DNA of 64,000 nucleotides. It comes from Thermodesulfobacteriota bacterium (lineage in GTDB: Bacteria > Desulfobacterota_D > UBA1144 > Nemesobacterales > UBA2774). The stretch covers positions 1,472,001 to 1,536,000 of the forward strand of contig OZ244197.1 of the NCBI GenBank assembly GCA_965216785.1, read 5' to 3'. The translations under genes and the position numbers were made by a program. The notes under the pieces are model-generated. The model had not been told where the DNA came from, did not search any database, and saw nothing but the letters and a program-made list of their open reading frames with translations. Within the stretch, counting starts at the first letter, position 1. The number at the start of each line of letters is the position of its first letter. Shown piece after piece: positions 1 to 64,000 of the stretch.

Positions 1-1
1 G

Positions 2-1090
2 AACGATCCTAAATTTAAGGAAGAGCTCGAGTATTATCTGGCAGAGTATGTCGGAAGGCCCACGCCTCTTTATTTTGCGGAGAGAATGACCGAGGACTTG
101 GGGGGAGCCAAAATATATTTAAAACGTGAAGATTTGGCGCACACGGGCGCTCACAAGATTAATAACACTATTGGGCAGGCGCTCCTCGCCTCACGTATGG
201 GTAAAAAGAGGATTATCGCGGAAACCGGGGCAGGGCAGCACGGAGTCGCCACAGCCACAGTAGCGGCGCTTCTGAACATGGAGTGCGAGATATTCATGGG
301 GCAGGAAGACACAGTACGGCAGGCGCTTAACGTTCTGCGTATGAAGCTTCTGGGCGCAACAGTAAGAGAAGTAACACAGGGTACAAAAACGTTAAAAGAC
401 GCCATGAACGAGGCTATGAGGGACTGGATTACAAATGTTAGAGATACTTTTTATATAATCGGGAGCGTCGCGGGCCCGCACCCCTATCCAATGATGGTCA
501 GGGATTTTCAGTCCGTGATCGGCAGGGAAGCAAGAGAGCAGATTCTTGAGCGCGAAGACCGCCTCCCGGATCTTTTGGTCGCGTGCGTTGGGGGAGGCTC
601 AAACGCCATGGGGCTTTTCTATCCGTTCCTCGAGGACGAGAGCGTAAAGATGGCGGGTGTTGAAGCCGCGGGCGAGGGAATACAGACAGGCCATCACTCT
701 GCCAGCATAACGGATGGCTCGGTCGGGGTACTCCACGGGACAAAGACTTACCTCCTCCAGGACGAAGACGGCCAGGTAAAGGGCGCTCACTCTATAGCCC
801 CGGGGCTCGATTATCCCGGTGTAGGCCCCGAGCACTCTCACCTGTACGATTCCGGCAGGGTTTCTTATACGAATGTGACAGACGGCGAGGCGCTAGAGGG
901 GTTTTCGTATCTCTCCAAGGTCGAGGGGATAATCCCGGCCCTTGAATCCTCACACGCGGTCGCGTACGCCATGAAAGCGGCCCCCGAGATGTCAAAGGAC
1001 TCGATAATCATTATCTGTCTATCCGGAAGGGGCGATAAAGACTTAAATTCCGTAGCCCATATGCTGCAAACAGACCAGGAGCAGCAATAA
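2..1090 (+). CDS. trpB: Tryptophan synthase beta chain (5'-truncated by window edge)
   Basis: Frame open from nt 2 ([29 protein letters not shown]...); motifs [15 protein letters not shown] (PLP lysine), [36 protein letters not shown]. Confidence 0.98.
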
Positions 1091-1120
1091 GCGGGTATAG
1101 TCAAAACGGCCTCTGCTGTC

Positions 1121-1148
1121 TTGACATTGGTTTTAGAGGTGTTAGAGT
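1121..1148 (+). promoter_or_regulatory. Putative sigma70 promoter in the trpB-trpA gap
   Basis: TTGACA (1121-1126), 16-nt spacer, extended -10 TGnTAGAGT (TAGAGT at 1143-1148). Confidence 0.4.
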
Positions 1149-1299
1149 TTGGTCGAAATACAGAGAACTTCAGGGGATGGGTATACTAATCATAACAGCT
1201 GAATTTTCTGCAATCGCCGCCGGCTATACATAGTTTTCAAGCACGGTGCTGATGAAGCTTTTCCTAAATCACCCGGTCTAAATCACCCATTTAAAAGTC

Positions 1300-2127
1300 A
1301 TGAACAGAATAGAGAAAAAGTTCCGCGAGCTTAATGATAAAGGGAGAACCGCTTTGGTAACCTATGTTACAGCGGGCGATCCTTCTATCGAAATGACTCC
1401 GGACATAGTGCTAAAGCTCGAGGAGAGCGGGGCTGATATTATAGAGCTCGGTGTACCGTTCTCTGACCCCATGGCGGACGGCCCTGTAATACAGCTTGCC
1501 TCGGAAAGGGCTCTGAAAAGCGGTACTACTCTCAAAAGTGTGCTGGAATCTGTCAAATCCATAAGGCGGCATTCCGATATACCTATAATACTTTTTGGCT
1601 ATTACAACCCTTTCTTAACTTACGGTCTTGAGAAGTTTGCCTCTGATGCCGCACGGGCTGGAGCTGACGGAGTGCTCGTAGTAGACCTGCCGCCAGAGGA
1701 AGCTTCGGAATTCAAAGTTCATACCGACAACGAAGGACTCAATCTTATTTTTCTCTTAGCCCCCACGAGCACGCACGAGCGTGTGAATCTAATAGCAGAG
1801 CACGCCAGCGGTTTCGTATACCTTGTTTCTGTCACGGGGGTCACCGGAGTTAGAACACAAGTGGATGGTTCGCTCGATTCGCTCTGCAGCGAGATAAAAC
1901 AAACGACTCGCCTCCCTGTAGGGGTGGGCTTCGGCATATCTTCTCCGGAGCAGGTAGAGAGCATCTCGGGCTTCGCGGACGCGGTTATTGTAGGAAGCGC
2001 CATAGTACGATTAATTGAAAAGCACGGTCAGGACAAAGACGCGCTCTTAGAGCGGCTTTCTGATTTTGTAGGTTCATTAAGCGCTCCTTGCGGCGGCACA
2101 TCCGGCGAGGCAGTGTCAGAGGCGTAG
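1300..2127 (+). CDS. trpA: Tryptophan synthase alpha chain
   Basis: ELGVPFSDPMADGPVIQ, YYNP, VDLPPEE, VSVTGVTG, VGFGIS, VIVGSAIV; follows trpB. Confidence 0.98.
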   Translation: MNRIEKKFRELNDKGRTALVTYVTAGDPSIEMTPDIVLKLEESGADIIELGVPFSDPMADGPVIQLASERALKSGTTLKSVLESVKSIRRHSDIPIILFGYYNPFLTYGLEKFASDAARAGADGVLVVDLPPEEASEFKVHTDNEGLNLIFLLAPTSTHERVNLIAEHASGFVYLVSVTGVTGVRTQVDGSLDSLCSEIKQTTRLPVGVGFGISSPEQVESISGFADAVIVGSAIVRLIEKHGQDKDALLERLSDFVGSLSAPCGGTSGEAVSEA

Positions 2128-2131
2128 ATAG

Positions 2132-3466
2132 ATGCAGAAAGAGCAACATAGATACCTTTTTATCGGGGAGTTCGATTCCCTTTTGCTCGGTCTTTTTTCA
2201 AAGAGAGGAGAAGTAATATGGGTAAGCTCTTTGGAAGAGGCGCTTAACCAGACCGGGAATTTTACTATTATAATGATCGAGCACAACTCTTTTTCCCCGA
2301 AAATCTCAAAAGAGCTTGGGGTTCATTACCCATTAACCCCGCTTATTGTCAGTAACGGCTCAGAGCACGGCGAGCCGCCTGCTTCCGTCAGATTTGTCGC
2401 GTTTGATAAATTACTGTCTGAACAAATCTCGCGAGAGGAAAGGCTTGCACGTACAGAGCTCCGTGTGGAAGAGTTAAGGGCGGTTCACGCAAACGCAAAG
2501 AAGATGCTCATCCTGCTTCACGACCACCCGGACCCGGACTCCATCGCAAGCGCGCTTGCGCTCAGAACACTCCTTAGGAGAAATAAGCAGACGGCTATAA
2601 TCGGACATCTGGGAGAGAAAATATCGAGGCCTGAAAACGTCGCCATGATCGAGCTCCTCGATATCGATCTTAAAGCCCTCACTTACGCAAAGCTAAAGGC
2701 TTATGACTCTATTGCGCTGGTAGATGTGCAGCCTACGTTTTTCAGCGACAAGCTGCCCCCGGTGGACACGGTTATCGACCACCACCCGATGGTTGACTCA
2801 TATGAAGCGAAATTCAAGGAGATCAGGGCTGAAGAAGGCGCTACCTCCACAATACTTACAAAATACCTTAGGTCTTCTCAGATGGTGATCTCTGAAAGGC
2901 TAGCGACAGCGCTTCTATATGGTATCAAGACCGATACCATTACTCTTAATAGAGACGCTAACCCTGATGATGTCGAGGCTTTTACCTTCCTGTACCCGGA
3001 CGCGAACCTTCCGCTGCTCAGGCGTATTGAGCGCGCTGAGGTGCCGCCCGAGGAAATAAAGTCATTCGGTCAGGCGCTTGCCGACCACTGGATTAAAGAT
3101 GATATCTTCTTCGTCAATGTGGGCAGGGTGGACAGAGAGTACATGATACCCAAGATGGCTGATTTCGGCATACAGGTAAAGGGTGTCGAGTGGTCTGTAG
3201 CTTTCGGAATATTGTCTAATTCTCACCTTGTTATATCAGTAAGGAACGTAGGTTATGTTAAGAGCGCCGGTCGCCTTGTTAGGGATTTATTCCGTGAGAT
3301 AGGAAGCGCCGGCGGACACCGCTCGGCCGCAAAAGCAGTCATTTCTCTTAGTAAAGTGAGAAAGACCATCGGAAAAGGCTCACAGGATAAAATTAAGAAA
3401 TGGCTCACGGATGTCTTTACAAAAGCTGTAACCGAAAAAGCGGAAGAAGAAAACAGTAAAGCATAA
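2132..3466 (+). CDS. DHH/DHHA1 family phosphoesterase (NrnA-like) with ~120-aa N-terminal extension
   Basis: HDHPDPDSIAS, VDVQ, IDHHP, GIKTDT, SVR and AGGH motifs. Confidence 0.88.
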   Translation: MQKEQHRYLFIGEFDSLLLGLFSKRGEVIWVSSLEEALNQTGNFTIIMIEHNSFSPKISKELGVHYPLTPLIVSNGSEHGEPPASVRFVAFDKLLSEQISREERLARTELRVEELRAVHANAKKMLILLHDHPDPDSIASALALRTLLRRNKQTAIIGHLGEKISRPENVAMIELLDIDLKALTYAKLKAYDSIALVDVQPTFFSDKLPPVDTVIDHHPMVDSYEAKFKEIRAEEGATSTILTKYLRSSQMVISERLATALLYGIKTDTITLNRDANPDDVEAFTFLYPDANLPLLRRIERAEVPPEEIKSFGQALADHWIKDDIFFVNVGRVDREYMIPKMADFGIQVKGVEWSVAFGILSNSHLVISVRNVGYVKSAGRLVRDLFREIGSAGGHRSAAKAVISLSKVRKTIGKGSQDKIKKWLTDVFTKAVTEKAEEENSKA

Positions 3467-3563
3467 GCTTCTTGAAACCCTCAGACTCATCCCCAGTGTG
3501 ATTATCCCTAAATACTGACAATTTATTGTATAACTCCCTGTGACAGAATATAATCATGGCGTC

Positions 3564-4499
3564 ATGAGAATTATTTTCATGGGTACGCCCGAGTTCGCGG
3601 TACCTACTTTAAAAGCGCTTTCGGATTCAGAGGACGATGTGGTCGCGGTCATTTCCCAGCCCGATAAGCACAGGGGCAGGGGAAGAAAGCTTGCTCCGAC
3701 CCCGACCAAGCTCTTTGCTGAGGAGCACGGTATCCCTGTGCTTCAGCCCCCAAAGATCAAAACCCAAGAGTTCCTGAACGAGATCCGGGGCTTAAACCCG
3801 GATCTCATAGTCGTAGCCGCGTACGGAAAGATCCTTTCCGGCGAGCTCCTCGAAATACCTCCCCACGGCTGCATAAACGTACACCCTTCGCTCCTTCCCA
3901 AGTACAGGGGCGCCTCTCCCCTTAATAGCGCGGTAGTAAGCGGCGATAAAGTAACCGGGGTTACTATCATGCAACTCGACGAAGGCATGGATACGGGTGA
4001 TATACTTCTTCAAAGGCCGGCGCCGATTGAAGATGACGATACTGCCGAAACTTTAAGCTCAAAACTCTCAGAGCTTGGAGCCGAGCTTTTACTGGAAACT
4101 ATCAAGCTCCTTAAAGCCGGCGCTCTTGAGCCTCAAAAACAGGACGATACCCTCGCAAGCCATACCCATATGCTATCGAAAGAGGACGGCCTTATCGACT
4201 GGAGTAAATCTGCTACTGAAATTAGGAACCTGATCCGGGGTATGCTCCCCTGGCCTGGTGCGTATACATATCTCGGGGACAAAATGCTAAAGATTTATTC
4301 TGCCGAATGTGCTCATAGAGGGGGCAGCCCAGGCGAGGTGTTGGGTGCTTTTAAGGGAGTGCTCGAAGTCGCTTGTGGTGAGGGCTCGCTCATAATTTCA
4401 GAGCTTCAGATAGAAGGCGGTAAACGCCTGGACGCTAAATCCTTTCTTTCAGGTAGAATGATAGATCCGGGTACTATTCTCGGTCAAGATAATCCTTAA
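3564..4499 (+). CDS. fmt: Methionyl-tRNA formyltransferase
   Basis: MRIIFMGTPEFAV, VAAYGKIL, INVHPSLLPKYRG, MDTGDI; start placed at ATG 3564. Confidence 0.97.
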   Translation: MRIIFMGTPEFAVPTLKALSDSEDDVVAVISQPDKHRGRGRKLAPTPTKLFAEEHGIPVLQPPKIKTQEFLNEIRGLNPDLIVVAAYGKILSGELLEIPPHGCINVHPSLLPKYRGASPLNSAVVSGDKVTGVTIMQLDEGMDTGDILLQRPAPIEDDDTAETLSSKLSELGAELLLETIKLLKAGALEPQKQDDTLASHTHMLSKEDGLIDWSKSATEIRNLIRGMLPWPGAYTYLGDKMLKIYSAECAHRGGSPGEVLGAFKGVLEVACGEGSLIISELQIEGGKRLDAKSFLSGRMIDPGTILGQDNP

Positions 4500-5077
4500 T
4501 CAACCCTCTTACAGCTATCACCGATATCAGCTAGATGTTCTTTTACCTGCTCAAGCGTCGCCTCTTGGATATCTTCACTCGTACATGCTTTTAGAAGTAA
4601 TTCCCTGCCTTTCTCTGTGTGTCCGGTATTTATGTAAAGAACACCGAGCGTATCTAAAGCGTAGGGAGGTATTTGCTCCAGGCTTTCCGTTGCGCTCATC
4701 ATATATACGAGGGCTTCCTCATAACCCTCTTTTGTCTCAATGTTAAGTGAAGCCAGGTTATTGGCTGCCTCAAGGTTCTTATCGTCTATTGAAAGAGCTC
4801 TCTTATAGTATTTCTCGGCGTTTGTGTATTCTCCTAGCTTATAGTAAACGTTTGCGGTATTCACAAGCGGGGTCACGAGTCTTGGATCACCTTCAATCGC
4901 CTTTGAATACTCTCTTAGCGCAAGCTCGTACTTTTCCTCTCTTTCGTAAATTACACCTAGGTTGTTATGCTCCTCGGCGCTAAGCGGGTCTTCCATAAAG
5001 AGCGATCCCGTGAGCGCGGCGCATCCTGTCAGCAAAACGGCTGTAATAATAAATATAGAGCGGATAATGCCTTTCAC
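4496..5077 (-). CDS. TPR-repeat lipoprotein
   Basis: Lipobox LTGC; TPR repeats (HNNLGVIY, NTANVYYKLGEY, ANNLASL, LDTLGVLY). Confidence 0.85.
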   Translation of the reverse strand: MKGIIRSIFIITAVLLTGCAALTGSLFMEDPLSAEEHNNLGVIYEREEKYELALREYSKAIEGDPRLVTPLVNTANVYYKLGEYTNAEKYYKRALSIDDKNLEAANNLASLNIETKEGYEEALVYMMSATESLEQIPPYALDTLGVLYINTGHTEKGRELLLKACTSEDIQEATLEQVKEHLADIGDSCKRVD

Positions 5078-5628
5078 TTTTCAATCACCAGCATTAGGCG
5101 GTTCATTTTCTCCCACTCAGAGTCAAGCCTCGAGGACTCGATTTCTCGGTCTTGTTCAAAACCTGTGTGAAGGACGAACGTGTTTCTTGAGCTTGAATAT
5201 CCATAAACCACGTAGTAGTGCGGTACACTAACGCGCCATTTTCCCCTGTCCACAAGGAGTATCACGGGTACACCTTCAACTATCAGTGTCTTTAACTGCT
5301 CGATGCTTCCGTTTTCAGTTTTTGATTTGAACCCCTGTTCCCGGGCGAAATTCTCCATATCTGAGATAAGCGCCCCGTTTAACGCCGGTGTATACACAAC
5401 CTGCGCCACATCATCCTGAGTAAGCGTGCTTCCGTAATGGGCCATCACCGATGCCATCGCTGCCGGTCCGCAAAAATCGTCTTTTTGCTTAACGAAGGGG
5501 ACGTTTTCAATAACAGATGCTAATTCAACAGGCGCGGCGCTCTGGGCACTATAGTCCGTTTGCGTACATCCGTAGACGCAGGTGATACACAGCATCCAAG
5601 CCAGCAATATCCGGGTGTTTCTAAGCAT
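5074..5628 (-). CDS. C39-like cysteine peptidase lipoprotein (PA2778-type)
   Basis: Lipobox VYGC; VPFVKQKDDFCGPAAMASV (Q-x4-C nucleophile), GVPVILLV, PHYYVVYGY (His). Confidence 0.85.
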   Translation of the reverse strand: MLRNTRILLAWMLCITCVYGCTQTDYSAQSAAPVELASVIENVPFVKQKDDFCGPAAMASVMAHYGSTLTQDDVAQVVYTPALNGALISDMENFAREQGFKSKTENGSIEQLKTLIVEGVPVILLVDRGKWRVSVPHYYVVYGYSSSRNTFVLHTGFEQDREIESSRLDSEWEKMNRLMLVIEK

Positions 5629-5658
5629 GTAAACTGTAGGGTATTGATTACAAAAGGC

Positions 5659-6063
5659 CTATACTCTCTTCCACAGGAATATTATAAGAAGTACCAGGGC
5701 AACGATTACAAGTATCGCGATAATTACTCCCGTTGCGCCGTCTCCACCTGCCGGTATCCGGTCCGAAAGAGAGGCTATCTGGTGTACCTGATCATCCGTC
5801 ATAGTTGCGAGCTTGTCAGAAACTTCCTCTGGAGTCAAACCGTGACTTTGTAGCTTCTCAGCGACTATTTTGTTTTCCAGCGCGCGTCTTACTTTCTTCT
5901 CATTTATTTCCCTAAGCGTAGATGCGTTTTGCCCTTCCTCTATCATCTGTGAATCGACCATAGCGGCCTGGGCGGTGCTATGAATGAGCGCTGTGGGCGT
6001 AAAAGTAAACAGGATCAGAAAAATTATTGAAAGATTGAATTTTCTCAGTGTTGAGTGGTTCAT
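5659..6063 (-). CDS. PA2779-family exported protein with C-terminal PAGGD motif and hydrophobic tail
   Basis: Signal peptide ending AQA; LQSHGLTPEEVSDKLATMTDDQVHQIA...RIPAGGD then TM helix and WKRV; GGAGG RBS before ATG 6063. Confidence 0.8.
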   Translation of the reverse strand: MNHSTLRKFNLSIIFLILFTFTPTALIHSTAQAAMVDSQMIEEGQNASTLREINEKKVRRALENKIVAEKLQSHGLTPEEVSDKLATMTDDQVHQIASLSDRIPAGGDGATGVIIAILVIVALVLLIIFLWKRV

Positions 6064-6301
6064 ATCCGTCCTCCTCTCTTGGTTTAAATCATGTCCTCTC
6101 ATATTTGTAACCGATAATTCGAGCTAAACAAAGCTGTTTTTGAAGACGACCGCACTTTAATACTCAACTTAACTTAGGTTATGTCGTAACAGGCCGGATG
6201 GAGGTATAAAAAGACGACACCACTGCCGCTGAGCAGACGTATGCCCGCGGGTGTTTTCCGCTTTTGCCAATCATATACACTATGGTAGTATATCAAACCT
6301 T

Positions 6302-6859
6302 ATGTTGCAGGTGCTAACAGGCTCGCAAAAGGGGAGAAAGCTAAAGGTCCCGAAAGGGAGCAAAGTGCGTCCTCCGACAAGCCGTGTAAAGAAATCGATT
6401 TTCGACAGACTGGGCGATATCAGCGGCCTCAGAGTGCTCGATGTATTTTCAGGCTCGGGGAGTCTCGGTATAGAGGCGCTCAGCAGGGACGCTGAACATG
6501 TGACTTTCATAGAAAAAGACCCCGCCGCTTACAAGGTGCTGTCAGAGAACCTTAAGACATGCGGTTTTCTCGGTAGCGCGGAGCTCATCTGCTCGGATTA
6601 TGAATCGGCGCTTAAAAAACTAAAGAGCGGGGGTGAGAGCTATGAGCTGGTATTTGTGGACCCCCCTTACGAGCTGTATAAGAGTAAGGAAGTTAGCGAT
6701 TTCGTTGAAAAGGCCGGGGAGCTGCTTGTCGAGTTAGGTATCCTCATTATAGAGCATGACCATAAAATTGAAGATTCTCCCGAGGGTTTTAGTAGGTTCA
6801 CGAAGCCTTTCGGCGGAACTCATGTAAGTTATTTCACAAAAGAGGTGTCAAGTGAGTAA
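6302..6859 (+). CDS. rsmD: 16S rRNA m2G966 methyltransferase
   Basis: GSQKGRKL, VRPPTSRVKKSIF, VLDVFSGSGSLGIEALSR, FVDPPY; upstream of coaD. Confidence 0.92.
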   Translation: MLQVLTGSQKGRKLKVPKGSKVRPPTSRVKKSIFDRLGDISGLRVLDVFSGSGSLGIEALSRDAEHVTFIEKDPAAYKVLSENLKTCGFLGSAELICSDYESALKKLKSGGESYELVFVDPPYELYKSKEVSDFVEKAGELLVELGILIIEHDHKIEDSPEGFSRFTKPFGGTHVSYFTKEVSSE

Positions 6860-7337
6860 AGTAGCCATATACCCCGGATCGTTCGATCCTTTTACAAGAG
6901 GTCATATGAATATCATTGACCGGGGCATAAAGGTATTCGACAAAGTTATTGTTGCAGTCGCGCACAATAAATCTAAAAATACTATTTTTACGCTTGAAGA
7001 GAGAGTTCAGATACTACAAACCTTATTTGATGGGCGAAGTGATGTCGAGGTAGACTCCTTTGAGGGTCTGCTCGTTGATTACGTAATTAAGCGCGGCACA
7101 AATGTTGTGCTCCGCGGCATGAGAACAGTGTCCGATTTTGAGTACGAGCTTCAAATGGCCCTCGCCAATAAGACTCTTAACGACGGGGTTGAAACGGTCT
7201 TTATGGTTACGGACAGTGAATTCTCTCACATCAGCTCATCGGTGATTAAAGAAGTCGTTTCACTCAACGGTTCGGCGTCTCACATGGTCCCGGATATTGT
7301 TGAGAAGAAACTCAGAGAAAAATTGTTATCTAGCTAG
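6852..7337 (+). CDS. coaD: Pantetheine-phosphate adenylyltransferase
   Basis: AIYPGSFDPFTRGH, RGMRTVSDFEYE, ISSSVIKEV. Confidence 0.97.
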   Translation: MSKVAIYPGSFDPFTRGHMNIIDRGIKVFDKVIVAVAHNKSKNTIFTLEERVQILQTLFDGRSDVEVDSFEGLLVDYVIKRGTNVVLRGMRTVSDFEYELQMALANKTLNDGVETVFMVTDSEFSHISSSVIKEVVSLNGSASHMVPDIVEKKLREKLLSS

Positions 7338-7352
7338 GAGGAGTTCCAACAC

Positions 7353-8543
7353 ATGAAATTATCAACACGTGCCAAGCGGCTAAAGCCATCCGCTACACTC
7401 ACGATTACAGCAAAAGCCAAAGAGCTGAAATCACAGGGCGTAGATGTTATAGGGTTCGGGGCGGGAGAGCCCGATTTCGACAGCCCCGAGCACGTAAAAG
7501 AAGAGGCTATTAAAGCTATACGGCAAGGACTTACAAAATATACGGCGGTAGGCGGAATTGACGAGCTCAAGGACTCCATAATCGGAAGACTAAGAGAAGA
7601 CCATGGTCTTGAGTACGAAAGATCAGAGATAATTGTATCTATCGGCGCCAAGCACTCTCTTTACAATCTCATTCAGGTCCTCGTCGACTCGGGCGACGAG
7701 GTCATCGTGCCCGCACCCTACTGGGTATCCTATCCAGAGCAAATAACACTTGCCGAAGGTACTCCCGTAATACTTGAGACAAGTGAGGAAAACGGTTTTA
7801 AGATAGAGCCGGACGAGCTTAAAAAGCATATAAACTCCAGCACTAAAGCGCTCATATTGAACTATCCCTCAAACCCAACGGGCGCTACATACAATGAAGA
7901 AGAGCTAAGGGCCATTGTAGATGTAGCCATGGATGCGGGTATCGCGATCATTTCAGATGAGATTTACGAGAAGATACTGTATAACGGTCTCAAGCACACT
8001 CCTGTGGCCGCGCTCGGTGAAGATATTAAGAAGGCCACTATGCTTGTAAACGGAGTCTCAAAAACATACTCGATGACAGGCTGGAGAATAGGCTACGCGG
8101 CGGGAGACAAAGAAGTTATTAGCGCTATGTCCAAGCTCCAGGGGCAGTCCACATCTAACCCCACATCCATTGCCCAGTGGGCGGCAATCGCCGCTTTCAG
8201 CGGCCCGCATGACGAAATCGTCAGGCGCACAGGGGAGTTTGAGGAGAGGAAAAACTACATAGTTGAGAGACTAAACAGAATCCCCGGGATAAGCTGTTTC
8301 AGCCCACAGGGGGCTTTTTACGTGTTTCCCAACGTCTCAGGGTTCTACGGTAAGGAATATGACGGCAAGCTTATAAAAGACTCTCTCGATTTTACAGAAT
8401 ACATTCTTGTCGAGGCCAAGGTGGCGGTTGTGCCCGGAGTTGCTTTTGGCTCCGACGATCACGTTCGTATCTCCTACGCAACTTCGATGGACGATATAGT
8501 TAAGGGAATGGACAGGATGGAAGAGGCTTTAGGCCGCCTTTAG
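7353..8543 (+). CDS. aspC: Class I PLP aminotransferase (aspartate aminotransferase-like)
   Basis: GAGEPDF, PYWVSY, NYPSNPTG, SDEIYE, NGVSKTYSMTGWRIGY, PQGAFY. Confidence 0.9.
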   Translation: MKLSTRAKRLKPSATLTITAKAKELKSQGVDVIGFGAGEPDFDSPEHVKEEAIKAIRQGLTKYTAVGGIDELKDSIIGRLREDHGLEYERSEIIVSIGAKHSLYNLIQVLVDSGDEVIVPAPYWVSYPEQITLAEGTPVILETSEENGFKIEPDELKKHINSSTKALILNYPSNPTGATYNEEELRAIVDVAMDAGIAIISDEIYEKILYNGLKHTPVAALGEDIKKATMLVNGVSKTYSMTGWRIGYAAGDKEVISAMSKLQGQSTSNPTSIAQWAAIAAFSGPHDEIVRRTGEFEERKNYIVERLNRIPGISCFSPQGAFYVFPNVSGFYGKEYDGKLIKDSLDFTEYILVEAKVAVVPGVAFGSDDHVRISYATSMDDIVKGMDRMEEALGRL

Positions 8544-8623
8544 AGACAGCTTTAAAGGTGAATATTGAATATTCATAGTATTCGTCTATAATTTCAATTG
8601 GATTTTGGGTATGAGGCAGTACA

Positions 8624-8959
8624 TTGAAATTCAGCTTCCAACAATTTGTCGAAACTGAGTTAGAATTATTTCTCAGATTCAGTATACCGCTTGTTTTAAT
8701 CCTACAGCTATGCCTATCCGGATTCGCCTTATCTTTTGAGTCAAGTGGCGATCTTGCGCTTGAGAGCTGCAACCACGACAGTTCTGCTATATCACTGTTT
8801 TGTATTGAAGATACTGAAGGCAAAGGCTTAAATATAGGTCCTTTGACTTTAGATATTTATGACTCCATAAACTTAAGATTAAGTTCTGTCGATAAAGCTC
8901 CTCCCGGTAATTTTCTTTACCTCCATAATCATTCAAGATCACCTCCCCCCCGTATTTAA
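8624..8959 (+). CDS. Small hypothetical protein with hydrophobic N-terminal segment and C-terminal HSRSPP motif (start uncertain)
   Basis: Open frame with FSIPLVLILQLCLSGFALS, a CNH...C segment and terminal RSPPPRI. Confidence 0.45.
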   Translation: MKFSFQQFVETELELFLRFSIPLVLILQLCLSGFALSFESSGDLALESCNHDSSAISLFCIEDTEGKGLNIGPLTLDIYDSINLRLSSVDKAPPGNFLYLHNHSRSPPPRI

Positions 8960-9064
8960 CTCAAGTAATTCTTTGATATCTATAATTACAGCATTATTTG
9001 CTGACCTTAAAGAATTATAGGTGTACTTCCACTGAACTAGAAGAACAATACGGAGTGAAACAGC

Positions 9065-9301
9065 TTGGAAAAAACGAGAGAATTTGGTTTTTTGATAAAA
9101 ATGTTAATTGTTGTCATTATGTTAATTTGCAGTTGCGCAAAATCTCCAACTACGTTTTATGCAGTCCCGATATGCGACTGTAGATATAATCAGGAAGACC
9201 CAGGTAGCGGCTGCCACGGTACAAATGTCTGTGATCCTGACATTCCGTGCACTGTTTCAACCGGACGTAGTGATAAGTGTGTTCTGGAGGAAAGCCCCTA
9301 A
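9065..9301 (+). CDS. Small cysteine-rich lipoprotein
   Basis: GGAG about 9 nt before TTG; hydrophobic stretch with lipobox-like ICSC; six further Cys in the mature part. Confidence 0.55.
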   Translation: MEKTREFGFLIKMLIVVIMLICSCAKSPTTFYAVPICDCRYNQEDPGSGCHGTNVCDPDIPCTVSTGRSDKCVLEESP

Positions 9302-9319
9302 GTATTTCATATTAGAACA

Positions 9320-9354
9320 CCGGGCTCTGTTCCGTATATTGGATAAGAGCCCGG
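9320..9354. terminator. GC-rich stem-loop after the small lipoprotein gene
   Basis: CCGGGCTCT (9320-9328) pairs perfectly with AGAGCCCGG (9346-9354); no clear U-tract. Confidence 0.4.
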
Positions 9355-9418
9355 GGACATAAACTTAAATTCTACTAAACAGTTGATAATAATTTGGCAA
9401 TAGACTGAATAAACCAAC

Positions 9419-10876
9419 ATGAATATAAAGCTTGTATTACATGTAATCGGTACTTTTTTAAAGTTCTTCGGGTTATTACTCCTCATACCGGCCATCTGTT
9501 CATTGATATATCGGGACGGGGATCTGTATATATTCCTGCTGGCACCGTTTTTAGCCAGTACCTCGGGATTCATTTTAGAGAAAGTGTTTAAGGAATCAAA
9601 AGAGATAGATTCCATTGACAGAAAAGAAGCTTTTCTAATAGCTTTTTTGTGCTGGGCTGTAGCTAGTGTCTTCGGCGCTATCCCGTATATATTGATACTG
9701 GATCTTTCTCATCCCATAGACGCTCTGTTCGAGTCGATCTCGGGGTTTACAACAACCGGCGCGACTATTCTAAGCGATATTGAGAGCATGCCGCACGGAA
9801 TTTTATTCTACAGGAGTTTTACTCAATGGCTTGGTGGTATGGGGATTATAATTCTGGGCATAGCTATACTCCCTAAGCTCTCAGTAGGAGGGATGCAGCT
9901 TATGGGCTCAGAAGCCCCCGGGCCTGTAACCGAGAAACTGACGCCTAAAATTGCTGAAACCGCAAAAAAATTATGGTTTGTATATATCGCCCTATCACTC
10001 TTGTTAATCGTTTTGCTTTCAATTTCAGGCATGCCCGTGTTCGATTCGATTGCAACAGCTTTCAGCACCTTGTCCACCGGCGGTTTTTCAGTCAGGAACG
10101 CCAGCATTGAGTCTTACGACAGCGCCTTAATTGAAACTCTGGTAACCGTCTTTATGTTTTTCGGCGGAGTAAACTTTCTTCTCCATTATTACTTCTTGAC
10201 CGGAAGGTTTTCAAAGGTCTTCAAGAGCTCGGAGCTCAAGTATTACTTTCTCTTAGTCATTCTTTTTACTCTCCTGATTACTCTCAACTTGTGGCATACG
10301 CAATATGGGGGGTTTTTAGAGGCGCTCCGCTACTCGTCTTTTCAGGTAGTTTCCATCATATCGACTACCGGGTTCAGCTCTGCAAATTTTGATCTTTGGC
10401 CCACCTTCTCTATTTTCGCGATACTCACGCTCATGTTCATCGGCGCCTGCGCTGGTTCAACCTCAGGTTCAATAAAGGTAATCAGGATTATCATTTTGAT
10501 TAAAAAGATTTTTTCAAGAGAATTAAACCATCTCATCAAGCCCCGGGTAGTAGAGGTGCTGAAAGTAGATAAAAAAGCGGTAACGAATGATGTAATATCG
10601 ACCGTTACAAGCTTTATCCTGCTCTATATTCTGATCTTTGCGATATCCGTGCTGATGATACTACTTGTAGAGGATATATCAATCCTGGGAGCTATCTCGG
10701 CATGCGCCGCTTCCATCGGTAATGTGGGTCCCGGATTTTTAGAGTTCGGTGCAGTTCAAAACTACGCTTTTCTCACAAGGTTTTCAAAATTCCTGCTCTC
10801 TTTTTTAATGCTTGTCGGTAGACTCGAGATATTCACTGTGCTCGTCATTCTCTCCCCTGTTTTCTGGAGGAAATAA
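9419..10876 (+). CDS. trkH: TrkH/TrkG potassium uptake membrane protein
   Basis: FESISGFTTTGAT, QWLGGMGII, STGGFS, STTGF, GACAGSTSGSIK, GNVGPG, MLVGRLE. Confidence 0.95.
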   Translation: MNIKLVLHVIGTFLKFFGLLLLIPAICSLIYRDGDLYIFLLAPFLASTSGFILEKVFKESKEIDSIDRKEAFLIAFLCWAVASVFGAIPYILILDLSHPIDALFESISGFTTTGATILSDIESMPHGILFYRSFTQWLGGMGIIILGIAILPKLSVGGMQLMGSEAPGPVTEKLTPKIAETAKKLWFVYIALSLLLIVLLSISGMPVFDSIATAFSTLSTGGFSVRNASIESYDSALIETLVTVFMFFGGVNFLLHYYFLTGRFSKVFKSSELKYYFLLVILFTLLITLNLWHTQYGGFLEALRYSSFQVVSIISTTGFSSANFDLWPTFSIFAILTLMFIGACAGSTSGSIKVIRIIILIKKIFSRELNHLIKPRVVEVLKVDKKAVTNDVISTVTSFILLYILIFAISVLMILLVEDISILGAISACAASIGNVGPGFLEFGAVQNYAFLTRFSKFLLSFLMLVGRLEIFTVLVILSPVFWRK

Positions 10877-10895
10877 GTATCTAACTCTAAAATCC

Positions 10896-11777
10896 TCAAT
10901 ATTGAAAAACCTTCCCGAGCTCCTTTTTGAAAAAATCTATGCAGATTTTCATTTTCTCATTATCGATAAGCTCTTTTTGTGTAATCAGCCAAATCGGAGA
11001 GCCAAAATCGTAAAACCGCTCGCTTACCTCAACAAGAGAATTGTCCATATCTTTATAAACGCAGGGCAGAAGTCCTATGCCAATTCCGGCTTTCACAGCC
11101 GCGTAAACGCTCTCCATCGAGCTTGCTTTTAGTGAGATGTTCTCTTCCCTTATCTTACTCCTGAGCCATTTGTTTGATTTTGTGTGCTCGATCTTTTCAC
11201 TGCCTGCGATAAAGCTGTTTTTCTTAAAAAAGTCAGCTGTGTTAAACTTGGGTTTACCTTTAAGATAGTCTTCAGTTCCATAAAATGCCCAAGCGCCTCT
11301 TCCGACTTTCACTGCGTATACGTGTGGTTCCACTGAGTCAGACGACCTTATAGCCAGGTCCGCTTCTCGCTTATACATGTCAAAGAAGTCCTCGGCTACA
11401 TTTATGTCTAATTGCAGTTGTGGGTAGAGCTTATGGAATTTGGCAAGCAGCGGTGGTAGCACTACGTTCGCTATAACGTCAGTAGTAGTAATGTTTACAG
11501 TGCCGAACAGCTCCGTAAGGTCGTCTTCTAGAAACTTATCTATTTTTGACATCTCGTCCTCAAGATGAGAGGACTTTTTCATAAGCCCCTCGCCCCAGCT
11601 CGTAAGTAAGTAGGTGTTTGCGGCGCGCTTAAACAGTTTCTTGCCTAGCTTCTTCTCAAATCTGTTTATCCTTCTATAAACGGTAGTCTGATCTACCCCG
11701 AGCCTCTCCGCGGCCCTCGATAGATTAAGAGTTTTCGATACCTCCAAGAACACTCTCAGATCATCCCAGTTATACAT
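10896..11777 (-). CDS. LysR-family transcriptional regulator
   Basis: NWDDLRVFLEV...LSRAAERLGVDQTTVYRRINRFEKKLGKKLF HTH; READLAIR. Confidence 0.93.
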   Translation of the reverse strand: MYNWDDLRVFLEVSKTLNLSRAAERLGVDQTTVYRRINRFEKKLGKKLFKRAANTYLLTSWGEGLMKKSSHLEDEMSKIDKFLEDDLTELFGTVNITTTDVIANVVLPPLLAKFHKLYPQLQLDINVAEDFFDMYKREADLAIRSSDSVEPHVYAVKVGRGAWAFYGTEDYLKGKPKFNTADFFKKNSFIAGSEKIEHTKSNKWLRSKIREENISLKASSMESVYAAVKAGIGIGLLPCVYKDMDNSLVEVSERFYDFGSPIWLITQKELIDNEKMKICIDFFKKELGKVFQY

Positions 11778-11806
11778 GCGCTCTCACCTCGGAATAAATT
11801 ATATCC

Positions 11807-11871
11807 TGCAGTTATGCAAGTGAAAACCTGCAAACAAACTGATTGACGTGCATTGTTGCAGGTTCTATTAT
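11807..11871 (+). promoter_or_regulatory. Divergent promoter with two TGCA-N4-TGCA operator-like sites
   Basis: TGCAgttaTGCA 11807-11818 and TGCAttgtTGCA 11849-11860; TTGACG (11843-48)-N17-TATTAT (11866-71). Confidence 0.55.
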
Positions 11872-11955
11872 ACTCACTAACGCACAAATATGAAATAGAA
11901 AAAGAGTTTTGGTCAAAATGAGCACGGTAAAAAATATTTGAAGGAGGTCATTTCA

Positions 11956-12744
11956 ATGAAATATACAAGATTTAGAGTGGGACTGTATTTAATAGCTCTC
12001 TTAATGCTGGGTATGGGCTTGCATATAACCAAGGTGAGCGCACAAGAAGAGGTCCTGCCCCCGCCGCAGCTCGTAAGGAACGCATGGATGCTGATTATCG
12101 GTTACGAGGCCGACCCTGAAGCCATCAAGGCCGTTTTGCCCGAGGGGCTAGAGCCCCATCCGAATAACAGGGTGGTGCTCAATATGTACACCGTACCTGA
12201 AGCAGATCAGACATCGGGGTTCGGAGCTTATACGCTTACCTATGTTACTGTAGAGGTAGCAGGGCAGGACTCCTATACCATGGGTCAGCCTACCGGGTTT
12301 CCGGGCAGATACTTTGCCTACTATTTCAACAGCTCCCCTGTAATGAGGGCGTTCACAAAGCCCGCGGGCATACCGGCGGAGACGGGTTTTACTACTACAA
12401 CCGTCAAGGACGGCAAGCTCACAGCAACTCTTGAAATAGACGGAGTAAAGTTCATCGAATCTACAGCTGACGTAGGCTCTGATTTCGTTGGAGTGCTGGG
12501 CGGGCATTTAAACTACTTTGGTTTACTTCAGTCTCAAGGCATGCAGCAGGTCGTGAAGTACCCAATCCCCTGGATCGGGTATCCAGTGAATACCGAGAAC
12601 GCTACGGTTAATTTCACCATGCCTGAGGACCATCCTCTATATAAGTTGAAACCTAAGAAAGTAGACTGGGCCGTTTGGATTAGAGGAAGTTTTGTATATC
12701 CTCAGTATCAGGTTATTCACGAGAATAAAACCGCAAAAAAATAA
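11956..12744 (+). CDS. Acetoacetate-decarboxylase-like (ADC fold) protein with signal peptide
   Basis: AGGAGG RBS; signal peptide ending VSA-QEE; YEADPEAIKAVLPEGLEP, GFGAYT, PLYKLKPKKV resemble ADC-family hallmarks. Confidence 0.7.
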   Translation: MKYTRFRVGLYLIALLMLGMGLHITKVSAQEEVLPPPQLVRNAWMLIIGYEADPEAIKAVLPEGLEPHPNNRVVLNMYTVPEADQTSGFGAYTLTYVTVEVAGQDSYTMGQPTGFPGRYFAYYFNSSPVMRAFTKPAGIPAETGFTTTTVKDGKLTATLEIDGVKFIESTADVGSDFVGVLGGHLNYFGLLQSQGMQQVVKYPIPWIGYPVNTENATVNFTMPEDHPLYKLKPKKVDWAVWIRGSFVYPQYQVIHENKTAKK

Positions 12745-12842
12745 TACTGCGGATTCTTGATTCAATGATATATTAGTATTCTGTCTACCGTGCTCATTTT
12801 GACCGGCATTAGGTAAAGTCTTATAACAAGAGGAGAATTGAT

Positions 12843-13868
12843 ATGAAATTCGGTATTGGATACTACAGCCTTCAGTCGCCGCCACACAACAAGAGACCGC
12901 ACTTAGATCTTTATACGGAAATGCTAGAGGAGGTCAAGACCGCGGACCAGATGGGTTTTGACTCTGCCTGGCTCACGGAGCACCATTTCCTCGGGGACGG
13001 TTATTGTCCCTCACTTCTTTTAGTTGCGGCTGCCATAGGCGCGGTGACCCAGAATATCCGTATCGGCACAGGTGTTCTTCTGCTGCCTCTCCATGACCCC
13101 GTGCGTGTGGCCGAAGACGCCGCCGTGGCAGATTTAATATCAAATGGCCGATTGATACTCGGACTCGGCCTTGGCTACAGACAGGAAGAGTTCGACGGAT
13201 TTGGCCGCTCGCTTAAGGAGAGAAGGGGGCGCATGGAAGAAGGGATCGAAATAATACAGAAAAGCTGGACAGACGAGCCCTTCAGCGTAGACGGCAGGTA
13301 CTATAAGCTCGAAAACGTAAACGTAACTCCAAAGCCCGTTCAAAAACCAATACCCATATGGATAGGCGCTTTCACAGAGCCCGCTATCAGAAGGGCCGCG
13401 AGAATAGGCGCCCCTCTTTACGTGCCGGCAATCGGTATCATACCTATAATCAAATACCTATTAGATATGCACGCTGATCTCCTCAGAGAGTATGGGAGAG
13501 ACCCTGCTGATTTCGAAAAACCGCTCGTAAGAGAGATGTACATATCCGATAAGAGCGCAGACGATACGTGGGAGGTAATTAAAGAGCACGTCACATACAC
13601 CGCCAAGGGCTACGCGTCCTGGGGCTCCATGGTAGACCGCGAGGGGAACCTGCTCTCAAACCCCGATGACCCGGTTCTCTACGATATAGCGAGAGACCAG
13701 GCAATAATAGGGACCCCGGAGGAATGTATCGACGCGATTACTCAGTACAAAGAAGAGCTGGGCATCGATAACCTTATCTGCCGCTTCAAGTTCCCGGGAA
13801 TAAGCCATGAAGAGGCTATGAGGTCGATGAAGCTATTCGTGGAAAAAGTGCAGCCGAAAGTCTCTTAG
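12843..13868 (+). CDS. LLM-class (luciferase-like) flavin-dependent oxidoreductase
   Basis: GFDSAWLTEHHF, IRIGTGVLLLPLHDPVRVAED, SNGRLILGLGLGY, PKPVQKPIPIWIG. Confidence 0.93.
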   Translation: MKFGIGYYSLQSPPHNKRPHLDLYTEMLEEVKTADQMGFDSAWLTEHHFLGDGYCPSLLLVAAAIGAVTQNIRIGTGVLLLPLHDPVRVAEDAAVADLISNGRLILGLGLGYRQEEFDGFGRSLKERRGRMEEGIEIIQKSWTDEPFSVDGRYYKLENVNVTPKPVQKPIPIWIGAFTEPAIRRAARIGAPLYVPAIGIIPIIKYLLDMHADLLREYGRDPADFEKPLVREMYISDKSADDTWEVIKEHVTYTAKGYASWGSMVDREGNLLSNPDDPVLYDIARDQAIIGTPEECIDAITQYKEELGIDNLICRFKFPGISHEEAMRSMKLFVEKVQPKVS

Positions 13869-14018
13869 CTCTACATTAATATTCCCCGGGTCATAATCAA
13901 ATACCCTTCTCCGGGATATTTTTGTTTCGAGCGGTATGAAAATAATACACCTTGCTTAACTAGAGCTTAATATAGTCCTGGCATACTATTTCCAATCATA
14001 TATTCTTATACGGGGAAT

Positions 14019-15422
14019 ATGCCAATGCCAAACTTGCTGCTTGAAAATAAGACATTTGACGAGATTAAGATAGGTGATACCGCAAGCATCTCAAAGACTC
14101 TGACTAAAGATGATATAGACAAGCTTGCGGCTTTGTCCGGCGACTTGAACCCAACACATATTAACAGTGATTATGCCGAAAAATATAATTCGAGCGGTCT
14201 TACGGCACATAGTATATGGAGCGGCCTTCTTACCTCCGCTCTTCTCGGGACCGAGCTCCCTGGTCCCGGTACCGTGTATGTATCTCAGCAGATGGATTTT
14301 AATAAGACGTTGAAATCGGACGATACCATCACGCTGACTATCAAAGTTATCGACAAGGCTCCCGAAACAAAGACCGTAAATTTTGAATGTATTTGTCTAA
14401 ACCAGGACGGTGAGACTGTTATGACCGGAAGCGCCTCGGTGCTCGCGCCCATAGAAAAAGTATCCGTTGAGAGCGCTGATAGACCTGAGATAATTGTTAA
14501 GACTTACAATAAGTATCAGGACTTCATAGAAATGTGCAGTGCCCTCGATTCCCCCCGCACAGCCGTTGCTCACCCCTGTGATGAGTCCTCACTGAGGGCA
14601 GCTCTTGTCGCAAGCCAGGAGGAGCTTATCGAGCCCGTACTCGTTGGGCCTGGCGGTAGGATAAACAATATCGCCGAGAAACTCGAAATAGATATTTCCG
14701 CATTTGCAATAGTCGATACCCCGCACAGCCATGCCTCCGCCGCAGAAGCCGTAAGGCTCGTAAGAGAAGGGGAGTGCGAGGTGCTGATGAAAGGGAGCCT
14801 CCATACCGACGAGCTTATGGCGGAAGTGATTAAGAGCGATACCGGGCTCAGGACAGAGCGAAGGGTAAGCCATGCTTACGTTATGGACGTGCCCACATAC
14901 CATAAACCGATTATAATCTCGGACGCGGCCGTTAATATCTACCCGAGCCTTGATGAGAAGGTCGATATCTGCCAGAACGTAATCGAGCTTGCGCATATCC
15001 TGGGCATAGAGACGCCCAAAGTCGCCATTATATCTGCCATTGAAACTGTTACTTCAAAGATTCAGTCAACGCTTGACGCTGCAGCGCTCTGCAAGATGGC
15101 TCAGAGGCGGCAGATAACGGGAGCCATACTAGACGGACCGCTCGCATTCGATAACGCGATCAGCCGTAAAGCGGCTGATGTAAAGGGCATTAAGTCTGAA
15201 GTAGCCGGAGACCCGGATATTATCATCGTTCCGGACCTCGAATCGGGCAATATGCTCGCAAAGCAGCTCACTTTTATGGCAAGGGCCGAGGCCGCGGGCA
15301 TTGTTCTCGGGGCGAGAGTCCCGATAGTTCTGGCCAGCAGGGCAGATTCGCTGCGCACAAAGCTTGCCTCTTGCGCGGTAGCCGCGCTCATGGCAAATTC
15401 CTACAGAATCTCCAAAATATAA
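14019..15422 (+). CDS. Bifunctional MaoC enoyl-CoA hydratase / phosphate acyltransferase
   Basis: N-terminal SGDLNPTH and LGTELPGPGTVY (MaoC); C-terminal LMKGSLHTD, DGPLAFDNA, VPDLESGNML, SRAD (PTA/PTB). Confidence 0.92.
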   Translation: MPMPNLLLENKTFDEIKIGDTASISKTLTKDDIDKLAALSGDLNPTHINSDYAEKYNSSGLTAHSIWSGLLTSALLGTELPGPGTVYVSQQMDFNKTLKSDDTITLTIKVIDKAPETKTVNFECICLNQDGETVMTGSASVLAPIEKVSVESADRPEIIVKTYNKYQDFIEMCSALDSPRTAVAHPCDESSLRAALVASQEELIEPVLVGPGGRINNIAEKLEIDISAFAIVDTPHSHASAAEAVRLVREGECEVLMKGSLHTDELMAEVIKSDTGLRTERRVSHAYVMDVPTYHKPIIISDAAVNIYPSLDEKVDICQNVIELAHILGIETPKVAIISAIETVTSKIQSTLDAAALCKMAQRRQITGAILDGPLAFDNAISRKAADVKGIKSEVAGDPDIIIVPDLESGNMLAKQLTFMARAEAAGIVLGARVPIVLASRADSLRTKLASCAVAALMANSYRISKI

Positions 15423-15439
15423 TAGAAGTTCGTAATCAT

Positions 15440-16615
15440 ATGATACTTGTAATAAATACAGGGTCTTCGAGCGTAAAGTTTGCTGTCTATAAGATGACAG
15501 ATACCGGGGTACAGAGCGCGGTTTGCCGGGGCGGAGTGGAATATATCGGCTCATCTCCAAGATTTTCGGTAAGCGGCGGAGATACTGTGACAATCCAAGA
15601 TATGGAGCTTGACGCAAACTCTGTTTCTACCCACGGCGACGCGGTCGAATGGATCCTCGACTGGATCGAATCTGAACTTCCGCACGCGCTTATCAGTGCA
15701 GTAGGCCACCGTGTAGTTCACGGGGGAGCAGAGTATTCGTCTCCCGCGGTAGTCGATCAAGTAACTTTAGAAAAACTAACAGAATTTGAAGAGCTTGCGC
15801 CCCTTCACCAGCCTTACAACGTGGCAGGCATAGCGGCGATTATGAAATCACACCCCGGTATTCCACAGGTAGCGGTCTTTGACACGTCTTTTCACCGCAC
15901 CCAGCCTAAAATTGCCGAGATGTTTGGTCTTCCCGAGGAATACTATCAATCCGGAGTTCGCCGCTACGGGTTCCATGGTCTGTCTTACGAGTATATTGTG
16001 AGCAAAATGCATGTGATTTCCCCTTCGGTTGCAAATGGCCGCATGATTGTAGCGCATCTTGGAAACGGCGCAAGTATGTGCGCTGTAAATGAACGAAAGA
16101 GCGTCGCGACCACAATGGGTTTTTCAGCCCTTGACGGCCTGCCCATGGGCACGCGCAGCGGCAGCATCGATCCGGGCGTCGTTATCTACTTAATACGTGA
16201 GAAAGGATTTAAAGTAGAGCAGGTAGAGGACCTCTTTTACCGAAAGTCCGGTCTACTTGGTATCTCCGGCATTACCAACGACATGGAGACGCTTACCTCG
16301 AGCGGTGAGCCCGGTGCGCGCTTGGCGGTCGAATATTTCACTTACAGATGTATACGCGAAATCGGCTCACTCACAGCCGCCTTGGACGGTCTCGATGCAC
16401 TCATCTTTACGGCTGGTATCGGTGAGAACAGCCCGGTCATCAGAGAGCGGATATGCGTCGGTCTTTCGTGGCTCGGTATAAGCATTGATGAGGAGAAAAA
16501 CTCCGCCAATAAGGAGCTGATTTCAAAACCGGGTACTTCTCCCGCTGTGTATGTAATCCCAACCAACGAGGAAATAGTAATCGCCCTTCATACGGCTAAT
16601 GCGCTTAAATCCTAG
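15440..16615 (+). CDS. ackA: Acetate/propionate kinase
   Basis: ILVINTGSSSVKF, GHRVVHGG, APLH, FDTSFH, RRYGFHGLSY, HLGNGAS, FTAGIGEN, PTNEE; start placed at ATG 15440. Confidence 0.95.
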   Translation: MILVINTGSSSVKFAVYKMTDTGVQSAVCRGGVEYIGSSPRFSVSGGDTVTIQDMELDANSVSTHGDAVEWILDWIESELPHALISAVGHRVVHGGAEYSSPAVVDQVTLEKLTEFEELAPLHQPYNVAGIAAIMKSHPGIPQVAVFDTSFHRTQPKIAEMFGLPEEYYQSGVRRYGFHGLSYEYIVSKMHVISPSVANGRMIVAHLGNGASMCAVNERKSVATTMGFSALDGLPMGTRSGSIDPGVVIYLIREKGFKVEQVEDLFYRKSGLLGISGITNDMETLTSSGEPGARLAVEYFTYRCIREIGSLTAALDGLDALIFTAGIGENSPVIRERICVGLSWLGISIDEEKNSANKELISKPGTSPAVYVIPTNEEIVIALHTANALKS

Positions 16616-16707
16616 TCATACCGTTTTTAGTGATAGTATTAAGAGTGTGGTTTCCTGTATATAATTAATCCACTGACAATACCAAGTAGATTGTATAAGA
16701 GGGAGCA

Positions 16708-17433
16708 ATGTCTGAAAAAACCAGCGCTTGGGAGATAGAAGAGAATGCAAGGGAGTTCCTCGAGTTCGAGCGGAGTGCGATTCCGTCCGCGGACCTGCAG
16801 TTTAAAATCATCGGTAAGATTGTACAGGAGTGGTGCAGTAGTCCCTCCACTATACTCGATCTTGGCTGCGGCGACGGGGTTTTGGGACGGTTTTTGCTGA
16901 GCGTATTCCCTGGTGCATTAGGGGTTTTCGTCGATTTCTCAGACGCCATGCTCGATGCCGCGCGTGAAAATCTCGCCGGCACTTCCGGAACACAAGTATT
17001 GAAAGCGGATTTCTCTTCACCTGATTGGATCGATTCTGTTTCAGCGCATAAACCCTACGACATAGTAATTTCAGGATTCGCTATTCACCACCAGCCGGAT
17101 GAGAGGAAAAAGGAGATTTGCTCTGAGATCTACAGCATTCTGTCTCCGGGCGGTATATTCCTCAATCTAGAGCACGTGAGGTCTCGTACTCCAGAGGTTG
17201 AGCAGCTGTTTGAGGAATACTATATAGACCACCTGCATGATCATCACTCGGCTGCAGGCTCAGGAACTACTAGGGATGATATAGCTAATGGCTACCAAAA
17301 CCGCCCTGATAAAGATGAAGACAAGCTAGCGGATGTCCACGATCAATGCGGCTGGCTCACAGAGATCGGGTTTCGTGACGTAGACTGCTTCTTCAAGCTT
17401 TTTGAAATTGCCCTTTTCGGGGGGAGGAAATAG
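16708..17433 (+). CDS. Class I SAM-dependent methyltransferase
   Basis: ILDLGCGDG, VDFSDAML, YDIVISGFAIHH, LSPGGIFLN. Confidence 0.9.
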   Translation: MSEKTSAWEIEENAREFLEFERSAIPSADLQFKIIGKIVQEWCSSPSTILDLGCGDGVLGRFLLSVFPGALGVFVDFSDAMLDAARENLAGTSGTQVLKADFSSPDWIDSVSAHKPYDIVISGFAIHHQPDERKKEICSEIYSILSPGGIFLNLEHVRSRTPEVEQLFEEYYIDHLHDHHSAAGSGTTRDDIANGYQNRPDKDEDKLADVHDQCGWLTEIGFRDVDCFFKLFEIALFGGRK

Positions 17434-17444
17434 CAGGAGCGGTA

Positions 17445-18323
17445 TTACTCTTTTTTAAACTTTTCTGTATTCACAATATAAAGGCCAATAAACACTACAA
17501 CCATCCCAAGTATCTGTTTGTATGATATCTCCTCATTTAGTAACAATGCACCGCCAATTACTCCGAAAACGGGAATTAAGTAGAACATTGTTGAGGTGAA
17601 ATAAGCCCCTGCCTTTTGAATAAGATAGTAGTAGATAAAGTAACCTCCCGCGGAAACAAGCGCGCCCAGATAGAACTCTGAAAGTAAGTCTATATCACTT
17701 ATGCGGCTTACGATCGGTCTTTCAGTCGCTACAGCTATCAGCCACAAAAGCACAGAGCTTATGCCAAGAACGTATGTAGTGGTTACCACAACATCGATTC
17801 CCTTGGCTTTTCTCTCCATTATTATCGCGTTTAGAGCAAAGGAAAAGAATGATCCTGTGAGAAGGATAATACCAAGCGCTGTTGATTCCCCTCCCAGTAC
17901 CTTTTTATATCCTACAGTGAAGAATAGCCCGACAAGCGCTATCAATAAGCCCACAAATCCCAGGAGCTCAAACTTTTCGGTCCTGAGTATAAAAAGAAGA
18001 ATCGCGTAGGTGAAAAGAGGTATGGAGGCGTCCATAATGGATCCGATGGATGCGGAAGTATATTCAAGACCCTCAGCCAATAAAATCCAGCACACAACGA
18101 TGCCCAAAAGACTAAAGAGCATAAACATCCAAAAGTGTTTTAGATTTCCCCGGATGTCCCTTTTCTGAGCAATACTGACTGCGAGCAGGATTATAAAACC
18201 GATTGAGCATCTACATGCCATCACAGTTATAGCTTTAAAATCATACTCCGCTATTTTCAACACAGCGAATGCAATTCCCCATATCATGGAAACCAGTAGG
18301 AGAAGCAATACATTTTTGAGCAT
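17445..18323 (-). CDS. EamA/DMT family transporter
   Basis: About ten TM helices; IWG motif, YLIPVFGVIGGALLLNE. Confidence 0.9.
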   Translation of the reverse strand: MLKNVLLLLLVSMIWGIAFAVLKIAEYDFKAITVMACRCSIGFIILLAVSIAQKRDIRGNLKHFWMFMLFSLLGIVVCWILLAEGLEYTSASIGSIMDASIPLFTYAILLFILRTEKFELLGFVGLLIALVGLFFTVGYKKVLGGESTALGIILLTGSFFSFALNAIIMERKAKGIDVVVTTTYVLGISSVLLWLIAVATERPIVSRISDIDLLSEFYLGALVSAGGYFIYYYLIQKAGAYFTSTMFYLIPVFGVIGGALLLNEEISYKQILGMVVVFIGLYIVNTEKFKKE

Positions 18324-18484
18324 GAATTCCAGATTCCTCTCGAGAATAGAATGACTTCCCGCTTACCGTTCTATCATCAATATACTCAGATTATATAAAA
18401 ACATGTACAGAGGAGCATAGACCTCTCCCAATAGCTATTGTATATAGAAGGAACCGAATATATACGTTCTTGGAATATCAACCT

Positions 18485-20455
18485 CTATGGGGTTACGATA
18501 TTAAACCAGAACGGGAACGTGTCGATCGTTGCCAGAAAGTTCTGCCAGGCTTCCTTATTGCCCTCTACGCTTGCCTCACCCGACTCTACCTTCTCTGTGA
18601 ATTTTGCTCTTCCGAGGTTTATTTCATCGAGCGCAGCCCGCGTAATCTTGACTGAAGCGTCCGCGTTCTCCTCTTGTTTGCCGATTGTATAGTTCAGCAC
18701 TCCGTTATCCAGATAAAGTGCTGCTTTTTCATTAATATCCGGAAACTCGACGTTGAACACGTATTCCAATTCAGCAGCCTTGGGGCCGTTTAAGCGGACA
18801 CCCAGAAAATCAAAATAAAGCTCAAGGGATAGATTTTTTATTATATCCGGGCTCGCCGTGTCCGGAGTCGGCAGTTCCTTTACCCCCTCTCGAAGTTCTT
18901 TTGCACCAGACAGATAGAAATTACGCCACGGCCCCGATTCTGCCTGGTAACCCATTTGATCATAGGCTAAAGCTAATAGATTGCGTGCTTCTTGATTGTT
19001 GGGCTCTGCAAAAACCAAATGGTTTAACACCATACCGACCCAGCGGTACTCACCTTTATCATATGATTCTTTTGCTTTTTTTAATACCGCGTCCGAGCCG
19101 CCCATAAACTCGACGTACTTTTTGGCGGCCTCAGCGGGAGGCAGGGCGTGTAAATTTGCGGGGTTTCCGTCAAACCAGCCGAAATAGAGCTGGTACTGCG
19201 CTTTCACGTCGTGGTTCACCGTTCCGTAATACCCCCGGTTTGCGAATGTATTTGACAGCTCATCCGGAAGCTCGATCATCTCGGCTATCTCAATCATTGT
19301 GTAGCCTTTATTTGCCAGATTAAGCGTCTGATCGTGGATGTATTTGTAAAGGTCCCTCTGCTTTTTCCAGAAATCCACCACTTCCTCGTTTCCCCAGGTA
19401 GGCCAGTGATGGCTTCCGAACGATACCTCCACCTCATCGCCGTGATTCTCAATAGCCTCGTTAATGTACTTACTCCAAAGGAGCCCGTTACGTACCTGTG
19501 CGCCCCTGAGTGTATATAGGTTGTGCAGCGTGTGGTTTATTTCCTCAGCCTGCATGAACGCCTTGAACTGCGGGAAATAGAACATCATCTCTGACGGCGC
19601 CTCGGCCCCGGGCGTCATCTGATAAATGATATCAACCCCGTCGATGCTCATCTGCTGGCCGGTTTTGTCTATAATGTCGGATGGGTTAATAAGACCGATC
19701 TCGCCAGTTGATGTTGTCTGGCCGAGACCTCCGCCCACGTTCCCCGTTTCATCTTTGTTAAGCAGGTTCCCGTACATATAGCTTGCGCGGCGGCTCATGG
19801 TGTTGCCCGCTATTACGTTCTCGCTCACCGAATGATCGACAAAATCCTCGGGAGCGACAATCTTCACTTTCCCCGATTTTACGTCTTCTTCATCTACTAC
19901 GCCTCTGATGCCGCCAAAGTGGTCCACGTGGCTGTGCGTATGGATCACGGCTACCACGGGCCGCTCTCCGAGATTCTTATTGACGAGATCAAGGGCTGCT
20001 TTAGCTGTAGGCGCAGAAGTTAGCGGATCAATAATAATCCAGCCCGTGTCGCCTTTTATGATTGACATATTTGCCAGGTCAAAGCCTCTTATTTGATAAA
20101 TCCCGTCTACGACTTCGAAAAGCCCGTTAATGCTGTTGAGCTCGCTTTGACGCCAGAGGCTCGGGTTTACAGTGTCGGGAGACTCCCCTTTAATAAAGTC
20201 ATACTGCTTCATGCTGTAGACAATGTTACCGTCTTCGTCTTTTATCACTCCCTCGTCTATAGTCGCGATAAACCCTTTTTTTGCGTTCTCAAAATCCTGT
20301 TTATTCTCAAAAGGAAGCTCTTTAAGGACCTTGGTATTTTCAGCTTTAGTTTCTTCAGTTGCCGGTCCAGGTTCAGCTAAAACTGTTGTATGAAGTACTG
20401 CAAAGACAAGGAACATACAAGTTAGAGCAAACTGTAAAGTTATTCTGTAAGTCAT
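18485..20455 (-). CDS. Exported alkyl/aryl-sulfatase (SdsA1/YjcS-type metallo-beta-lactamase)
   Basis: Signal peptide; NPSLWRQ, RGFDLAN, HTHSHVDHFGG, HNLYTLRGAQVR, SHHWP, RGYYG, C-terminal SCP2-like domain. Confidence 0.93.
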   Translation of the reverse strand: MTYRITLQFALTCMFLVFAVLHTTVLAEPGPATEETKAENTKVLKELPFENKQDFENAKKGFIATIDEGVIKDEDGNIVYSMKQYDFIKGESPDTVNPSLWRQSELNSINGLFEVVDGIYQIRGFDLANMSIIKGDTGWIIIDPLTSAPTAKAALDLVNKNLGERPVVAVIHTHSHVDHFGGIRGVVDEEDVKSGKVKIVAPEDFVDHSVSENVIAGNTMSRRASYMYGNLLNKDETGNVGGGLGQTTSTGEIGLINPSDIIDKTGQQMSIDGVDIIYQMTPGAEAPSEMMFYFPQFKAFMQAEEINHTLHNLYTLRGAQVRNGLLWSKYINEAIENHGDEVEVSFGSHHWPTWGNEEVVDFWKKQRDLYKYIHDQTLNLANKGYTMIEIAEMIELPDELSNTFANRGYYGTVNHDVKAQYQLYFGWFDGNPANLHALPPAEAAKKYVEFMGGSDAVLKKAKESYDKGEYRWVGMVLNHLVFAEPNNQEARNLLALAYDQMGYQAESGPWRNFYLSGAKELREGVKELPTPDTASPDIIKNLSLELYFDFLGVRLNGPKAAELEYVFNVEFPDINEKAALYLDNGVLNYTIGKQEENADASVKITRAALDEINLGRAKFTEKVESGEASVEGNKEAWQNFLATIDTFPFWFNIVTP

Positions 20456-20678
20456 ATTATAATCCTCCTGATTGTGCTTAGTATTGTCTGCCGTTTTTTA
20501 GCGTAGCATGTTTCTAATAGACTACAAATAAAAAGTTCTGACTGATCAACCAGCCTGTCTGGGAGGTGTCAACGCCGGTCCCGCAACACAAGCTTTCCCG
20601 GGTCTTGTGGGTTATTAGCTCAGAGTGCGCTTAGGATTACACTTAGTGCACTTGCGTCAAAGGAGAGGTATTTAATTT

Positions 20679-22736
20679 TTACGGCGCGACAGGCGGTCCG
20701 ATTAATGGCGCCTTCACCGGACTTGCGGCTCCAATGAACACTACCATCGAGTCTCCGCCAGGATTGTCGGATGCGGCGAGTAACTCGAAGTTGTTAGTAG
20801 CCCATACGTTTCCGGACGGGTCGATCTGAACAGACGTGCTCCGTTTTAGGCCGTTGAATAAATAACCCAGGGGAGCTATCGGATCCCCTGTCTCTAAACC
20901 CGGCGGGCAGTTGCTCATGTCTTCCCCGCAAAAATATGAAATAGTCTGTCCGTCAAAGTTCGACACCCACACGTTACTCGCGCCGTCGACCGAAATACCC
21001 CAAGGCAACAGCAGCCCGCCGCCCTTGAACGACCCGATCTCGGTTCCCTCTGAATTTACCTTAATTAAAGACGCATCCGGGTTCATGAAGTCCGGGTCTA
21101 AGGTAAGTGCTATGAAAGCTTTCAATTCAGGTACTGAATTACCATCGCACGGGGCGGTCACAAAGCCTGAGTTCGCCACCCATGCGTTTCCGAACATGTC
21201 GGTAGCGACACCCATCGGCAGCTTGAACCCGGCCTCGGCCGCCTCATCCCCCGAGACGTTAAATATAAGATTTCCGTCGGGGTCGAATTTCGCAACATTA
21301 AAGCTCTCATTCCCGGTTACCCACGCGTTTCCGCCGGGGTCTATGGCAACGTCGAAGGGCGCGACTACGATCTTTTCGTCATCACCAAAGGTATCTTGTA
21401 TTACGAACGCCTGGTCAGGGTCTCCTCCAGGAAATATTGTTACATGGTCAGCGCTGCAGCTGGCGATCCAGATGTTGCCGTCGAAATCTGAAACCGTTCC
21501 CTGAGGATAGAAGATTGTGTTGCCCGCCCCTTTGAACCCGCCGATATCGTTTCCAACTGTAGTAGGGGAAATAGGGGTGCCGTCGGGCGCGAACTTCGAT
21601 ACCGACTGAGCGCGGGCATCCGGATCAAGGGGGCATCCTTCACCCTGAAAAGCGAAGTTCCCTACCCATACGTTGCTGTCCGGATCAAGTGTTATGCCGT
21701 AACCTACGCCGTATGTGCCGCCGCCCTGATAGGGCGCGCCTGGGGCGTCCTCGCCCGTAGGCGTAAGCCTGAGCACGTGGTCGTCGCCGCAAGCTACATC
21801 CGATGGGTTGTCTCTAAACACAAAGTTATTGGTGATCCACGCGTTCCCGTCAGCGTCAAAAGCGGTATTACCCGGGCCGTTCATCTCCATGCCGTTCCCG
21901 ACGTACCTGATAGCGAGAAACCATGCCGTTATGTCTTCTGTGGAGTCGAGCGCGGGCCCGTAAATTTGTTCTTCGAGTGAAAAATCAAACAGTCCGTCCA
22001 CGTTCTGCCACGGGAATAGGGCTATATTGTGAGCCGCTTCAAGAGTATCTCCGGGCTCGTCTCCTCCGGGCGTCGTGGTAAGGTCAAAAAACTCGCCGCA
22101 CTTAATTCCGGAGCGTACGCACGCAGCCAGCATATTGGCCAGGGAATTAAAAGCGCCCCTCGTAGTAGTGCTGCCGCCGTTTGGAAATGTATTCAGGAAA
22201 AATGTAGTATCGCCCGAATCCAGATCGACTAGTCTGGTAAGAATATCCGCGGCGTTTTGAAGACCCGGCGAGGGACCGTCTATTTCACCCTCGTCTAAAA
22301 ACTGCGCCATCGCGTATGCAGTCGCCACTGTCGTCCTCTCATTAATCACAATTTCGTTCTCAATAGGCTTTCTTCCGAGTACAGTTGCTAGACGGACTTG
22401 GCTGCCTGTTTGAATTCTTGTTTGCTGGGATAGAGCCAATATAGGACTTTGAGCAGTCGCGTATATTACTGCGTTTTCATCTGAAGGAAGCTTAGTCCTG
22501 ATTCTGAAAAACCCTGTGTCGTCGGTTAGGCCGGTTCCCAATAACACTACTCCCCTTGGCGTTCCTGTCGAGAACAAAGTAACTTCAGCTGACTCTATCG
22601 GTTCGTCACCGCTCAAAACAAAACCTGTTATGGTTGATTTATTGTCAGAATCGCATGAGGCTAAGTAGAATCCGAAAGCCAGCATTACTAACAATAAGGT
22701 AAAGCGCGGAATGAATCTATGAGTAGAATTAATCAT
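20679..22736 (-). CDS. NHL/Vgb-type beta-propeller lipoprotein
   Basis: Lipobox LASC; repeated D-x-x-GN-x-WV units; INERTTVATAYAMAQF N-terminal domain. Confidence 0.8.
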   Translation of the reverse strand: MINSTHRFIPRFTLLLVMLAFGFYLASCDSDNKSTITGFVLSGDEPIESAEVTLFSTGTPRGVVLLGTGLTDDTGFFRIRTKLPSDENAVIYATAQSPILALSQQTRIQTGSQVRLATVLGRKPIENEIVINERTTVATAYAMAQFLDEGEIDGPSPGLQNAADILTRLVDLDSGDTTFFLNTFPNGGSTTTRGAFNSLANMLAACVRSGIKCGEFFDLTTTPGGDEPGDTLEAAHNIALFPWQNVDGLFDFSLEEQIYGPALDSTEDITAWFLAIRYVGNGMEMNGPGNTAFDADGNAWITNNFVFRDNPSDVACGDDHVLRLTPTGEDAPGAPYQGGGTYGVGYGITLDPDSNVWVGNFAFQGEGCPLDPDARAQSVSKFAPDGTPISPTTVGNDIGGFKGAGNTIFYPQGTVSDFDGNIWIASCSADHVTIFPGGDPDQAFVIQDTFGDDEKIVVAPFDVAIDPGGNAWVTGNESFNVAKFDPDGNLIFNVSGDEAAEAGFKLPMGVATDMFGNAWVANSGFVTAPCDGNSVPELKAFIALTLDPDFMNPDASLIKVNSEGTEIGSFKGGGLLLPWGISVDGASNVWVSNFDGQTISYFCGEDMSNCPPGLETGDPIAPLGYLFNGLKRSTSVQIDPSGNVWATNNFELLAASDNPGGDSMVVFIGAASPVKAPLIGPPVAP

Positions 22737-22902
22737 GAATCCCCCTTCTTTTGCTGAGTTTGAGTGAAATAAAGTTGCCCTAATCTCTATAAAATAAGTC
22801 TAAATACGAAGCGTGCAGAGATCAACTCCTAGTTTGCAATTAGCTCCGGTCACCCACAAATTTAATGAGCAAGCTTCAGTCTCCCATCATATAAAGATAT
22901 AT

Positions 22903-23223
22903 CTAGGAAACGGATACAAGCTTCAATCCCACAACACCTGCTACAATTAAGAGGACGCAAAGAACTTTGAGCACGCTGCTTGGTTCACCTAGTAAGAACA
23001 TGCCAATCATAGCAGTCCCGAATGCTCCGATTCCTGTCCAAACTGCATATCCTGTGGATACCGGGATTGTCTTCAAAGAAAGTGAAAGAAAGTAAAAGCT
23101 AATTATCATACCGATAATAGTTAATATGCTCGGGATGAGTTTAGTCCAACCCTCTGTATATTTTAAGCCTAGTGCCCAACCTATCTCTGTAAGACCTGCT
23201 ATGAGTAAGTATATCCAAGCCAT
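22903..23223 (-). CDS. sugE: SMR-family efflux protein, Gdx/SugE type
   Basis: WIYLLIAGLTEIGWALGLK with membrane Glu; YAVWTGIG; four TM helices. Confidence 0.88.
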   Translation of the reverse strand: MAWIYLLIAGLTEIGWALGLKYTEGWTKLIPSILTIIGMIISFYFLSLSLKTIPVSTGYAVWTGIGAFGTAMIGMFLLGEPSSVLKVLCVLLIVAGVVGLKLVSVS

Positions 23224-23359
23224 CTTAATCCCTCCTTTGGATTGTAATTTAGTCAGCTGAACTTGACTGAGAAATTATTATATATTAGCGTAAAAACTAA
23301 AGGATATTAAACACAATTATCAGTCTAATGGAAGCTAAACTTTGCGTTAATAATTCAAC

Positions 23360-24553
23360 ATGACAATGAGGTCTTATTCAAAAAGTTTTCTACATACCCT
23401 TTATTTATTATTGTTATTAACATTTTCTATAGGATGTTCTCCTAATAACGACCGCATACCTGTACCCGAATCAAAGATAAACATGGCTCAAATACCATCC
23501 ATACCACACGCTCGATTCTGGGGTGATAAACCGCTTCCGGAAGAGCATATTCTGGCTGATTCGCCCGAGGAAATTGAGGCTTTATACCCTGATCTGTTCA
23601 ATAAGTCGCACGAGTACTTGACGATATCAGGCGGAGGGCCTAACGGCGCTTTTGGCGCTGGTTTAATTGTTGGGTGGACTGCTTCCGGCAATAGGCCCGA
23701 ATTTGAAATTGTTACAGGTGTGAGCACGGGTGCTCTAATCGCACCACTTGCCTTCCTAGGGTCCTCGTATGACGAGATGTTACGTGAAATTTATACAACA
23801 ATTTCCCAAAAAGATATCTCAAAAAAGAGGGGTTTAACCGCACTAATTTTTGGTGACTCAATGGCAAGTTCGAAGCCATTGAAAAAATTGATCAGGAAAT
23901 ATATAAATCGTACTGTGCTCGAGGAGCTTTCAGCCCAATATAGCAAAGGCAGACGTCTATATATTGTCACGACGAACCTAGATGCAGAGAGACCGGTAAT
24001 TTGGGATGTTACTGCTATAGCTGCCAGTAATTCCCCAAAGGCGTTAGATCTCATATGTGATGTGTTGTTAGCATCAGCTTCAGTTCCTGTTGTTATGCCT
24101 CCGGTCTATATAGAAGTAGAAGCTGACAGTAAGCGCTACTTTGAGCTGCATGTCGATGGAGGCGCTTCGGCTCAGGTATTTTTCTACCCAGCTTTTCTCG
24201 AATGGGGAGAAAAGATTCTTAAGGAACTGATCCTCAAAGGCAATCCAAAAATTTATGTAATCCTTAATTCCCGATTATTACCTACTTATGAAACAATTGA
24301 ATCTAGACTCATGCCGATAGCAGAACGCTCTATCCGATCTCTTATAAGAAATCAGGCACAATCAGAGTTATACCGTATCTACTACAACTCTAAGCGAGAC
24401 GGTATTGATTACAACCTTGCTTACATACCTGAAGATTTTAATGCTGGAGTCAAGGAGCAATTCGCACCAAAATATATGAAAAAGCTGTTCCAGCTTGGTT
24501 ATAGTATGGGAAGTTCGGGTTCTTTCTGGGAAAAACACCCACCGGGGTTTTAG
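23360..24553 (+). CDS. Patatin-like phospholipase lipoprotein
   Basis: Lipobox-like SIGC; SGGGPNGAFGAG, GVSTG nucleophile, DGG. Confidence 0.9.
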   Translation: MTMRSYSKSFLHTLYLLLLLTFSIGCSPNNDRIPVPESKINMAQIPSIPHARFWGDKPLPEEHILADSPEEIEALYPDLFNKSHEYLTISGGGPNGAFGAGLIVGWTASGNRPEFEIVTGVSTGALIAPLAFLGSSYDEMLREIYTTISQKDISKKRGLTALIFGDSMASSKPLKKLIRKYINRTVLEELSAQYSKGRRLYIVTTNLDAERPVIWDVTAIAASNSPKALDLICDVLLASASVPVVMPPVYIEVEADSKRYFELHVDGGASAQVFFYPAFLEWGEKILKELILKGNPKIYVILNSRLLPTYETIESRLMPIAERSIRSLIRNQAQSELYRIYYNSKRDGIDYNLAYIPEDFNAGVKEQFAPKYMKKLFQLGYSMGSSGSFWEKHPPGF

Positions 24554-24751
24554 CTGAATAAATACTCATGACTTGGAGTACATATTACAAGACTAATCCA
24601 ATTGAATACGGATATAAAATTCCGTTATTATGAATACCATGCGTGTGTGATGTGCTAAAGGAAGCTGCCGAGGTTGTTTAAAACATTAAAGAGCGGTTTT
24701 AATAAAATAGACAGGCATCGTGTGGTTTCCCCGGTGCTATAGTTTTATATC

Positions 24752-25738
24752 TCACTCGGCTTGAATAGGAAATACTACGTTCCAGTCTTTTTTCATATCT
24801 ACAACTGTCCAGCCATTTGATTGCGCATTATCAAGAGCCTTATCGAGACGTCCTATATGTGAATCTTTATCATAAGCCCATTCCCTATCAGCATCCGTAT
24901 GATGAATGAGCGCCATCAGGCTCGGACCCTCACCCGCCTGAGTCCACTGCAGCATTTGCAAGTCGCCATCCGAGTTGCCGAAAGCGGCTATTGGTCTCCT
25001 GCCTATATGGCTGTTAATTCCAACCGGCTTTCCTTCCTTATCGTCAATAAAATCTATCTCAGCTTTTCTGACCAATACAGGCTCACCGCCGCGCATCTCA
25101 AACTCGGTTTTTATACTGCTCCCCACTACTTGCTCGGGCGGGATGCCATACACTTTTTCTGTCCACGGGCGCATGAACTCTATCCCTCCTCCCGAAACAA
25201 TGTAGGTCTTAAACCCGTTTGCGCGAAGGTACGTGAGAAGCTCGAGCATGGGCTGGTAAACAAGCTCAGTGTAAGGACGATCGAACCTAGGATGTTTAGC
25301 GGCGGCTAGCCACTTCGTCACTATTTCTGAAAACTCGGCCTTGGTCATACCCGAGTGCGTCGCCATAAGGAGCTTCATCAGCCCTTCATAACCACTTGCA
25401 GCGAGGGCTTCCTTGTCATTTTCAAGTACCGCCTTAAAAGGCTGCTCCTCTTTCCACTCAGGATGAGACGGGGCAAGCTCCATCACTCTGTCCTTAACAA
25501 AGGCGAGCTGAAAATATATAGGCTGCTCTGCCCAGAGCGTTCCGTCGTTATCAAATACTGCGATCCGCTCTTCGGGCTTTACGAAGGAGCCGCTCTTCGG
25601 ATCAGTTACTTTTTCAACAAAAGTTGTTATCGCCTTCTTGGCAGGGCCCTCGTTCCATGAGGGCAGTGGGTCTGTAGCATATGCTTCAACTGCCGGAATG
25701 AATGATACAAAAATAAATATATAGAGGAATATTCTCAT
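24752..25738 (-). CDS. Exported HAD-family hydrolase
   Basis: Signal peptide; AVFDNDGTLW, IVSGGG, AFGNSDGD. Confidence 0.9.
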   Translation of the reverse strand: MRIFLYIFIFVSFIPAVEAYATDPLPSWNEGPAKKAITTFVEKVTDPKSGSFVKPEERIAVFDNDGTLWAEQPIYFQLAFVKDRVMELAPSHPEWKEEQPFKAVLENDKEALAASGYEGLMKLLMATHSGMTKAEFSEIVTKWLAAAKHPRFDRPYTELVYQPMLELLTYLRANGFKTYIVSGGGIEFMRPWTEKVYGIPPEQVVGSSIKTEFEMRGGEPVLVRKAEIDFIDDKEGKPVGINSHIGRRPIAAFGNSDGDLQMLQWTQAGEGPSLMALIHHTDADREWAYDKDSHIGRLDKALDNAQSNGWTVVDMKKDWNVVFPIQAE

Positions 25739-25823
25739 TTTTCTCACCTGTCCGAAGACAAAGCGAACGGCTGTTGGTATATTAAGTAACAGCCATTCGC
25801 CTCTGATTAGTTTGTCAATTCCT

Positions 25824-27392
25824 TTAAGGCGTTCCCGGGGCTTCCTGCAACTTCTCCATCACCTGATCAATGGAGAAGCTAGCGGCCTTCTGTCTCGGAG
25901 GGAACTCTTTTAAGGTTGCCAAGAACCTCCCCACGTACTCCTGAGCAGGGACCAGCAGGAATACATGGTCCATATACCAGTCGTAATATGTGTTTGAAGT
26001 AAGATTCGCCCTCTCATAGGGGTCTCGTCTTAGATTAAAAAGAAGAGGCAGACGAAGAGGTACGAACGGATCTGCCCAAACAGCCAATGTCCCCTGTGTG
26101 CGCTGCTCGGCAAAGATTAATTTCCAGTCCTTAAACCGAAGGGCGGTCAAGTCTCCATCGTCCGAGAAGTAAAAAATCTCTTCTCTAGGGCTAACATCAG
26201 ATTCACCCAGAAGAAGCGGCAGTGAGTTATAGCCGTCAAGGTGCACCTTATAGCTTCTCCCGTTGAGTTTCGTTCCTTTTAATAGCTGTTCTTTTATGTC
26301 CGGGTTACCCGCGACTGCGGCGAACGTCGGCAGCCAATCCATGTGATGCATAATTCCGTTTGAAACTGTGCCGGCTGGAATCTTTCCGGGCCACCTAACC
26401 GCTGCGGGCACACGCCACCCGCCTTCCCAGTTCGTGTTTTTTTCTCCGCGGAACGGGGTCATGGCGGCGTCAGGCCAGGAATTCATATGCGGGCCGTTGT
26501 CTGTGCTGTAAAACACAATTGTATTGTCCGCGATTCCGAGCTCGTCAATTAACTTTAAGAACTGCCCGACGTGCATATCATGCTCCACCATGCCGTCTGA
26601 ATATTCGTCCTGTCCCGAGATGCCTCTGAGCTCGGACTTTACATGTGTACGTAAATGCATGCGCGTGCCGTTCCACCAAACGAAAAACGGTTTCCCGTCT
26701 TTAACTGCCTGTTCGATAAACGCTAGAGCACGCTCTACGGTCTCGTCGTCAACCGTTTCCATTCTTTTTTTAGTTAATGGTCCGGTGTCTTCTATCTTGC
26801 CGCCTGCGTAGCTATGGATCACACCTCGCGGACCGTATTTTTTTCTAAATTCCGGATATTCTTTCTCATCTGGATAGTCGGGAAGCTCGGGTTCTTCTTC
26901 GGCGTTTAGGTGATAGAGATTGCCGTAGAATTCGTCAAAACCGTGATTGGTGGGAAGGTGCTCGTCTTTGTCCCCCAAATGATTTTTGCCGAACTGGCCT
27001 GTTACATAACCCTGCGCCTTAAGTACGCTCGCTATTGTGGGGTCTTCCTCCTGCATTCCGAGTTCAGCGCCCGGTAGGCCGACTTTGCTGAGCCCAGTGC
27101 GTATAACGCTCTGGCCTGTAATAAATGATGCCCTACCGGCAGTACAGCTCTGCTCGCCATAGTAGTCCGTAAAAATCATGCCTTCGGCCGCAATACGGTC
27201 TATGTTGGGCGTCCTGTAGCCCATAAGACCCCTGGAATTGTAGCTCACGTTGGTCATGCCGATATCATCTCCCCAGATGACCAAGATGTTTGGCTTATCA
27301 GAGTTCTTATTCTCCTGAGCCATAAGCTCCGGCTCAAGCGCGGTTAAAGAAATTGCAATTGATAATACAAATAACAATAATAATCTACTCAT
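25824..27392 (-). CDS. Formylglycine-dependent arylsulfatase (CxAxR type)
   Basis: KPNILVIWGDDIG, QSCTAGRASFITG, GKNHLG, STDNG, GEKNTNWEGG; GGAGG RBS before ATG 27392. Confidence 0.94.
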   Translation of the reverse strand: MSRLLLLFVLSIAISLTALEPELMAQENKNSDKPNILVIWGDDIGMTNVSYNSRGLMGYRTPNIDRIAAEGMIFTDYYGEQSCTAGRASFITGQSVIRTGLSKVGLPGAELGMQEEDPTIASVLKAQGYVTGQFGKNHLGDKDEHLPTNHGFDEFYGNLYHLNAEEEPELPDYPDEKEYPEFRKKYGPRGVIHSYAGGKIEDTGPLTKKRMETVDDETVERALAFIEQAVKDGKPFFVWWNGTRMHLRTHVKSELRGISGQDEYSDGMVEHDMHVGQFLKLIDELGIADNTIVFYSTDNGPHMNSWPDAAMTPFRGEKNTNWEGGWRVPAAVRWPGKIPAGTVSNGIMHHMDWLPTFAAVAGNPDIKEQLLKGTKLNGRSYKVHLDGYNSLPLLLGESDVSPREEIFYFSDDGDLTALRFKDWKLIFAEQRTQGTLAVWADPFVPLRLPLLFNLRRDPYERANLTSNTYYDWYMDHVFLLVPAQEYVGRFLATLKEFPPRQKAASFSIDQVMEKLQEAPGTP

Positions 27393-27433
27393 GTAATTTC
27401 CTCCTATAACTTTTTTCTGCTTGCCATAAATTT

Positions 27434-28516
27434 TTATTTGTCTTTCACGCACCTAAATCCTCCATGTGAGAGCCCAGTGTCCGGGCTTGTTTTTTGCCTG
27501 AACGCGGCCCTGTAGCCCGAGCAATAAGATTCATTACATAAATATGAGCCGCCCCTCTGAACCTTCTTTTCCGCATACGGCTCCACGGGATCGTAGCTGT
27601 CTTCAGGGCCCTTTGGGTTCCTAATACCTTCGGGCTTATTGCTTGTTTCATAATAATCGTGTCTATACCAATCACTTGTCCATTCCCACACATTACCCGC
27701 AATATCGTACAGGCCGTAGCCATTAGGTGGAAAAGATTTTACGGGAGCCGTTACCACAAATCCGTCATTGCCAGTGTTTTTAGAAGGGAATTTGCCATCC
27801 CAGGTGTTGGCTTTGGCGCTGCCTTTATCCACACGCTCCCCGCCCCACGAATAGGGCTTGTTTTCAAGACCCCCACGGGCTGCCCATTCCCATTCAGCCT
27901 CAGTGGGTAGCCGCTTACCAGCCCATTTGCAGTACTCGTTTGCGTCGTACCATGAAATATGTATTACGGGATGTGCGTCAAGGCCCTTAATATCGCTCCC
28001 CGGACCTACCGGGTTTTTCCAGTTTGCGCCTTGTACCCAGAGCCACCACTCATAAAAGTTATTTAAGCTAACCTCTCCTCTGGGTGGATTGAACACGAGT
28101 GAGCCCGGAACCAAAAGGCTGTCATCGGGTTTAGGAGTGCCTTCAGGGAGCTGTTTTTTAAGCTCCTCCCACTTGGGCTTTTGCTCGGCGGTGGTTACGT
28201 ATTTTTTCTCATCAACGAATTTTTTAAACTCCCCGTTTGTAACCTCGGTCTCATCCATCCAAAAAGCATCCAGTAATACTCTGTGCCTGGGGAGCTCATC
28301 GGGACGTGCGAGCTCGTCGTGAGCGCCCATCATAAAATCAGCCTCGGGTATTAGAACCATGCCTTGTTTTGTCTCTAGGTCTTTATTCTTTGTGGAATCC
28401 CCACAAGAGTAAGAGAAGAGAAGAATGAATATAACGAAGGCCAGGCATATATATTCGGCTTCTATATTCGCTTCTTGATTTAAAGACCAATCGCCTAATC
28501 GAATAATAATATTCAC
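27434..28516 (-). CDS. Formylglycine-generating enzyme (sulfatase-modifying factor); start uncertain
   Basis: FWMDETEVTN, HPVIHISW, RLPTEAEWEWAARGG, GNVWEW, RGGSYLCNESYCSGYR (CxxxxC). Confidence 0.93.
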   Translation of the reverse strand: MNIIIRLGDWSLNQEANIEAEYICLAFVIFILLFSYSCGDSTKNKDLETKQGMVLIPEADFMMGAHDELARPDELPRHRVLLDAFWMDETEVTNGEFKKFVDEKKYVTTAEQKPKWEELKKQLPEGTPKPDDSLLVPGSLVFNPPRGEVSLNNFYEWWLWVQGANWKNPVGPGSDIKGLDAHPVIHISWYDANEYCKWAGKRLPTEAEWEWAARGGLENKPYSWGGERVDKGSAKANTWDGKFPSKNTGNDGFVVTAPVKSFPPNGYGLYDIAGNVWEWTSDWYRHDYYETSNKPEGIRNPKGPEDSYDPVEPYAEKKVQRGGSYLCNESYCSGYRAAFRQKTSPDTGLSHGGFRCVKDK

Positions 28517-28775
28517 CTCAAATACAGGAGTACTGCTTGACCCATTCTATCATATTTGCAGCCTAATTCTAAAGAAATCCTCTTAGAAGTTAAGATTGTA
28601 ATGTTCTCTTCGCTCATGCCGGGCCGCTTCCTTTCTCTTTCTTCCAGCGTAGTTCCTATATTTCAGAGTGTATAGCACAGAATATTCCAGAATAGTATGA
28701 AACTATAACAAAAGAATAGTAAGTATTAAATCCCTTGCTTTCCGCTTGCTGACGTTATAGGATTAATTACTAGAT

Positions 28776-29159
28776 ATGGCACTTGAAACACAATTTTCTA
28801 TCTTTGTGAAGAACAGGGTTGGTATGCTAAACGAGCTCTGTACAGCGATTTCTGAAGCCAACATAAATATCAGAGGGCTTTCTACAGTAGTTGAAGCAGA
28901 GTCGGCAATTGTAGGCTTGATCGTGGATGATGCAGATAAGACCAAGGAAGTTCTCCACGAACAGAATCTAAAATTCGGCGAAAGCACTGTTTTGACTGTA
29001 CAGATGGATAACAAACCCGGACAAATTGCTAAGATTACAAAAAAACTTTCCGAGCAACATATTAATATTGTTAACGCATCTTTGACTGCAGAAGGTGAAC
29101 ACTGCTTATTGGTTCTGATGACAACAGACAACAAAAAAGCAGACGAAATCCTGGGTTGA
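28776..29159 (+). CDS. Tandem ACT-domain protein
   Basis: QFSIFVKNRVGML and MDNKPGQIAKI ACT repeats. Confidence 0.85.
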   Translation: MALETQFSIFVKNRVGMLNELCTAISEANINIRGLSTVVEAESAIVGLIVDDADKTKEVLHEQNLKFGESTVLTVQMDNKPGQIAKITKKLSEQHINIVNASLTAEGEHCLLVLMTTDNKKADEILG

Positions 29160-29286
29160 TTTGGGTTTCTAATGCTACCCTTACCTCAGATTGTCATACC
29201 CCCGGAAACCGGTCCACCCACAAAGTTAGCAATATTTATATAACCCTATCTCACGGCTTCTGCGATTATTGATATTTTTGGGAAAC

Positions 29287-29312
29287 AAAAAAGGGAGCCG
29301 AAGCTCCCTTTC
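29287..29312 (-). terminator. Intrinsic terminator downstream of the MBL hydrolase gene
   Basis: Minus strand AAGGGAGC-UUCG-GCUCCCUU followed by a U run. Confidence 0.85.
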
Positions 29313-29351
29313 TGTATTTAATTTTAATGTATTGTTACGCGTTTTCCTTAT

Positions 29352-30686
29352 CTATTTATTCCATGGATTCGGGTAGTTTGTTCCATATTCTTTGTTAAAG
29401 TCGTCATAGATCTTCTGAATGACAGGCAAGAGTTCCGGCTCTATGCCTTCCACGACCCATTTAGGCGTAACGTATCGATCACCAGTAGCCATCTGCTTTT
29501 CCTGCAGCGGCGGTACCGGGTAGACAAAGGTATTGTAGGCACTCGTACGAGTCCTTATTTTATCTTTTGTCACGTTCCAGACCATGAAATCTGTAGCATA
29601 GTCCACCTGACCATGGTACGTCTCACGTACTGCTTCTACCATTCTGGGAATTGAGTCGGGTTCGTATGTAAAATGATAAGCGACTGCCCGACGCGGATTG
29701 GTGAGCGACATAACTTTTCCGAACATCACTGCGGAGGTATGAATAACTGTGCTCGCGTTTAAGGCTTCCTGAGCGGTAAAACTGTATTTTTCCTCCCACA
29801 TTCCCGTTGGGAAGAAAGCCTCATGAATAGAAAGGTCTGAGTTCTGTGTATGTTTAACCCACCATTTATTAGGCACTGTATCACTTGAGTAAGATAATTT
29901 TAGTCCGTTCCACTCCAGAATGAAGCTCACTGACTGTTCGAAGTGAATTGCCGGGATCGTACGGATAACTACTCCGTTCTCTTCATATATAACGTTGTTG
30001 ATCTTAGACCAGTCAAACTCGTTGACGACCAACTGAAAGGCGCGGGTATCGATGGTACCTACTAGCGTACCGGTCATCCAGGCCCACATTTCCTGCATTT
30101 TTTCCATTGACGTTTTAAAGCTCCATTCGGGCTTTGTCCCGCCCCCGCCGGGTCCCCAAACATAGAGCGGTCCGGAACGGTTATTCTGCGGGCCGTAAAC
30201 CCAAAACGCGGGTAAGTCGCCCATATGGTCCATATGCAGGTGACCGATAAAGACCTTGTTTATATAATCAAGCGGGATGCCGAGCGACATCAGCCTTTCA
30301 GAAGAGCCGGTTCCCATATCGAAAATGAATTTGTCACCGTTTCCCAACTCTACCAGGAAACATGCGGCCCCCTGGTTAAGACTCGGGATAGGCATACCTG
30401 AGCCGCAGGTTATCACCCGCATCTCATCCGGAGCCAAATCCTCAGTGCCAGGGTAGTACACAGAGCGGTTTTTAAAGGCGCCCGTCCGGGAATAATTAGC
30501 TGCCTTAGGGCCTGGTTTGATCTTATCAGCGGCCTGGACTCCATCAATCCCGAGAGACGTTACGGTTTTGAGAAGACCTTGTTTCTTTATAATGGGCAGC
30601 CAATCATGTGAACTCGTTGTAACGACATAGCCAAGAATGACAACAGCAATTAGCAAGCTCAGTTTAAATACCGTTGAAATACGCAT
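29352..30686 (-). CDS. Exported RNase Z/AtsA-like metallo-beta-lactamase-fold hydrolase (possible arylsulfatase)
   Basis: N-terminal signal or anchor; CGSGMP, FDMGTG, HLHMDH, PAIH, SSDT, IHEAF, IHTS. Confidence 0.8.
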   Translation of the reverse strand: MRISTVFKLSLLIAVVILGYVVTTSSHDWLPIIKKQGLLKTVTSLGIDGVQAADKIKPGPKAANYSRTGAFKNRSVYYPGTEDLAPDEMRVITCGSGMPIPSLNQGAACFLVELGNGDKFIFDMGTGSSERLMSLGIPLDYINKVFIGHLHMDHMGDLPAFWVYGPQNNRSGPLYVWGPGGGGTKPEWSFKTSMEKMQEMWAWMTGTLVGTIDTRAFQLVVNEFDWSKINNVIYEENGVVIRTIPAIHFEQSVSFILEWNGLKLSYSSDTVPNKWWVKHTQNSDLSIHEAFFPTGMWEEKYSFTAQEALNASTVIHTSAVMFGKVMSLTNPRRAVAYHFTYEPDSIPRMVEAVRETYHGQVDYATDFMVWNVTKDKIRTRTSAYNTFVYPVPPLQEKQMATGDRYVTPKWVVEGIEPELLPVIQKIYDDFNKEYGTNYPNPWNK

Positions 30687-30873
30687 CTTATTTTACCTCC
30701 TAAATGTTAAGTTGTAAGTCCATTATATCAGAAAATGTAAGATGAAGTAAAAATTTTTATCACTTTTAATCAGGTTCGATTAATTTTCTCTTTACCTTCT
30801 GAATACTAGAAAAGAGATATACATAGGTGGTTTTGAAAACATAACGTAAGTACATTATGCTCTTCTTGGTACC

Positions 30874-31998
30874 ATGGAAACCGTAAAATTCGGATTGCCT
30901 ATATCCCTTAGTGGTAGATACAGCGTTCAGGCAACTGAAAGCTTTCAGGGTCTGCAGCTATTCGTGTCTGATGTTAACAGTACGGGCGGGTTATTGATTC
31001 CGAGCCTGGGGAAAAAAGTACCGCTTGAACTAATTTACTATGACGACGAAAGCTCGGTCGATAAGTGTAAAGAGCTTACTGAAAAGCTCATTGTCAACGA
31101 TGACGTCGATGTACTCCTAGGCCCATACTCAAGCTCGCTTGCCCTGGGCGCTGCCGAGGTGGCCGAGGCCGAAGGCAAGACTCTCTGGAACCACGGCGGC
31201 TCGACTGATGAGATTGAGAAAAGGAAATTCACTTGCGTAATAAGCAGTATTTCCCCAGCAAGTTCATATATGCGGGGCATATTGCGCCTTATTAGAGATA
31301 CCGACAGTGAGGCCCAAAAAGTAGCGTTCCTTAGCGCTATTGACAGCGGTTTTTCTCAGAATATCGCAGCTGGCGCTAAGCTACACGCAAAAGAGTTGGG
31401 TTTTGAGGTCCGGGATTTTACATTTACATCCGGGGAGAGGGACTTAAGAGTCATAATTGAGGATGTTAAGAAGTATAATCCTGATCTGATTCTTGGTATC
31501 GGACGGGCAGAGGATGATATGGCAGTAGCAAAAGAGCTTGAATGGCAGGGAGTAAAGCCAAAGGCCGCGGGGCTCGTAGTTGCTTCAATAAAGCTCTTCA
31601 GAGAGACGTTTGGAGATTACTCAGAGGGTTTTCTGTCAGTCAGCCAGTGGGAGAGGGGGCTCAGGGTAGAACCCGATATAGGCCCTACGCCTGAAGAATT
31701 TGCGGAGCGTTTTACATCTGCGTACCACAAAGAGCCTGACTACGTGGCGGCCCAGGGTTATCACATAGGGCTTATCGTCAAGCATTGCATACTAGTTTCC
31801 GGGACTTTGGATGACGCTGCTCTAAGGGATACTGCAAAGCGAGAGGAGCTAAAGACTTTTTACGGCACTTTTATGACCGATTCTTCGGGCAGTCAAAAGG
31901 GGCATGAAACGGTGGTAGTGCAGTGGCAGGATGGACGCAAGGTTATTGTTTACCCTGGGCAGTATAAAGAAGCGTCTTTTATTTACCCACTACAGTAA
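30874..31998 (+). CDS. Leu/Ile/Val-binding-protein-like (PBP1) protein without signal peptide
   Basis: KFGLPISLSG, VNSTGG, YYDDESS, LLGPYSS, VVQWQDG; in-frame stop just upstream of the ATG. Confidence 0.85.
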   Translation: METVKFGLPISLSGRYSVQATESFQGLQLFVSDVNSTGGLLIPSLGKKVPLELIYYDDESSVDKCKELTEKLIVNDDVDVLLGPYSSSLALGAAEVAEAEGKTLWNHGGSTDEIEKRKFTCVISSISPASSYMRGILRLIRDTDSEAQKVAFLSAIDSGFSQNIAAGAKLHAKELGFEVRDFTFTSGERDLRVIIEDVKKYNPDLILGIGRAEDDMAVAKELEWQGVKPKAAGLVVASIKLFRETFGDYSEGFLSVSQWERGLRVEPDIGPTPEEFAERFTSAYHKEPDYVAAQGYHIGLIVKHCILVSGTLDDAALRDTAKREELKTFYGTFMTDSSGSQKGHETVVVQWQDGRKVIVYPGQYKEASFIYPLQ

Positions 31999-32041
31999 AT
32001 CGAATAACACTTGCTCCGATTAATGCTGTATTCTTATTGTC

Positions 32042-32794
32042 ATGGAAGAGCTGGCTGAGAAAATTGCCGATGCGAGAGAAAAATTAACAGGAGCTTCGAA
32101 TATACTCGTGCTCACGGGCGCCGGTATATCCGCGGAGAGCGGCATCCCCACATTCAGGGGCGAGGAAGGGCTATGGCAGAATTTCAGACCAGAAGAGCTC
32201 GCGACACCCGAAGCCTTTTGGAATGACCCCAAGCTGGTTTGGGAATGGTATGAGTGGCGGAGAAGTATAGTCAAGCAATCTAAACCCAATCCCGGTCACT
32301 ACGCTCTTGCCGAGCTTGAGTCCGAGACACACAATTTCACTCTAATTACACAAAATATCGACGGTCTCCATCAGATGTCGGGGAACAGAAATATCATAGA
32401 GATTCACGGCAACCTGTGGCAGGTGCGCTGCACTAAATGCGGCGACATTGTGGAGAACCATGACGTGCCCATGGCAGAGCTTCCGCCCAAGTGCGCTAAG
32501 TGCGGCGAGATCGGGCGTCCCAATGTTGTCTGGTTTAACGAGATAATCCCTATGGAGGTCATAGACCGCTCACTTAAGGCTATTGAAGAGTGTGATGTAA
32601 TGCTCATCGTAGGCACTTCCGGGATTGTCGAGCCAGCCGCGTCAATGGGCCTTGTAGCCAAGCAAACCGGTAAATGCGTAATCGAGATTAATCTAGAGAT
32701 GACGCCGAGCTCTGCTCTTTACGACCTCACTTTACTCGGAAAATCAGGCGAGATACTCCCTCTGCTCTACACGACTGAGCGTACTTACAGTTAA
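32042..32794 (+). CDS. cobB: NAD-dependent deacylase (class III sirtuin)
   Basis: TGAGISAESGIPTFRG, WYEWRR (YxxR), TQNIDGLH, HG, two CxxC, RPNVVWF, VGTS. Confidence 0.94.
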   Translation: MEELAEKIADAREKLTGASNILVLTGAGISAESGIPTFRGEEGLWQNFRPEELATPEAFWNDPKLVWEWYEWRRSIVKQSKPNPGHYALAELESETHNFTLITQNIDGLHQMSGNRNIIEIHGNLWQVRCTKCGDIVENHDVPMAELPPKCAKCGEIGRPNVVWFNEIIPMEVIDRSLKAIEECDVMLIVGTSGIVEPAASMGLVAKQTGKCVIEINLEMTPSSALYDLTLLGKSGEILPLLYTTERTYS

Positions 32795-32811
32795 GCTCTT
32801 CCAGCTGTTCT

Positions 32812-33777
32812 TTAATTAAAGTCTATGGATTTATTTCCGGCGAGTCTTAAGGCTACTTTTATTGCCTCAATCATGCTCGTCGGGTCGGCATGTCCGTCCC
32901 AGGCTATATCAAAAGCCGTTCCATGGTCGGGGGAGGTCCTGATTATAGGAAGACCGAGCGTAACATTGACCCCGTCTTCAAAGGAAATCATTTTAAACGG
33001 CACTAGCCCCTGGTCGTGATACATTGCCACCACAGCGTCCCACGTGCCCTGGTTTGCGTAGTAAAATAGGGTGTCAGCAGGCATCGGCCCCGTCACGTCC
33101 ACTCCAATTTCCCGTGCCTTTAATACTGCGGGCTCGATGCTCTCAATTTCTTCTCTCCCGAACGCTCCTGATTCTCCGGCGTGCGGGTTCAGGCCGCATA
33201 CGGCTATCTTTGGCTCGGGGATTTTGAAAAGATTGATGAGTGAATCGTTTGCGGTAAGTATGGTGGAAAATACTCTGTCTAATGTTATTAACCCCGGCAC
33301 GTTCGATAAGGCGGTATGAATTGTCACAAGTACGACTCTAAAGCTTGGGCCCTCGAACATCATTACCGCTTCTTCCGCATTCGTCAGATCGGCGAGCATC
33401 TCCGTATGCCCCGGATAGGCAGAACCCGCCATATGTATTGACTCTTTACATATGGGCGCGGTTATAATTGCGTCAATCTCTTTATTTAGCGCTGCCTCTA
33501 CGGCTTTTTCAATGTATGCCAAACTAGCCCTTCCGGAAGCCTCATCCGCTTTGCCCGGCATTAAATCCTCTATCCTGAAATCTCCCGTTTCGATCAGTTC
33601 GCATTCTACTTTTCTGCCCACAAGCTTCTCGGCTTTTTCAAGCACACACGCGCTTCCGAACACTATAGGCTCACACTGCTCCTGTATTTCTTCAGAGCCC
33701 AGAGCCTTAACCACAATCTCAGGCCCTATGCCGTTTAGTTCTCCCATCGTTATTCCTATCTTAGGCTTCTTGCTCAT
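32812..33777 (-). CDS. pdxA: 4-hydroxythreonine-4-phosphate dehydrogenase
   Basis: GIGPEI, TAPI, GHTE, GLNPHAGE, AMYHDQG, RTSPDHGTAFDIA. Confidence 0.95.
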   Translation of the reverse strand: MSKKPKIGITMGELNGIGPEIVVKALGSEEIQEQCEPIVFGSACVLEKAEKLVGRKVECELIETGDFRIEDLMPGKADEASGRASLAYIEKAVEAALNKEIDAIITAPICKESIHMAGSAYPGHTEMLADLTNAEEAVMMFEGPSFRVVLVTIHTALSNVPGLITLDRVFSTILTANDSLINLFKIPEPKIAVCGLNPHAGESGAFGREEIESIEPAVLKAREIGVDVTGPMPADTLFYYANQGTWDAVVAMYHDQGLVPFKMISFEDGVNVTLGLPIIRTSPDHGTAFDIAWDGHADPTSMIEAIKVALRLAGNKSIDFN

Positions 33778-33798
33778 AACTTTTCTTTTGCAGGTTGC

Positions 33799-34560
33799 TC
33801 AAGCGCTTAAGTTAAAAAGCCTCTTTGTGTTAGCGCTTGTGATTTCCGCTAACTCCTCTAGCGTCACGCCCCTTACCTGGGCAACAGTTTCAGCTACATG
33901 TCTAACGTAAGAAGGCTCGTTTGTTTTTCCCCTATGCGGCACCGGGGCCAGGTACGGGGAGTCCGTTTCCACAAGTATCCTGTCATCCGGAATATTCTTT
34001 GCAGCCTCCCTGTTCTCCTCTGATTTTTTAAAAGTGACTATGCCCGAGAACGAAATATAAAACCCCAGGTCCAGGTACACCTCCGCCTGCTCGTAGCCCC
34101 CCGTAAAACAGTGAATTACTCCGGTTTTCGAAGATACATCCTCTTTCTTTAAAATTTCTGTTAAATCCTCGTCCGCGTCCCTTACATGTATCACAATCGG
34201 GAGCTCGTGTTTTTTGCCGAGCTTTATATGCTCTATGAGAGATTTTATCTGTACGTCCTTTTCGGAGTTCATATAGAAATAATCAAGCCCCGTTTCACCC
34301 ACTGCTACGACCTTGGGCTCTTCTATAAAGGATTCAAGCTCTCTTATTACTTCTTCATTGGTTGTACTTGCGTTGTGTGGGTGGATGCCGACGGCGGCAT
34401 AAATATTTTCATTTGAGCGGGCTATTTCTATAGTATTGGCGGATGAGCTCAAGCTCGATGAGATTGCGACAATCCTTTCAGTCCCGGCTTCTCGGGCTCT
34501 CTTTAACACTTCGGGCAGGTCTTCAAGGGAATCCAGGTGGGCGTGGCTGTCAATCAACAT
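33799..34560 (-). CDS. tatD: TatD family DNase
   Basis: IDSHAHL, GIHPH, VGETGLDY, IHVRDA, IHCF, ETDSPYL. Confidence 0.95.
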   Translation of the reverse strand: MLIDSHAHLDSLEDLPEVLKRAREAGTERIVAISSSLSSSANTIEIARSNENIYAAVGIHPHNASTTNEEVIRELESFIEEPKVVAVGETGLDYFYMNSEKDVQIKSLIEHIKLGKKHELPIVIHVRDADEDLTEILKKEDVSSKTGVIHCFTGGYEQAEVYLDLGFYISFSGIVTFKKSEENREAAKNIPDDRILVETDSPYLAPVPHRGKTNEPSYVRHVAETVAQVRGVTLEELAEITSANTKRLFNLSA

Positions 34561-35078
34561 TATTTATCGGATTTGTCTTTTATTAACTCAAGTGATGGAG
34601 AGGCGGAGTCGGATTTACCACTACCCTTTTCTTTTAAGAGGTCCTTAAGCTCACTCATAAACTGGTTCACGTCTTTGAACGAGCGGTAAACGGATGCGAA
34701 CCTTACGTAGGCGACTTCATCTATTTCATAAAGCTTACTTATCACCCTCTCCCCAATTTCCGTACTATCTATCTCGCGGTCTCCCCTTTCCTGAAACTCC
34801 CTTTCGAGCGACGATACGAAGCTCTCTATCACGTCCATGCTTATCGGTCTTTTCTCGCATGCCTTAGTCATTCCCGACACTATCTTGCTTCGGTCAAACG
34901 GCTCCCTCACTCCGTCTTTTTTAATAATCATGAGTTCAACTTCTTCTACTCTTTCATAGGTAGTAAAGCGGCTTGCGCAGTCAAGACATTCTCGTCTGCG
35001 CCTGATAGAGGTTTCGTCCTTAGCCAGACGGGAATCTATCACTTTACTTTCGAGGCTTGAGCAAAAGGGGCATTTCAT
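34560..35078 (-). CDS. nrdR: Transcriptional repressor NrdR
   Basis: MKCPFC...VIDSR...[10 protein letters not shown]...RFTTYE, ATP cone, [10 protein letters not shown]. Confidence 0.98.
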
Positions 35079-36326
35079 CTACGTCAGCCTATGTGAGTAA
35101 ATCGGGAATTTTTTGCACAGCTCTCGCACGTCGTCTTTAATACGGGAAAGCACTTTTTCATTTCCGGGGTTATTCAGAGCTTCTCTCATAAACGCTGAGA
35201 TTATTTCCATCTCTTCCTCTTTCATTCCCCTGGTCGTAATGGCCGGAGTGCCTATCCTTATTCCGCTCGCTACCGCAGGCGGTCTGGGATCAAACGGTAT
35301 TGCGTTTTTATTAACTGTAATCCCCGCCTGCTCGAGGGTCTCCTCGGCAATCTGCCCGGTAAGCTCAGTCTCCCTCAAGTCTACCAGCATTAGGTGGTTG
35401 TCCGTACCTCCCGAAACGAGCTTAAGCCCGCCCTCAGACATACATTCTCCCATGCGTTTTGCGTTTTTGACTATTTGTTTTTGGTATTCCTTAAATTCTG
35501 GTTCGAGCGCCTCTTTAAAAGCCACAGCCTTTGCGGCTATTACGTGCATCAGCGGTCCGCCCTGAGTCCCGGGGAACACTCTGCTGTTTATCTTTTTTCT
35601 GTGCTCTTCTTTCATCATTACCATTCCGCCCCTTGGTCCCCTAAGGGTTTTATGCGTTGTAGTGGTGACGTAGTCACAGTGGGGCACGGGGTTTGAATAC
35701 AGCCCTGCCGCTACAAGCCCTGCGGGGTGGGCTATATCTGCCATGAGCAGCGCTCCTACTTCGTCGGCAATTTCTCTGAATTTTGAAAAGTCTATGTCCC
35801 TAGGGTAGGCGCTAAAGCCGGCTACGATGAGTTTTGGCTTATGCTCGCGTGCAAGCTCTCTTATCTGCTCGTAGTCAATCAGGTTCGTATCCTCAGTCAC
35901 TCCGTAGGGTACGATGTTAAAAAGTCTTCCAGAGAAATTTACAGGGCTCCCGTGGGTCAGGTGACCCCCGTGGTCAAGGCTCATTCCCAGTACGGTGTCT
36001 CCAGGCTCGACGGCTGCGAAGTAAACTGCCATATTGGCTTGTGCTCCCGAGTGGGGCTGCACGTTTACGGCGTCGGCCCCGAAAAGCTCAAGTGCCCTGT
36101 CTCTAGCCAAGTCTTCAGCTGTGTCTACAAACTCACACCCTCCGTAGTACCTTCTCCCGGGAAGACCCTCGGCGTATTTATTTGTAAGTACAGAGCCGAG
36201 TGCTTCAAGCACAGCTTCGCTCACATAGTTTTCAGACGCAATCAGCTCCAGCTTGTACTCCTGACGCTCTGTTTCTGATATTATAGCCCGGGCTATTTCC
36301 GGATCGACTTTTTCTAGAATGGACAT
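35079..36326 (-). CDS. glyA: Serine hydroxymethyltransferase
   Basis: [46 protein letters not shown]. Confidence 0.98.
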
Positions 36327-36605
36327 TAAGACACTAACCCCCTAATTTGAACCATTAGCGTATCAAATATTGATGTAGTTGGCAAGCTTTCTCAAGCCTC
36401 GTACTCAATACAGAATCCGCAATTATTTATATATAGGCTTGATTGATTTAAGCAAGGGTTCAGTAGAATTGCCAGCCCATATAATCTTGATTAGACTTGA
36501 AAAGATAAGAAGGTTATTTATAAGCAGGGAATTCTTGGGTCTAAAACGTTATGCTATGATATGTAGTAAAATAGTATTAGAGTTGAAAATTGGTTAGGGA
36601 TTATC

Positions 36606-39600
36606 ATGGATGATCATATAGGTTCAGCAAAAACCGATTCAGAAAGTGAGGTTAAGGATAAATCCTCACAATCCAAAGACACAACAGAGCAAAAGCAAAA
36701 CACCCGGAATAACGGCGATATTAATGCTCAGCAAAATGCTCAAGACGAGCTTATGAAAAGTAAGAACCGCCTCGAGCTAATGAGTAATATTGCCTCTGAA
36801 TTTAATTCTCACGCTACCTTGGACTCGATAATCGAGAACGCGGTCCGGAAAATAAGCGAGTTTTTCAAGGATTTCCGAATAGTTTATTCAACTATAGATA
36901 GTAAGGGGCTTATGAAATGCAAGATCTCCAGCCAGCCCGAGAGTATGGGTAGTGTAGAGGGTCTTGAAGTAGACCTGTCCGCCGAGCCCGGGTACTTACA
37001 TGCCCTTGGTGCCAAAGGTGTGCTAGTCTCTGAGGATATTACTAAAGATGAAAGATTCAGCGCTTTTAAGGAAAAGCTTTTGAGCATTAAAGCAAGAGCT
37101 CTGGTGGATGTGCCCGTATTCGATTCAAGCGGCCTGGCTGGACTTGTATGTATCGATTCTCCCGAGCCGTATAAATGGTCCGAATACGAGATTAAGACCT
37201 TAAAGGAAGCTTCCGCAAATCTGGGTCTTGCCATCAAAAAAGCCCAAATCGAACAAGAGAGAAAGGAATACGAAAATTCCTTAAACAGAACTCTCCAAAA
37301 CTTATCGCGGAAGAATACATATGAATCAATTATTAGCTCTGTCACAAGATCCGTACATCAATCTATAAATGTCCAAGAAGTTTTCGAGCACGCACTTGAT
37401 TCCATGATTAAGAATATAAAAGGCGCGAAAAACATTTCTATTTATATGGTTGAGGATAAAGATGCGGTTCTTAGAGCTTACAGAGGATACGTTGGGAAAC
37501 ATATTGAAAGGATAAGGAGAATTCCATATCCGCACGGTTCAACCTGGAAGACCATTATCGAAGGCTCGCCCAGATATGTTCCGGACGTTGAGGCTGATGA
37601 CGTACTCGGTCAGGCAGGTAGAGATTTGGGAATTCAATGCTACATAGCCATGCCTATTAAATCTGAGGGTGAATCTGTAGGGTGTATACATATAGTTTCA
37701 TTTGATAAGGACCAATTTAGCAAGGAAGAATTCTCATTACTCGAGAAGGTAGTTCAGCAGTTGGAAGCCGCAATCAAAAACGCTAGACAGGCTGAAGTCC
37801 TTCGCCAGTCTGAAGAACGCTACCGCGCCTTATTCGACCAATCCCCCGTAGGGGTATATATATTCGATACCGATTTTAAGATTACAAACTGTAACAAACG
37901 TATGGAGGAGATTCTTGATACTCCTTATGAACATATAGTTGGGATAGACATTAGCACATTTAAAAACACTCGTATATTTTCACTTATAAAAGAAGTACTT
38001 AATGGACAGCCAGGCATGTATGAAGGGTTTTGCGAAGTATCGAGCGGGCCGGTTAGGCCGTATGTATGTATCAGACTCACGCCACTCAGAGATGAAAAGC
38101 AAAACGTAGTCGGCGGCATGGCAGTGATTGAGGATATAACAGAGCGAAGACTTGCCGAAGAGAAGCTGTCTATCCAGGAAAAGCGCATTCGGTCTCTCTA
38201 TGAAATTTCTGCTGAGCCAGGGTTCGGTATTGACCAGCAGATAATACAGACCCTAAAAACGGGCTGTGACATGCTCGGATTAGACATAGGTATAATCGGT
38301 CATGTTGTAGATAAAGTTTATACGGTGCTTTATTGCTTTGATCAGTCAAATACTATTACTCAGGGGCTTAAATTCAATTTAGACATAACTTACTGCAGTA
38401 TTACACTTGCCGAAAATGACGTCGTAGCTATGGATCATGTGAAGATCTCGGAATATAGAAACCATTCTTGCTATAAGGAATTTAAGCTCGAAACCTATAT
38501 TGGGGTTCCTCTAAGTGTTAAAGGTGAGATATTCGGGACTATAAATTTCTCGAGTCCGCAGCCCAGAGAGATACCGTTTAGCAATTCTGATAAAGAATTT
38601 ATTAGACTGATGGGTAGATGGGTCAGCACAATGATCGAACGGAAGCAGACCGAAGTCATGTTGAAAGACAAGGAAGAGCTGTACAGGACTCTAGTTGAAA
38701 ACGCTCACGATCTTATTATAGAGACAAAGATCGACGGGACTGTTGTTTATATGAATTCGAACCACAAGTACCTCCTTGGTTATGATAAACCGGATCTAAT
38801 GGGAAAAACGGTATTTGACTATATCCACGAGGACGATCGCAGGCCTGTGACATCTGAGTTCATGAGGGCTATAATGTCCGATAGCGCGGCGCATTCAGTC
38901 TTCCGGTTTAAGCATAATAACGGCGAGTGGCGCTGGCTTGAGAGCACGGGAAAGTCTTTTAAAACATCAGACGGTGAGCGACGCTGGGTTATCGATTCAA
39001 GGGATATAACTCAGCGCAAAAAGACCGAGGAGCAGATCCGGAAATCGCTCAAGGAGAAGGAATCGCTCCTTCGCGAGATACACCACAGGGTGAAGAACAA
39101 TCTTCAGGTTATATCGAGCCTCCTGAGTCTTCAGTCCGATTATTCAAAAGGCGTAGATTCCTCAAGGCTATTTGAGGAGAGTCAGAACCGAATTTCCGCA
39201 ATAGCGCTAATACACGAGCAGCTATACCAGTCAGAAGACCTTGCTGAGATTGATATGGGGGAGTATATAGCCGATTTAGCTGACAACCTGCTAACGGTTT
39301 ACGGGGATGAAGGCAGTAACGTCAGCGTGGAGTTCAACACTAATGATTTGAGTGTTGACATAGACACGGCCATACCTTGCGGGCTGATTATCAACGAGCT
39401 GTTTTCTAACTGCCTTAAGCATGCTTTTAAATACTGCGGAAAAGATGGTAACAAAAAAGAGGGACTGATAAGCGTAGGGTTTAATTCTTCTACAGAGGGT
39501 CAATATATATTAAGTGTTGCGGATAACGGGTGCGGGCTGCCTCCCGGATTGGATTTCAGGGAGACCGAAACACTCGGTCTTCAGCTTGTCTGTACCCTTA

Positions 39601-39686
39601 CGGATCAGCTACATGGAGACATAGAGCTAAGTGCCGGTAAAGGGGCAAAATTTGATATAAGGTTTCCCAACCAGGTGCGTAGTTAA
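36606..39686 (+). CDS. Cytoplasmic sensor kinase GAF-GAF-PAS-GAF-PAS-HisKA_2-HATPase
   Basis: No TM segment; GAF and PAS/PAC motifs (DITERR, WRWLES); EIHHRVKNNLQ H-box; INELFSN, DNGCG, LGLQLV. Confidence 0.92.
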   Translation: MDDHIGSAKTDSESEVKDKSSQSKDTTEQKQNTRNNGDINAQQNAQDELMKSKNRLELMSNIASEFNSHATLDSIIENAVRKISEFFKDFRIVYSTIDSKGLMKCKISSQPESMGSVEGLEVDLSAEPGYLHALGAKGVLVSEDITKDERFSAFKEKLLSIKARALVDVPVFDSSGLAGLVCIDSPEPYKWSEYEIKTLKEASANLGLAIKKAQIEQERKEYENSLNRTLQNLSRKNTYESIISSVTRSVHQSINVQEVFEHALDSMIKNIKGAKNISIYMVEDKDAVLRAYRGYVGKHIERIRRIPYPHGSTWKTIIEGSPRYVPDVEADDVLGQAGRDLGIQCYIAMPIKSEGESVGCIHIVSFDKDQFSKEEFSLLEKVVQQLEAAIKNARQAEVLRQSEERYRALFDQSPVGVYIFDTDFKITNCNKRMEEILDTPYEHIVGIDISTFKNTRIFSLIKEVLNGQPGMYEGFCEVSSGPVRPYVCIRLTPLRDEKQNVVGGMAVIEDITERRLAEEKLSIQEKRIRSLYEISAEPGFGIDQQIIQTLKTGCDMLGLDIGIIGHVVDKVYTVLYCFDQSNTITQGLKFNLDITYCSITLAENDVVAMDHVKISEYRNHSCYKEFKLETYIGVPLSVKGEIFGTINFSSPQPREIPFSNSDKEFIRLMGRWVSTMIERKQTEVMLKDKEELYRTLVENAHDLIIETKIDGTVVYMNSNHKYLLGYDKPDLMGKTVFDYIHEDDRRPVTSEFMRAIMSDSAAHSVFRFKHNNGEWRWLESTGKSFKTSDGERRWVIDSRDITQRKKTEEQIRKSLKEKESLLREIHHRVKNNLQVISSLLSLQSDYSKGVDSSRLFEESQNRISAIALIHEQLYQSEDLAEIDMGEYIADLADNLLTVYGDEGSNVSVEFNTNDLSVDIDTAIPCGLIINELFSNCLKHAFKYCGKDGNKKEGLISVGFNSSTEGQYILSVADNGCGLPPGLDFRETETLGLQLVCTLTDQLHGDIELSAGKGAKFDIRFPNQVRS
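39023..39406 (+). repeat. 384-bp direct repeat, copy 1 (kinase core)
   Basis: Manual alignment to 40825-41208 gives 383/384 identical, with A39342 versus G41144. Confidence 0.93.
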
Positions 39687-41488
39687 TGAGTGTATCTAAT
39701 CCGGAGTCGTTTACAGAAAGTCTCGAAAATTACAGGGAAATATTTCAGAATTTAAATGTTATGGTCACCATTCATGACGAACATGGTGATATAGCTGTCG
39801 TAAATAAAAGGGTTGTTGATTTTCTTGGATATGCCGAAGACGAGATGCTTTCAGTAAGCATTACCGATATGACTACTGCAGAATCTCACCCCTCGTTTTT
39901 AGAACTACTCGAAACTACAATACGAAGTGGTTCATCAACAAAGGAAGTATCTTTCAGAAAGAAAAACGGTGATGTGATCCCCGCAAAAGTGTCTTCAAAT
40001 CTGATTCGGATAAATGGCGAGAAATATATTCTGAGCGTAATGGATGAGGTGACAGAGCTCAAGGAAGTGGAAAAGGAGCTCACGGAAAAAAACCTGTTTA
40101 TCGACTCCATCATTGAGAATATTCCTAACACGATTTTCGTAAAAGATGCGAAAGAGCTTAGGTTTGTGAGGTTTAATAAGGCAGGGGAAGAGCTTCTCGG
40201 ATACTCGAGGAGTGAAATGCTGGGCAAGAACGACTACGACTTTTTCCCCGGAGAAGAAGCCGATTTTTTCACAAATAAAGATAGGGCTGTTCTAAATAGC
40301 AAAGAACTTTTAGATATATCGGAAGAGCAAATACACACAAAAAATATGGGTGTAAGGACGCTTCATACAAAAAAAATCACTATTAACGACGAACATGGGA
40401 ACCCAAAGTATCTCTTAGGAATTTCAGAGGATATTACTGAGCGCAAGAAAGCAGAGGATATGCTCCGGGAAAATGAGGAGTACTATCGTTCAGTAGTTGA
40501 AAATGCTCATGATCTCATAATAGAAACCAATAACTCTGGAACATTTATATATGTGAGTCCCAACCACAAGACTGTCTTAGGGTATGAACCTCAAGAGCTA
40601 GTAGGTACAAGCATTTTTAAAAACATTCATCCCGATGATGTAAAAGATGTTGTTTCAAAATTTTCACAAGCTGTTGTTAGTCAATCTAATGGCCACGGTA
40701 TTTTCAGGTACAGGCATAGTAGTGGTGAATGGAGGTGGTTTGAGACTAACGGCAGGCCCATTAATACTCCTTCTGGTCAGGTGAGGATCATCTTACATTC
40801 CCGCGACATAACAGAGCGTGTGAGGACCGAGGAGCAGATCCGGAAATCGCTCAAGGAGAAGGAATCGCTCCTTCGCGAGATACACCACAGGGTGAAGAAC
40901 AATCTTCAGGTTATATCGAGCCTCCTGAGTCTTCAGTCCGATTATTCAAAAGGCGTAGATTCCTCAAGGCTATTTGAGGAGAGTCAGAACCGAATTTCCG
41001 CAATAGCGCTAATACACGAGCAGCTATACCAGTCAGAAGACCTTGCTGAGATTGATATGGGGGAGTATATAGCCGATTTAGCTGACAACCTGCTAACGGT
41101 TTACGGGGATGAAGGCAGTAACGTCAGCGTGGAGTTCAACACTGATGATTTGAGTGTTGACATAGACACGGCCATACCTTGCGGGCTGATTATCAACGAG
41201 CTGTTTTCCAATTGTTTGAAGCACGCATTTACTCCGGTGATTTCTGGTACAACAAACGGAACTATAAAAAATCTAATATCCGTAGGATTCAGATCCGAGG
41301 CTAGTGGTGAACTTGTTCTCTCGGTGAAAGACAACGGCGTAGGACTTCCGGAGGGACTTGATTATAAAAATACCGAGTCCCTTGGTCTTCAGCTTGTTTG
41401 TACGCTTACAGATCAGCTCGGTGGTAGTATAGAAGTTAAGAACGGGGTTGGATGTGAATTCAGAATCACTTTCCCCTCTGAGGTTTGA
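39686..41488 (+). CDS. Cytoplasmic sensor kinase PAS-PAS-PAS-HisKA_2-HATPase
   Basis: TAATG stop/start overlap with the previous gene; three PAS domains; EIHHRVKNNLQ; DNGVG. Confidence 0.92.
   Translation: MSVSNPESFTESLENYREIFQNLNVMVTIHDEHGDIAVVNKRVVDFLGYAEDEMLSVSITDMTTAESHPSFLELLETTIRSGSSTKEVSFRKKNGDVIPAKVSSNLIRINGEKYILSVMDEVTELKEVEKELTEKNLFIDSIIENIPNTIFVKDAKELRFVRFNKAGEELLGYSRSEMLGKNDYDFFPGEEADFFTNKDRAVLNSKELLDISEEQIHTKNMGVRTLHTKKITINDEHGNPKYLLGISEDITERKKAEDMLRENEEYYRSVVENAHDLIIETNNSGTFIYVSPNHKTVLGYEPQELVGTSIFKNIHPDDVKDVVSKFSQAVVSQSNGHGIFRYRHSSGEWRWFETNGRPINTPSGQVRIILHSRDITERVRTEEQIRKSLKEKESLLREIHHRVKNNLQVISSLLSLQSDYSKGVDSSRLFEESQNRISAIALIHEQLYQSEDLAEIDMGEYIADLADNLLTVYGDEGSNVSVEFNTDDLSVDIDTAIPCGLIINELFSNCLKHAFTPVISGTTNGTIKNLISVGFRSEASGELVLSVKDNGVGLPEGLDYKNTESLGLQLVCTLTDQLGGSIEVKNGVGCEFRITFPSEV
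40825..41208 (+). repeat. 384-bp direct repeat, copy 2 (kinase core)
   Basis: Offset 1802 nt from copy 1; single mismatch. Confidence 0.93.
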
Positions 41489-41550
41489 GAGCGTTTAGAT
41501 TTTAAATCTAAAAGGGCTTTTATTATAAGTTCTTAAAATCTTGCAGTGAG

Positions 41551-41919
41551 CTATATGTTTAGCTGAACATCAAAGCTGCCGATATTTACTTTAGCCGCAA
41601 GCCCGTTTTTAAAGCATATATCTCGGACATCTCCCTGTAAGTCTTTAGGAACAAGTAAAGACAGCTTGACGCCGAGTTCGGATAGCTCTTTCCATTTCCC
41701 CACACGCTCCTCATTTATTGTCTCTTTTGTTTCAACCTCGACTACTTGAACCACCTGTCCATAGTTTACAAACACAGCGTCTGGGTATTTCCCCATGTGC
41801 TCAAAATTCTTTTCGGTCCCCGGGTTGATATGGACATCGCTGTAAAGACGGGAATATTTGCCCTTTATTTTTCTAATCACCCAATCGTGTAAAAACTGCT
41901 CATCCGTCGATCTTTCCAT
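41551..41919 (-). CDS. Hypothetical protein, possible PD-(D/E)xK nuclease-like fold
   Basis: H...YPDAV...VVEVET pattern; overlaps the nadK 3' end by 20 nt. Confidence 0.6.
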   Translation of the reverse strand: MERSTDEQFLHDWVIRKIKGKYSRLYSDVHINPGTEKNFEHMGKYPDAVFVNYGQVVQVVEVETKETINEERVGKWKELSELGVKLSLLVPKDLQGDVRDICFKNGLAAKVNIGSFDVQLNI

Positions 41920-42769
41920 ATCTTTCTCCCCACATCAGCTTGGTCTTAAGAATTGTAAAGAAATCCCTAAACGGTGATTTTATTAATTTTACGGAAGACT
42001 CTGATTTATGGACCTCTACGAAATCACCGCTATTAAGCCTTACTCCAATCTGTCCGTCGAGTGTTAGATAAGTGTCGGGTTCATGAGTCGATACCTTTAT
42101 CTCTACTTTCATGTCGCTCGGTACGATCAAGGGCCTGTTCGTTAGAGTGTGAGGACATATAGGGGTAATAATTATTACGCGCAGTCCTGGATGGACTATC
42201 GGCCCGCCGGCGGACAAATTGTAAGCAGTTGAGCCCGTTGGAGTTGATAGTATTATGCCGTCTGCTTTATATGTCGTAACATGCGAGCCTTCAATATAGA
42301 TAGAAAGATCGATTACTCTTGCGACGGCTCCCTTATTTATAACGACGTCGTTCAGAACATCATAGGATTCAATAGTCTCTTGTCCCCTTCTGATTGAGGC
42401 CCGGAGCATCTTTCTTTTCTCAATTTCATAATCCCCAGAAATAATACGTTCCGCCATGGCTTGAATCTCATCCACGGTGACTTCGGTAAGAAACCCGAGA
42501 CCCCCTAAATTTATACCGAGTATAGGGGTGCCGTTCTTACATGCGATCCTGGCGACGCCAAGGAAAGTGCCGTCTCCGCCGAATACAAGGATGATGTCTA
42601 CAAGCTTGGCTATTTCCTCGTGAGTGGCTGAATTGTGATTCTTAATCTTTTTCGCAAGATCCTCTTCTAGATATACCTCAACCCCTTTGTCAGCGAGCCA
42701 TTCGCATAGTTCCCGGGTCAGGTCAAAAGTTTGCTGAAGGTTTGTCTTACCGATAATCCCTATTTTCAA
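41900..42769 (-). CDS. nadK: NAD(+) kinase
   Basis: FGGDGTFL, GINLGGLGFL, LNDVVI, ADGIILSTPTGSTAYNLSAGGP, LDGQ; TTG start. Confidence 0.97.
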   Translation of the reverse strand: MKIGIIGKTNLQQTFDLTRELCEWLADKGVEVYLEEDLAKKIKNHNSATHEEIAKLVDIILVFGGDGTFLGVARIACKNGTPILGINLGGLGFLTEVTVDEIQAMAERIISGDYEIEKRKMLRASIRRGQETIESYDVLNDVVINKGAVARVIDLSIYIEGSHVTTYKADGIILSTPTGSTAYNLSAGGPIVHPGLRVIIITPICPHTLTNRPLIVPSDMKVEIKVSTHEPDTYLTLDGQIGVRLNSGDFVEVHKSESSVKLIKSPFRDFFTILKTKLMWGERYGKIDG

Positions 42770-42899
42770 AATAGATTCACTCCGCTTGAAAATTTAAGTT
42801 TTAAACTCGCTTATAGGGCAAGAATTATTAATATACCACCCGCGCGGGGTAATCTAAAGATCACAGGCTATTACGCGCCTAACTCGGCACTCAGGTACT

Positions 42900-43998
42900 T
42901 CAGCCCGACATCCATACTAAGTAGTTTTTAATAAACTCACTTAAATCACCATCGAGCACTGGGTCTACATTGCCGGTCTCATACTCGGTTCTGTGGTCTT
43001 TTATCATCCTGTAGGGGTGAAGCACATAAGAGCGTATCTGGCTCCCCCAACCGATCTCTTTTTTCGTAGCGTTGAGCTCATCGATTTTCTCCATCTGTTT
43101 TTCTCTCTCAAGCTCATACAGCCGGGCCCTGAGTATCTTCATCGCCGTGGCTCTGTTTTGGTGCTGAGAGCGCTCGTTCTGACAGCTTACGACAATCCCG
43201 GAGGGTAGGTGAGTAATCCTTATAGCTGAGTCGGTCTTATTGACGTGCTGGCCTCCGGCGCCGCTTGCGCGGTAAGTGTCGACTCTTAAATCTTTCTCGT
43301 CCACCTCGACTTCAATACTTTCGTCTATCTCAGGGGATACGAATACAGAGGCAAAAGATGTGTGTCTTCTTTTATTGGAATCAAAAGGGGAGATGCGCAC
43401 AAGACGGTGAACGCCGCTCTCGCCCTTGAGGTACCCAAAGGCGTACTCTCCGTTCACCATGAAGGTCGCGCTCTTAAGCCCAGCGTCGTCCCCCTCCTGG
43501 TACTCAATCATATTTGTGGCAAACCCACTTCTCTCAGCGTAGCGAAGGTACATTCTTAGCAGCATATCAGCCCAGTCCTGAGCCTCCGTGCCGCCCGCGC
43601 CCGCGTTAATCGAAACGATTGCGTTTCTTGAATCATCAGCCCCGCCCAGAATCCTTTTAAATTCCAGATCTTCCACCTTGGCGGTTATTTCAGTTAATTT
43701 TTCCGTGGCCTCGCGGTATGCGTCCTCATCCTGCTCTTCTGAGGAGAGCTCTTCAAGCACTTCGACGTCCTCGAGCTCTAGCGAGAGCTTTTCCCAGGCT
43801 TCGATTGAGTCTCTTATACGCGCCTGTTCTCTCAGGGTTTCCTGCGCCTTTTCGGCATTGTCCCAGAACCCAGGGCTCCCAGTCAGCTCTTCAAGCTCCT
43901 TTAGTCGCGACTCCTTTCCGGGGAGGTCAAAGAAACTCTCCAAGTACAGCGAGTCTTCTCTTTAGGTCTTTGATCTGCTCTTTGTTCTCTCCTATCAT
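42900..43998 (-). CDS. prfB: Peptide chain release factor 2 (programmed +1 frameshift)
   Basis: ORF1 from ATG 43998 (MIGENKEQIKDLKRRLAVLGEFL) ends at CTT-TGA-C; the +1 frame continues DLPGK... with SPF, GAGGQHVN and WGSQIRSY. Confidence 0.97.
43926..43942 (-). other. prfB +1 ribosomal frameshift cassette
   Basis: Minus strand TGGAGAG TTT CTT TGA C: internal SD-like GGAG, slippery CTT and in-frame UGA. Confidence 0.93.
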
Positions 43999-44322
43999 TG
44001 GGCTCTCCTAGGTATGATTAATATAATGTTCAATATTTCTAATTAGTTGCGGCTAGAAAATATTATAGAGCGTGATTCTAAAAATGCTATAAATTTACAG
44101 GCTCTATTTTCAAGACTCACCTAACTTTTGCTATGTTGAAATATTCAGGATGTTAGGTAGAGTCATATTGATTCTCAACCGCATAATTCACACACAATAT
44201 AGTGATAAACATTAGTAAATACAAATCTATTGTTATTGTATGAGAGTTATCCGTTTTGATCTGTGTCAAGGAACGAAGTCGGCCGAGAGTTTATTACACA
44301 ATTGATAAAAGGAGAAATCGAA

Positions 44323-45462
44323 GTGAAAAAATATCTGTTTACACCAGGGCCGGTAGCGGTACCGAGCGAAGTTTTGATAGAAATGGCGAAACCCATTATC
44401 CATCACAGGACAGCTGAGTTTGAGAGCATCTTCGCTGAGGTTAGAGAGGGACTTAAATACGTCTACGAGACAGAGCAGGAGGTATTCATACTGGCTGCTT
44501 CGGGTACAGGCGCTATGGAAGCCTCTGTTGTTAACACTCTCTCAAGAGGTGATAAGGCTTTGGTCGTAAACGGCGGTAAATTCGGAGAGAGGTGGGGGAA
44601 GATATGCAGGGCTTACGGCGTTGAAGTGGAGGAGCTTATGGTTGAATGGGGTAAGGAAGTTGACCCCGGGGATATAGAGAAAGCCCTTGAAGCAGACCCT
44701 TCGATAAGCGCTGTATTGGTACAGGCGAGCGAAACCTCAACTGGTGTTAAGCACCCTACGAAAGAAATAGCAGAGATTACCGGAAAAAGAGACGATGTAA
44801 TTCTCATAGTAGACGGCATAACAGGGGTAGGCGTCTTTCCGCTTCCCTTTGACAAGTGGGGCATCGATGTGCTCGTAGGAGGCTCTCAAAAGGCTTTTAT
44901 GCTTCCTCCGGGGCTTTCTTTTGCCGCGATGAGTGATAAGGCCTGGAAGTTTTATGAAAAATCCGATCTTCCGAAATTCTACTTCGATTTTAAAACCGCT
45001 TTAAAAAACGCAGAAAAAAACACTACCACATTTACTCCGGCTGTAACTCTGATAATAGGTTTGGCGGCGGTACTCAGAAGATTTATGGCGGAGGGTAGGG
45101 AAAATATGCATGCGCGCCATGAGAAACTGGCGCTTGCCACGAGAGAAGCTATGAGGGCAATCGGTGTTGAGCCATTTGTTCAGGACACTCCGAGCACAGC
45201 CCTTACAACGGTAATTGCCCCTCCGGACATTGGAGCCGGTAAAGTTATCGCGTCACTCAGAGATGATTATGGCATAACCGTTGCGGGAGGCCAGGATCAG
45301 GCTAAAGGGAAGATTTTCAGAATCTCTCACATAGGCGATATAGACAAGACCGATATTCTTTCAATTGTTGCCGCGATTGAGAGCGTGCTAGACGGGCTGG
45401 GTTACGATTTTAATTTCGGTGCCGCGACTAAAAAGGCTGCACAGATACTGAGTGAGGATTAA
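44323..45462 (+). CDS. Class V PLP aminotransferase (serine-pyruvate/alanine-glyoxylate or phosphoserine type)
   Basis: LFTPGP, HHRT, ASGTGAMEA, NGGKFGERW, ETSTGV, GSQKAFMLPPG, FRISHIG; AGGAG RBS before GTG 44323. Confidence 0.92.
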   Translation: MKKYLFTPGPVAVPSEVLIEMAKPIIHHRTAEFESIFAEVREGLKYVYETEQEVFILAASGTGAMEASVVNTLSRGDKALVVNGGKFGERWGKICRAYGVEVEELMVEWGKEVDPGDIEKALEADPSISAVLVQASETSTGVKHPTKEIAEITGKRDDVILIVDGITGVGVFPLPFDKWGIDVLVGGSQKAFMLPPGLSFAAMSDKAWKFYEKSDLPKFYFDFKTALKNAEKNTTTFTPAVTLIIGLAAVLRRFMAEGRENMHARHEKLALATREAMRAIGVEPFVQDTPSTALTTVIAPPDIGAGKVIASLRDDYGITVAGGQDQAKGKIFRISHIGDIDKTDILSIVAAIESVLDGLGYDFNFGAATKKAAQILSED

Positions 45463-45549
45463 CCCCGGACGAATCAGCAATTTAGAATATAGTAGATTAA
45501 GGGCCACGCCGGCAAGTTTATAAAAGCTAGCAAGTAGTCAACTCTAGGA

Positions 45550-46473
45550 CTATTTGTCGTTCATGTTGTCATAGCACTGCTCGTTAGTTTCTTCACAGTC
45601 GATAGTCTCTACCTGAAGCGTTACGTGAGTAATATTAAATTTTTCAAAAAGGTTTTTCTTTATCTCACGTATCAGCTTTTCCCCTTTTTGCATATCATCG
45701 ATCACTAAATGAGCGCTCAGGGATTCAAAACCCTGTGTCAGGGTCCATACGTGCAGGTCATGAACGCTGATCACTCCCTCACAAGCGCAGATTGAGCTTT
45801 GTACCGAATTAAGATCAAGACCCTTTGGAGTTCCCTCAAGAAGAATATGGACCGATTCTCTAAACAGGACCCAGGCCCCCCTTATTATTAAGACCGAAAC
45901 AATGATACTGACAATGGAGTCTGCGTAATACCATTTTGTCTGTATCATAATGACACCGGCTATGATAGCCCCCACTGAGCCTAGCGCGTCACTCAATACG
46001 TGGTATAGCGCTCCTCTTATATTCAGGTTTCCGCTTTGATACTTATATAAGATATAAGCTCCTAGGAGGTTTATACCCAGGCCGATAACGGCGACTACTG
46101 TCATTTCAAGGCTCTTCACCTCGTGGGGGTTCTGAATTCTTTTAAATGCTTCGAACAGGATCCCGGCTGAGATCGCGAACAAGAGCAGGCTGTTAAAGAA
46201 AGCACCTATAATCTCGGCTCTATAGTATCCGTAAGTTTTTGTGTGTGTAGCAGGTCTCTGGGTTATCCATATCGCAACATACGCGACTAAGAGCGCGAAT
46301 ACGTCTGTTAGCATGTGCGCCGCGTCCGACAAAAGCGCAAGACTGCCTGTGTAGAAGCCGGCGCCCGCCTCTACGAACATAAAGCACGTCGTAAGCAAAA
46401 GCACTATGGTGAGCGCTTTTTTTTGATCCGCGCCGGAGGGTCCATGGTTGTGGTTGTGGCCGTGATGTCCCAT
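45550..46473 (-). CDS. Cation diffusion facilitator (CzcD/ZitB type)
   Basis: His-rich N-terminus, SLALLSDAAHMLTD, TYGYYRAE, HVLSDALGS, VHDLHVW, HVTLQ. Confidence 0.94.
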   Translation of the reverse strand: MGHHGHNHNHGPSGADQKKALTIVLLLTTCFMFVEAGAGFYTGSLALLSDAAHMLTDVFALLVAYVAIWITQRPATHTKTYGYYRAEIIGAFFNSLLLFAISAGILFEAFKRIQNPHEVKSLEMTVVAVIGLGINLLGAYILYKYQSGNLNIRGALYHVLSDALGSVGAIIAGVIMIQTKWYYADSIVSIIVSVLIIRGAWVLFRESVHILLEGTPKGLDLNSVQSSICACEGVISVHDLHVWTLTQGFESLSAHLVIDDMQKGEKLIREIKKNLFEKFNITHVTLQVETIDCEETNEQCYDNMNDK

Positions 46474-46539
46474 CTGAATTAAAAATACACACGCCCTACT
46501 TTGGAGTCAAAGCAGTGGGCTCGTATTTAGCTTCTTTCC

Positions 46540-46845
46540 CTAAGACGCTTTTTTTTGAGCAGGACCGGCAAAGTGACGGTCGCGTATAGGGTCGTTGTCG
46601 AGATCTGAGATCAGATATCCGATCCGGTATTGATCTCCCGGGAAATAGTAGAGCCGTATACCCTGGGGCGTGAGTAGATACAGCCCGTCTTTTTTGGTGT
46701 CATCGGGCAATTCTACTTCATATATAGGGAAGCCGACGGTGCCGCCCCCGATATTTATCTGACGTCTCTCATTTCTTAATTTTTTTATGTTTTTCGCAAT
46801 ACCCCAGACCTTGGGGAAGATCTGGCCGTTTACAGTTATTTTCAT
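46540..46845 (-). CDS. Hypothetical protein
   Basis: 101-aa ORF with GAGGT RBS, co-oriented with neighbours. Confidence 0.65.
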   Translation of the reverse strand: MKITVNGQIFPKVWGIAKNIKKLRNERRQINIGGGTVGFPIYEVELPDDTKKDGLYLLTPQGIRLYYFPGDQYRIGYLISDLDNDPIRDRHFAGPAQKKAS

Positions 46846-46872
46846 TACTTACCTCGTTAAGATGATGTGTTA

Positions 46873-47235
46873 TTAGGCTGATATCTTGATTTCTGTAATA
46901 AGCCCCGTGCAGGTGATTATTTTATCTAAATTTTCGTTCCTGGGATATAAATAGCGGTGCTCGGGTTTTTCTCCGCAACTGCGGCAAACTTCCTCCTCCT
47001 CTGATATATCAACCCAGATTGCGCAAGCGCCGCAGTAATCTCCCATCTCCTCATACCAGGCTAAATGAGAATACAAGAGCTCATTCAATCCTCTCTTGCC
47101 CAGGGTGGAAGCCCACTCAGTCAGGTCCTGGGTAATTCTCTCTCTGAATTTAGGCGGAACCTCAGACAGGTCGCCCGAATAGATTTGGTCTTGGTTAACA
47201 TAAATTTTACAGCTAAAAGACTTTTCGCCTGTCAT
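46873..47235 (-). CDS. Hypothetical protein with zinc-ribbon-like CxxC...CxxC
   Basis: YCGAC...VCRSCG; 120 aa, fills the gap on the operon strand. Confidence 0.65.
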   Translation of the reverse strand: MTGEKSFSCKIYVNQDQIYSGDLSEVPPKFRERITQDLTEWASTLGKRGLNELLYSHLAWYEEMGDYCGACAIWVDISEEEEVCRSCGEKPEHRYLYPRNENLDKIITCTGLITEIKISA

Positions 47236-47307
47236 ATTGGTAATTGATAAGGATACAGACTATTTAATAAACCCAAAAGAGGTTAAGTCTTTTGTCCCGG
47301 ATTTTTT

Positions 47308-49218
47308 TCAGTTGCTCATAGCCTCAGCGCCGAGCACGCTGGCCACAGCATCCTGTATCTGGTCCACTGAGAAGGGTTTCTTGATTATCTTGTACGAGCC
47401 TTCTGAAATCTCATCAGGAAGCTGTTCCTCTGAGCGTCCGCTTATAATTATCACAGTAGAGTTCGGGTCAATCGTTCCTATGTCTCTTAGTATTTCGACG
47501 CCGTCTTTTTTGGGCATCGAAAGGTCAAGGAATATAATGTCAAAATGGTTTTGCTTAATTAGCCCGAGAGCACTCTCACCGTTACCGGCTGTCATAACGT
47601 TGTGCCCCGTACTTGATAAACACTCCTTTATTATATCACGGATAAATTCTTCATCGTCCACGACAAGTATGTTCCCCTTTCTTCTAAGCTCCAGCACCTT
47701 CGCGCTCTCGACTTTTTGTCCTGTTTTAGTGCTGACGCTTTTGCTTAGAGTCTGCACATTTGGCAGGAGTATGGTGAAAGTGGTTCCTTTGTCAATCTCG
47801 CTGCTCACGTCGATTCGTCCGCCGTGGCGCTCGATTATAGCATAAATTACGGACAGGCCGAGCCCCGTCCCTGATTTTGTGCCTTCACTGAACTTTGTGG
47901 TGAAAAACGGTTCGAAGATTCTGGGCAGATTCTCACTGGATATTCCGCTGCCTGTATCTGAGAAGTCGATCCTTACGTTATTGCCTTCTAGTTTTGTGCT
48001 TATAGCTATGGCGCCGCCGCCCGGCATGGCGTGTTTTGAGTTAATTGCTAGGTTCAGGAAAACCTGCTGCAGCTCGCCCAAATTCAGTCTGATAGCCGGC
48101 ACTTTTTCGTAGTTCCGGAGAATCTTGATTCCCTCTGTTTCAAATGTGTGCTCGACTAGGCTAAGTGCGTCGTCAATAACGTTCTCTATCTGAGCGACCT
48201 GGAACTTCTCGCCCTTTTGCCTTGAGAAGCTTAGGAGTTTATTCACTATTTCGACAGCCCTATCTGAGGCTTTTTCTATAACATCGAGGTCTTTTCTCAC
48301 CCCCTCCATGTTATCTCTTGTAATCGCGAGACTCGTGTAGCCGATTATTCCCGAGAGTATGTTGTTAAATTCGTGCGCGACGCCTGCCGCGAGCTGCCCG
48401 ACGCCGGACATCTTAGCCGAATGGATAAGCTGCGCCTCGAGTTTTTTCTTCTCTGTAATATCTTCGGTCGCTACGATAACGCCGAATATCTCTCCTGTCT
48501 CAAAATCCACTAGCGGAGAGAGAGATACCTCAAGGAATTCATCTCCCGACTTAAGCTCGTGCTTAGTGGAATAGGAGGCTTCGCTAAGTATCTTTGGAAT
48601 AATAGTCTCAAAATTTATACCGTCTAAGAGGTCGCTGAGTTTCTCGCCAATGCAGTCCTTTTTAAAAATCTCCTTTGTCTTTGGATTCGCGCTCTGTATA
48701 ACAAGGTTCCTGTCAGTAGTGATAATACTTTCAATCGTGCTGTTAAGAGTGTTCTCAAGCTGACGGTTTCTTTCTTTAACTTTTTGTTCAAGGTTTGTGT
48801 TTAGCTCTTTTAAGTCGCTTAAAAGTCCCGTGTTCTGTTTGTACAGGTCGTATCTTTCAACAGCGTGCTCTATGACGCTTTTGAGTTTGCTGTAATCAAG
48901 CGGTTTGATAAGGTAGTCAAAGGCGCCGTTCTGCACCGCTTCCACAGCTGTTTCAAGAGAGGCAAACCCGGTCATTAGGATTACCGGAATATGCGGGTCT
49001 TTGTTCCTTATTTCCTCAAGTAGGTCTATACCGCTTTTTTTAGGCATTCTAATGTCGGAAATCACAACATCAAAAGACTTAACCTTTAAGAACTCGATTG
49101 CCTTCTCGCAGTTATTAGCGGCTAGTACTTCATAGCCTTCCTTAGTTAGGATGTCGGCAATGATCTTCAGAATCAGATGTTCATCGTCAACGACTAATAC
49201 CCTTTTAGTGTTGTCCAT
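47308..49218 (-). CDS. Hybrid kinase REC-coiled coil-PAS-HisKA-HATPase-REC
   Basis: VLVVDDE...SDIRMP...DYLIKP; AHEFNNIL; NLAINS, SDTGSG, FEPFFTTK, GTGLGL; ILVVDDE...LDLSMP...KPF; AGGAG RBS before ATG 49218. Confidence 0.93.
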   Translation of the reverse strand: MDNTKRVLVVDDEHLILKIIADILTKEGYEVLAANNCEKAIEFLKVKSFDVVISDIRMPKKSGIDLLEEIRNKDPHIPVILMTGFASLETAVEAVQNGAFDYLIKPLDYSKLKSVIEHAVERYDLYKQNTGLLSDLKELNTNLEQKVKERNRQLENTLNSTIESIITTDRNLVIQSANPKTKEIFKKDCIGEKLSDLLDGINFETIIPKILSEASYSTKHELKSGDEFLEVSLSPLVDFETGEIFGVIVATEDITEKKKLEAQLIHSAKMSGVGQLAAGVAHEFNNILSGIIGYTSLAITRDNMEGVRKDLDVIEKASDRAVEIVNKLLSFSRQKGEKFQVAQIENVIDDALSLVEHTFETEGIKILRNYEKVPAIRLNLGELQQVFLNLAINSKHAMPGGGAIAISTKLEGNNVRIDFSDTGSGISSENLPRIFEPFFTTKFSEGTKSGTGLGLSVIYAIIERHGGRIDVSSEIDKGTTFTILLPNVQTLSKSVSTKTGQKVESAKVLELRRKGNILVVDDEEFIRDIIKECLSSTGHNVMTAGNGESALGLIKQNHFDIIFLDLSMPKKDGVEILRDIGTIDPNSTVIIISGRSEEQLPDEISEGSYKIIKKPFSVDQIQDAVASVLGAEAMSN

Positions 49219-51739
49219 CTTCCTCTCCTTTAACGTCATTATTTTTATTGCTTGGGAGCTCTATTGTAAATACCGTGCCTTTCCCCTTTTCGCTCCGGAC
49301 GATTATCCTACCCTGGTGCTCTTCTATTATCTTATAGGCAATCGATAATCCGAGCCCTGTTCCCATGTCTTTCTTTGTGAAAAACGGGTCAAATATTTTG
49401 CTCAGGTCTTCCTCTTCTATACCCAAGCCCGTGTCTTTGAAGCTCACATATACATTTTCAGTTTCTTGGTTAATCAACATATTTTTTTCCCAACCGGTCT
49501 CTATCGTTAGGTCACCACCCTCGGGCATTGCCTGTATAGCGTTTACTATGATGTTAATAAACACCTGCCACAGCTGGTTAGAATCGGCCATTATGTCCGG
49601 TACGTCTTCTTTTAAATTCTTGATAAGGTTCACGTTGTTATCCGAGAGCTGTTTTCTAATTAGTACTACTACGTTATCAACTACGTTATTTACGTTTACC
49701 TTTTCAAAATGGGGCGGCTCTGCCTTTGAAAACTTAAGCAGGCTGTCGATAAGGGTGTTTGTTCTTTCTATTTCGTGCTTTATGTAATCCAGATACTCCC
49801 CGACTACTTCTTCGTTTTCATCGTTTGTCAGATAGGTGGAGAGGTAGTATCTCGCCCCCTCGATAATGTTGAGCGGATTGCGAATCTCGTGAGCCACTCC
49901 CGCGGCAAGCTGGCCGATGGCAGACATTTTTTCCGCATGAACCAATTGATCCTGAGTGTCTTTTAGCTCGGTGTTTGCAAGCTCGAGTTTTTTCGCATAG
50001 TCCTCGACAAGCTTGAATGCGAGCGCGTTTTCTACTGCGATTGCGCTCTGGTTTGCAAGCAAGCGGAGCAGCGTGATATCCATAGTCGTATAAGTGAGTC
50101 CCGATTTTTTATCTCCCAGAGCAATGAACCCGATCAGCTGCTTCTTAAAGAACAGCGGCATTATTAGAGAAGCGTCAAATCTCTTAAACTCGTTCATAAG
50201 CTCCTCTGATCGGTTTATGTATTTCTCGTCGGCTATGAGGTCTTCTTTGAATATCTCTTTTTTATACCTGTTGAAGCTCTCAACAAGAACGTTTGTGCTT
50301 TCTATATTTTTATTCCCTTGTATATCTGTATTATCGCTGCTGTAGTAAGCCTCATAGATCCCAGTGTCTTCGTTATAAATTGCGACAGTTACCGGGCTTG
50401 AGAACATAGTGCTCTCGATCACGCTGATGATCTTGTCTATGATCATATCTATACTCAGAAGAGAAGTCATAGCGTAGCTCACTTCCTCTACCGTTCTTCT
50501 GTAGTCATATTTCTTTCTAAAAAACGTTAGGTCCACAATTTCCTGTATACGGTTTTTAAGCGGATTAAGCGCAAGTACCAAGAAGCTGCTCATGATCAGG
50601 AAGAAAGCCGGGTTCTTCCAGCCGCCGTGCTGTGCGTAGGCCATGTTAAAGGTTAGGACCATAAGAGCGAACACTGCGCCCACTGTTCCGGTTAGCAGTC
50701 CGTAAGTGATCGTTTTCTGTATGATTACATCAATATCGAAGAGTTTATGCTTGACGATGGCATAACCAATCGATAGGGGAAACAGTATTACTGGCAGGGC
50801 CATTAAATTAAAAGGTATGTTTAACTTGAAAATTGTAATGCCTACAGCCGCCGCGGCGGGAATTATCAGACCCAGTAAGCAACCTAAGAAAATAATCTGA
50901 GCTCTTTGCTTCTCTAAGGATGATTGTGAACGAAGGAATGTGAATAAAGACGAAAGAGGGAATATTGCGGCGCTTAATAGTAGATATATCCAGATAGAAA
51001 TATAAAGGATTTTCCATGTGCTGTAGGAATCGAAGAAAATCATTATAAGAGCGTAGATAGCCAGTGATAATATTAGAAACGGCAGCGTTGCGAAGTATCG
51101 GGATTTTTCTTTTATCTTAGTATCCGAAGGGAAGATGAACATCAGGTAAATCCCAAACATAGGGCTGAAAATCATCGCGAAAAATGTAATTTTGTCAAAG
51201 TAGTATGTAGCCTGCGCGTCAAATGAACCCACAAACCATATGCCAAGCGCAGTGCAGAAGAGGAAAAACGCTTTACTGGCTAAATCATCGGGCTTTATGT
51301 AAATTACAAAAACGCCGATTGTAAAAAATACTACCCCGATTAGATAAATGACCCCGAAGACAAGAAGCAGGTCTTTAGCAGAGAGTTTCTGTACTGGTAT
51401 TGTAATGTCGAAGAAGCGGTTGTTTCTCTCGATCGTATAATCAACTTTTTCACCGACTGATAGCGTACCGATAATATTTTCAATATCCACAGGAGCGGAT
51501 ACTTCCTGACCGTTGATTAGTATTACTTTGTCACTGAACCTTTTTAGCTTATCGCCGTTTACGGTCGAGGGGGCGATATCAGTGATAACCAGGTTGTCGT
51601 AGAAGAAAAACCCCGGGTATGTTTTGTCTACCCACTTGAGCCCAAGTATGAAATTGGCTATACAAAAGCTAAGCAGCACTACTACTACGATGCCGAATAG
51701 GGGTCTAGAAAAATTTTCAGAATTCTGCTCGAACGTCAT
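49205..51739 (-). CDS. Membrane sensor histidine kinase: TM, PDZ-like domain, ~9 TM, GAF, HisKA, HATPase
   Basis: DKVILINGQEV...GEKVDYTIER (PDZ-like); about ten hydrophobic helices in total; LGDKKSG..Y...D...LANQSAIAVEN (GAF); AHEIRNPL; NIIVNAIQAM; DTGLG; GTGLGL. Confidence 0.9.
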   Translation of the reverse strand: MTFEQNSENFSRPLFGIVVVVLLSFCIANFILGLKWVDKTYPGFFFYDNLVITDIAPSTVNGDKLKRFSDKVILINGQEVSAPVDIENIIGTLSVGEKVDYTIERNNRFFDITIPVQKLSAKDLLLVFGVIYLIGVVFFTIGVFVIYIKPDDLASKAFFLFCTALGIWFVGSFDAQATYYFDKITFFAMIFSPMFGIYLMFIFPSDTKIKEKSRYFATLPFLILSLAIYALIMIFFDSYSTWKILYISIWIYLLLSAAIFPLSSLFTFLRSQSSLEKQRAQIIFLGCLLGLIIPAAAAVGITIFKLNIPFNLMALPVILFPLSIGYAIVKHKLFDIDVIIQKTITYGLLTGTVGAVFALMVLTFNMAYAQHGGWKNPAFFLIMSSFLVLALNPLKNRIQEIVDLTFFRKKYDYRRTVEEVSYAMTSLLSIDMIIDKIISVIESTMFSSPVTVAIYNEDTGIYEAYYSSDNTDIQGNKNIESTNVLVESFNRYKKEIFKEDLIADEKYINRSEELMNEFKRFDASLIMPLFFKKQLIGFIALGDKKSGLTYTTMDITLLRLLANQSAIAVENALAFKLVEDYAKKLELANTELKDTQDQLVHAEKMSAIGQLAAGVAHEIRNPLNIIEGARYYLSTYLTNDENEEVVGEYLDYIKHEIERTNTLIDSLLKFSKAEPPHFEKVNVNNVVDNVVVLIRKQLSDNNVNLIKNLKEDVPDIMADSNQLWQVFINIIVNAIQAMPEGGDLTIETGWEKNMLINQETENVYVSFKDTGLGIEEEDLSKIFDPFFTKKDMGTGLGLSIAYKIIEEHQGRIIVRSEKGKGTVFTIELPSNKNNDVKGEEDGQH

Positions 51740-51763
51740 TTTATTTTACTAACTGCTCCATTT

Positions 51764-54523
51764 TTAGCTAATAACCGGACTCTTGCTATAAATATCCCAG
51801 TCGGTATTAACCCTTGATCCTAATTTTTCGATAGCTCTTCTTGACGCTATGTTATCTTCCAAAATCCATGTCAATGCGGCCCTTTCGTATCCGTTATGTA
51901 TCATTGCTTCACATGCCCTGCCTAAAAGACAGGCTCCGAGCCCCTTTCCACGGAATGTCGGTGATGTACCGACAATAGTTACCGCTCCCTTGTGAATCTT
52001 TCTAAGCTCAAGCGGAATCTTGATAAGCTTGAGGAGTTTTGTCTCCCCCGCGAGATCTCTGAAGATGGCCGCATAGTCCGGGAACGCCCCTACAAACCCC
52101 ACGGGCTCGCCGCGCTGCTCCGCAATAAGCCAGAATTCGGGCTCAATCAGTGACTTGAAGTCCTCGGCGAACTCTAAGAGCTCTTCGTATTCAAGGGGGA
52201 CGTAACCCCATTGCTTGGCCAGTGAAGCATTGTACAGATCGGTGACAGTACGAACTTCCTCCGTCCACTTAGACTTATCGAGCGGTCTAATGCGGATATC
52301 GGACAAAGAGGGATTGTGAGCGTGTCCGTGTACAGTTTTGATATTCTCAGGAGATTTCAGGTCAAGTGTGTAATGCACAAGGTTTTTAATAGGCGTAAAT
52401 CCGGAGTTTTTGAAATACTCGTGGTAGTAGGGGTGAGTGTATATCTGGAGGAATGATGGTATGCCACCATAATTACTTGCAAGGAACCCTCCTCCGAACA
52501 GTCCGAACAGTCCGTTCACAGGGCCCCTTACTTCCTTACAGCCTTCAGAGTCCAAAAACTCACTTGCCTTTCCAAGTAGCAGCTCCACAGCCACACTTTT
52601 GTCGGGAAGCGCTTCAAAGAATCCTACAAATCCTGTTTTAGTATTGTGGTATCGGTTGAAATATTTGTCTACAAATGCGCTTACTGTGCCAACTAGCTTA
52701 CCATCTTCTTCAACGATGAACCTCTTGCCATAAACTTTTCTCTGGTAATAGTACTTGTTGCTGATTAGCTTTATCTGATCCTTGATTAGAAAATACGGTA
52801 CCCAGGCGGGGCAGTCTTTATAAACCTCCCAGGAAAATCTTACGGATTTTTCTATATCTTCTTTAGAGCTGATTTCTTTGACCGAGTATTTCTCTCCGTC
52901 CTCATAGTTAAATGTAAAGGGTTTATCTATAATCCCGTATTTTCTTCCCAACTTCTCAAATACTTCAAGAGTAGTATCCAAGTCTTCCTGAGTATGAGTG
53001 GCCATAACACTAACCCTGAAGCGCTCGTGTCCTTTGGGCACTGCCGGGTGAGGAATAGCGTTTGTGTATATGCCCTCTTCGTGCAAATTCCTGCTCATTT
53101 TTTTAAGGGTAAGCTCGTCACCAATCATGACGGGGATTATCGCGGTCTCGCTCTGCGCGGTATCAAACCCAAGGCTCTTAAGGTTTTCCCTCATATACCT
53201 TATGTTTCCCCAGAGGTTTTTATGGAGCTCTTTATCCGTTTGCATGACCTCTATGGCAGCAAGTGCCGAGGCTGCGACTGAAGGCGGGAAATTGGTGGAG
53301 AAGAAAAAAGAGCGCGTATAATATCTTAGGAAATTCACAACCTCTTTTGTTGAGGCTACGAACCCACCGACTGCCCCCAAAGACTTGCTGAGAGTGCCCA
53401 TGACGAGGTCGACTTCCCCGGGTTTCATTTGAAAGTAACTCGGTGTGCCGCTTCCCATCTCTCCGACGACGCCTGTTGCGTGTGCTTCATCGACCATTAT
53501 TTTGGCTCCGTACTCGTGAGCCACTTCCGTTAGCTGCGCCAGCGGAGCGATGTCTCCGTCCATACTGTAAACGCCGTCTATCAGTACAAGCTTGCCCTGG
53601 AAATTATCAATGTTTCTTTTTAGTACTCCCCTGAGGCTCTCTACGTCTGAGTGCTTGAATGTTCTGAAAGAGCCCGCGGAAAGAATGCAGCCGTCTATGA
53701 TGCTCGCGTGCGCGAGTCTGTCTATGGCTGCCAGGTCGCCGTTTCTTACCAGTGCTTGAATGCATCCGAGGTTTGTTACATACCCGCTAGGGAATACCAA
53801 AGCGTCTTCACAGCCTTTGAGCTCTGCAAGCCTCATCTCGAGCTTTCTGTGTATGTCGAATGAGCCTGCCAGAAGAGGTACCGAGCCCGCGCCGGCCCCG
53901 TATTTATCCATCATTTTCTGCGCGGCGCTGATGACTTTGGGATGGGCGGTCAGGCCTAGGTAATTGTTGCTGCCCATCATGACCATCTCTTTTTCTTCCC
54001 CGGTAAAATCATCCTCGATCATAACCCTGTTAGAGGACATGGACGTAAGCGGTCTTCTGTATCTGATATAGCCCTTCTCCGTCATATCGGTGCGATACTC
54101 CCAGAACACGTCTGCTTTCTTAAAAATGTCGGGGTCCGGATAGTCAGGGAAATCGGCTAGAGAGTAGTTGTCGGAATTGAGCTTGTTAGAGCCTGACTGA
54201 AGATATTTTTTTATTTTAGATCTGTCGGATTTGGAAATATTTACAAACTTAATACCGAGTCCAATCTGCTCTGAATCGCTCTTTACGGAGTGCACAGCTT
54301 CACAATATACTTTAACAGGGAAAGAGGATTCAGAGAGGTCCAGCTCTAAAAAGAGTTTAGAGCCCGGCTTATAGAGCTCTTGGGTCTCAACAAACATCCC
54401 GTCTTCCGATAGGTCTGTTGCGATACCAAAAACTGTGCCGCTTCCCCGAAGCAGTACCTTGAAGCTTGCATGAGTTCTTTCGAATCTCCTGCGCTCGCCG
54501 CTTTTTTCAATTAAAATACCCAC
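51764..54523 (-). CDS. PilZ / alpha-oxoamine synthase (SPT-AONS-CqsA family) / YghO-bCerS-like GNAT triple fusion
   Basis: PilZ RRFER...DLSEDG; GSNNYLGL, HASIIDG, DGVYSMDGD, DEAH, GTLSKS (PLP Lys); GNAT part AWVP, GFVGFFEA, RGPVN, PYY, WGYVP, FRGKGLG, WILEDN; GGAGG RBS before GTG. Confidence 0.9.
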   Translation of the reverse strand: MGILIEKSGERRRFERTHASFKVLLRGSGTVFGIATDLSEDGMFVETQELYKPGSKLFLELDLSESSFPVKVYCEAVHSVKSDSEQIGLGIKFVNISKSDRSKIKKYLQSGSNKLNSDNYSLADFPDYPDPDIFKKADVFWEYRTDMTEKGYIRYRRPLTSMSSNRVMIEDDFTGEEKEMVMMGSNNYLGLTAHPKVISAAQKMMDKYGAGAGSVPLLAGSFDIHRKLEMRLAELKGCEDALVFPSGYVTNLGCIQALVRNGDLAAIDRLAHASIIDGCILSAGSFRTFKHSDVESLRGVLKRNIDNFQGKLVLIDGVYSMDGDIAPLAQLTEVAHEYGAKIMVDEAHATGVVGEMGSGTPSYFQMKPGEVDLVMGTLSKSLGAVGGFVASTKEVVNFLRYYTRSFFFSTNFPPSVAASALAAIEVMQTDKELHKNLWGNIRYMRENLKSLGFDTAQSETAIIPVMIGDELTLKKMSRNLHEEGIYTNAIPHPAVPKGHERFRVSVMATHTQEDLDTTLEVFEKLGRKYGIIDKPFTFNYEDGEKYSVKEISSKEDIEKSVRFSWEVYKDCPAWVPYFLIKDQIKLISNKYYYQRKVYGKRFIVEEDGKLVGTVSAFVDKYFNRYHNTKTGFVGFFEALPDKSVAVELLLGKASEFLDSEGCKEVRGPVNGLFGLFGGGFLASNYGGIPSFLQIYTHPYYHEYFKNSGFTPIKNLVHYTLDLKSPENIKTVHGHAHNPSLSDIRIRPLDKSKWTEEVRTVTDLYNASLAKQWGYVPLEYEELLEFAEDFKSLIEPEFWLIAEQRGEPVGFVGAFPDYAAIFRDLAGETKLLKLIKIPLELRKIHKGAVTIVGTSPTFRGKGLGACLLGRACEAMIHNGYERAALTWILEDNIASRRAIEKLGSRVNTDWDIYSKSPVIS

Positions 54524-54640
54524 AAGCGATCCTCCAAAAAAGCCGTCAACTTTTAGGGTCTTCTTTAATATACTTAATAAACTTCTTGATGCCTAGGCGA
54601 TAATTATCCTATAATATTGAATAAAATGCAAGCGGTTCGC

Positions 54641-54738
54641 TCTTCGGTAGCCCAACTACCATAGGCGAAAAATAATTTCGCCCTTAGGCTTGAAGCTTTG
54701 CGTCCTATCTTTTCAGATAGTTTGCCGTTTCGGAATGA
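54641..54738 (-). ncRNA. Cyclic di-GMP-I (GEMM) riboswitch
   Basis: Minus strand GGCAAA-CUAUCU-GAAA-AGAUAG-GACGCAAA-GCUUCAAG-CCUAAG-GGCGAAA(UUAUU)UUUCGCC-UAUGG-UAGUUGGGC-UACCGAA: GAAA tetraloop on P2, canonical 11-nt receptor in P3, conserved junctions. Confidence 0.93.
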
Positions 54739-54756
54739 CCTCATGACCCACTATAA

Positions 54757-54785
54757 AGTTTAGTGCAACTTTTAAATACGCGCAA
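54757..54785 (-). promoter_or_regulatory. Putative sigma70 promoter upstream of the riboswitch
   Basis: Minus strand TTGCGC (54785-54780)-N17-TAAACT (54762-54757), placing the start just 5' of the aptamer. Confidence 0.45.
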
Positions 54786-54916
54786 TATATAATTATGAAA
54801 TGATATAGATGATATAAGGTTGCAAAAAAAGGTATCAATGTTTAAGGGATAGTAAGCATGGATCGCCTTAATAAAGGGGGTATGTGTGTGAGTAATTTTT
54901 ACAAATTATTAAAGAG

Positions 54917-55987
54917 TTATATTCTCGCTATTTTTGACTGTAGAAGGTGATCGACGAGAACAAGGTTTACCATTGCTTCCGCGATCGGTACCGCTCTTGG
55001 GCAAAGGCACGGGTCGTGTCTTCCTTTCACTTTAAGCTCTTTAGGCTTACCTTTCTTATCTACCGTATGCTGCGTTTTGGATATCGAAGAAGTGGGTTTT
55101 ATGGCTATCCGTACTACGAGGTCCTCGCCGTTCGTTATGCCGCCGAGCATCCCCCCGGCGTTATTCGATTTAAAGCGTAGGTTCCCTTTCTTGTCTTTAT
55201 ACATTACGTCGTTTGATTCTGAGCCCTTCATCTCCGCTACATTAAATCCGAGTCCCACTTCAAAGCCTCTTATGCCGCCTAGGCTCATAAGCGCCGCAGC
55301 AAGGTCTGCGTCCATCTTATTAAACACAGGGCTCCCGAGCCCTGCGGGCAGTCCCGTGGACACAACCTCTACTGTGCCCCCGATCGAGTCCCCCTCTTTC
55401 CTGACTTGGTCAATCAGCGCTATCATCTCCTCGGCTTTCTTTTTGTCAGGGCACCGTACGATGTTTCTTTCAATTTCTCTGAAGCTTATTTTCTCTGCCA
55501 CTACGTGACCCACTTGCTTTACGTACCCGTAGGTTTTTATCCCTTCGCGGCCAAGTATCTTCTTGGCTATAGCACCTGCCGCGACTCTCCCCACGGTCTC
55601 GCGGTTTGACGATCTCCCGCCGCCCCTGTGGTCCCTGAACCCATACTTAGCGTCATAGGTGAAGTCCGCGTGCCCCGGGCGGTAAGTGTCCTTTATATCC
55701 TCATAGGATTTTGAGATGGCGTCAATGTTCTCTACCATAATAGAGATAGGCGTGCCTAAAGTTTTCCCTTCGAACACACCCGAGAGTATCCGGGCCTTGT
55801 CGGGCTCTTTTCTCTGGGTAGTGATCTTACTCTGCCCGGGGCGCCTTCTGTCAAGCTCGACCTGAATCTCCTCTTCAGAGATCTTTAGGCCTGCGGGACA
55901 GCCGTCCACGACGACTCCTACCGCCTTGCCGTGAGATTCTCCCCAGGTTGTTATACGGAAAATTGTGCCGAATGAATTGCCGGGCAT
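54917..55987 (-). CDS. aroC: Chorismate synthase
   Basis: [55 protein letters not shown]. Confidence 0.98.
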
Positions 55988-56119
55988 GAGGAAGATTTTA
56001 TATTAAGGAATATTGCCTTGCAAATCCTGAGCCCAATAATAGAGAAAAACCTAAGAATTTTTAAGCCCCTGAAGGTGCGATATTGAGAAGCCTGCATACC
56101 GGGGTATATTGTTAGGGCT

Positions 56120-56776
56120 ATGACAGAGAAAATCGTTCTAGAGCTTGAAGATCTACTTAAAGACAGAGAATTTGAGGAAGGCGAGAAAAGACTAAAAGAG
56201 GCGCTAGAGATCGCCGAGAGAGAGTGGGGGAAGCTCGCTCTCTCGCTTGAGCTTGCGGGGGATATCGGGGAGTTTCGTAAAGAGGATTTTATGATCGGGG
56301 TGATCGAAGAGGACGTTATTATACGCAAGCCCCTTACGAGCCCGACTAAGTCGGTCTCGGTTTACGACCCGACATTTTACCCCATGTACTTTGTCGAAAA
56401 CCTGCTCACTATGGACGAAAGACTCGCAGGCACGGGGTACAGAACGACCCAGGCCCTATACGTCTATATAGAGCTTGCAACCAGGGCAGCAGAGAGGCTA
56501 GGGCTAACGGGCTCTTTCGCCATGTCTTTCGGCTCGGGCTACGCTCACGTGCGCACAGGCTGGATCGCCGAGAAGGGATATCCTGTAGAAAGGGGTATAT
56601 TCGAGAAGATGTTCTTCATGGATAGGAAAAAGCACTATGAATGGGATTTTCACTGGACCTCGGTAAGGGAAAAATTAAAGGAAATTCTTGATAAATGGAG
56701 CGCGTGGCAGTCAGATGAAAAACTGTTCCTTAAAGAAGTGAAATCACCCGCTATCGTAAGACCTATGCTGGTCTGA
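56120..56776 (+). CDS. Hypothetical protein
   Basis: 218-aa ORF filling the aroC-dnaB gap; no motif recognised. Confidence 0.75.
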   Translation: MTEKIVLELEDLLKDREFEEGEKRLKEALEIAEREWGKLALSLELAGDIGEFRKEDFMIGVIEEDVIIRKPLTSPTKSVSVYDPTFYPMYFVENLLTMDERLAGTGYRTTQALYVYIELATRAAERLGLTGSFAMSFGSGYAHVRTGWIAEKGYPVERGIFEKMFFMDRKKHYEWDFHWTSVREKLKEILDKWSAWQSDEKLFLKEVKSPAIVRPMLV

Positions 56777-56818
56777 TTCCCGAAATATTGATATAAACTA
56801 ATTTAGGTGGCAGCGGTT

Positions 56819-58174
56819 TTATAGAATGTCGTCTTCGTATTCTTCGGCCAGGTTCTCAAAACTGGGAACGCCGTGCTGCTCGAGGAACGCAAGGCTAACA
56901 GTACCCGTAGGGCCGTTCCTCTGCTTTCCGATAATAAGCTCTGCAAGACCGTCTTTTTCTTCGGCGTTTTTCTTGTAGGCGTCTGCTCTGTGTATGAACA
57001 TAACGACGTCCGCGTCCTGCTCTATTGCGCCGCTCTCTCTTAAGTCCGCAAGCTGGGGTCTTCTGTCGGAGCGTGCCTCGGTCTGTCTGGATAGCTGAGA
57101 GACTGCTATGACAGGGACGCTGAGCTCCTTTGCAAGAGCTTTGAGTGAGCCTGAGATTTCCGCAATTTCCCTTTCTCTTGACTCTGTTCTCCTGGAGCCC
57201 CTCATAAGCTGCAGATAATCCACTATGATGAGGTCAAGACCTTTATCTCGCTTTTGTCTTCGCGCTTTGGCTCGTATTTCCAGTACCGTGATTGCCGGGG
57301 TGTCGTCTATAAATATTTTTGCCTGGCTGAATTCGTCTGCGGCGTGAACAAGTTTTTCAAGGTCTTCATCCTTAATATAGCCGCTCCTTATACCGGAGAA
57401 GCTGACTTTGGCTTTATTTGAGAGCATCCTGAGCATTAGCTGTTCTTTTGTCATCTCGAGAGAGAATATTCCTACCGCAAACCCGTGATCAATAGCCGCG
57501 TGGGTTGCAAGGTTAAGACAAAACGAGGTTTTCCCCAGCCCCGGTCGCGCCGCAATAATTATAAGATCAGAGTCCTGAAGTCCCGAGGTCATTCTGTCCA
57601 GCTTTTCAAAACCCGTGGCAATTCCCGTTACGAGCTCTTTTCTCTGATGGAGCGCCTCTATTATCTCAAGCGCGCTTCCGGCAAGCTCTCTAGTGCCGTA
57701 AAAACTCGGCTTTATCTTGTTCTGGGCAATGTCCATTATCCGGTGCTCTGCGTGGTCGATGAACTCATCAATGTCCACATTGCCCTCGTTGCCTTTGTGC
57801 GCTATATCGGTCGCGGTCATAACGAGGTTCCTGAGGATGCTGGACTCTTTTACGAGCTTTGCATAATAGCCGACGTTTTCGGTAGCCGGGACAAGCTCGG
57901 TTAGGTAGGTGAGGTAGCTTGATTCGCCGACCTCTTCCATCAGATTGCCTTCTGCCTTTAAGTGGTCAAAGAGTGTGAGGAGGTCGATAGGCTTATTTTC
58001 TTTGTCCAGATCGATCATAGCGTTATAGATCTTTCTGTGCGCGTCCTTATAGAAATCCTCAGGTATCAGGATTTCGAGCACCTGGTTCATTGTGGTGCTC
58101 TCTATAAGTATCGCACCAAGCACTGCCTGCTCGGCTTCTATATTTTGAGGGAGCGGTCGGGTAAGCATCTCCAT
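56819..58174 (-). CDS. dnaB: Replicative DNA helicase
   Basis: PQNIEAEQAVLG, AARPGLGKT, FSLEM, VDYLQL, SQLSR, DLRESGAIEQDAD, KQRNGPTG; no intein. Confidence 0.98.
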   Translation of the reverse strand: MEMLTRPLPQNIEAEQAVLGAILIESTTMNQVLEILIPEDFYKDAHRKIYNAMIDLDKENKPIDLLTLFDHLKAEGNLMEEVGESSYLTYLTELVPATENVGYYAKLVKESSILRNLVMTATDIAHKGNEGNVDIDEFIDHAEHRIMDIAQNKIKPSFYGTRELAGSALEIIEALHQRKELVTGIATGFEKLDRMTSGLQDSDLIIIAARPGLGKTSFCLNLATHAAIDHGFAVGIFSLEMTKEQLMLRMLSNKAKVSFSGIRSGYIKDEDLEKLVHAADEFSQAKIFIDDTPAITVLEIRAKARRQKRDKGLDLIIVDYLQLMRGSRRTESREREIAEISGSLKALAKELSVPVIAVSQLSRQTEARSDRRPQLADLRESGAIEQDADVVMFIHRADAYKKNAEEKDGLAELIIGKQRNGPTGTVSLAFLEQHGVPSFENLAEEYEDDIL

Positions 58175-58245
58175 GGCATTTAATATTAAATCAAATCTCC
58201 TACTGTTCCAATAACGTGACTAAAAATAAGACTCTCATTCAGAGA

Positions 58246-58992
58246 TTAAATCCCATATTTAAGCCTTTCTGCCAGTACTTTGTTGAGCCCGGCCTCAATT
58301 ATTTTTTTCTGCGCAGATTCTACATCGTAGCGGACTCTCCTAAATTCTAAGCTTCCTCTGTCGTCATAAATTAGATAAGACGCTCTGGGGTCACGGTCCC
58401 TCGGCTGCCCCGCGCTCCCAGGGTTAACGAGGTGCTCGGCTTCTTCCTCAAGTTGAATCTCCAGGCTGATTTTATCCTCTGCAATCTTGCTTACATATAT
58501 GTCCTGGACTTTTTTTTCTTTCCGGCGGTACACCGCGCCTACATGAGTGTGGCCGAAAAAGCAGAGTCCGGCCCCGCGCAGCAAATCAAACTCGGGCTCT
58601 GCCTCTAATTGCCCTATTATATATTTATCGGGGTCTGAAATAGCTCCGTGGACAATAATAAAATTTCCGTAATCTTTACTCTCCGGAAGAGCGGCCAGAT
58701 ACTCTTTGTTTTCGTGAGTGAGATTCTCCCGAGTCCAGAGCGCCGTCTCACGGGCAATAGGGTTAAAATTTAGCGGCTCTTCTATTCCAGCGGCTACTTT
58801 ATCGTGGTTGCCTATGATTGAGGCTGCGGATTTTTCTCTCAGAAGCCCGACGCACTCGTTTGGCTCCGCACCGTAGCCGACTATATCGCCCAGCGATAGT
58901 ATGTGATCGCACTTAAGCAGATGTATCTCATCCAGCACCGCTTTAAGCGCCTGAAGATTTGAGTGAATGTCTGAGATAATGGCGTATTTCAA
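58246..58992 (-). CDS. Calcineurin-like metallophosphoesterase
   Basis: ISDIHSN, LGDIVGYG, GNHD, VHG, GHTH, NPGSAGQPRD. Confidence 0.93.
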   Translation of the reverse strand: MKYAIISDIHSNLQALKAVLDEIHLLKCDHILSLGDIVGYGAEPNECVGLLREKSAASIIGNHDKVAAGIEEPLNFNPIARETALWTRENLTHENKEYLAALPESKDYGNFIIVHGAISDPDKYIIGQLEAEPEFDLLRGAGLCFFGHTHVGAVYRRKEKKVQDIYVSKIAEDKISLEIQLEEEAEHLVNPGSAGQPRDRDPRASYLIYDDRGSLEFRRVRYDVESAQKKIIEAGLNKVLAERLKYGI

Positions 58993-59016
58993 GAAGGAGG
59001 ATCCATTTGTACTTCT

Positions 59017-60345
59017 CTAGCCGATTAGTACAATTCCAATATCCATAACATTAGTACCGGTGGGTCCCGTAACGACCAGGTCGCCGATCTTATTGAAGAA
59101 CTCATAGGAATCGTTACGCGCAAGATGCTCCCTTGCGCTAACGTCTATGGCCCTTGCCCTAAGCCTGCTCTCGCCGTCACAAATGGCCCCCGCCGCGTCT
59201 TCTATCGGTCCGTCTATACCGTCAGTATCGCAAAAAAGGCCTACTATGTCGTGTCCCATAATCTCCATACAGAATGAAAGCGCTGTCTCTGTGCTCCTGC
59301 CGCCTTTGCCGCTTCCGTGTATTGTAACTGCCGTCTCTCCACCGAATATTATGCAGGAGGGTTTTTTCACAGGCATATCGAACCTCTCGATCTCAAACGC
59401 GATCGATGCGACGACTTTGGCGACTTCTCTGGCCTCTCCGTTTACCTGAGACGATAGCATGAGTGTGTTGTATCCAAGCTCCTTTGCTTTTTTAACGCCT
59501 GCCGAAAGAGAGATGTAATTACTTCCCACGATCAGCGTCTGTACGTTCTCGGGGTCGTATTCACCAGGTTTTAATGTCTCGGGGGCGTTTCCGCTGCGTC
59601 CTTCTTCAAGATGCACTACTACGTGGGGCGGGATTTCATGAACAACGTCCAGGGCCTCAATTACTCTCCACGCGTCCTCATATGTCGAGCGATCCGGTAC
59701 TGTATGGCCCGAAGCAATAGCGTCCAGCCTGTCGCTCACGACGTTTGAGAGTATAAGGGTGACAACTCTGGCCGGAAGCGCCTTTTTGAGAAGCCCGCCG
59801 CCTTTTATTTGAGATAAGTGCTTTCTTACCGCGTTCAATCCGTTCTTATCAACTCCTGAAGTGAGCAGGGCTTGAGTGGTCTTTCTGATATGGTCGAGCG
59901 TAAGCCCACTGGCTGGCAATTCAAGTAGCGCGCTTCCTCCGCCGGAGATAAGGAATATCACAAGATCGTCCGAGCCTGCATTCTCGAGTATCAGAGACGC
60001 CTCTTTAGCGGCGCTCAGGCTTCTTTCATCAGGTACAGGGTGGCTTGAGATATAGAAGCCGAGTTTGTTGAAATTAATTTCAGGGTTTGAATTTGAAACC
60101 ACAATGCCGCCGCTAAGCCGCTCACCGAGCGCCTCCTCGAGCGCCTCTGCCATGGCTGGGGCCGCTTTTCCGAATGCGATCGCGTATACGGAATTGAATT
60201 CATCCAGGTTGTATGTGGTTTCGCCTACGGTTAGTACGTTCTCTTTAAACGCTATGTGGTCTAGTACGCATTTTCTGGGATTAGCCGCCGAAACAGCTTC
60301 TTCAAAAATCTTTAGAGCGTCCGCTCTTGCTTGCTCTGTATTCAT
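59017..60345 (-). CDS. Class II glycerate kinase-like protein (DUF4147 + MOFRL)
   Basis: FGKAA, ISGGGSAL, RKHLSQIKGG, GEAR, GGET, TDGIDG, TGPTGTNVMD. Confidence 0.88.
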   Translation of the reverse strand: MNTEQARADALKIFEEAVSAANPRKCVLDHIAFKENVLTVGETTYNLDEFNSVYAIAFGKAAPAMAEALEEALGERLSGGIVVSNSNPEINFNKLGFYISSHPVPDERSLSAAKEASLILENAGSDDLVIFLISGGGSALLELPASGLTLDHIRKTTQALLTSGVDKNGLNAVRKHLSQIKGGGLLKKALPARVVTLILSNVVSDRLDAIASGHTVPDRSTYEDAWRVIEALDVVHEIPPHVVVHLEEGRSGNAPETLKPGEYDPENVQTLIVGSNYISLSAGVKKAKELGYNTLMLSSQVNGEAREVAKVVASIAFEIERFDMPVKKPSCIIFGGETAVTIHGSGKGGRSTETALSFCMEIMGHDIVGLFCDTDGIDGPIEDAAGAICDGESRLRARAIDVSAREHLARNDSYEFFNKIGDLVVTGPTGTNVMDIGIVLIG

Positions 60346-60376
60346 ATTCCCCCAATTACTGTAACGCTGTAGCTGC

Positions 60377-60862
60377 TCAGTCCTTTCTGAGCTCTTCTAT
60401 AATTTGATCTATTTTTTCTTTCGTTAGATTCTCGACAAGATCGTCATCGACGAGCATGACTGGCGCTGTGCCGCATGCTGCCAGACATTCTGCCTCCATT
60501 AACGTGATCTTTCCGTCAGAAGTAGTGCCGCCTGTGTGCACGCCCAGTTTGTCACACATATAGTGCTCGACCTGCTCTGCGCCCTTAAGCCCGCAAGAGA
60601 GCGTGCGGCATAGCCACACAACGTGCTTTCCGGGCTGCTTTCTAAAGAACATAGTATAGAAGGTAGCGACGCTCTGAACATTTGCCGGGGTCAGCCCTAA
60701 AATTTGTGCCGCCTCTTCCATGGATTCGTCAGTTAAATAACCAAATTCATTCTGAATTTCTCGTAAGACCGGTATGAGGGCGGATTGTTTGGTCTCTGAT
60801 TTCGCGACTATCGAGTCTATTTTCTCTTTAAGCTCTTGGGTAAATATCTTCTTGTCGGGCAT
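60377..60862 (-). CDS. nuoE: NuoE-like 2Fe-2S protein (24-kDa subunit)
   Basis: SALIPVL, VATFYTMF, CRTLSC...ECLAAC, APVM. Confidence 0.9.
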   Translation of the reverse strand: MPDKKIFTQELKEKIDSIVAKSETKQSALIPVLREIQNEFGYLTDESMEEAAQILGLTPANVQSVATFYTMFFRKQPGKHVVWLCRTLSCGLKGAEQVEHYMCDKLGVHTGGTTSDGKITLMEAECLAACGTAPVMLVDDDLVENLTKEKIDQIIEELRKD

Positions 60863-61054
60863 TTATTAGCACTCCGGTTAAGCTCAGGTAAAGGTACCCA
60901 GAATTAGTGGAATAATCTTACATAGAATAGGGCCATTCGCAAGATTTAAGGAAACGTGAGTACATTAAATATTGATAGAGACAAAATATATGGATAAATT
61001 TAGTAACCATAATTTCATTAGTCAGGTTATATCCTTTTATAAGACGGAGAGGTT

Positions 61055-61534
61055 ATGTTAGGAATTTTCAAAAAAGTTTTTGACGGCTCGAAAAAAGGGA
61101 AATCCGCGCTAAGCGCCGAAGAAAGGGAGCTAAGGCTCAGAACCGCCACCTGCGTATTATTGCTCGAGGCCGCGACAGCAGACCACAACTTTTCTGAGGA
61201 AGAGCAGAAAAAGGTGCTGGATATCCTCAAGGCCAGATACAATATGACGGATGAAGCTGTAGAAGAGCTAATTGAGAAATCGGAGCGGGAAAGGGAGCAT
61301 TCGACTGATCTCTGGTACTTCACGAACCAAATTAACGAGAACATGGACAATGAAGAGAAGTACAAGCTGATGGAGCTCGTGTGGGAAGTGATTTACTCTG
61401 ACGGGACTCTGGATAAGTTTGAAAACTACGTTGCGCACAAGCTTCTGACTATGCTAAACCTCGACCATTCGACGTTCATCGAGCTTAAAATGAAGGTCAA
61501 GAATGAAAGTAATAACCAAAGCCCTGTGAAATAA
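61055..61534 (+). CDS. TerB-like protein
   Basis: LLLEAATADHNFSEEE, LWYFT.QIN, WEVIYSDG.LDKFE; GGAGAGG RBS. Confidence 0.85.
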   Translation: MLGIFKKVFDGSKKGKSALSAEERELRLRTATCVLLLEAATADHNFSEEEQKKVLDILKARYNMTDEAVEELIEKSEREREHSTDLWYFTNQINENMDNEEKYKLMELVWEVIYSDGTLDKFENYVAHKLLTMLNLDHSTFIELKMKVKNESNNQSPVK

Positions 61535-61692
61535 ATAACCTTAGAACGCTCTTAATTTTTAAACGGAGCATGCATTCGCTTCAATCAATAGTAAGAAACA
61601 CCCTTTAATGTATAGGTTTTAACAGGTACATATTTCTTATATTGTCACTCTTGGATAAAATATCTTTCAATCAAGTGCGTACGCCTGAAGAT

Positions 61693-62982
61693 ATGGAAAA
61701 TAAAAAGAGAGTAGCCGTTGTCGGAGGCATTAGAACCCCGTTCATAAAAGCGGGCGGGGATTTTAAAGCTCTTTCTTCGCTTGATTTAGGAAAAATACCG
61801 GCAAAAGAATTAATTAACCGCACTGAGATCGACCCGGGGGAAATAGACCAAGTCGTATTCGGAACCGTAATCCCAACCATTAAGACCTCAAACCTGGCAA
61901 GAGAGATTGCTCTTGGCTCGGGTGTGCCTGCGAGTGTGCCTGCGTTTACAGTAACGAGCGCGTGCGCATCTGCAAACCAGGCGTTTACCTCGGGAGTGGA
62001 CAGCATATTATCAGGTAATTCGGACGTTGTGCTCGCAGGCGGAGTAGAATCGATATCCGATTTTCCGGTGCTCTTTTCAAAGAAGTTTCGGGATTCATTT
62101 TTCGCCTCGTCAAAGGGCAGTAATATCTTTCAGAAAACAAAACCGTTTTTAAAGATGGGCGTAAGCGATATCGCCCCTGATGTGCCCTCTATCTCAGAGC
62201 GTTCGACCGGGCTTACTATGGGAGAAAGCGCTGAAAAAATGGCTATGATACACCGGATCAGCCGTGAGGACCAGGACCGCTTTGCGCTAAGAAGCCACGG
62301 GCTTTGTTCCCAGGCAGCAACTGAAGGGGTGTTTGACGAGGAGATTGTACACACATTCATACCGCCCGATTACGCAAAAGTCCTCACGGCCGATAACAAC
62401 GTGAGAGAAGGCCTTGAGATTCAAACGCTCTCTGAGCTCGAGCCTGTTTTTGACTCGCAGTACGGCACTATTACCGCGGGGAACTCCGCTTCTCTCGCGG
62501 ACGGCGGGGCTGCAATACTTTTAATGTCCGAAGAAAAAGCAAAAGCCTTAGGTTATAAGCCTATGGGCTATGTGCGCTCGTACGCTTACGGGGCGGTCGA
62601 CCCGGGGGACGAGCTCCTCATGGGCACTGCATACTCGACGCCAAGGGCGCTTGAGCGCGCAGATCTGACGCTCGGGGAGATAGATCTTGTAGAAATGCAT
62701 GAATCATTTTCCGCGCAGGTTCTTTCTAACCTAAATGCGTTTGCGTCCAAGAAGTTTGCACGGGAGAAACTGGGTAGGAGCCAGGCTATAGGCGAGCTGG
62801 ATATCAACAAGCTGAACGTTTCCGGGGGCTCAATCGCCATCGGCCATCCGTTCGGGGCTACAGGGGGGAGGCTCATCATTACGCTTCTTCACCGTATGGC
62901 AAAGAGGAGCGCTAACTTCGGGCTTGTCACTCTATCGGCGGCGGGAGGGATCGGCGTTTCGATTGTATTCGAAAAAGAGTAG
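61693..62982 (+). CDS. fadI: FadI-like 3-ketoacyl-CoA thiolase with second catalytic Cys replaced by Ser
   Basis: GIRTPF, NLAREIAL, SACASA, GGVES, TAGNS, MHESF, GHPFGATG, LVTLSAAGGIG. Confidence 0.88.
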   Translation: MENKKRVAVVGGIRTPFIKAGGDFKALSSLDLGKIPAKELINRTEIDPGEIDQVVFGTVIPTIKTSNLAREIALGSGVPASVPAFTVTSACASANQAFTSGVDSILSGNSDVVLAGGVESISDFPVLFSKKFRDSFFASSKGSNIFQKTKPFLKMGVSDIAPDVPSISERSTGLTMGESAEKMAMIHRISREDQDRFALRSHGLCSQAATEGVFDEEIVHTFIPPDYAKVLTADNNVREGLEIQTLSELEPVFDSQYGTITAGNSASLADGGAAILLMSEEKAKALGYKPMGYVRSYAYGAVDPGDELLMGTAYSTPRALERADLTLGEIDLVEMHESFSAQVLSNLNAFASKKFAREKLGRSQAIGELDINKLNVSGGSIAIGHPFGATGGRLIITLLHRMAKRSANFGLVTLSAAGGIGVSIVFEKE

Positions 62983-63005
62983 TTTTAGCAAAGGCTCAGG
63001 TAAAA

Positions 63006-64000
63006 ATGAACAGCATAAATATTGAACCGTTAAAATCGGGAGTCTCGATCCTCAAAATCAACACACCGGAAAGTGACGAAAACTTTCTTTCCTGGGACTG
63101 TATAGAGAAGCTCGAGGAGTTCCTGGATACCATTGAAAGGCAGCTGGACATGGTTGAGAGTGACGATGAGATTAAGGCCGTGATACTGCTTAGCGGAAAA
63201 GAGGGGAGCTTTATAAGCGGGCCTTTGTTCAGCGAGTATTTGAATTTTACTTTAGCTGACGAGGGAAGGACCTACTGCCTGAGACTACAGGACCTGTGCG
63301 ACAAGATAGAGAATTCGAGGACGCCGTTCGTTGCAGCAATTAACGGCAAATGCCAGGGTATAGGGCTTGAGCTTGCGCTTGCCTGTAACTTTAGGATCGC
63401 GTCCGGGACAAATAGAACACTCCTTTCCATGAACCAGATTGACTACGGGCTAATCCCTTCAGCGGGAGGTATTCAGAGGCTCGCTAGGATATTAGGGACA
63501 AAGCAGGCTCTGGATTTGATTCTCTCGGGTGAGCAGGTTGACGCCGATGATTCTATGGACACGGGTCTTGTGGACGAGCTTGTGCCCGAGGAGCTGCTGC
63601 TCAGGATTTCCGAGGCCCGGGCAATTGAGCTTATTACAAAACAATCGCATCAAAAGAGGTTCAGCTTAAAGGGGATACCCGGCACGTTAATAAATGAAAA
63701 CCCTGTTGCGAGAAAGATGCTTTTTAAAAAGATCAGAGGCGAGATCAGAGTAGAGAAAGAACAGAGTAAGAACGCTCAAATGATGGCTATTGAGGCGCTT
63801 GAGATAGGTATAAACAGCAGCAGCAGAGGGCTTCACGCCGAGTCCGTTTATTTCGGAGAGCTTGTTGTGACCGGGTATGCGAGACAGCTCATAAAAACAG
63901 AGATTTCGATTCAGGATGTAAGGAAAAGCGATCTGAACACGAAAAGTGGCAGCGAGACTACGGATAGTCTGGAGAAAGCTGCCGTGATTGGGGAATCCGC
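63006..64000 (+). CDS. fadJ: FadJ-like multifunctional enzyme alpha subunit, divergent, 3'-truncated by window edge
   Basis: Absent from the ORF track; manual translation from ATG 63006 is open to the window end: KAVILLSGKEGSFISG, PFVAAINGKCQGIGLELALAC, GLIPSAGGIQRL, GLVDELVP, NPVAR, FGELVVT. Confidence 0.85.
   Translation, partial: MNSINIEPLKSGVSILKINTPESDENFLSWDCIEKLEEFLDTIERQLDMVESDDEIKAVILLSGKEGSFISGPLFSEYLNFTLADEGRTYCLRLQDLCDKIENSRTPFVAAINGKCQGIGLELALACNFRIASGTNRTLLSMNQIDYGLIPSAGGIQRLARILGTKQALDLILSGEQVDADDSMDTGLVDELVPEELLLRISEARAIELITKQSHQKRFSLKGIPGTLINENPVARKMLFKKIRGEIRVEKEQSKNAQMMAIEALEIGINSSSRGLHAESVYFGELVVTGYARQLIKTEISIQDVRKSDLNTKSGSETTDSLEKAAVIGES

Follow-up and report, generated by a model that had tools for sequence, protein, structure and literature searches.

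In a Ca. Dadabacteria genome, we analysed a window of 64,000 nucleotides (the whole stretch of DNA studied) that holds, all on the minus strand, a riboswitch, a fusion of PilZ, alpha-oxoamine synthase (oxoamine synthase; AOS) and GNAT domains, a membrane sensor kinase (HK1) and a hybrid kinase (HK2). The enzyme and the input of HK1 (TM1, PDZ and 7TM bundle) move together between lineages, whilst the kinase core follows the host. Since the enzyme and the sensing half are exchanged as one block, detection of a ceramide-like signal by the kinase appears likely. We favour, with somewhat better than even confidence, a reading in which the product of the fusion would be a diffusible signal, an N-acyl aminoketone akin to oxidised ceramide, and the 7TM input of HK1 would detect it; enzyme and input are exchanged as a block, which would give signal dialects.

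Locus layout and c-di-GMP elements

A candidate promoter, P1 (TTGCGC-17-TAAACT; 54757..54785, minus strand, as are all features below), was read from the sequence 5' of the aptamer. P1 lies under the threshold of the consensus scan for promoters and terminators, which listed neither it nor a second candidate, P2; yet a matching pattern stands 5' of 32 of 35 distinct related aptamers, in keeping with the promoter proposed by an earlier, sequence-only reading of this DNA. The c-di-GMP-I riboswitch aptamer claimed in the same reading was confirmed at 54643..54736 by a match to Rfam RF01051, the sole Rfam match in the window, which scored 81 bits where the gathering score is 35 (E 2.4e-14, model positions 1-87). 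The aptamer carries G, A and C (CGGCAAAC, GACGCAAAG and CUACCGAA) at the positions that we take to be G20, A47 and C92. An A at position 20 would indicate a cGAMP-type aptamer, a candidate that was dropped because position 20 is G. The roles of the ligand residues of c-di-GMP-I aptamers are described in PMC9049102.

This aptamer is one of seven of its class in the genome, others sitting 5' of a pilM-like gene and of secreted-protein genes. It is present at 15 of 19 fusion loci (the remaining four have no upstream DNA) and was not found at the G046, G036 or G035 loci. The leader folded no better than shuffled sequences (z -0.94), an alignment of related loci revealed no conserved terminator or anti-RBS structure 3' of the aptamer, and the weak terminator that the consensus scan placed at 54642-54630 showed no conservation. 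The alignment placed P2 (TTGCAT-17-GATAAT; 54603..54631), a motif that the sequence-only reading had overlooked, directly 3' of the aptamer; its pattern matches 18 times genome-wide and at 23 of 35 related loci, a count that is not independent because the pattern was derived from those same loci. P2 could let transcription bypass the aptamer.

The 919-aa fusion (51764..54523) starts with a PilZ domain (aa 10-109; 54197..54496), the sole PilZ match in the genome, whose RxxxR (R12-R16) and DxSxxG (D37-G42) motifs are retained in most relatives. Given the intact aptamer and PilZ motifs, c-di-GMP may gate the locus. HK1 (844 aa; 49205..51739) follows after the 24-bp gap that had been read correctly, and HK2 (47308..49239) is its predicted relay partner. 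The claimed 14-bp overlap of the two kinase genes holds from the second ATG of HK2 (49218), its probable start, which has a GGAG site 5' of it. The domain order given for HK2, REC-PAS-HisKA-HATPase-REC, was recovered at 49239-47308, and its sites D62, H289 and D572 (numbered from the first ATG) are intact. Two small downstream genes (120 and 101 aa) were set outside the system, the 120-aa gene being present in 99 of 120 genomes.

The fused enzyme and the sensor kinase

PilZ, Aminotran_1_2 and GNAT models all matched within the 919 aa, as the sequence-only reading had it, and domain and family searches predict a two-step N-acyl aminoketone synthase. The AOS domain (52928..54172; Aminotran_1_2 at aa 179-521) retains the PLP residues H272, D345, H348 and K380, the last being the PLP lysine, and its best PDB match was 7poa (E 4e-87). 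An Spt identity was rejected: the domain scored below all three Spt cut-offs (373/640, 340/500 and 295/670), it carries GSVPLLAG where Spt-like relatives have GSRxLxG, and it is 34% identical to E. coli Spt, compared with 36% for the BioF of the same genome. Unlike Spt loci, the locus has no ACP, acyl ligase, reductase or lptFG; acpR and aasR of the rhodobacterial type were also not found there, the best AcpR match in the genome reaching E 0.001 over 34 aa. BioF was likewise rejected (399 against a TIGR00858 cut-off of 426), its role being already filled by a separate AOS gene beside a bioA-like gene, a bioF-bioA pair read from the sequence. CqsA and LqsA, to which the enzyme had been compared, did not hold up as identities either, with scores below every cut-off (194.6 against 428 for NF005526) and a match to PDB CqsA (E 2e-34) far below those to other AOS enzymes.

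The acyltransferase (51767..52891) shows full-length homology to E. coli BL21(DE3) YghO (22% over 385 columns, E 2e-30) and is the sole YghO/bCerS homologue in the genome. Its full-length relatives were found in plasmid sphingolipid-type loci, Spt-like and bCerS-like domains are known as fusions in P0064 and P0065, and no GNAT relative of solved structure passed E 0.001. The comparison with Spt and bCerS that had been drawn from the sequence therefore stands for the acyltransferase, if distantly, and falls for the synthase. Elsewhere in the genome, an SDR is 27.5% identical to the E. coli CerR-type epimerase; an HpnA-like SDR lying 5' of aroC in relatives was dropped as a CerR candidate and is absent at this locus.

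Pfam searches and an AF2 model give HK1 the architecture TM1-PDZ-9TM-GAF-HisKA-HATPase, which agrees with the PDZ, multi-TM and GAF sensor kinase first proposed: GAF, HisKA (H617) and HATPase matched, and the PDZ match, weak here (E 0.055), is supported by 14 of 20 aligned relatives. AF2 models (pLDDT 83.9 for that of the input) show ten TM helices with the PDZ between TM1 and TM2, and PDZ domains were among the Foldseek matches to the HK1 model (best E 1.7e-3). A GPCR-like 7TM fold is predicted for the bundle, although the VIA scores against 8oyx (Z 14.1, rmsd 3.2, 200 aligned) and mGlu5 (Z 13.0, rmsd 3.4, 207 aligned) are ones that helical bundles reach; nearly all of the top 50 VIA rows were GPCR-type, but Z 13-14 is about background for a helical bundle and says nothing on function. 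Foldseek returned E > 0.001 for the seven-helix bundle and kinase cores only for the full kinase. HK1 itself has no Pfam match to HisKA_7TM (PF16927), a model matched by 2 of 20 relatives (best E 5.4e-8); in profile comparison it matched (99.7%, E 2e-26) sensors including L117, which passes the HisKA_7TM cut-off. With 7,587 clusters at E 1e-10, the membrane module is a common one, and no full sensor homologue was found on plasmids. The suggested comparison with CqsS gave way to a ComP-like, HisKA_7TM-type architecture, no test here having linked HK1 to CqsS.

Exchange of the enzyme together with the sensor input

Across 120 genomes of the phylum, the PilZ-AOS gene occurs in 37, and in 36 of these it adjoins the sensor on the same contig and strand, so that the co-occurrence with the sensor kinase proposed as a check was found in relatives. 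The GNAT is present in 27 genomes, always at this locus; 11 of the 37 genomes with the AOS yielded none. In other Dadabacteria, the slot holds a methyltransferase, a reductase or nothing, with a different sensor. The three-domain fusion is one allele of several: correctly read here, it is not a fixed unit across the phylum. Orphan sensors without an enzyme (L081-L088, L097, G036 and G042) also occur, paralogous sensors have no enzyme upstream, and HK2, which follows HK1 at most related loci, is absent at orphan-sensor loci.

Compared with its congeners, G028 is 90-93% identical in aroC and 93-96% in TM9-10, against 51-53% in the AOS, 40-42% in the GNAT, 24-28% in the PDZ and 41-42% in TM2-8, with DNA identity falling within PilZ and returning within HK1. 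G028, G005, L084 and L089 carry an allele (B) that forms a single clade (100/100) in the sensor tree and again in the AOS tree, and the kinase-core tree rejects that clade (AU p 2e-106); two genomes added later (G067 and G068) combine the allele-B enzyme with the allele-B sensor on two more backbones. A test of G028 with its genus on the sensor tree gave p 3e-4, a result in part confounded, since the remaining g3 rows do not form one clade there. Over 37 loci, sensor and AOS distances correlate given the backbone (partial Mantel r 0.60, p 2e-4). Within allele A, the one carried by the window (16 loci), the sensor tracks the C-terminal half of the GNAT (r 0.73; about 52378-51782) more closely than the AOS (r 0.27), and GNAT presence requires 2 changes on the sensor tree as against 6 on the backbone tree. 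Pairs and clades were picked after the trees were seen and are not independent; G032, in which stops interrupt both genes, was omitted from the trees, as were the sensor paralogues of G035, G048 and G052.

Of 14 discordant pairs, 12 had their breakpoint at aa 307-325, where the predicted 7TM fold has its last helix, and the other two had theirs at 537 and 262; 4 of the 8 intended control pairs carried sub-allele differences. Together with the AF2 model and VIA, the breakpoints delimit an exchangeable input region comprising TM1, the PDZ loop and the seven-helix bundle (aa 1 to about 325; 50765..51739), followed by a conserved transmitter of TM9-10, GAF, HisKA and HATPase (49250..50734) that follows the host lineage. 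G006 and G011 are 98% identical in the core and 60% in the sensor. A second lineage with homologous 7TM sensors repeats the pattern, with inputs 16-36% and remainders 79-95% identical. As exceptions, G044 and L095 combine a G056-like AOS with an L101-like sensor, and G065, whose AOS is 93% identical to that of G044, differs in its sensor, which follows an inserted dehydrogenase. Taken together, joint exchange and linkage in 36 of 37 genomes support the synthase-plus-sensor idea of the sequence-only reading; its further proposal that the co-encoded kinases sense the product fits HK1, whose input tracks the enzyme, and not HK2, which follows the host lineage. The enzyme adjoins the sensor input, so one recombination shifts both whatever their function, and trees cannot tell functional coupling from linkage.

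Proposed signalling system, rival readings and known relatives

Going by the chemistry of its family, the AOS would join a small amino acid to an acyl-thioester by condensation, and homology and fusion suggest that the GNAT would N-acylate the resulting aminoketone. Judging from the joint exchange, the 7TM bundle of HK1, capped by the PDZ, may take in the product; HK1, as gene overlap and intact sites suggest, would then phosphorylate REC1 of HK2 for onward relay. Through the aptamer and PilZ, whose motifs are present, c-di-GMP would tune synthesis, which would link the signal with surface-attached life. It may be that a product acylated twice does not diffuse. Because the pattern is that of comQXP-type pherotypes, a synthase and a receptor matched to an N-acyl aminoketone are a more probable reading than the production of ceramide in bulk.

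We consider it unlikely that HK1 senses the product within the membrane of its own producer, as a private read-out of lipid state or c-di-GMP with no cell-to-cell signal, as such a loop would not readily explain why deep alleles are common to several genera (G006 and G011), why orphan sensors exist or why the periplasmic PDZ loop varies. A c-di-GMP-controlled synthase of ceramide-type membrane lipid, with the kinases as mere neighbours and the sensor region hitch-hiking, would suit the full-length YghO/bCerS homology, the fusions in P0064 and P0065 and the CerR-type SDR elsewhere in the genome. We judge it improbable nonetheless, given an AOS below three Spt cut-offs and no closer to E. coli Spt than BioF is, a locus without the ACP, acyl ligase, reductase and lptFG found at Spt loci, AOS genomes in which no GNAT was found, and breakpoints that gather at a domain edge.

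Diversifying enzyme-sensor blocks would also be expected of competition systems, and tailoring enzymes differ between loci; the product might then be an antagonistic or kin-discriminating metabolite whose detection by HK1 turns on protection or further synthesis. This locus has no conserved exporter or immunity gene, however, a porin-like gene being present in some relatives only, and we regard this reading as very improbable. Least probable of all, in our view, is covariation through mutual binding of enzyme and kinase: CqsS is bound and inhibited by CqsA (PMC13729885), and the GNAT C-terminal half is the closest tracker of the sensor, but the target of CqsA is the intracellular kinase part, which is the invariant part here, the periplasmic PDZ also varies, and the slot is taken by non-homologous enzymes.

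A literature search found no published description of this synthase-sensor system. If the favoured synthase-receptor reading is true, uncultured Dadabacteria would communicate through a so far undescribed chemical system that has dialects and in which ceramide-pathway enzymes are reused in signalling and the signal synthase is directly under c-di-GMP at both RNA and protein level. It would also propose a class of ligands for bacterial seven-helix sensors that make up a very large family of orphans, given without a ligand in a passage of PMC6944256. More tentatively, and with slightly less than even confidence, we posit a widespread undescribed communication class in which a fixed kinase chassis receives a plug-in cassette that pairs one small-molecule synthase (AOS with or without a ceramide-synthase-like acyltransferase, methyltransferase, reductase, thioesterase or ketosynthase) with a GPCR-fold 7TM receptor to match, exchanged at one conserved motif; the Dadabacteria form would use ceramide-like signals under double c-di-GMP control, the first HisKA_7TM-type ligands. 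Natural allele pairs allow cognate and non-cognate enzyme-sensor combinations to be tested.

The alpha-hydroxyketone quorum-sensing systems CqsA/CqsS (Vibrio) and LqsA/LqsS (Legionella) likewise combine a synthase of the AOS family with a neighbouring membrane histidine kinase; the specificity of the synthase matches that of the receptor (PMC3285556), and the ligand binds in the membrane domain (PMC13729885). The Dadabacteria locus differs in its fused acyltransferase and PilZ, its riboswitch and its exchange across unrelated chemistries, and HK1 in its ten TM helices, PDZ and GAF. ComP is predicted to have ten TM helices, to carry a PDZ in the loop that joins TM1 to TM2, and to continue into a cytoplasmic alpha/beta part and the kinase (PMC9620489); in the Bacillus ComQXP pherotypes, the N-terminal sensor varies and the cytoplasmic part is conserved (PMC4008528). 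HK1 shares the ten helices and the PDZ position, a likeness of architecture based on AF2 models. In contrast to ComP, its core is HisKA rather than HisKA_3, and a hybrid kinase stands in place of ComA; the locus, in a Gram-negative host, has small-molecule enzymes and no peptide precursor or prenyltransferase, its neighbours being the fusion and the hybrid kinase, with comQ and comX absent upstream and comA downstream. Staphylococcal agrBDC is a further pherotype-type system.

In the Caulobacter Spt-bCerS-CerR pathway, an AOS and then a YghO/bCerS-family GNAT, both cytoplasmic, lead to oxidised ceramide (PMC11087976), and yghO is named for the ceramide pathway of E. coli BL21(DE3) (PMC9386255). 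The order of AOS and GNAT is alike, whereas here the AOS is not Spt, the GNAT is distant (22%), and the locus is PilZ-fused, sensor-linked and without acpR, aasR, cerR or lptFG. The methyltransferase alleles of the slot resemble Ralstonia PhcB/PhcS, in which a sensor kinase accompanies a synthase of methyltransferase type (PMC10576176), and matched no PhcB-type model. In Dickeya Vfm, biosynthetic polymorphism gives signal specificity (PMC9306890); there, in contrast to the Dadabacteria locus, the covarying partner is a permease.

Composition of the cassette and its expected product

Every cassette element claimed in the sequence-only reading is present on the minus strand: a c-di-GMP-I riboswitch aptamer (54736-54643, covariance match), the fusion of PilZ, alpha-oxoamine synthase (AOS) and GNAT (919 aa, one open frame), a 24-bp gap, the membrane kinase HK1 (844 aa) and the hybrid kinase HK2 (643 aa), whose 14-bp overlap with HK1 is counted from the second ATG. 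A sequence check found catalytic and phospho-acceptor residues intact across the cassette proteins. Two small proteins without Pfam match are encoded nearby (46873-47235 and 46540-46845, minus strand); the 120-aa one carries two CxxC pairs and is present in 99 of 120 phylum genomes and 0 of 19 from family f9. On the opposite strand, 6 kb off the cassette, 36606-41488 (+) holds a frame of 1026 aa and a triple-PAS HisKA_2 kinase of 600 aa.

The synthase scores under the cut-offs of the Spt, CqsA/LqsA, BioF, Kbl and ALAS family models, and its assignment as Spt, CqsA or BioF was rejected. Identity to E. coli Spt is 34%, and the genome's other AOS, which adjoins a bioA-like gene, reaches 36% with the same Spt. 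The AOS motif GSVPLLAG corresponds to GSRxLxG in P0064 and P0065, natural Spt-like and bCerS-like fusions without PilZ (801 and 780 aa) that likewise score under the Spt cut-offs. Val215 aligns with the valine of the Thermus-type enzyme 7poa, a residue that acts as a gate with a preference for small amino acids. The claim of a bCerS-type GNAT is backed by homology, albeit distant: the C-terminal domain and YghO of E. coli BL21(DE3) align over their whole length (22%, E 2e-30), and the domain is the sole YghO match in the source genome. YghO is described as orthologous to Caulobacter acyltransferase CC_1154 (PMC9386255), and bCerS acylation of the Spt product precedes reduction (PMC11087976). 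This combination of AOS and GNAT, with acylation before reduction, leads us to expect an N-acyl aminoketone as product class. The Spt loci compared have ACP, acyl ligase, epimerase or lptFG nearby, none of which was found at the window's locus.

The aptamer's ligand residues and the PilZ motifs are intact, which makes c-di-GMP binding by both likely; the leader folded no better than shuffled sequences. In the window and in 23 of 35 related loci, the aptamer is followed by a promoter-like motif whose spacing is fixed at 17 bp, suggesting that part of transcription may bypass the switch. The source genome, a single 3.1-Mb contig, totals seven c-di-GMP-I aptamers, four GGDEF domains and one PilZ match, that of the fusion. 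As read from the ORFs, its other aptamers sit before a pilM-like gene and before secreted proteins, two of them next to genes for sugar modification, and the N-terminus of one GGDEF protein resembles a receiver. The pilM-associated aptamer (contig C1, 231122-231205, minus strand) is followed, as read from sequence, by more type IV pilus assembly-like genes.

Distribution and joint exchange of enzyme and sensor input

The expected co-occurrence was borne out in a survey of 120 genomes of the phylum, of which 37 carry the PilZ-AOS clade, 42 the sensor and 27 the GNAT. The AOS gene shares the sensor's strand and lies within about 3.5 kb 5' of it in 36 of the 37 PilZ-AOS genomes, counting G001 as linked across a contig break inside the gene; the 37th, G034, stops at a contig edge. 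We saw the aptamer at 15 of 19 fusion loci, the remaining four being without upstream DNA, and at 4 of 8 more distant loci; it stands directly 5' of HK1 in G059 and 5' of an inserted enzyme in G063, G065 and L079. Between aroC and HK1, loci carry the whole fusion, a lone PilZ-AOS, an AOS accompanied by a reductase or methyltransferase, a GNAT encoded separately, only a methyltransferase, or no gene at all in this slot.

PilZ-AOS genes at L079:1426-3072, L148:6900-8552 (G063) and L048:1-1422 (G034) lack the PLP lysine (TLSHAL, SMSNVF). Those of L079 and G063 are followed by an aptamer and a methyltransferase, an arrangement that looks like a new synthase standing in for a pseudo-enzyme that was kept. 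The first 35 residues of the G048 methyltransferase (L047:7972-9084) are nearly identical to those of the AOS without PilZ in its congener G052 (L039:13610-14965), with the same aptamer upstream; in-frame gene replacement is likely. GGDEF, HD-GYP-like and GGDEF-EAL genes flank the cassette in genus g17 (detailed for L041 of G044; similar frames in L095 and L150). At GNAT-less loci, a secreted porin-like protein (L040:7689-9488 and relatives; weak Alginate_exp match) is often found 5' of PilZ-AOS, and the window's genome encodes a 34% relative elsewhere (G000:C1:824861-826450).

In dnaB, aroC, HK2 and kinase core, genome G028 looks like any other member of genus g3 (mostly 85-98%), but it shares with its congeners only 51-53% of AOS, 40-42% of GNAT, 24-28% of PDZ and 41-42% of TM2-8 residues. 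These four parts are nearest to those of G005, from another genus (70, 51, 38 and 62%), and DNA identity drops inside PilZ and recovers near HK1 codon 325. In IQ-TREE trees of 28 selected rows, with test groups chosen once a first tree had been seen, sensor input and AOS each unite G028, G005, L084 and L089 (allele B) as a clade with 100/100 support, a grouping that the kinase core rejects (AU p 2e-106). The L093 and L109 group behaves likewise (94/89, 100/98; kinase core p 1e-35), and grouping G028 with its own genus is rejected for AOS (p 3.5e-31). Among eight further genomes added as a new test after the trees, the allele-B enzyme occurs in three (G066, G067, G068), all with the allele-B sensor, two on new backbones. 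Allele-B active-site motifs deviate (SSNYLG or TSNYLG, DSLSK), as would be expected for another substrate. Allele A, which includes the window's version, has a shorter variable block; between G006 and G011, core and AOS are 98% and 96% identical, but GNAT C-half and sensor no more than 61% and 60%.

Across 37 dereplicated loci, sensor and AOS distances correlate once backbone is removed (r 0.60, p 2e-4) and AOS and backbone do so weakly once the sensor is removed (0.14, p 0.07); these p-values overstate the evidence, as kin loci are not independent. GNAT presence requires two changes on the sensor tree versus six on the core tree (36 rows), and five slot classes require 8 versus 12 (40 rows). 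Of 14 discordant pairs picked by hand, 12 have their breakpoint at aa 307-325, beside the conserved motif YAIVKHKLFDI, and the other two break at 537 and 262. The motif may anchor recombination irrespective of the enzyme-sensor pairing.

Readings of the enzyme-sensor pairing

We lean towards reading the fusion as the synthase, and HK1 as the receptor, of an N-acyl aminoketone that is released. The cassette's pattern is the one known from comQXP pherotypes (PMC4008528) and from the matched synthase and receptor specificities of CqsA/CqsS (PMC3285556). On this reading the cassette would work like Cqs and ComQXP without being a member of either. The agr system is a further pherotype example of this pattern. 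We found no paper on this system in a search whose coverage left subscription journals largely outside.

Against coupling, G044 and L095 combine a G056-like AOS with an L101-like sensor, and G065 retains the G044 AOS with a new sensor and a zinc dehydrogenase inserted between: the last enzyme, closest to the sensor, predicts it better than the AOS does. Plain linkage leads to the same expectation. Orphan and paralogous sensors have no adjoining enzyme. Private membrane sensing of the product is unlikely, though the strongest rival to release; bulk ceramide synthesis with a linked kinase is improbable, an antagonistic metabolite slightly more so, and direct binding of enzyme to kinase, for which PMC13729885 offers a precedent, the least probable of all.

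The orphan sensors (L081-L088, L097, L045 of G036 and L061 of G042) sit immediately 3' of aroC without enzyme, lack a hybrid kinase wherever the sequence extends downstream, and nest within the GNAT-associated sensor clade; they are possibly eavesdropping receptors.

Sensor structure and distant relatives

AlphaFold2 predicts ten membrane helices for HK1, with the PDZ loop after helix one, an arrangement that matches the predicted topology of Bacillus ComP (PMC9620489). Helices 2-8 best match GPCR-type seven-helix folds, with Z of 14.1 and 13.0 and an rmsd of 3.2-3.4 over about 200 residues, scores near helical-bundle background, and this region is tied to HisKA_7TM through 2 of 20 relatives and a profile match. 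The membrane module is common, with 22,243 clusters at E 0.001 and 600 at 1e-30.

A second lineage comprises nine metagenome loci (L115-L119, L121-L124), eight of them beside a FAD synthetase gene, whose sensors are homologous and lack PDZ (profile match 99.7%, E 2e-26). Identities are 16-36% in the 7TM parts and 79-95% in the remainder. All 36 pairs break at residue 216-222, on the conserved motif already seen in Dadabacteria. Enzymes encoded 5' of these sensors are a thioesterase, a fatty-acyl-reductase-like protein, an AOS, an acyltransferase with DUF362, and a ketosynthase with a membrane methyltransferase; further upstream genes are methyltransferase-like (BLAST only) and one unknown, and two loci are truncated where their contigs end. 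An acyl- or methyl-handling enzyme lies directly 5' on the same strand at 9 of 17 distant loci with scanned upstream genes, a count without a control set. At L131:1544-3774, an autoinducer-synthase-like GNAT plus ThiF gene immediately precedes two frames, a HisKA_7TM kinase and another long one that looks like a membrane protein. L125 and L127-L129 encode long proteins in tandem arrays, and several of these are relatives of the sensor module.

What the first reader, a model, noticed from the sequence alone, without database searches (positions are those of the whole stretch)
51764..54523. Triple fusion of PilZ, an SPT/AONS-family synthase and a bCerS-like GNAT in one 919-aa ORF
All three modules have intact signatures in one frame. 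PilZ has RxxxR (RRFER) and DxSxxG (DLSEDG). The PLP domain has HAS, DEAH and GTLSKS, which is closer to the SPT-type GTFSKS than to the KBL-type GTLGKA. The ~370-aa C-terminal region matches the YghO/bCerS GNAT pattern (GFFEA, RGPVN, PYY, WGYVP, RGKG, WILEDN). The two enzyme domains would catalyse consecutive steps of bacterial ceramide synthesis, which are normally separate genes. The SPT loop GSRxLNG reads GSVPLLAG here, so the amino-acid substrate may not be serine. No CerR-type reductase gene was recognised in the window, so the keto product could be the end product.
Basis: partly seen in the sequence, partly recalled or inferred. Interest (0 to 1): 0.85.

Follow-up and report, generated by a model that had tools for sequence, protein, structure and literature searches.

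The report
c-di-GMP-gated lipid signal synthase-receptor cassette
A real, conserved gene fuses a c-di-GMP-sensor-type domain to two enzyme domains and sits between a c-di-GMP riboswitch and a membrane sensor kinase whose input half shares the enzyme's family tree rather than the genome's, so it likely makes a ceramide-like chemical signal that this kinase would detect in strain-specific "dialects".

Summary
The 919-aa PilZ–oxoamine synthase (AOS)–tandem GNAT fusion is real: 31 other full-length homologs, and contigs from other studies bridge both junctions. A ceramide-pathway role is doubtful: the AOS falls outside the Spt and BioF/Kbl clades, has Val where Spt has Ser, lacks ACP/CerR neighbours, and 11 of 38 carrier genomes have no such GNAT. 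Synthase and sensor input domain share one tree that conflicts with the flanking genes, switching near sensor residue 320-340. Best reading (0.65): a c-di-GMP-gated synthase of an N-acyl aminoketone signal with its cognate receptor, CqsA/CqsS-like in logic but not in that family. No chemistry, binding or expression is shown. Not found in print in six searches. The scan noted this system before in other genomes; I retested those leads.

The parts
54643..54736 (-). c-di-GMP-I riboswitch aptamer, ending about 120 nt before the start codon
   Evidence: Rfam RF01051, 81 bits (gathering 35), full model; an aptamer pattern lies 193-216 nt before the start in 17 of 20 leaders of the fused gene
54603..54631 (-). 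Conserved sigma70-like promoter element (TTGCA(A/T)-17-GAT(A/T)AT) between aptamer and gene; function inferred
   Evidence: In 16 of 17 leaders; the pattern was fitted to these same leaders
54565..54577 (-). Conserved TTAA-N5-TTAA palindrome, possible operator; function unknown
   Evidence: TTA(A/G)-N5-TTAA in 16 of 17 leaders, 37-45 nt before the start
51764..54523 (-). PilZ-AOS-tandem GNAT fusion gene, 919 aa
54197..54496 (-). PilZ domain (residues 10-109), the only PilZ match in the genome
   Evidence: RxxxR found in 57 of 59 and (D/N)xSxxG in 53 of 59 family proteins by pattern match
52928..54085 (-). PLP-dependent alpha-oxoamine synthase domain (residues 147-532), own clade; H272, D345, H348, K380 present; V215 at the amino-acid gate
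51773..52888 (-). YghO/bCerS-type tandem GNAT (about residues 546-917)
49205..51739 (-). Membrane sensor histidine kinase, 844 aa: TM-PDZ-7TM-(2 TM)-GAF-HisKA(H617)-HATPase; starts 24 nt after the fusion's stop
50750..51739 (-). Sensor input region (about residues 1-330, PDZ plus 7TM bundle) whose tree follows the synthase
47308..49239 (-). Cytoplasmic hybrid kinase, 643 aa: receiver-PAS-HisKA(H289)-HATPase-receiver; overlaps the sensor gene by 35 nt
46540..47235 (-). Two small conserved genes (120 and 101 aa) without a Pfam match, usually following the kinases; membership in the cassette uncertain
   Evidence: In 12 and 11 of 20 loci; no Pfam hit

Best explanation
The gene is a conserved PilZ-oxoamine synthase-GNAT fusion lying behind a c-di-GMP riboswitch and in front of two histidine kinase genes, and it likely makes a diffusible, ceramide-like N-acyl aminoketone signal that the adjacent 7TM sensor kinase would detect. 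Shown: domains, riboswitch, gene order, co-occurrence, and that synthase and sensor input domain share a history different from the flanking genes. Inferred steps: (1) c-di-GMP would control expression through the riboswitch and enzyme activity through PilZ, direction unknown; (2) the AOS would condense a small amino acid (Gly or Ala, from V215) with an acyl-CoA or acyl-ACP to an aminoketone, as the family does; (3) the bCerS-type GNAT would N-acylate it, while relatives without GNAT would leave it, reduce it (SDR, Zn-dehydrogenase) or methylate it; (4) the product would bind the 7TM bundle of the sensor, which would pass phosphate to the hybrid kinase; (5) synthase and input domain are exchanged as one block between lineages, giving signal dialects.
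For: Sensor gene within three genes downstream in 19 of 20 loci, hybrid kinase after it in 18 of 20; the misses are contig ends. In 120 genomes: synthase 38, sensor ortholog 38, both 37, GNAT 27. G074 against its congeners: AroC 90-93%, hybrid kinase 88-93%, sensor residues 336-835 79-95%, but PLP 51-54%, GNAT 41-44%, sensor PDZ 25-30%, sensor TM 39-41%, where the congeners share 88-98, 77-94, 58-85 and 74-91%. Trees of 21 genomes: PLP and sensor input unite G074, G079, G008, G010, G011 (support 100) and reject the genus (p-AU 5e-90, 2e-32); sensor output and hybrid kinase keep the genus (99, 98) and reject the five. Change point at sensor residue 318-340 in 9 of 11 triplet tests, at the end of the predicted 7TM bundle. 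The substrate loop differs among orthologs at the same locus (SVP, SVR/SIR, GAA, SAP, GSP). Variable tailoring genes between synthase and sensor. The nearest outside GNAT (L167, support 99) also precedes a HisKA_7TM-GAF kinase, with an aminotransferase instead of an AOS. AOS synthase plus membrane kinase is the known layout of CqsA/CqsS and LqsA/LqsS (PMC8023197 passages).
Against: No product, ligand binding or expression is shown; no RNA run was listed. Synthase and sensor input are neighbours, so one recombination tract carries both whatever their function; the end of TM7 is a conserved stretch where crossovers are easy. The AU groups and triplets were chosen after seeing identities and trees; the G013 test (chi2 19.6) is no stronger than a concordant control (18.7); two tests gave 368 and 394. 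In G001 the PLP domain groups with G005 while GNAT and sensor input group with the other type. The sensor occurs without synthase in G015 and as a second copy in G031. The catalytic lysine is replaced in G004 and G023. A spirochaete PilZ-AOS genome and four genomes with the nearest Bacillota AOS have no sensor ortholog (0 of 5). Carriers are kin, so co-occurrence overstates.
Confidence: 0.65

Rival explanations
1. The fusion makes a structural membrane lipid (an oxidised 1-deoxy- or 1-deoxymethyl-ceramide) when c-di-GMP changes, and the kinase monitors that lipid in the cell's own membrane rather than a signal between cells.
For: The GNAT is a YghO/bCerS homolog and the only one in the genome. 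Spt and bCerS act consecutively in the cytoplasm in Caulobacter (PMC11087976, first of four parts read). 1-deoxyceramides in the Black Sea were tentatively tied to Desulfobacterota or Bacteroidota (PMC11334938 passages). A 3beta-HSD-type SDR, 44% identical to the one in the slot of G005, lies elsewhere in this genome. A lipid-sensing kinase would also co-vary with its synthase.
Against: AOS outside the Spt clade, which holds every sampled AOS that has a YghO neighbour (p-AU 0.0074 for joining). No ACP, acyl ligase, CerR or extra lptFG among the recurring neighbours, unlike E. coli, Pseudomonas and Roseomonas loci. Best match to E. coli CerR is E 1e-19, weaker than the 1e-30 filter in PMC11334938. 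11 of 38 carriers lack the GNAT; 82 of 120 genomes lack the gene. Allele exchange between families is not expected of a structural lipid enzyme (inference).
Confidence: 0.2
2. The synthase and the kinases merely share a c-di-GMP-controlled operon; the PDZ-7TM sensor responds to something else (for example a peptide or envelope stress through PDZ) and its 5' part hitchhikes in recombination.
For: Sensor without synthase in G015 and G031; distant sensor paralogs sit beside dnaE, ftsY and ribD. The PDZ part resembles HtrA/DegS PDZ domains (Foldseek E about 1e-3). Adjacent DNA is exchanged together.
Against: Change points cluster at the end of the 7TM bundle in several separate lineages. GNAT and sensor TM distances stay correlated after control for the hybrid kinase (r 0.91, 22 genomes, 0 of 5000 permutations), while PLP and hybrid kinase do not after control for the sensor TM (r 0.05). 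A second cassette (L167) pairs the sister GNAT with a 7TM-GAF kinase.
Confidence: 0.09
3. The product is an antagonistic or protective secondary metabolite and the matched kinase is a self-recognition or resistance switch.
For: Allelic diversity and tailoring enzymes also fit competition; neighbouring AOS branches include a polyketide-cluster enzyme (L144).
Against: No exporter or immunity gene recurs in 20 loci; the only recurring transport gene is an outer-membrane barrel in 9 of 20.
Confidence: 0.04
4. The PLP domain is a housekeeping BioF or Kbl that happens to carry extra domains.
For: Best NCBIfam scores are BioF/Kbl-type (413, 399, 391 bits); V215 is the Kbl residue.
Against: All below cut-off. 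The genome has a separate gene over the bioF cut-off (467.7 against 426.45) next to a class III aminotransferase. No Tdh over cut-off. Joining BioF/Kbl is rejected (p-AU 0.002).
Confidence: 0.02

Closest known systems
CqsA/CqsS (Vibrio) and LqsA/LqsS/LqsR (Legionella) alpha-hydroxyketone signalling
   Same: PLP-dependent AOS-family synthase encoded next to a membrane histidine kinase (PMC8023197, PMC5289986 passages); receptor-only genomes also occur there.
   Different: Not the CqsA family (NF005526 194.6 bits against 428). PilZ domain, riboswitch, bCerS-type GNAT and a PDZ-7TM-GAF receptor are added; output goes to a hybrid kinase. CqsA was not in my trees.
Bacterial ceramide pathway Spt-bCerS-CerR (Caulobacter; E. 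coli BL21 spt-yghO locus)
   Same: AOS condensation followed by N-acylation by a YghO-type GNAT gives an oxidised ceramide (PMC11087976); the GNAT here is homologous. Plain Spt-GNAT fusions exist elsewhere (P0062, P0063, inside the Spt clade).
   Different: AOS outside the Spt clade, Val for Ser at the gate, no ACP, ligase or CerR in the locus, GNAT optional, kinases nearly obligatory, c-di-GMP elements present.
ComQXP (Bacillus) and agr (Staphylococcus) polymorphic signalling loci
   Same: Signal-making genes and receptor vary as a linked block giving pherotypes (ComQXP polymorphism: PMC4408185 passages; that the variable block ends after the receptor's sensor part is recalled, not read).
   Different: Those signals are peptides; here the enzymes would make an acyl-amino-ketone. 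No homology of the synthases.
ThAOS (Thermus thermophilus BioF/Kbl-type enzyme, PDB 7poa)
   Same: Best solved-structure match by sequence (E 4e-87) and same Val at the amino-acid gate.
   Different: Stand-alone enzyme; R after the Val is P here; the family forms its own clade away from BioF/Kbl (ThAOS itself was not in the trees).

Membership tests
Alpha-oxoamine synthases (AOS) | PLP fold type I with His stack, Asp, His and Schiff-base Lys | tested here: met
   H272, D345, H348, K380 align with ThAOS; fold Z 34.2, rmsd 4.0-4.1 over about 360 residues to ALAS and Spt
Serine palmitoyltransferase (Spt) | Score over an Spt family cut-off | tested here: not met
   373/640, 340/500, 295/670 bits; E. 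coli, Roseomonas, Pseudomonas and Bacteroidota controls pass
Serine palmitoyltransferase (Spt) | Ser at the position of ThAOS Val79 | tested here: not met
   V215; Val, Ile, Ala or Ser among orthologs
Serine palmitoyltransferase (Spt) | Placement in the Spt clade | tested here: not met
   Separate clades with support 99-100; p-AU 0.0074 on 32 rows, LG+G4, groups named after earlier trees
Serine palmitoyltransferase (Spt) | Condenses L-Ser with a long-chain acyl thioester | not testable with these tools
   needs an assay
BioF (AONS) | TIGR00858 cut-off, BioF clade, bio operon context | tested here: not met
   399 against 426 bits; p-AU 0.002; a separate bioF passes the cut-off
Kbl | Val at the amino-acid gate | tested here: met
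   V215
Kbl | Family cut-off and a Tdh partner | tested here: not met
   391/460 and 331/493 bits; no TIGR00692 match over cut-off in the genome; other Tdh families were not searched
bCerS/YghO GNAT | Full-length homology and shared motifs | tested here: met
   E 2e-30 to E. coli YghO; 37 of 45 plasmid hits cover at least 80%; WGxVP and WxLExN-type motifs shared
bCerS/YghO GNAT | Tandem GNAT fold | tested here: met
   predicted model residues 535-917 match 7q3a (Z 23.5), 5kf1 (21.8), MshD 1ozp (21.4)
bCerS/YghO GNAT | Direct comparison with the characterised Caulobacter bCerS | not tested
   its sequence was not fetched; E. coli YghO stood in (its identity as bCerS is recalled and fits its locus)
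Bacterial ceramide pathway | Spt, bCerS and CerR together | tested here: not met
   no Spt-clade gene among the genome's two AOS genes; best CerR-like hit E 1e-19; genome 92% complete
CqsA/LqsA autoinducer synthases | NF005526 cut-off | tested here: not met
   194.6 against 428 bits
CqsA/LqsA autoinducer synthases | Encoded with a membrane sensor kinase | tested here: met
   19 of 20 loci, 37 of 38 genomes
CqsA/LqsA autoinducer synthases | Product is a signal that the kinase senses | not testable with these tools
   needs chemistry and a reporter
PilZ c-di-GMP receptors | Pfam domain with RxxxR and (D/N)xSxxG | tested here: met
   all 38 carriers encode GGDEF proteins
PilZ c-di-GMP receptors | Binds c-di-GMP | not testable with these tools
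   needs a binding assay
c-di-GMP-I riboswitch | RF01051 over gathering score, upstream of a gene | tested here: met
   81 bits against 35
Polymorphic synthase-receptor loci (ComQXP/agr type) | Synthase and receptor input vary together against the genome background | tested here: met
   physical linkage is a confound
Polymorphic synthase-receptor loci (ComQXP/agr type) | Type-specific activation of receptors | not testable with these tools
   needs cross-activation tests

The most novel reading that the evidence does not exclude
A new class of bacterial cell-to-cell signal: a ceramide-like N-acyl aminoketone made by one fused enzyme under double c-di-GMP control, read by a histidine kinase with a GPCR-like 7TM bundle, and diversified into dialects by exchange of synthase and receptor input as one block. 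It would be one member of a wider set of lipid-amide cassettes that pair a repurposed ceramide synthase with 7TM-GAF kinases.
Probability: 0.4. Interest if true: 0.9.

Novelty: new variant of a known kind. Interest (0 to 1): 0.78.

Why it matters
If true, it links the intracellular lifestyle messenger c-di-GMP directly to production of an extracellular signal, shows the bacterial ceramide synthase fold reused for signalling, and names a ligand class for the widespread PDZ-7TM kinase inputs, which have no named family in the Atlas clusters found. Natural synthase-receptor types give ready matched and mismatched pairs, so the idea can be tested in E. coli without culturing the organism. It also warns that AOS plus YghO genes do not by themselves mark a sphingolipid producer.

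Tried and rejected
Misassembly or frameshift: rejected. BioF and Kbl: rejected. Riboswitch direction: the 5' flank can pair with the ribosome-binding site (duplex -17.4 kcal/mol here), but site opening in my ligand-bound mimic barely changed here (0.21 to 0.27) and was mixed in 17 leaders; the mimic also drops the 5' part; inconclusive. A conserved promoter-like element downstream of the aptamer means the gene may partly bypass the riboswitch. The promoter/terminator scan gave nothing specific. In 9 two-domain loci no aptamer lay upstream of the synthase; 3 had one between synthase and the next gene. Expression: no RNA holder listed. PDB sequence search gave no match for the GNAT at E 0.001; Foldseek on the whole model listed only AOS chains and no match at E 0.001 for the sensor. 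The 7TM match to GPCR-like folds (Z 17.0, rmsd 3.2 over 200 residues to a designed GPCR-like fold; 14.8 to class C receptors) is near the range common for helical bundles and shows no function. The two columns for this genome and the positions in the sliding window were out of frame and were redone. Stankeviciute 2022 was not held. Literature searches listed no paper on this architecture (listings only); one search listed CqsA papers. Most subscription papers are not in the library. No complex prediction and no representative-library search were run.
Full report
Observation. The ORF at 51764-54523 (-) is one frame of 919 codons with Pfam PilZ (10-109), Aminotran_1_2 (179-521) and Acetyltransf_1 (781-902), all over cut-off. 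Among the 120 hits listed of 231, 31 other clusters have all three domains at 44-91% identity, and 25 more (P0037-P0061) are PilZ-AOS proteins of 531-553 aa without GNAT. Contigs from three studies other than the possible source bridge the domain junctions. Sources name homologs Deltaproteobacteria or Thermodesulfobacteriota bacterium; that the phylum is Ca. Dadabacteria is my inference and comes from no call.

The PLP domain. Catalytic residues are intact. No NCBIfam model reaches its cut-off: BioF/Kbl subfamily 413/535, BioF 399/426, Kbl 391/460, Spt 373/640, CqsA-type 195/428. In a 145-row FastTree and 58- and 32-row IQ-TREE trees the family is one clade (99-100), apart from the Spt clade (99-100), which holds E. 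coli, Pseudomonas, Roseomonas and Bacteroidota Spt and all sampled AOS genes with a YghO neighbour, and apart from BioF/Kbl (97-99). AU tests reject joining Spt (p 0.0074) or BioF/Kbl (p 0.002); the groups were named after earlier trees and the model was LG+G4, so these values are optimistic; CqsA and ThAOS were not in the trees. The genome's only other AOS passes the bioF cut-off and follows a class III aminotransferase; no Tdh passes its cut-off. V215 aligns with ThAOS Val79, which gates the amino-acid side chain and is Val in Kbl, Ser in Spt and AONS (PMC11906848, passages): Gly or Ala is the likelier substrate (inference). This loop differs among orthologs.

The GNAT. It is the only YghO homolog in the genome (22% over 385 columns, E 2e-30); E. 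coli BL21 yghO lies with spt, ACP, an acyl-AMP ligase and a reductase. The model is a tandem GNAT. The family's GNATs are a long-branched clade (100) whose sister among 43 rows is L167 (99). L167 lies in a different cassette: lipid-transport/reductase fusion, class III aminotransferase, GNAT, HisKA_7TM-GAF hybrid kinase, a 123-aa receiver-like ORF, ketoacyl synthase, methyltransferase; its 7TM region is weakly similar to the sensor here (hhalign probability 53%, E 1e-4).

c-di-GMP elements. A c-di-GMP-I aptamer lies at 54643-54736 (81 bits); this lead came from an earlier scan note. An aptamer pattern sits 193-216 nt before the start in 17 of 20 leaders of the fused gene. The genome has 7 such riboswitches, 4 GGDEF genes and this single PilZ match; all 38 carriers are among the 55 of 120 genomes with GGDEF. 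PilZ motifs are kept in 57 and 53 of 59 proteins. Binding and direction of control are untested. A promoter-like element and a TTAA-N5-TTAA palindrome are conserved between aptamer and gene in 16 of 17 leaders (fitted patterns).

Neighbours. The gene is followed after 24 nt by an 844-aa membrane kinase and an overlapping 643-aa hybrid kinase. The sensor input is predicted as one helix, a PDZ domain, a seven-helix bundle (121-329) and two more helices (pLDDT 79.9), with a GPCR-like arrangement at fold level only. In 20 loci from relatives (chosen from the 38 carriers) the sensor follows in 19 and the hybrid kinase in 18; both misses are contig ends. Over 120 genomes: synthase 38 (21 full-length matches, 5 cut by contig ends, 1 split into two genes, 11 PilZ-AOS only), GNAT 27, sensor ortholog 38, synthase and sensor together 37. 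The 11 two-domain genomes have no YghO-like match at E 1e-4 (completeness 83-98%). Their loci often carry an outer-membrane barrel (8 of 11, plus the split locus) and, between synthase and sensor, an SDR (2), a Zn-dehydrogenase (1) or a methyltransferase (2). No ACP, acyl ligase or CerR-like gene recurs next to the synthase; an SDR beyond aroC in 10 loci may be unrelated. Exceptions: G015 has riboswitch, methyltransferase and kinases without synthase; G031 has a second sensor without one; G004 and G023 lack the catalytic lysine.

Synthase and sensor input travel together. Earlier scan notes claimed this; I tested it on 33 genomes. G074 is 88-94% identical to its congeners in AroC, sensor kinase core and hybrid kinase but 51-54% in PLP, 41-44% in GNAT and 25-41% in sensor PDZ and TM parts, which instead resemble G079, G008, G010 and G011 of other genera and families. 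Trees of 21 of these genomes confirm the conflict in both directions. Partial correlations with the hybrid kinase as control are 0.61 (PLP with sensor TM, 30 genomes) and 0.91 (GNAT with sensor TM, 22), 0 of 5000 permutations each, against 0.23 for PLP with the kinase core; kin are not independent. Change points fall at sensor residue 318-340 in 9 of 11 triplet tests on 6 focal genomes, 368 and 394 in the other two; one test is no stronger than a control. Physical linkage explains co-transfer but less well a repeated boundary at the end of the putative ligand-binding bundle; sequence conservation at that point could also favour crossovers there.

Mechanism. Shown: anatomy, conservation, phylogenetic placement, linked variation. 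Inferred: c-di-GMP gates expression and activity; AOS makes an aminoketone from a small amino acid and an acyl thioester; GNAT N-acylates it; the 7TM kinase senses it and relays through the hybrid kinase. I put this at 0.65, a structural or self-monitored lipid at 0.2, unrelated operon partners at 0.09, an antagonistic metabolite at 0.04, housekeeping at 0.02.

Comparison and novelty. It works like CqsA/CqsS and LqsA/LqsS (PMC8023197 and PMC5289986, passages) and varies like ComQXP (PMC4408185, passages; the agr and sensor-boundary parallels are recalled), but fails membership of the CqsA, Spt, BioF and Kbl families. For the ceramide pathway I read the first of four parts and passages of PMC11087976 and passages of PMC11334938; the founding paper was not held, and its supplement may list such fusions. 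Searches listed no paper describing this architecture. The scan has noted the same system in at least three other genomes; those notes are leads, not support. Verdict: new variant of a known kind, interest 0.78.

Noticed in passing
L167:1357-11443: Metagenome cassette: lipid-transport/reductase fusion, class III aminotransferase, YghO-type GNAT, HisKA_7TM-GAF hybrid kinase, receiver-like ORF, ketoacyl synthase, methyltransferase. Looks like a parallel lipid-amide signal cassette with a different amine-forming enzyme.
   Followed up: partly
P0062, P0063: Separate Spt-GNAT fusions of 780-801 aa without PilZ, inside the Spt clade and with an Spt-type loop; probable true Spt-bCerS fusions.
   Followed up: partly
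P0069, P0072, P0073, P0078, P0100 and relatives; L047:7989-9593: PilZ-AOS fusions outside this family, on several separate branches, some with a second RRxxxR-like repeat; the spirochaete copy is followed by an AMP-ligase gene. PilZ-AOS fusion may have arisen more than once.
   Followed up: partly
window 54565-54631: Conserved promoter-like element and TTAA-N5-TTAA palindrome downstream of the aptamer; the palindrome occurs 218 times in the genome against 77-155 for other spacings of 2-9.
   Followed up: partly
L122:4972-11609 (G015): Riboswitch, methyltransferase, small opposite-strand gene, sensor and hybrid kinase, without synthase: possible listener-only or different-synthase locus.
   Followed up: partly
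L139, L140, L141 (own genome): Other c-di-GMP-I riboswitches precede an SLT-SPOR transglycosylase, PKD and beta-helix/fn3 proteins, and a CBM96 beta-helix protein, suggesting a surface or matrix regulon.
   Followed up: partly
L021-L030 loci; own genome 824861-826450: A 550-680 aa protein without a confident Pfam match, like alginate-export barrels in the Atlas (0.96), sits beside the synthase in 9 loci; this genome has a 35-40% homolog elsewhere.
   Followed up: partly
L145:5713-11305 and L146:5760-10286: Plasmid-borne AOS-GNAT-SDR clusters in Rubrobacter (with an LTA-synthase-family gene) and Streptomyces (with a condensation-domain gene), Spt-clade, in Gram-positive hosts.
   Followed up: no
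window 46540-47235: Two small conserved genes without Pfam match after the kinases; the 120-aa one has CxxC pairs.
   Followed up: no
window 36606-41488: Two tandem soluble GAF/PAS kinases of the HisKA_2 type; not linked to the finding.
   Followed up: no
L132:5321-10444 (G077): Fusion and sensor genes both have several frameshifts; sequencing error or decay not resolved.
   Followed up: no

Follow-up and report, generated by a model that had tools for sequence, protein, structure and literature searches.

A c-di-GMP-I riboswitch aptamer in front of a gene for a PilZ–oxoamine synthase–acyltransferase fusion in Dadabacteria

We found that an RNA of the c-di-GMP-I riboswitch family lies directly upstream of a gene for a three-domain enzyme in the 64-kb window, by which we mean the whole stretch of DNA analysed. 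The enzyme joins a PilZ domain, an alpha-oxoamine synthase (AOS) and a YghO-like GNAT domain. The RNA and its position are conserved among relatives, c-di-GMP is its likely ligand, and several readings of how it might act on the gene are weighed below (Table 1).

The aptamer, its relatives and its ligand

A search with the Rfam c-di-GMP-I model (RF01051, GEMM-I), a check put forward with the original prediction, returned a full-model match on the minus strand at 54736-54643 with a score of 81 bits (E = 2.4e-14), well above the gathering score of 35 bits. This aptamer was the only Rfam match listed for the window. The original prediction had described it as near-textbook, and every element that it named is present in the sequence: helix P2 reads CUAUCU-GAAA-AGAUAG (54720-54705) and is capped by a GAAA tetraloop, GACGCAAA occupies 54704-54697, the tetraloop receptor is formed by CCUAAG (54688-54683) and UAUGG (54663-54659), and the UACCGAA junction is found as well. 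The distance from the end of the aptamer to the GTG start codon (54523) is 119 nt, where about 118 nt had been given. In its full-length model match, its G20 and C92, its tetraloop with receptor and its covarying helices P2 and P3, the RNA is the same as known c-di-GMP-I aptamers.

To place the aptamer among relatives, we collected 21 leaders, including G019 and two metagenome contigs that were added to the first set; these leaders come from kin and are not independent. A first scan of orthologues in Dadabacteria found the aptamer at 19 of 20 loci, the exception being a locus (L020) whose sequence ends 87 nt upstream of the gene. The aptamer stood directly 5′ of the gene in all 17 full-length three-domain orthologues from Dadabacteria with upstream DNA, and in genome G052 (L058) the gene behind it encodes a synthase that lacks PilZ, with GNAT on a gene of its own. 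A second scan found it at none of nine loci, four of which are truncated and five of which hold GNAT-less PilZ-AOS genes of other families; wider windows around those five genes lacked it too. In the alignment of 19 orthologous leaders, standard pairs filled 99.6% of aptamer cells and six pairs were changed on both sides, compared with 28-43% paired in slid controls. Junction J1/2 is 4 nt long in 15 of 21 leaders.

Several other arrangements were seen among these loci. The split form in G052 (L058:8330-13206) runs from riboswitch to PilZ-less AOS, a 553-aa gene and then a stand-alone GNAT. In G059 a riboswitch (L059:5874-5960) sits between a PilZ-AOS gene and a sensor kinase, a position from which it would control the kinases and not the synthase. 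The orthologue at L023 (G032) carries stop codons within the GNAT region, which suggests a frameshift or an assembly error. Copy number of the riboswitch across G001-G060 ranged from 0 to 17 per genome, and where no PilZ-AOS gene was found in a genus or family, a c-di-GMP-I match was mostly absent too; these genomes are kin and not independent.

We take nucleotides 54726 and 54647 to be the equivalents of Vc2 G20 and C92, an assignment made via the Rfam consensus and the Vc2 motif. These are pocket nucleotides whose roles are described in the accessible text of PMC6140456, and both are kept in all 21 leaders. The A at position 20 that marks cGAMP-type (GEMM-Ib) members is absent, with G in 21/21. 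The genome, a single contig of 3.1 Mb that is 92% complete, encodes four GGDEF domains, all of which carry Asp where Hypr cGAMP synthases have Ser, the position having been located by the Asn339/Ser348/Asp374 spacing given in the accessible text of PMC6456294. No Hypr-type GGDEF (Ser/Thr signature) was thus found among the four, and no match to a SMODS nucleotidyltransferase was found in this 92% complete genome. The invariant G20 and C92, the four Asp residues and the lack of a SMODS match make c-di-GMP the likely ligand, in agreement with the original prediction, which had read G at the position of Vc2 G20 as favouring c-di-GMP over 3′3′-cGAMP. That the RNA senses 3′3′-cGAMP, or is a vestige, is very improbable: some natural family members are bispecific (PMC6140456, accessible text), but G20 is invariant and neither a Hypr-type GGDEF nor a SMODS match was found in the genome, and a vestige would not be expected to show the strong purifying selection with compensatory changes seen in the aptamer.

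Seven c-di-GMP-I copies are present in the genome. The six others (L002-L007) lie at G000:C1:985665, 1802318, 3113739, 1671427, 2805880 and 231122. From their translations, the genes that follow these aptamers encode a lytic transglycosylase/SPOR protein, two large secreted proteins, a protein of >1900 aa, a Tat-type protein and pilMNOPQ. Two of the six have hairpin-plus-U platforms, and a sigma54-like TGGTAT-N5-TTGCAT, judged by eye against the consensus, lies upstream of the L004 aptamer at about G000:C1 3113880.

Table 1 Coordinates of the features discussed, numbered within the window
Feature	Position	Strand	Basis
Promoter P1, sigma70-like, TTGCGC-N17-TAAACT, predicted start near 54750	54757..54785	minus	Sequence; putative function
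c-di-GMP-I aptamer; G20 = 54726, C92 = 54647	54643..54736	minus	Rfam 81 bits and covariation
Aptamer 5′ strand (5′ strand of helix P1, J1/2, G20-C22), candidate switching strand	54724..54735	minus	Pairing prediction; putative role
Ungapped conserved 84-bp block, interpreted as a promoter or operator module in the DNA	54549..54632	minus	19-leader alignment
Promoter-like site P2, TTGCAT-N17-GATAAT, would bypass the aptamer	54603..54631	minus	TTGCAW/GATWAT with 17-nt spacer in 19/19 leaders
Genus-specific strand complementary to aptamer helix P3, possible anti-aptamer	54591..54607	minus	MFE folds
TTAA-N5-TTAA palindrome (54577-54565), which overlaps P3, the third promoter-like site	54549..54577	minus	19-leader alignment
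U-tract and Shine-Dalgarno GGAGG (54535-54531), predicted to pair with the aptamer 5′ strand	54531..54543	minus	Sequence, duplex
919-aa fusion: PilZ (aa 10-109), AOS (aa 179-521), YghO-like GNAT (about aa 547-915)	51764..54523	minus	Pfam, sequence, fold
Membrane sensor histidine kinase (N-terminal sensor region, GAF, HisKA, HATPase)	49205..51739	minus	Domain matches
REC-PAS-HisKA-HATPase-REC hybrid kinase	47308..49239	minus	Domain matches

Promoters, spacer and possible modes of action

The aptamer is likely transcribed from the promoter-like site P1, just upstream of it. A P1-like site with a 17-nt spacer occurs at the same position in all 21 leaders and matches the consensus at 7-10 of 12 positions, under a search pattern that was set after the alignment had been seen. 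The site at this locus is of the weakest type (7/12) and is absent from the list of the consensus scanner. The predicted start lies 19-30 nt before G20 across the 21 leaders. The scanner listed no terminator after the upstream gene, aroC, which makes transcription reading through from there another possible source of the aptamer.

We then considered the spacer between aptamer and gene, in which the original prediction had noted no obvious intrinsic terminator. The lone terminator-like match 3′ of the aptamer is a single hairpin of -3.3 kcal/mol (54642-54630) that is missing in the two nearest relatives. No terminator-like hairpin was found in 19 of 21 spacers, and one distant leader has a hairpin of -9.4 kcal/mol at which the built-in scanner finds no terminator. 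An intrinsic terminator was rejected on these grounds. A consensus RNA structure was also sought in the spacer with RNAalifold, which gave at most a lone 3-bp helix outside the aptamer. The expression platform, called unclear in the original prediction, is only narrowed by these two results.

The spacer does contain an 84-bp block with no gaps in any of 19 family-level leaders and with 39 of 84 columns invariant, compared with 0/19, 0/11 and 1/28 in the columns flanking it; this count omits two more distant leaders, L024 and L029, both of which lack the block. No clear second copy was found in the genome. Because it is conserved without pairing and without indels, the block reads best as a DNA module, either promoter or operator. 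Sigma54 and sigma28 readings, tried by eye against the consensus sequences, did not fit. The second promoter-like sequence that had been predicted, P2, is located within the block exactly where it was placed (54631-54603), and its pattern recurs in all 19 leaders with 8-9 of 12 matches, yet it reaches only 8/12 here and is absent from the list of the consensus scanner. At -12, P2 carries an invariant G that departs from the consensus, so an operator is a possible reading of the block. The -10 of P3 is TG-extended in 15 of 19 leaders; at this locus it has CC in place of TG and the site reaches 6/12 matches, P3 being degenerate in this genus. On the opposite strand, a promoter-like TTGATG-N18-TATAAT (54586-54615, plus strand, 10/12) points back over the aptamer, and its -10 appears by eye to be unconserved outside this genus.

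Our tentative preference, at somewhat short of an even chance, is that the RNA acts as a modest ON switch of translation, with the aptamer 5′ strand covering the Shine-Dalgarno (SD) sequence in the absence of ligand. The P1-driven transcript would carry the aptamer. With no ligand, the 5′ strand would pair over the U-tract and SD; with c-di-GMP bound, the strand would be locked into the aptamer and the SD freed. Transcripts that start at P2, or in most relatives at P3, would not contain the aptamer and so bypass it. Consistent with this model, the best partner of the 5′ strand in the spacer is the U-tract with the SD (-11.8 kcal/mol), a pairing in the best 3% of 639 RBS regions of the genome; in 17 of 21 leaders the strand finds its best partner at a site overlapping the SD. 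Opening of the SD is predicted to be 1.2 kcal/mol easier here with the aptamer formed. For the six other copies in the genome, the downstream partner of the 5′ strand beats shuffled sequences (fractions 0.027-0.22, combined p ~0.0009), and in two of them this partner appears by eye to be the 5′ arm of a hairpin that is followed by U residues.

The evidence against an ON switch is, however, substantial. The energy of SD opening in the apo form minus that in the holo form has a median of only 0.3-0.4 kcal/mol across 19 leaders, with 2-4 leaders above +1.4 and 2-3 below -1.4. When pairing was compared with background RBS regions, the whole 5′ leader placed one of 21 leaders in the best 5% (0.12 at this locus) and a 17-nt segment placed three of 21 there, with a median of 0.36. 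No covarying anti-SD pairing was found in the 21 leaders under two segment definitions. Cross-pairing of leaders showed that cognate 5′ strands and SDs pair no better than non-cognate ones; the 5′ strand is pyrimidine-rich by construction and would therefore pair with any SD. In the nearest relatives, L047 and L048, pairing of the 5′ strand is weak (shuffle fractions 0.68 and 0.79). A conserved hairpin before the SD was also sought and was seen in three of 21 leaders at p<=0.05.

An unlikely but serious contender is that no platform acts on the gene. P1 would then give a small RNA ending in the aptamer, whose stability depends on c-di-GMP as proposed for Vc2 or which stores the ligand, and the gene would be expressed mainly from P2 and P3. 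The short distance from the P1 start to G20, the spacer without consensus structure and the near-zero effects on the RBS in most leaders all suit this model, and both stability control and a storage hypothesis have precedent in the accessible Discussion of 10.1101/617340. It does not readily explain why the aptamer is directly upstream in every full-length orthologue with upstream DNA, why it is retained in G028 despite a swapped enzyme type (see below), or why other copies in the genome show platform-like partners.

Factor-dependent control, in which the ligand gates Rho termination, pausing or RNase access, is improbable. The spacer is unstructured, 65-77% A+T and free of intrinsic terminators in 19 of 21 leaders, as such control might require. 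Rut sites are biased to C over G, whereas 18 of 19 spacers contain no more C than G, and the strict conservation of length over 84 bp fits phasing at the DNA level better. More improbable still is an anti-aptamer specific to this genus, in which the strand at 54607-54591 would invade aptamer helix P3 as part of a lineage-specific switch: all three genus-level leaders show this strand paired in their apo MFE folds, and forming the aptamer costs 14-16 kcal/mol in them against mostly 6-11 elsewhere, but the pairing does not go beyond that of shuffled spacers (fractions 0.14, 0.36 and 0.11), it was not seen in the other 16 leaders, and it is tied to no change at a terminator or SD.

The fusion enzyme and its neighbouring kinases

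Pfam identified PilZ, aminotransferase class I/II and GNAT domains in the 919-aa protein, which has the only PilZ match in the genome. PilZ domains that bind c-di-GMP carry RxxxR and (D/N)xSxxG motifs. Both are intact here, as RRFER and DLSEDG, and R12 and R16 are nearly invariant in 19 aligned proteins. The original prediction had proposed a PilZ enzyme under double control. Its PilZ part stands, with motifs that are intact and largely conserved; we infer the double control itself, in which c-di-GMP would act once on the RNA and a second time on the encoded protein, via its PilZ domain.

By sequence and fold, the AOS domain is closest to Thermus ThAOS, Spt and Kbl, and the matches listed for a Foldseek search with the whole model were all to AOS-family structures. 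The domain falls below every NCBIfam cut-off: the Spt models score 373 (cut-off 640), 340 (500) and 295 (670), whereas E. coli Spt, used as a control, passes with 599 (500). ThAOS (PDB 7POA) is, with Kbl, the best match in sequence and fold, and these enzymes share a Val gatekeeper with the fusion, in which Val215 occupies the position of ThAOS V79 and Spt S102. According to the accessible text of PMC11906848, the gatekeeper is Val in Kbl and ThAOS and Ser in Spt. Val215, where Spt has Ser, is why we did not file the enzyme as Spt. Wild-type ThAOS still accepts Ser, so the Val215 enzyme may still use serine. Among 74 homologues the gatekeeper was V in 39, A in 23, S in 9, I in 2 and a gap in 1. 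Unlike Kbl and Spt, in which Arg follows the gatekeeper, the enzyme here has Pro at that position and is multidomain. A quick AOS tree had a single named reference for Spt, which sat on a long branch, and it left the enzyme unplaced.

The C-terminal domain aligned full-length with E. coli YghO (22% identity over 385 columns, E 2e-30). We take YghO to be the E. coli orthologue of bCerS. The enzyme likely catalyses condensation between a small amino acid and an acyl thioester, followed by N-acylation, which would yield an N-acyl aminoketone. A 778-aa protein without PilZ (P0075), Spt-like and fused to a YghO-like GNAT, has a Ser gatekeeper and scores 538 bits on NF047600 (cut-off 640); it is a candidate for a true Spt-bCerS fusion.

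The gene is followed by genes for two kinases (Table 1). Two kinases also come after the synthase in nine of ten distant loci, the membrane kinase within a few genes of it, the tenth locus (L061) being ambiguous. At 46873-47235 on the minus strand is a protein of a 110-120-aa type with no Pfam match, found after the two kinases in most loci examined. One genome, G028, combines an aroC that is 89-93% identical to those of five genus mates and a leader typical of the genus with a divergent enzyme and sensor. Identity to genus mates was 54-56% for AOS, 41-44% for GNAT and 35-37% for the sensor domain, whereas identity to G005 was higher for each, at 69%, 53% and 55%. Enzyme and sensor domain thus appear to have been swapped together, a pattern consistent with synthase and receptor moving as one cassette while the leader stays in place; the evidence is thin because this is a single swap event.

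The co-transcribed membrane kinase may sense the N-acyl aminoketone. In alpha-hydroxyketone signalling by CqsA/CqsS and LqsA/LqsS, an AOS-family synthase is paired with a membrane sensor kinase, and the present locus shares with both systems an AOS-family synthase that adjoins such a kinase. It differs in its added PilZ, GNAT and riboswitch, in its kinase architecture and in its score of 195 on the CqsA/LqsA model NF005526 (cut-off 428). It is conceivable, but on balance doubtful, that the operon is a signalling system whose synthase is gated by c-di-GMP at RNA and protein levels over a baseline from bypass promoters, whose product is the kinase ligand, and whose synthase and sensor are exchanged as a specificity cassette behind the fixed leader.

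Another possible, though again rather unlikely, function is that the fusion makes a membrane lipid of the ceramide type, as Spt with bCerS, and not a signal. Like the bacterial ceramide pathway of Spt and CerS/bCerS (PMC11324152 and PMC11087976, accessible text), the fusion combines an AOS with a YghO-type N-acyltransferase. The C-terminal domain is the only YghO homologue in the genome, the spt cluster of E. coli BL21 has yghO as a neighbour, the Spt-like P0075 carries the same GNAT, and a separate bioF-like gene adjoins a bioA-like gene elsewhere in the genome (names taken from reading the translations). The accessible text of PMC11324152 states that cerS is always in a different operon from spt, whereas here the two activities would be fused, PilZ-headed, riboswitch-led and equipped with a Val gatekeeper. 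No aasR/acpR/cerR cluster surrounds the gene, and the best CerR-like match, 27% identical, is elsewhere in the genome. The Val215 gatekeeper and the low scores on the Spt models also argue against a ceramide lipid, as do the GNAT, which was not found in five tested distant loci that retain the kinase, and the joint change of enzyme and sensor domain in G028.

Relation to Vc2 and wider meaning

The riboswitch type is already known and the promoter layout is tfoY-like. According to the accessible text of 10.1101/617340, V. cholerae tfoY has four promoters, two of which bypass Vc2. The predicted layout is the same here: upstream promoter-like sites would include the aptamer, downstream ones would bypass it, there is no intrinsic terminator and the RBS is distant. 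Vc2 is described there as an OFF switch that acts via an anti-RBS element and whose target is a regulator, whereas in the present leader the 5′ strand is predicted to pair with the SD itself, which would make an ON switch, and the gene behind it encodes an enzyme that carries a PilZ domain. The Cd1 and pilM types of c-di-GMP-I riboswitch use a terminator platform (PMC9262584, accessible text), which is missing here. The operon was not found in the open literature searched, including a search for PilZ with serine palmitoyltransferase and c-di-GMP; nor did that literature give a match for the ceramide synthase/GNAT, and the literature matches listed make no mention of Dadabacteria.

With seven copies in the genome, the aptamer alone is ordinary, and it is its context that matters. 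If the proposed arrangement is true, it would link c-di-GMP to the synthesis of an aminoketone lipid or signal and place two levels of control on one enzyme. It would also provide a second, comparatively tractable case of the puzzle posed by Vc2 and tfoY, in which a conserved aptamer is followed by bypass promoters and by no terminator. With the 21 natural leader variants, the mode of action of a riboswitch of this kind can be tested directly.
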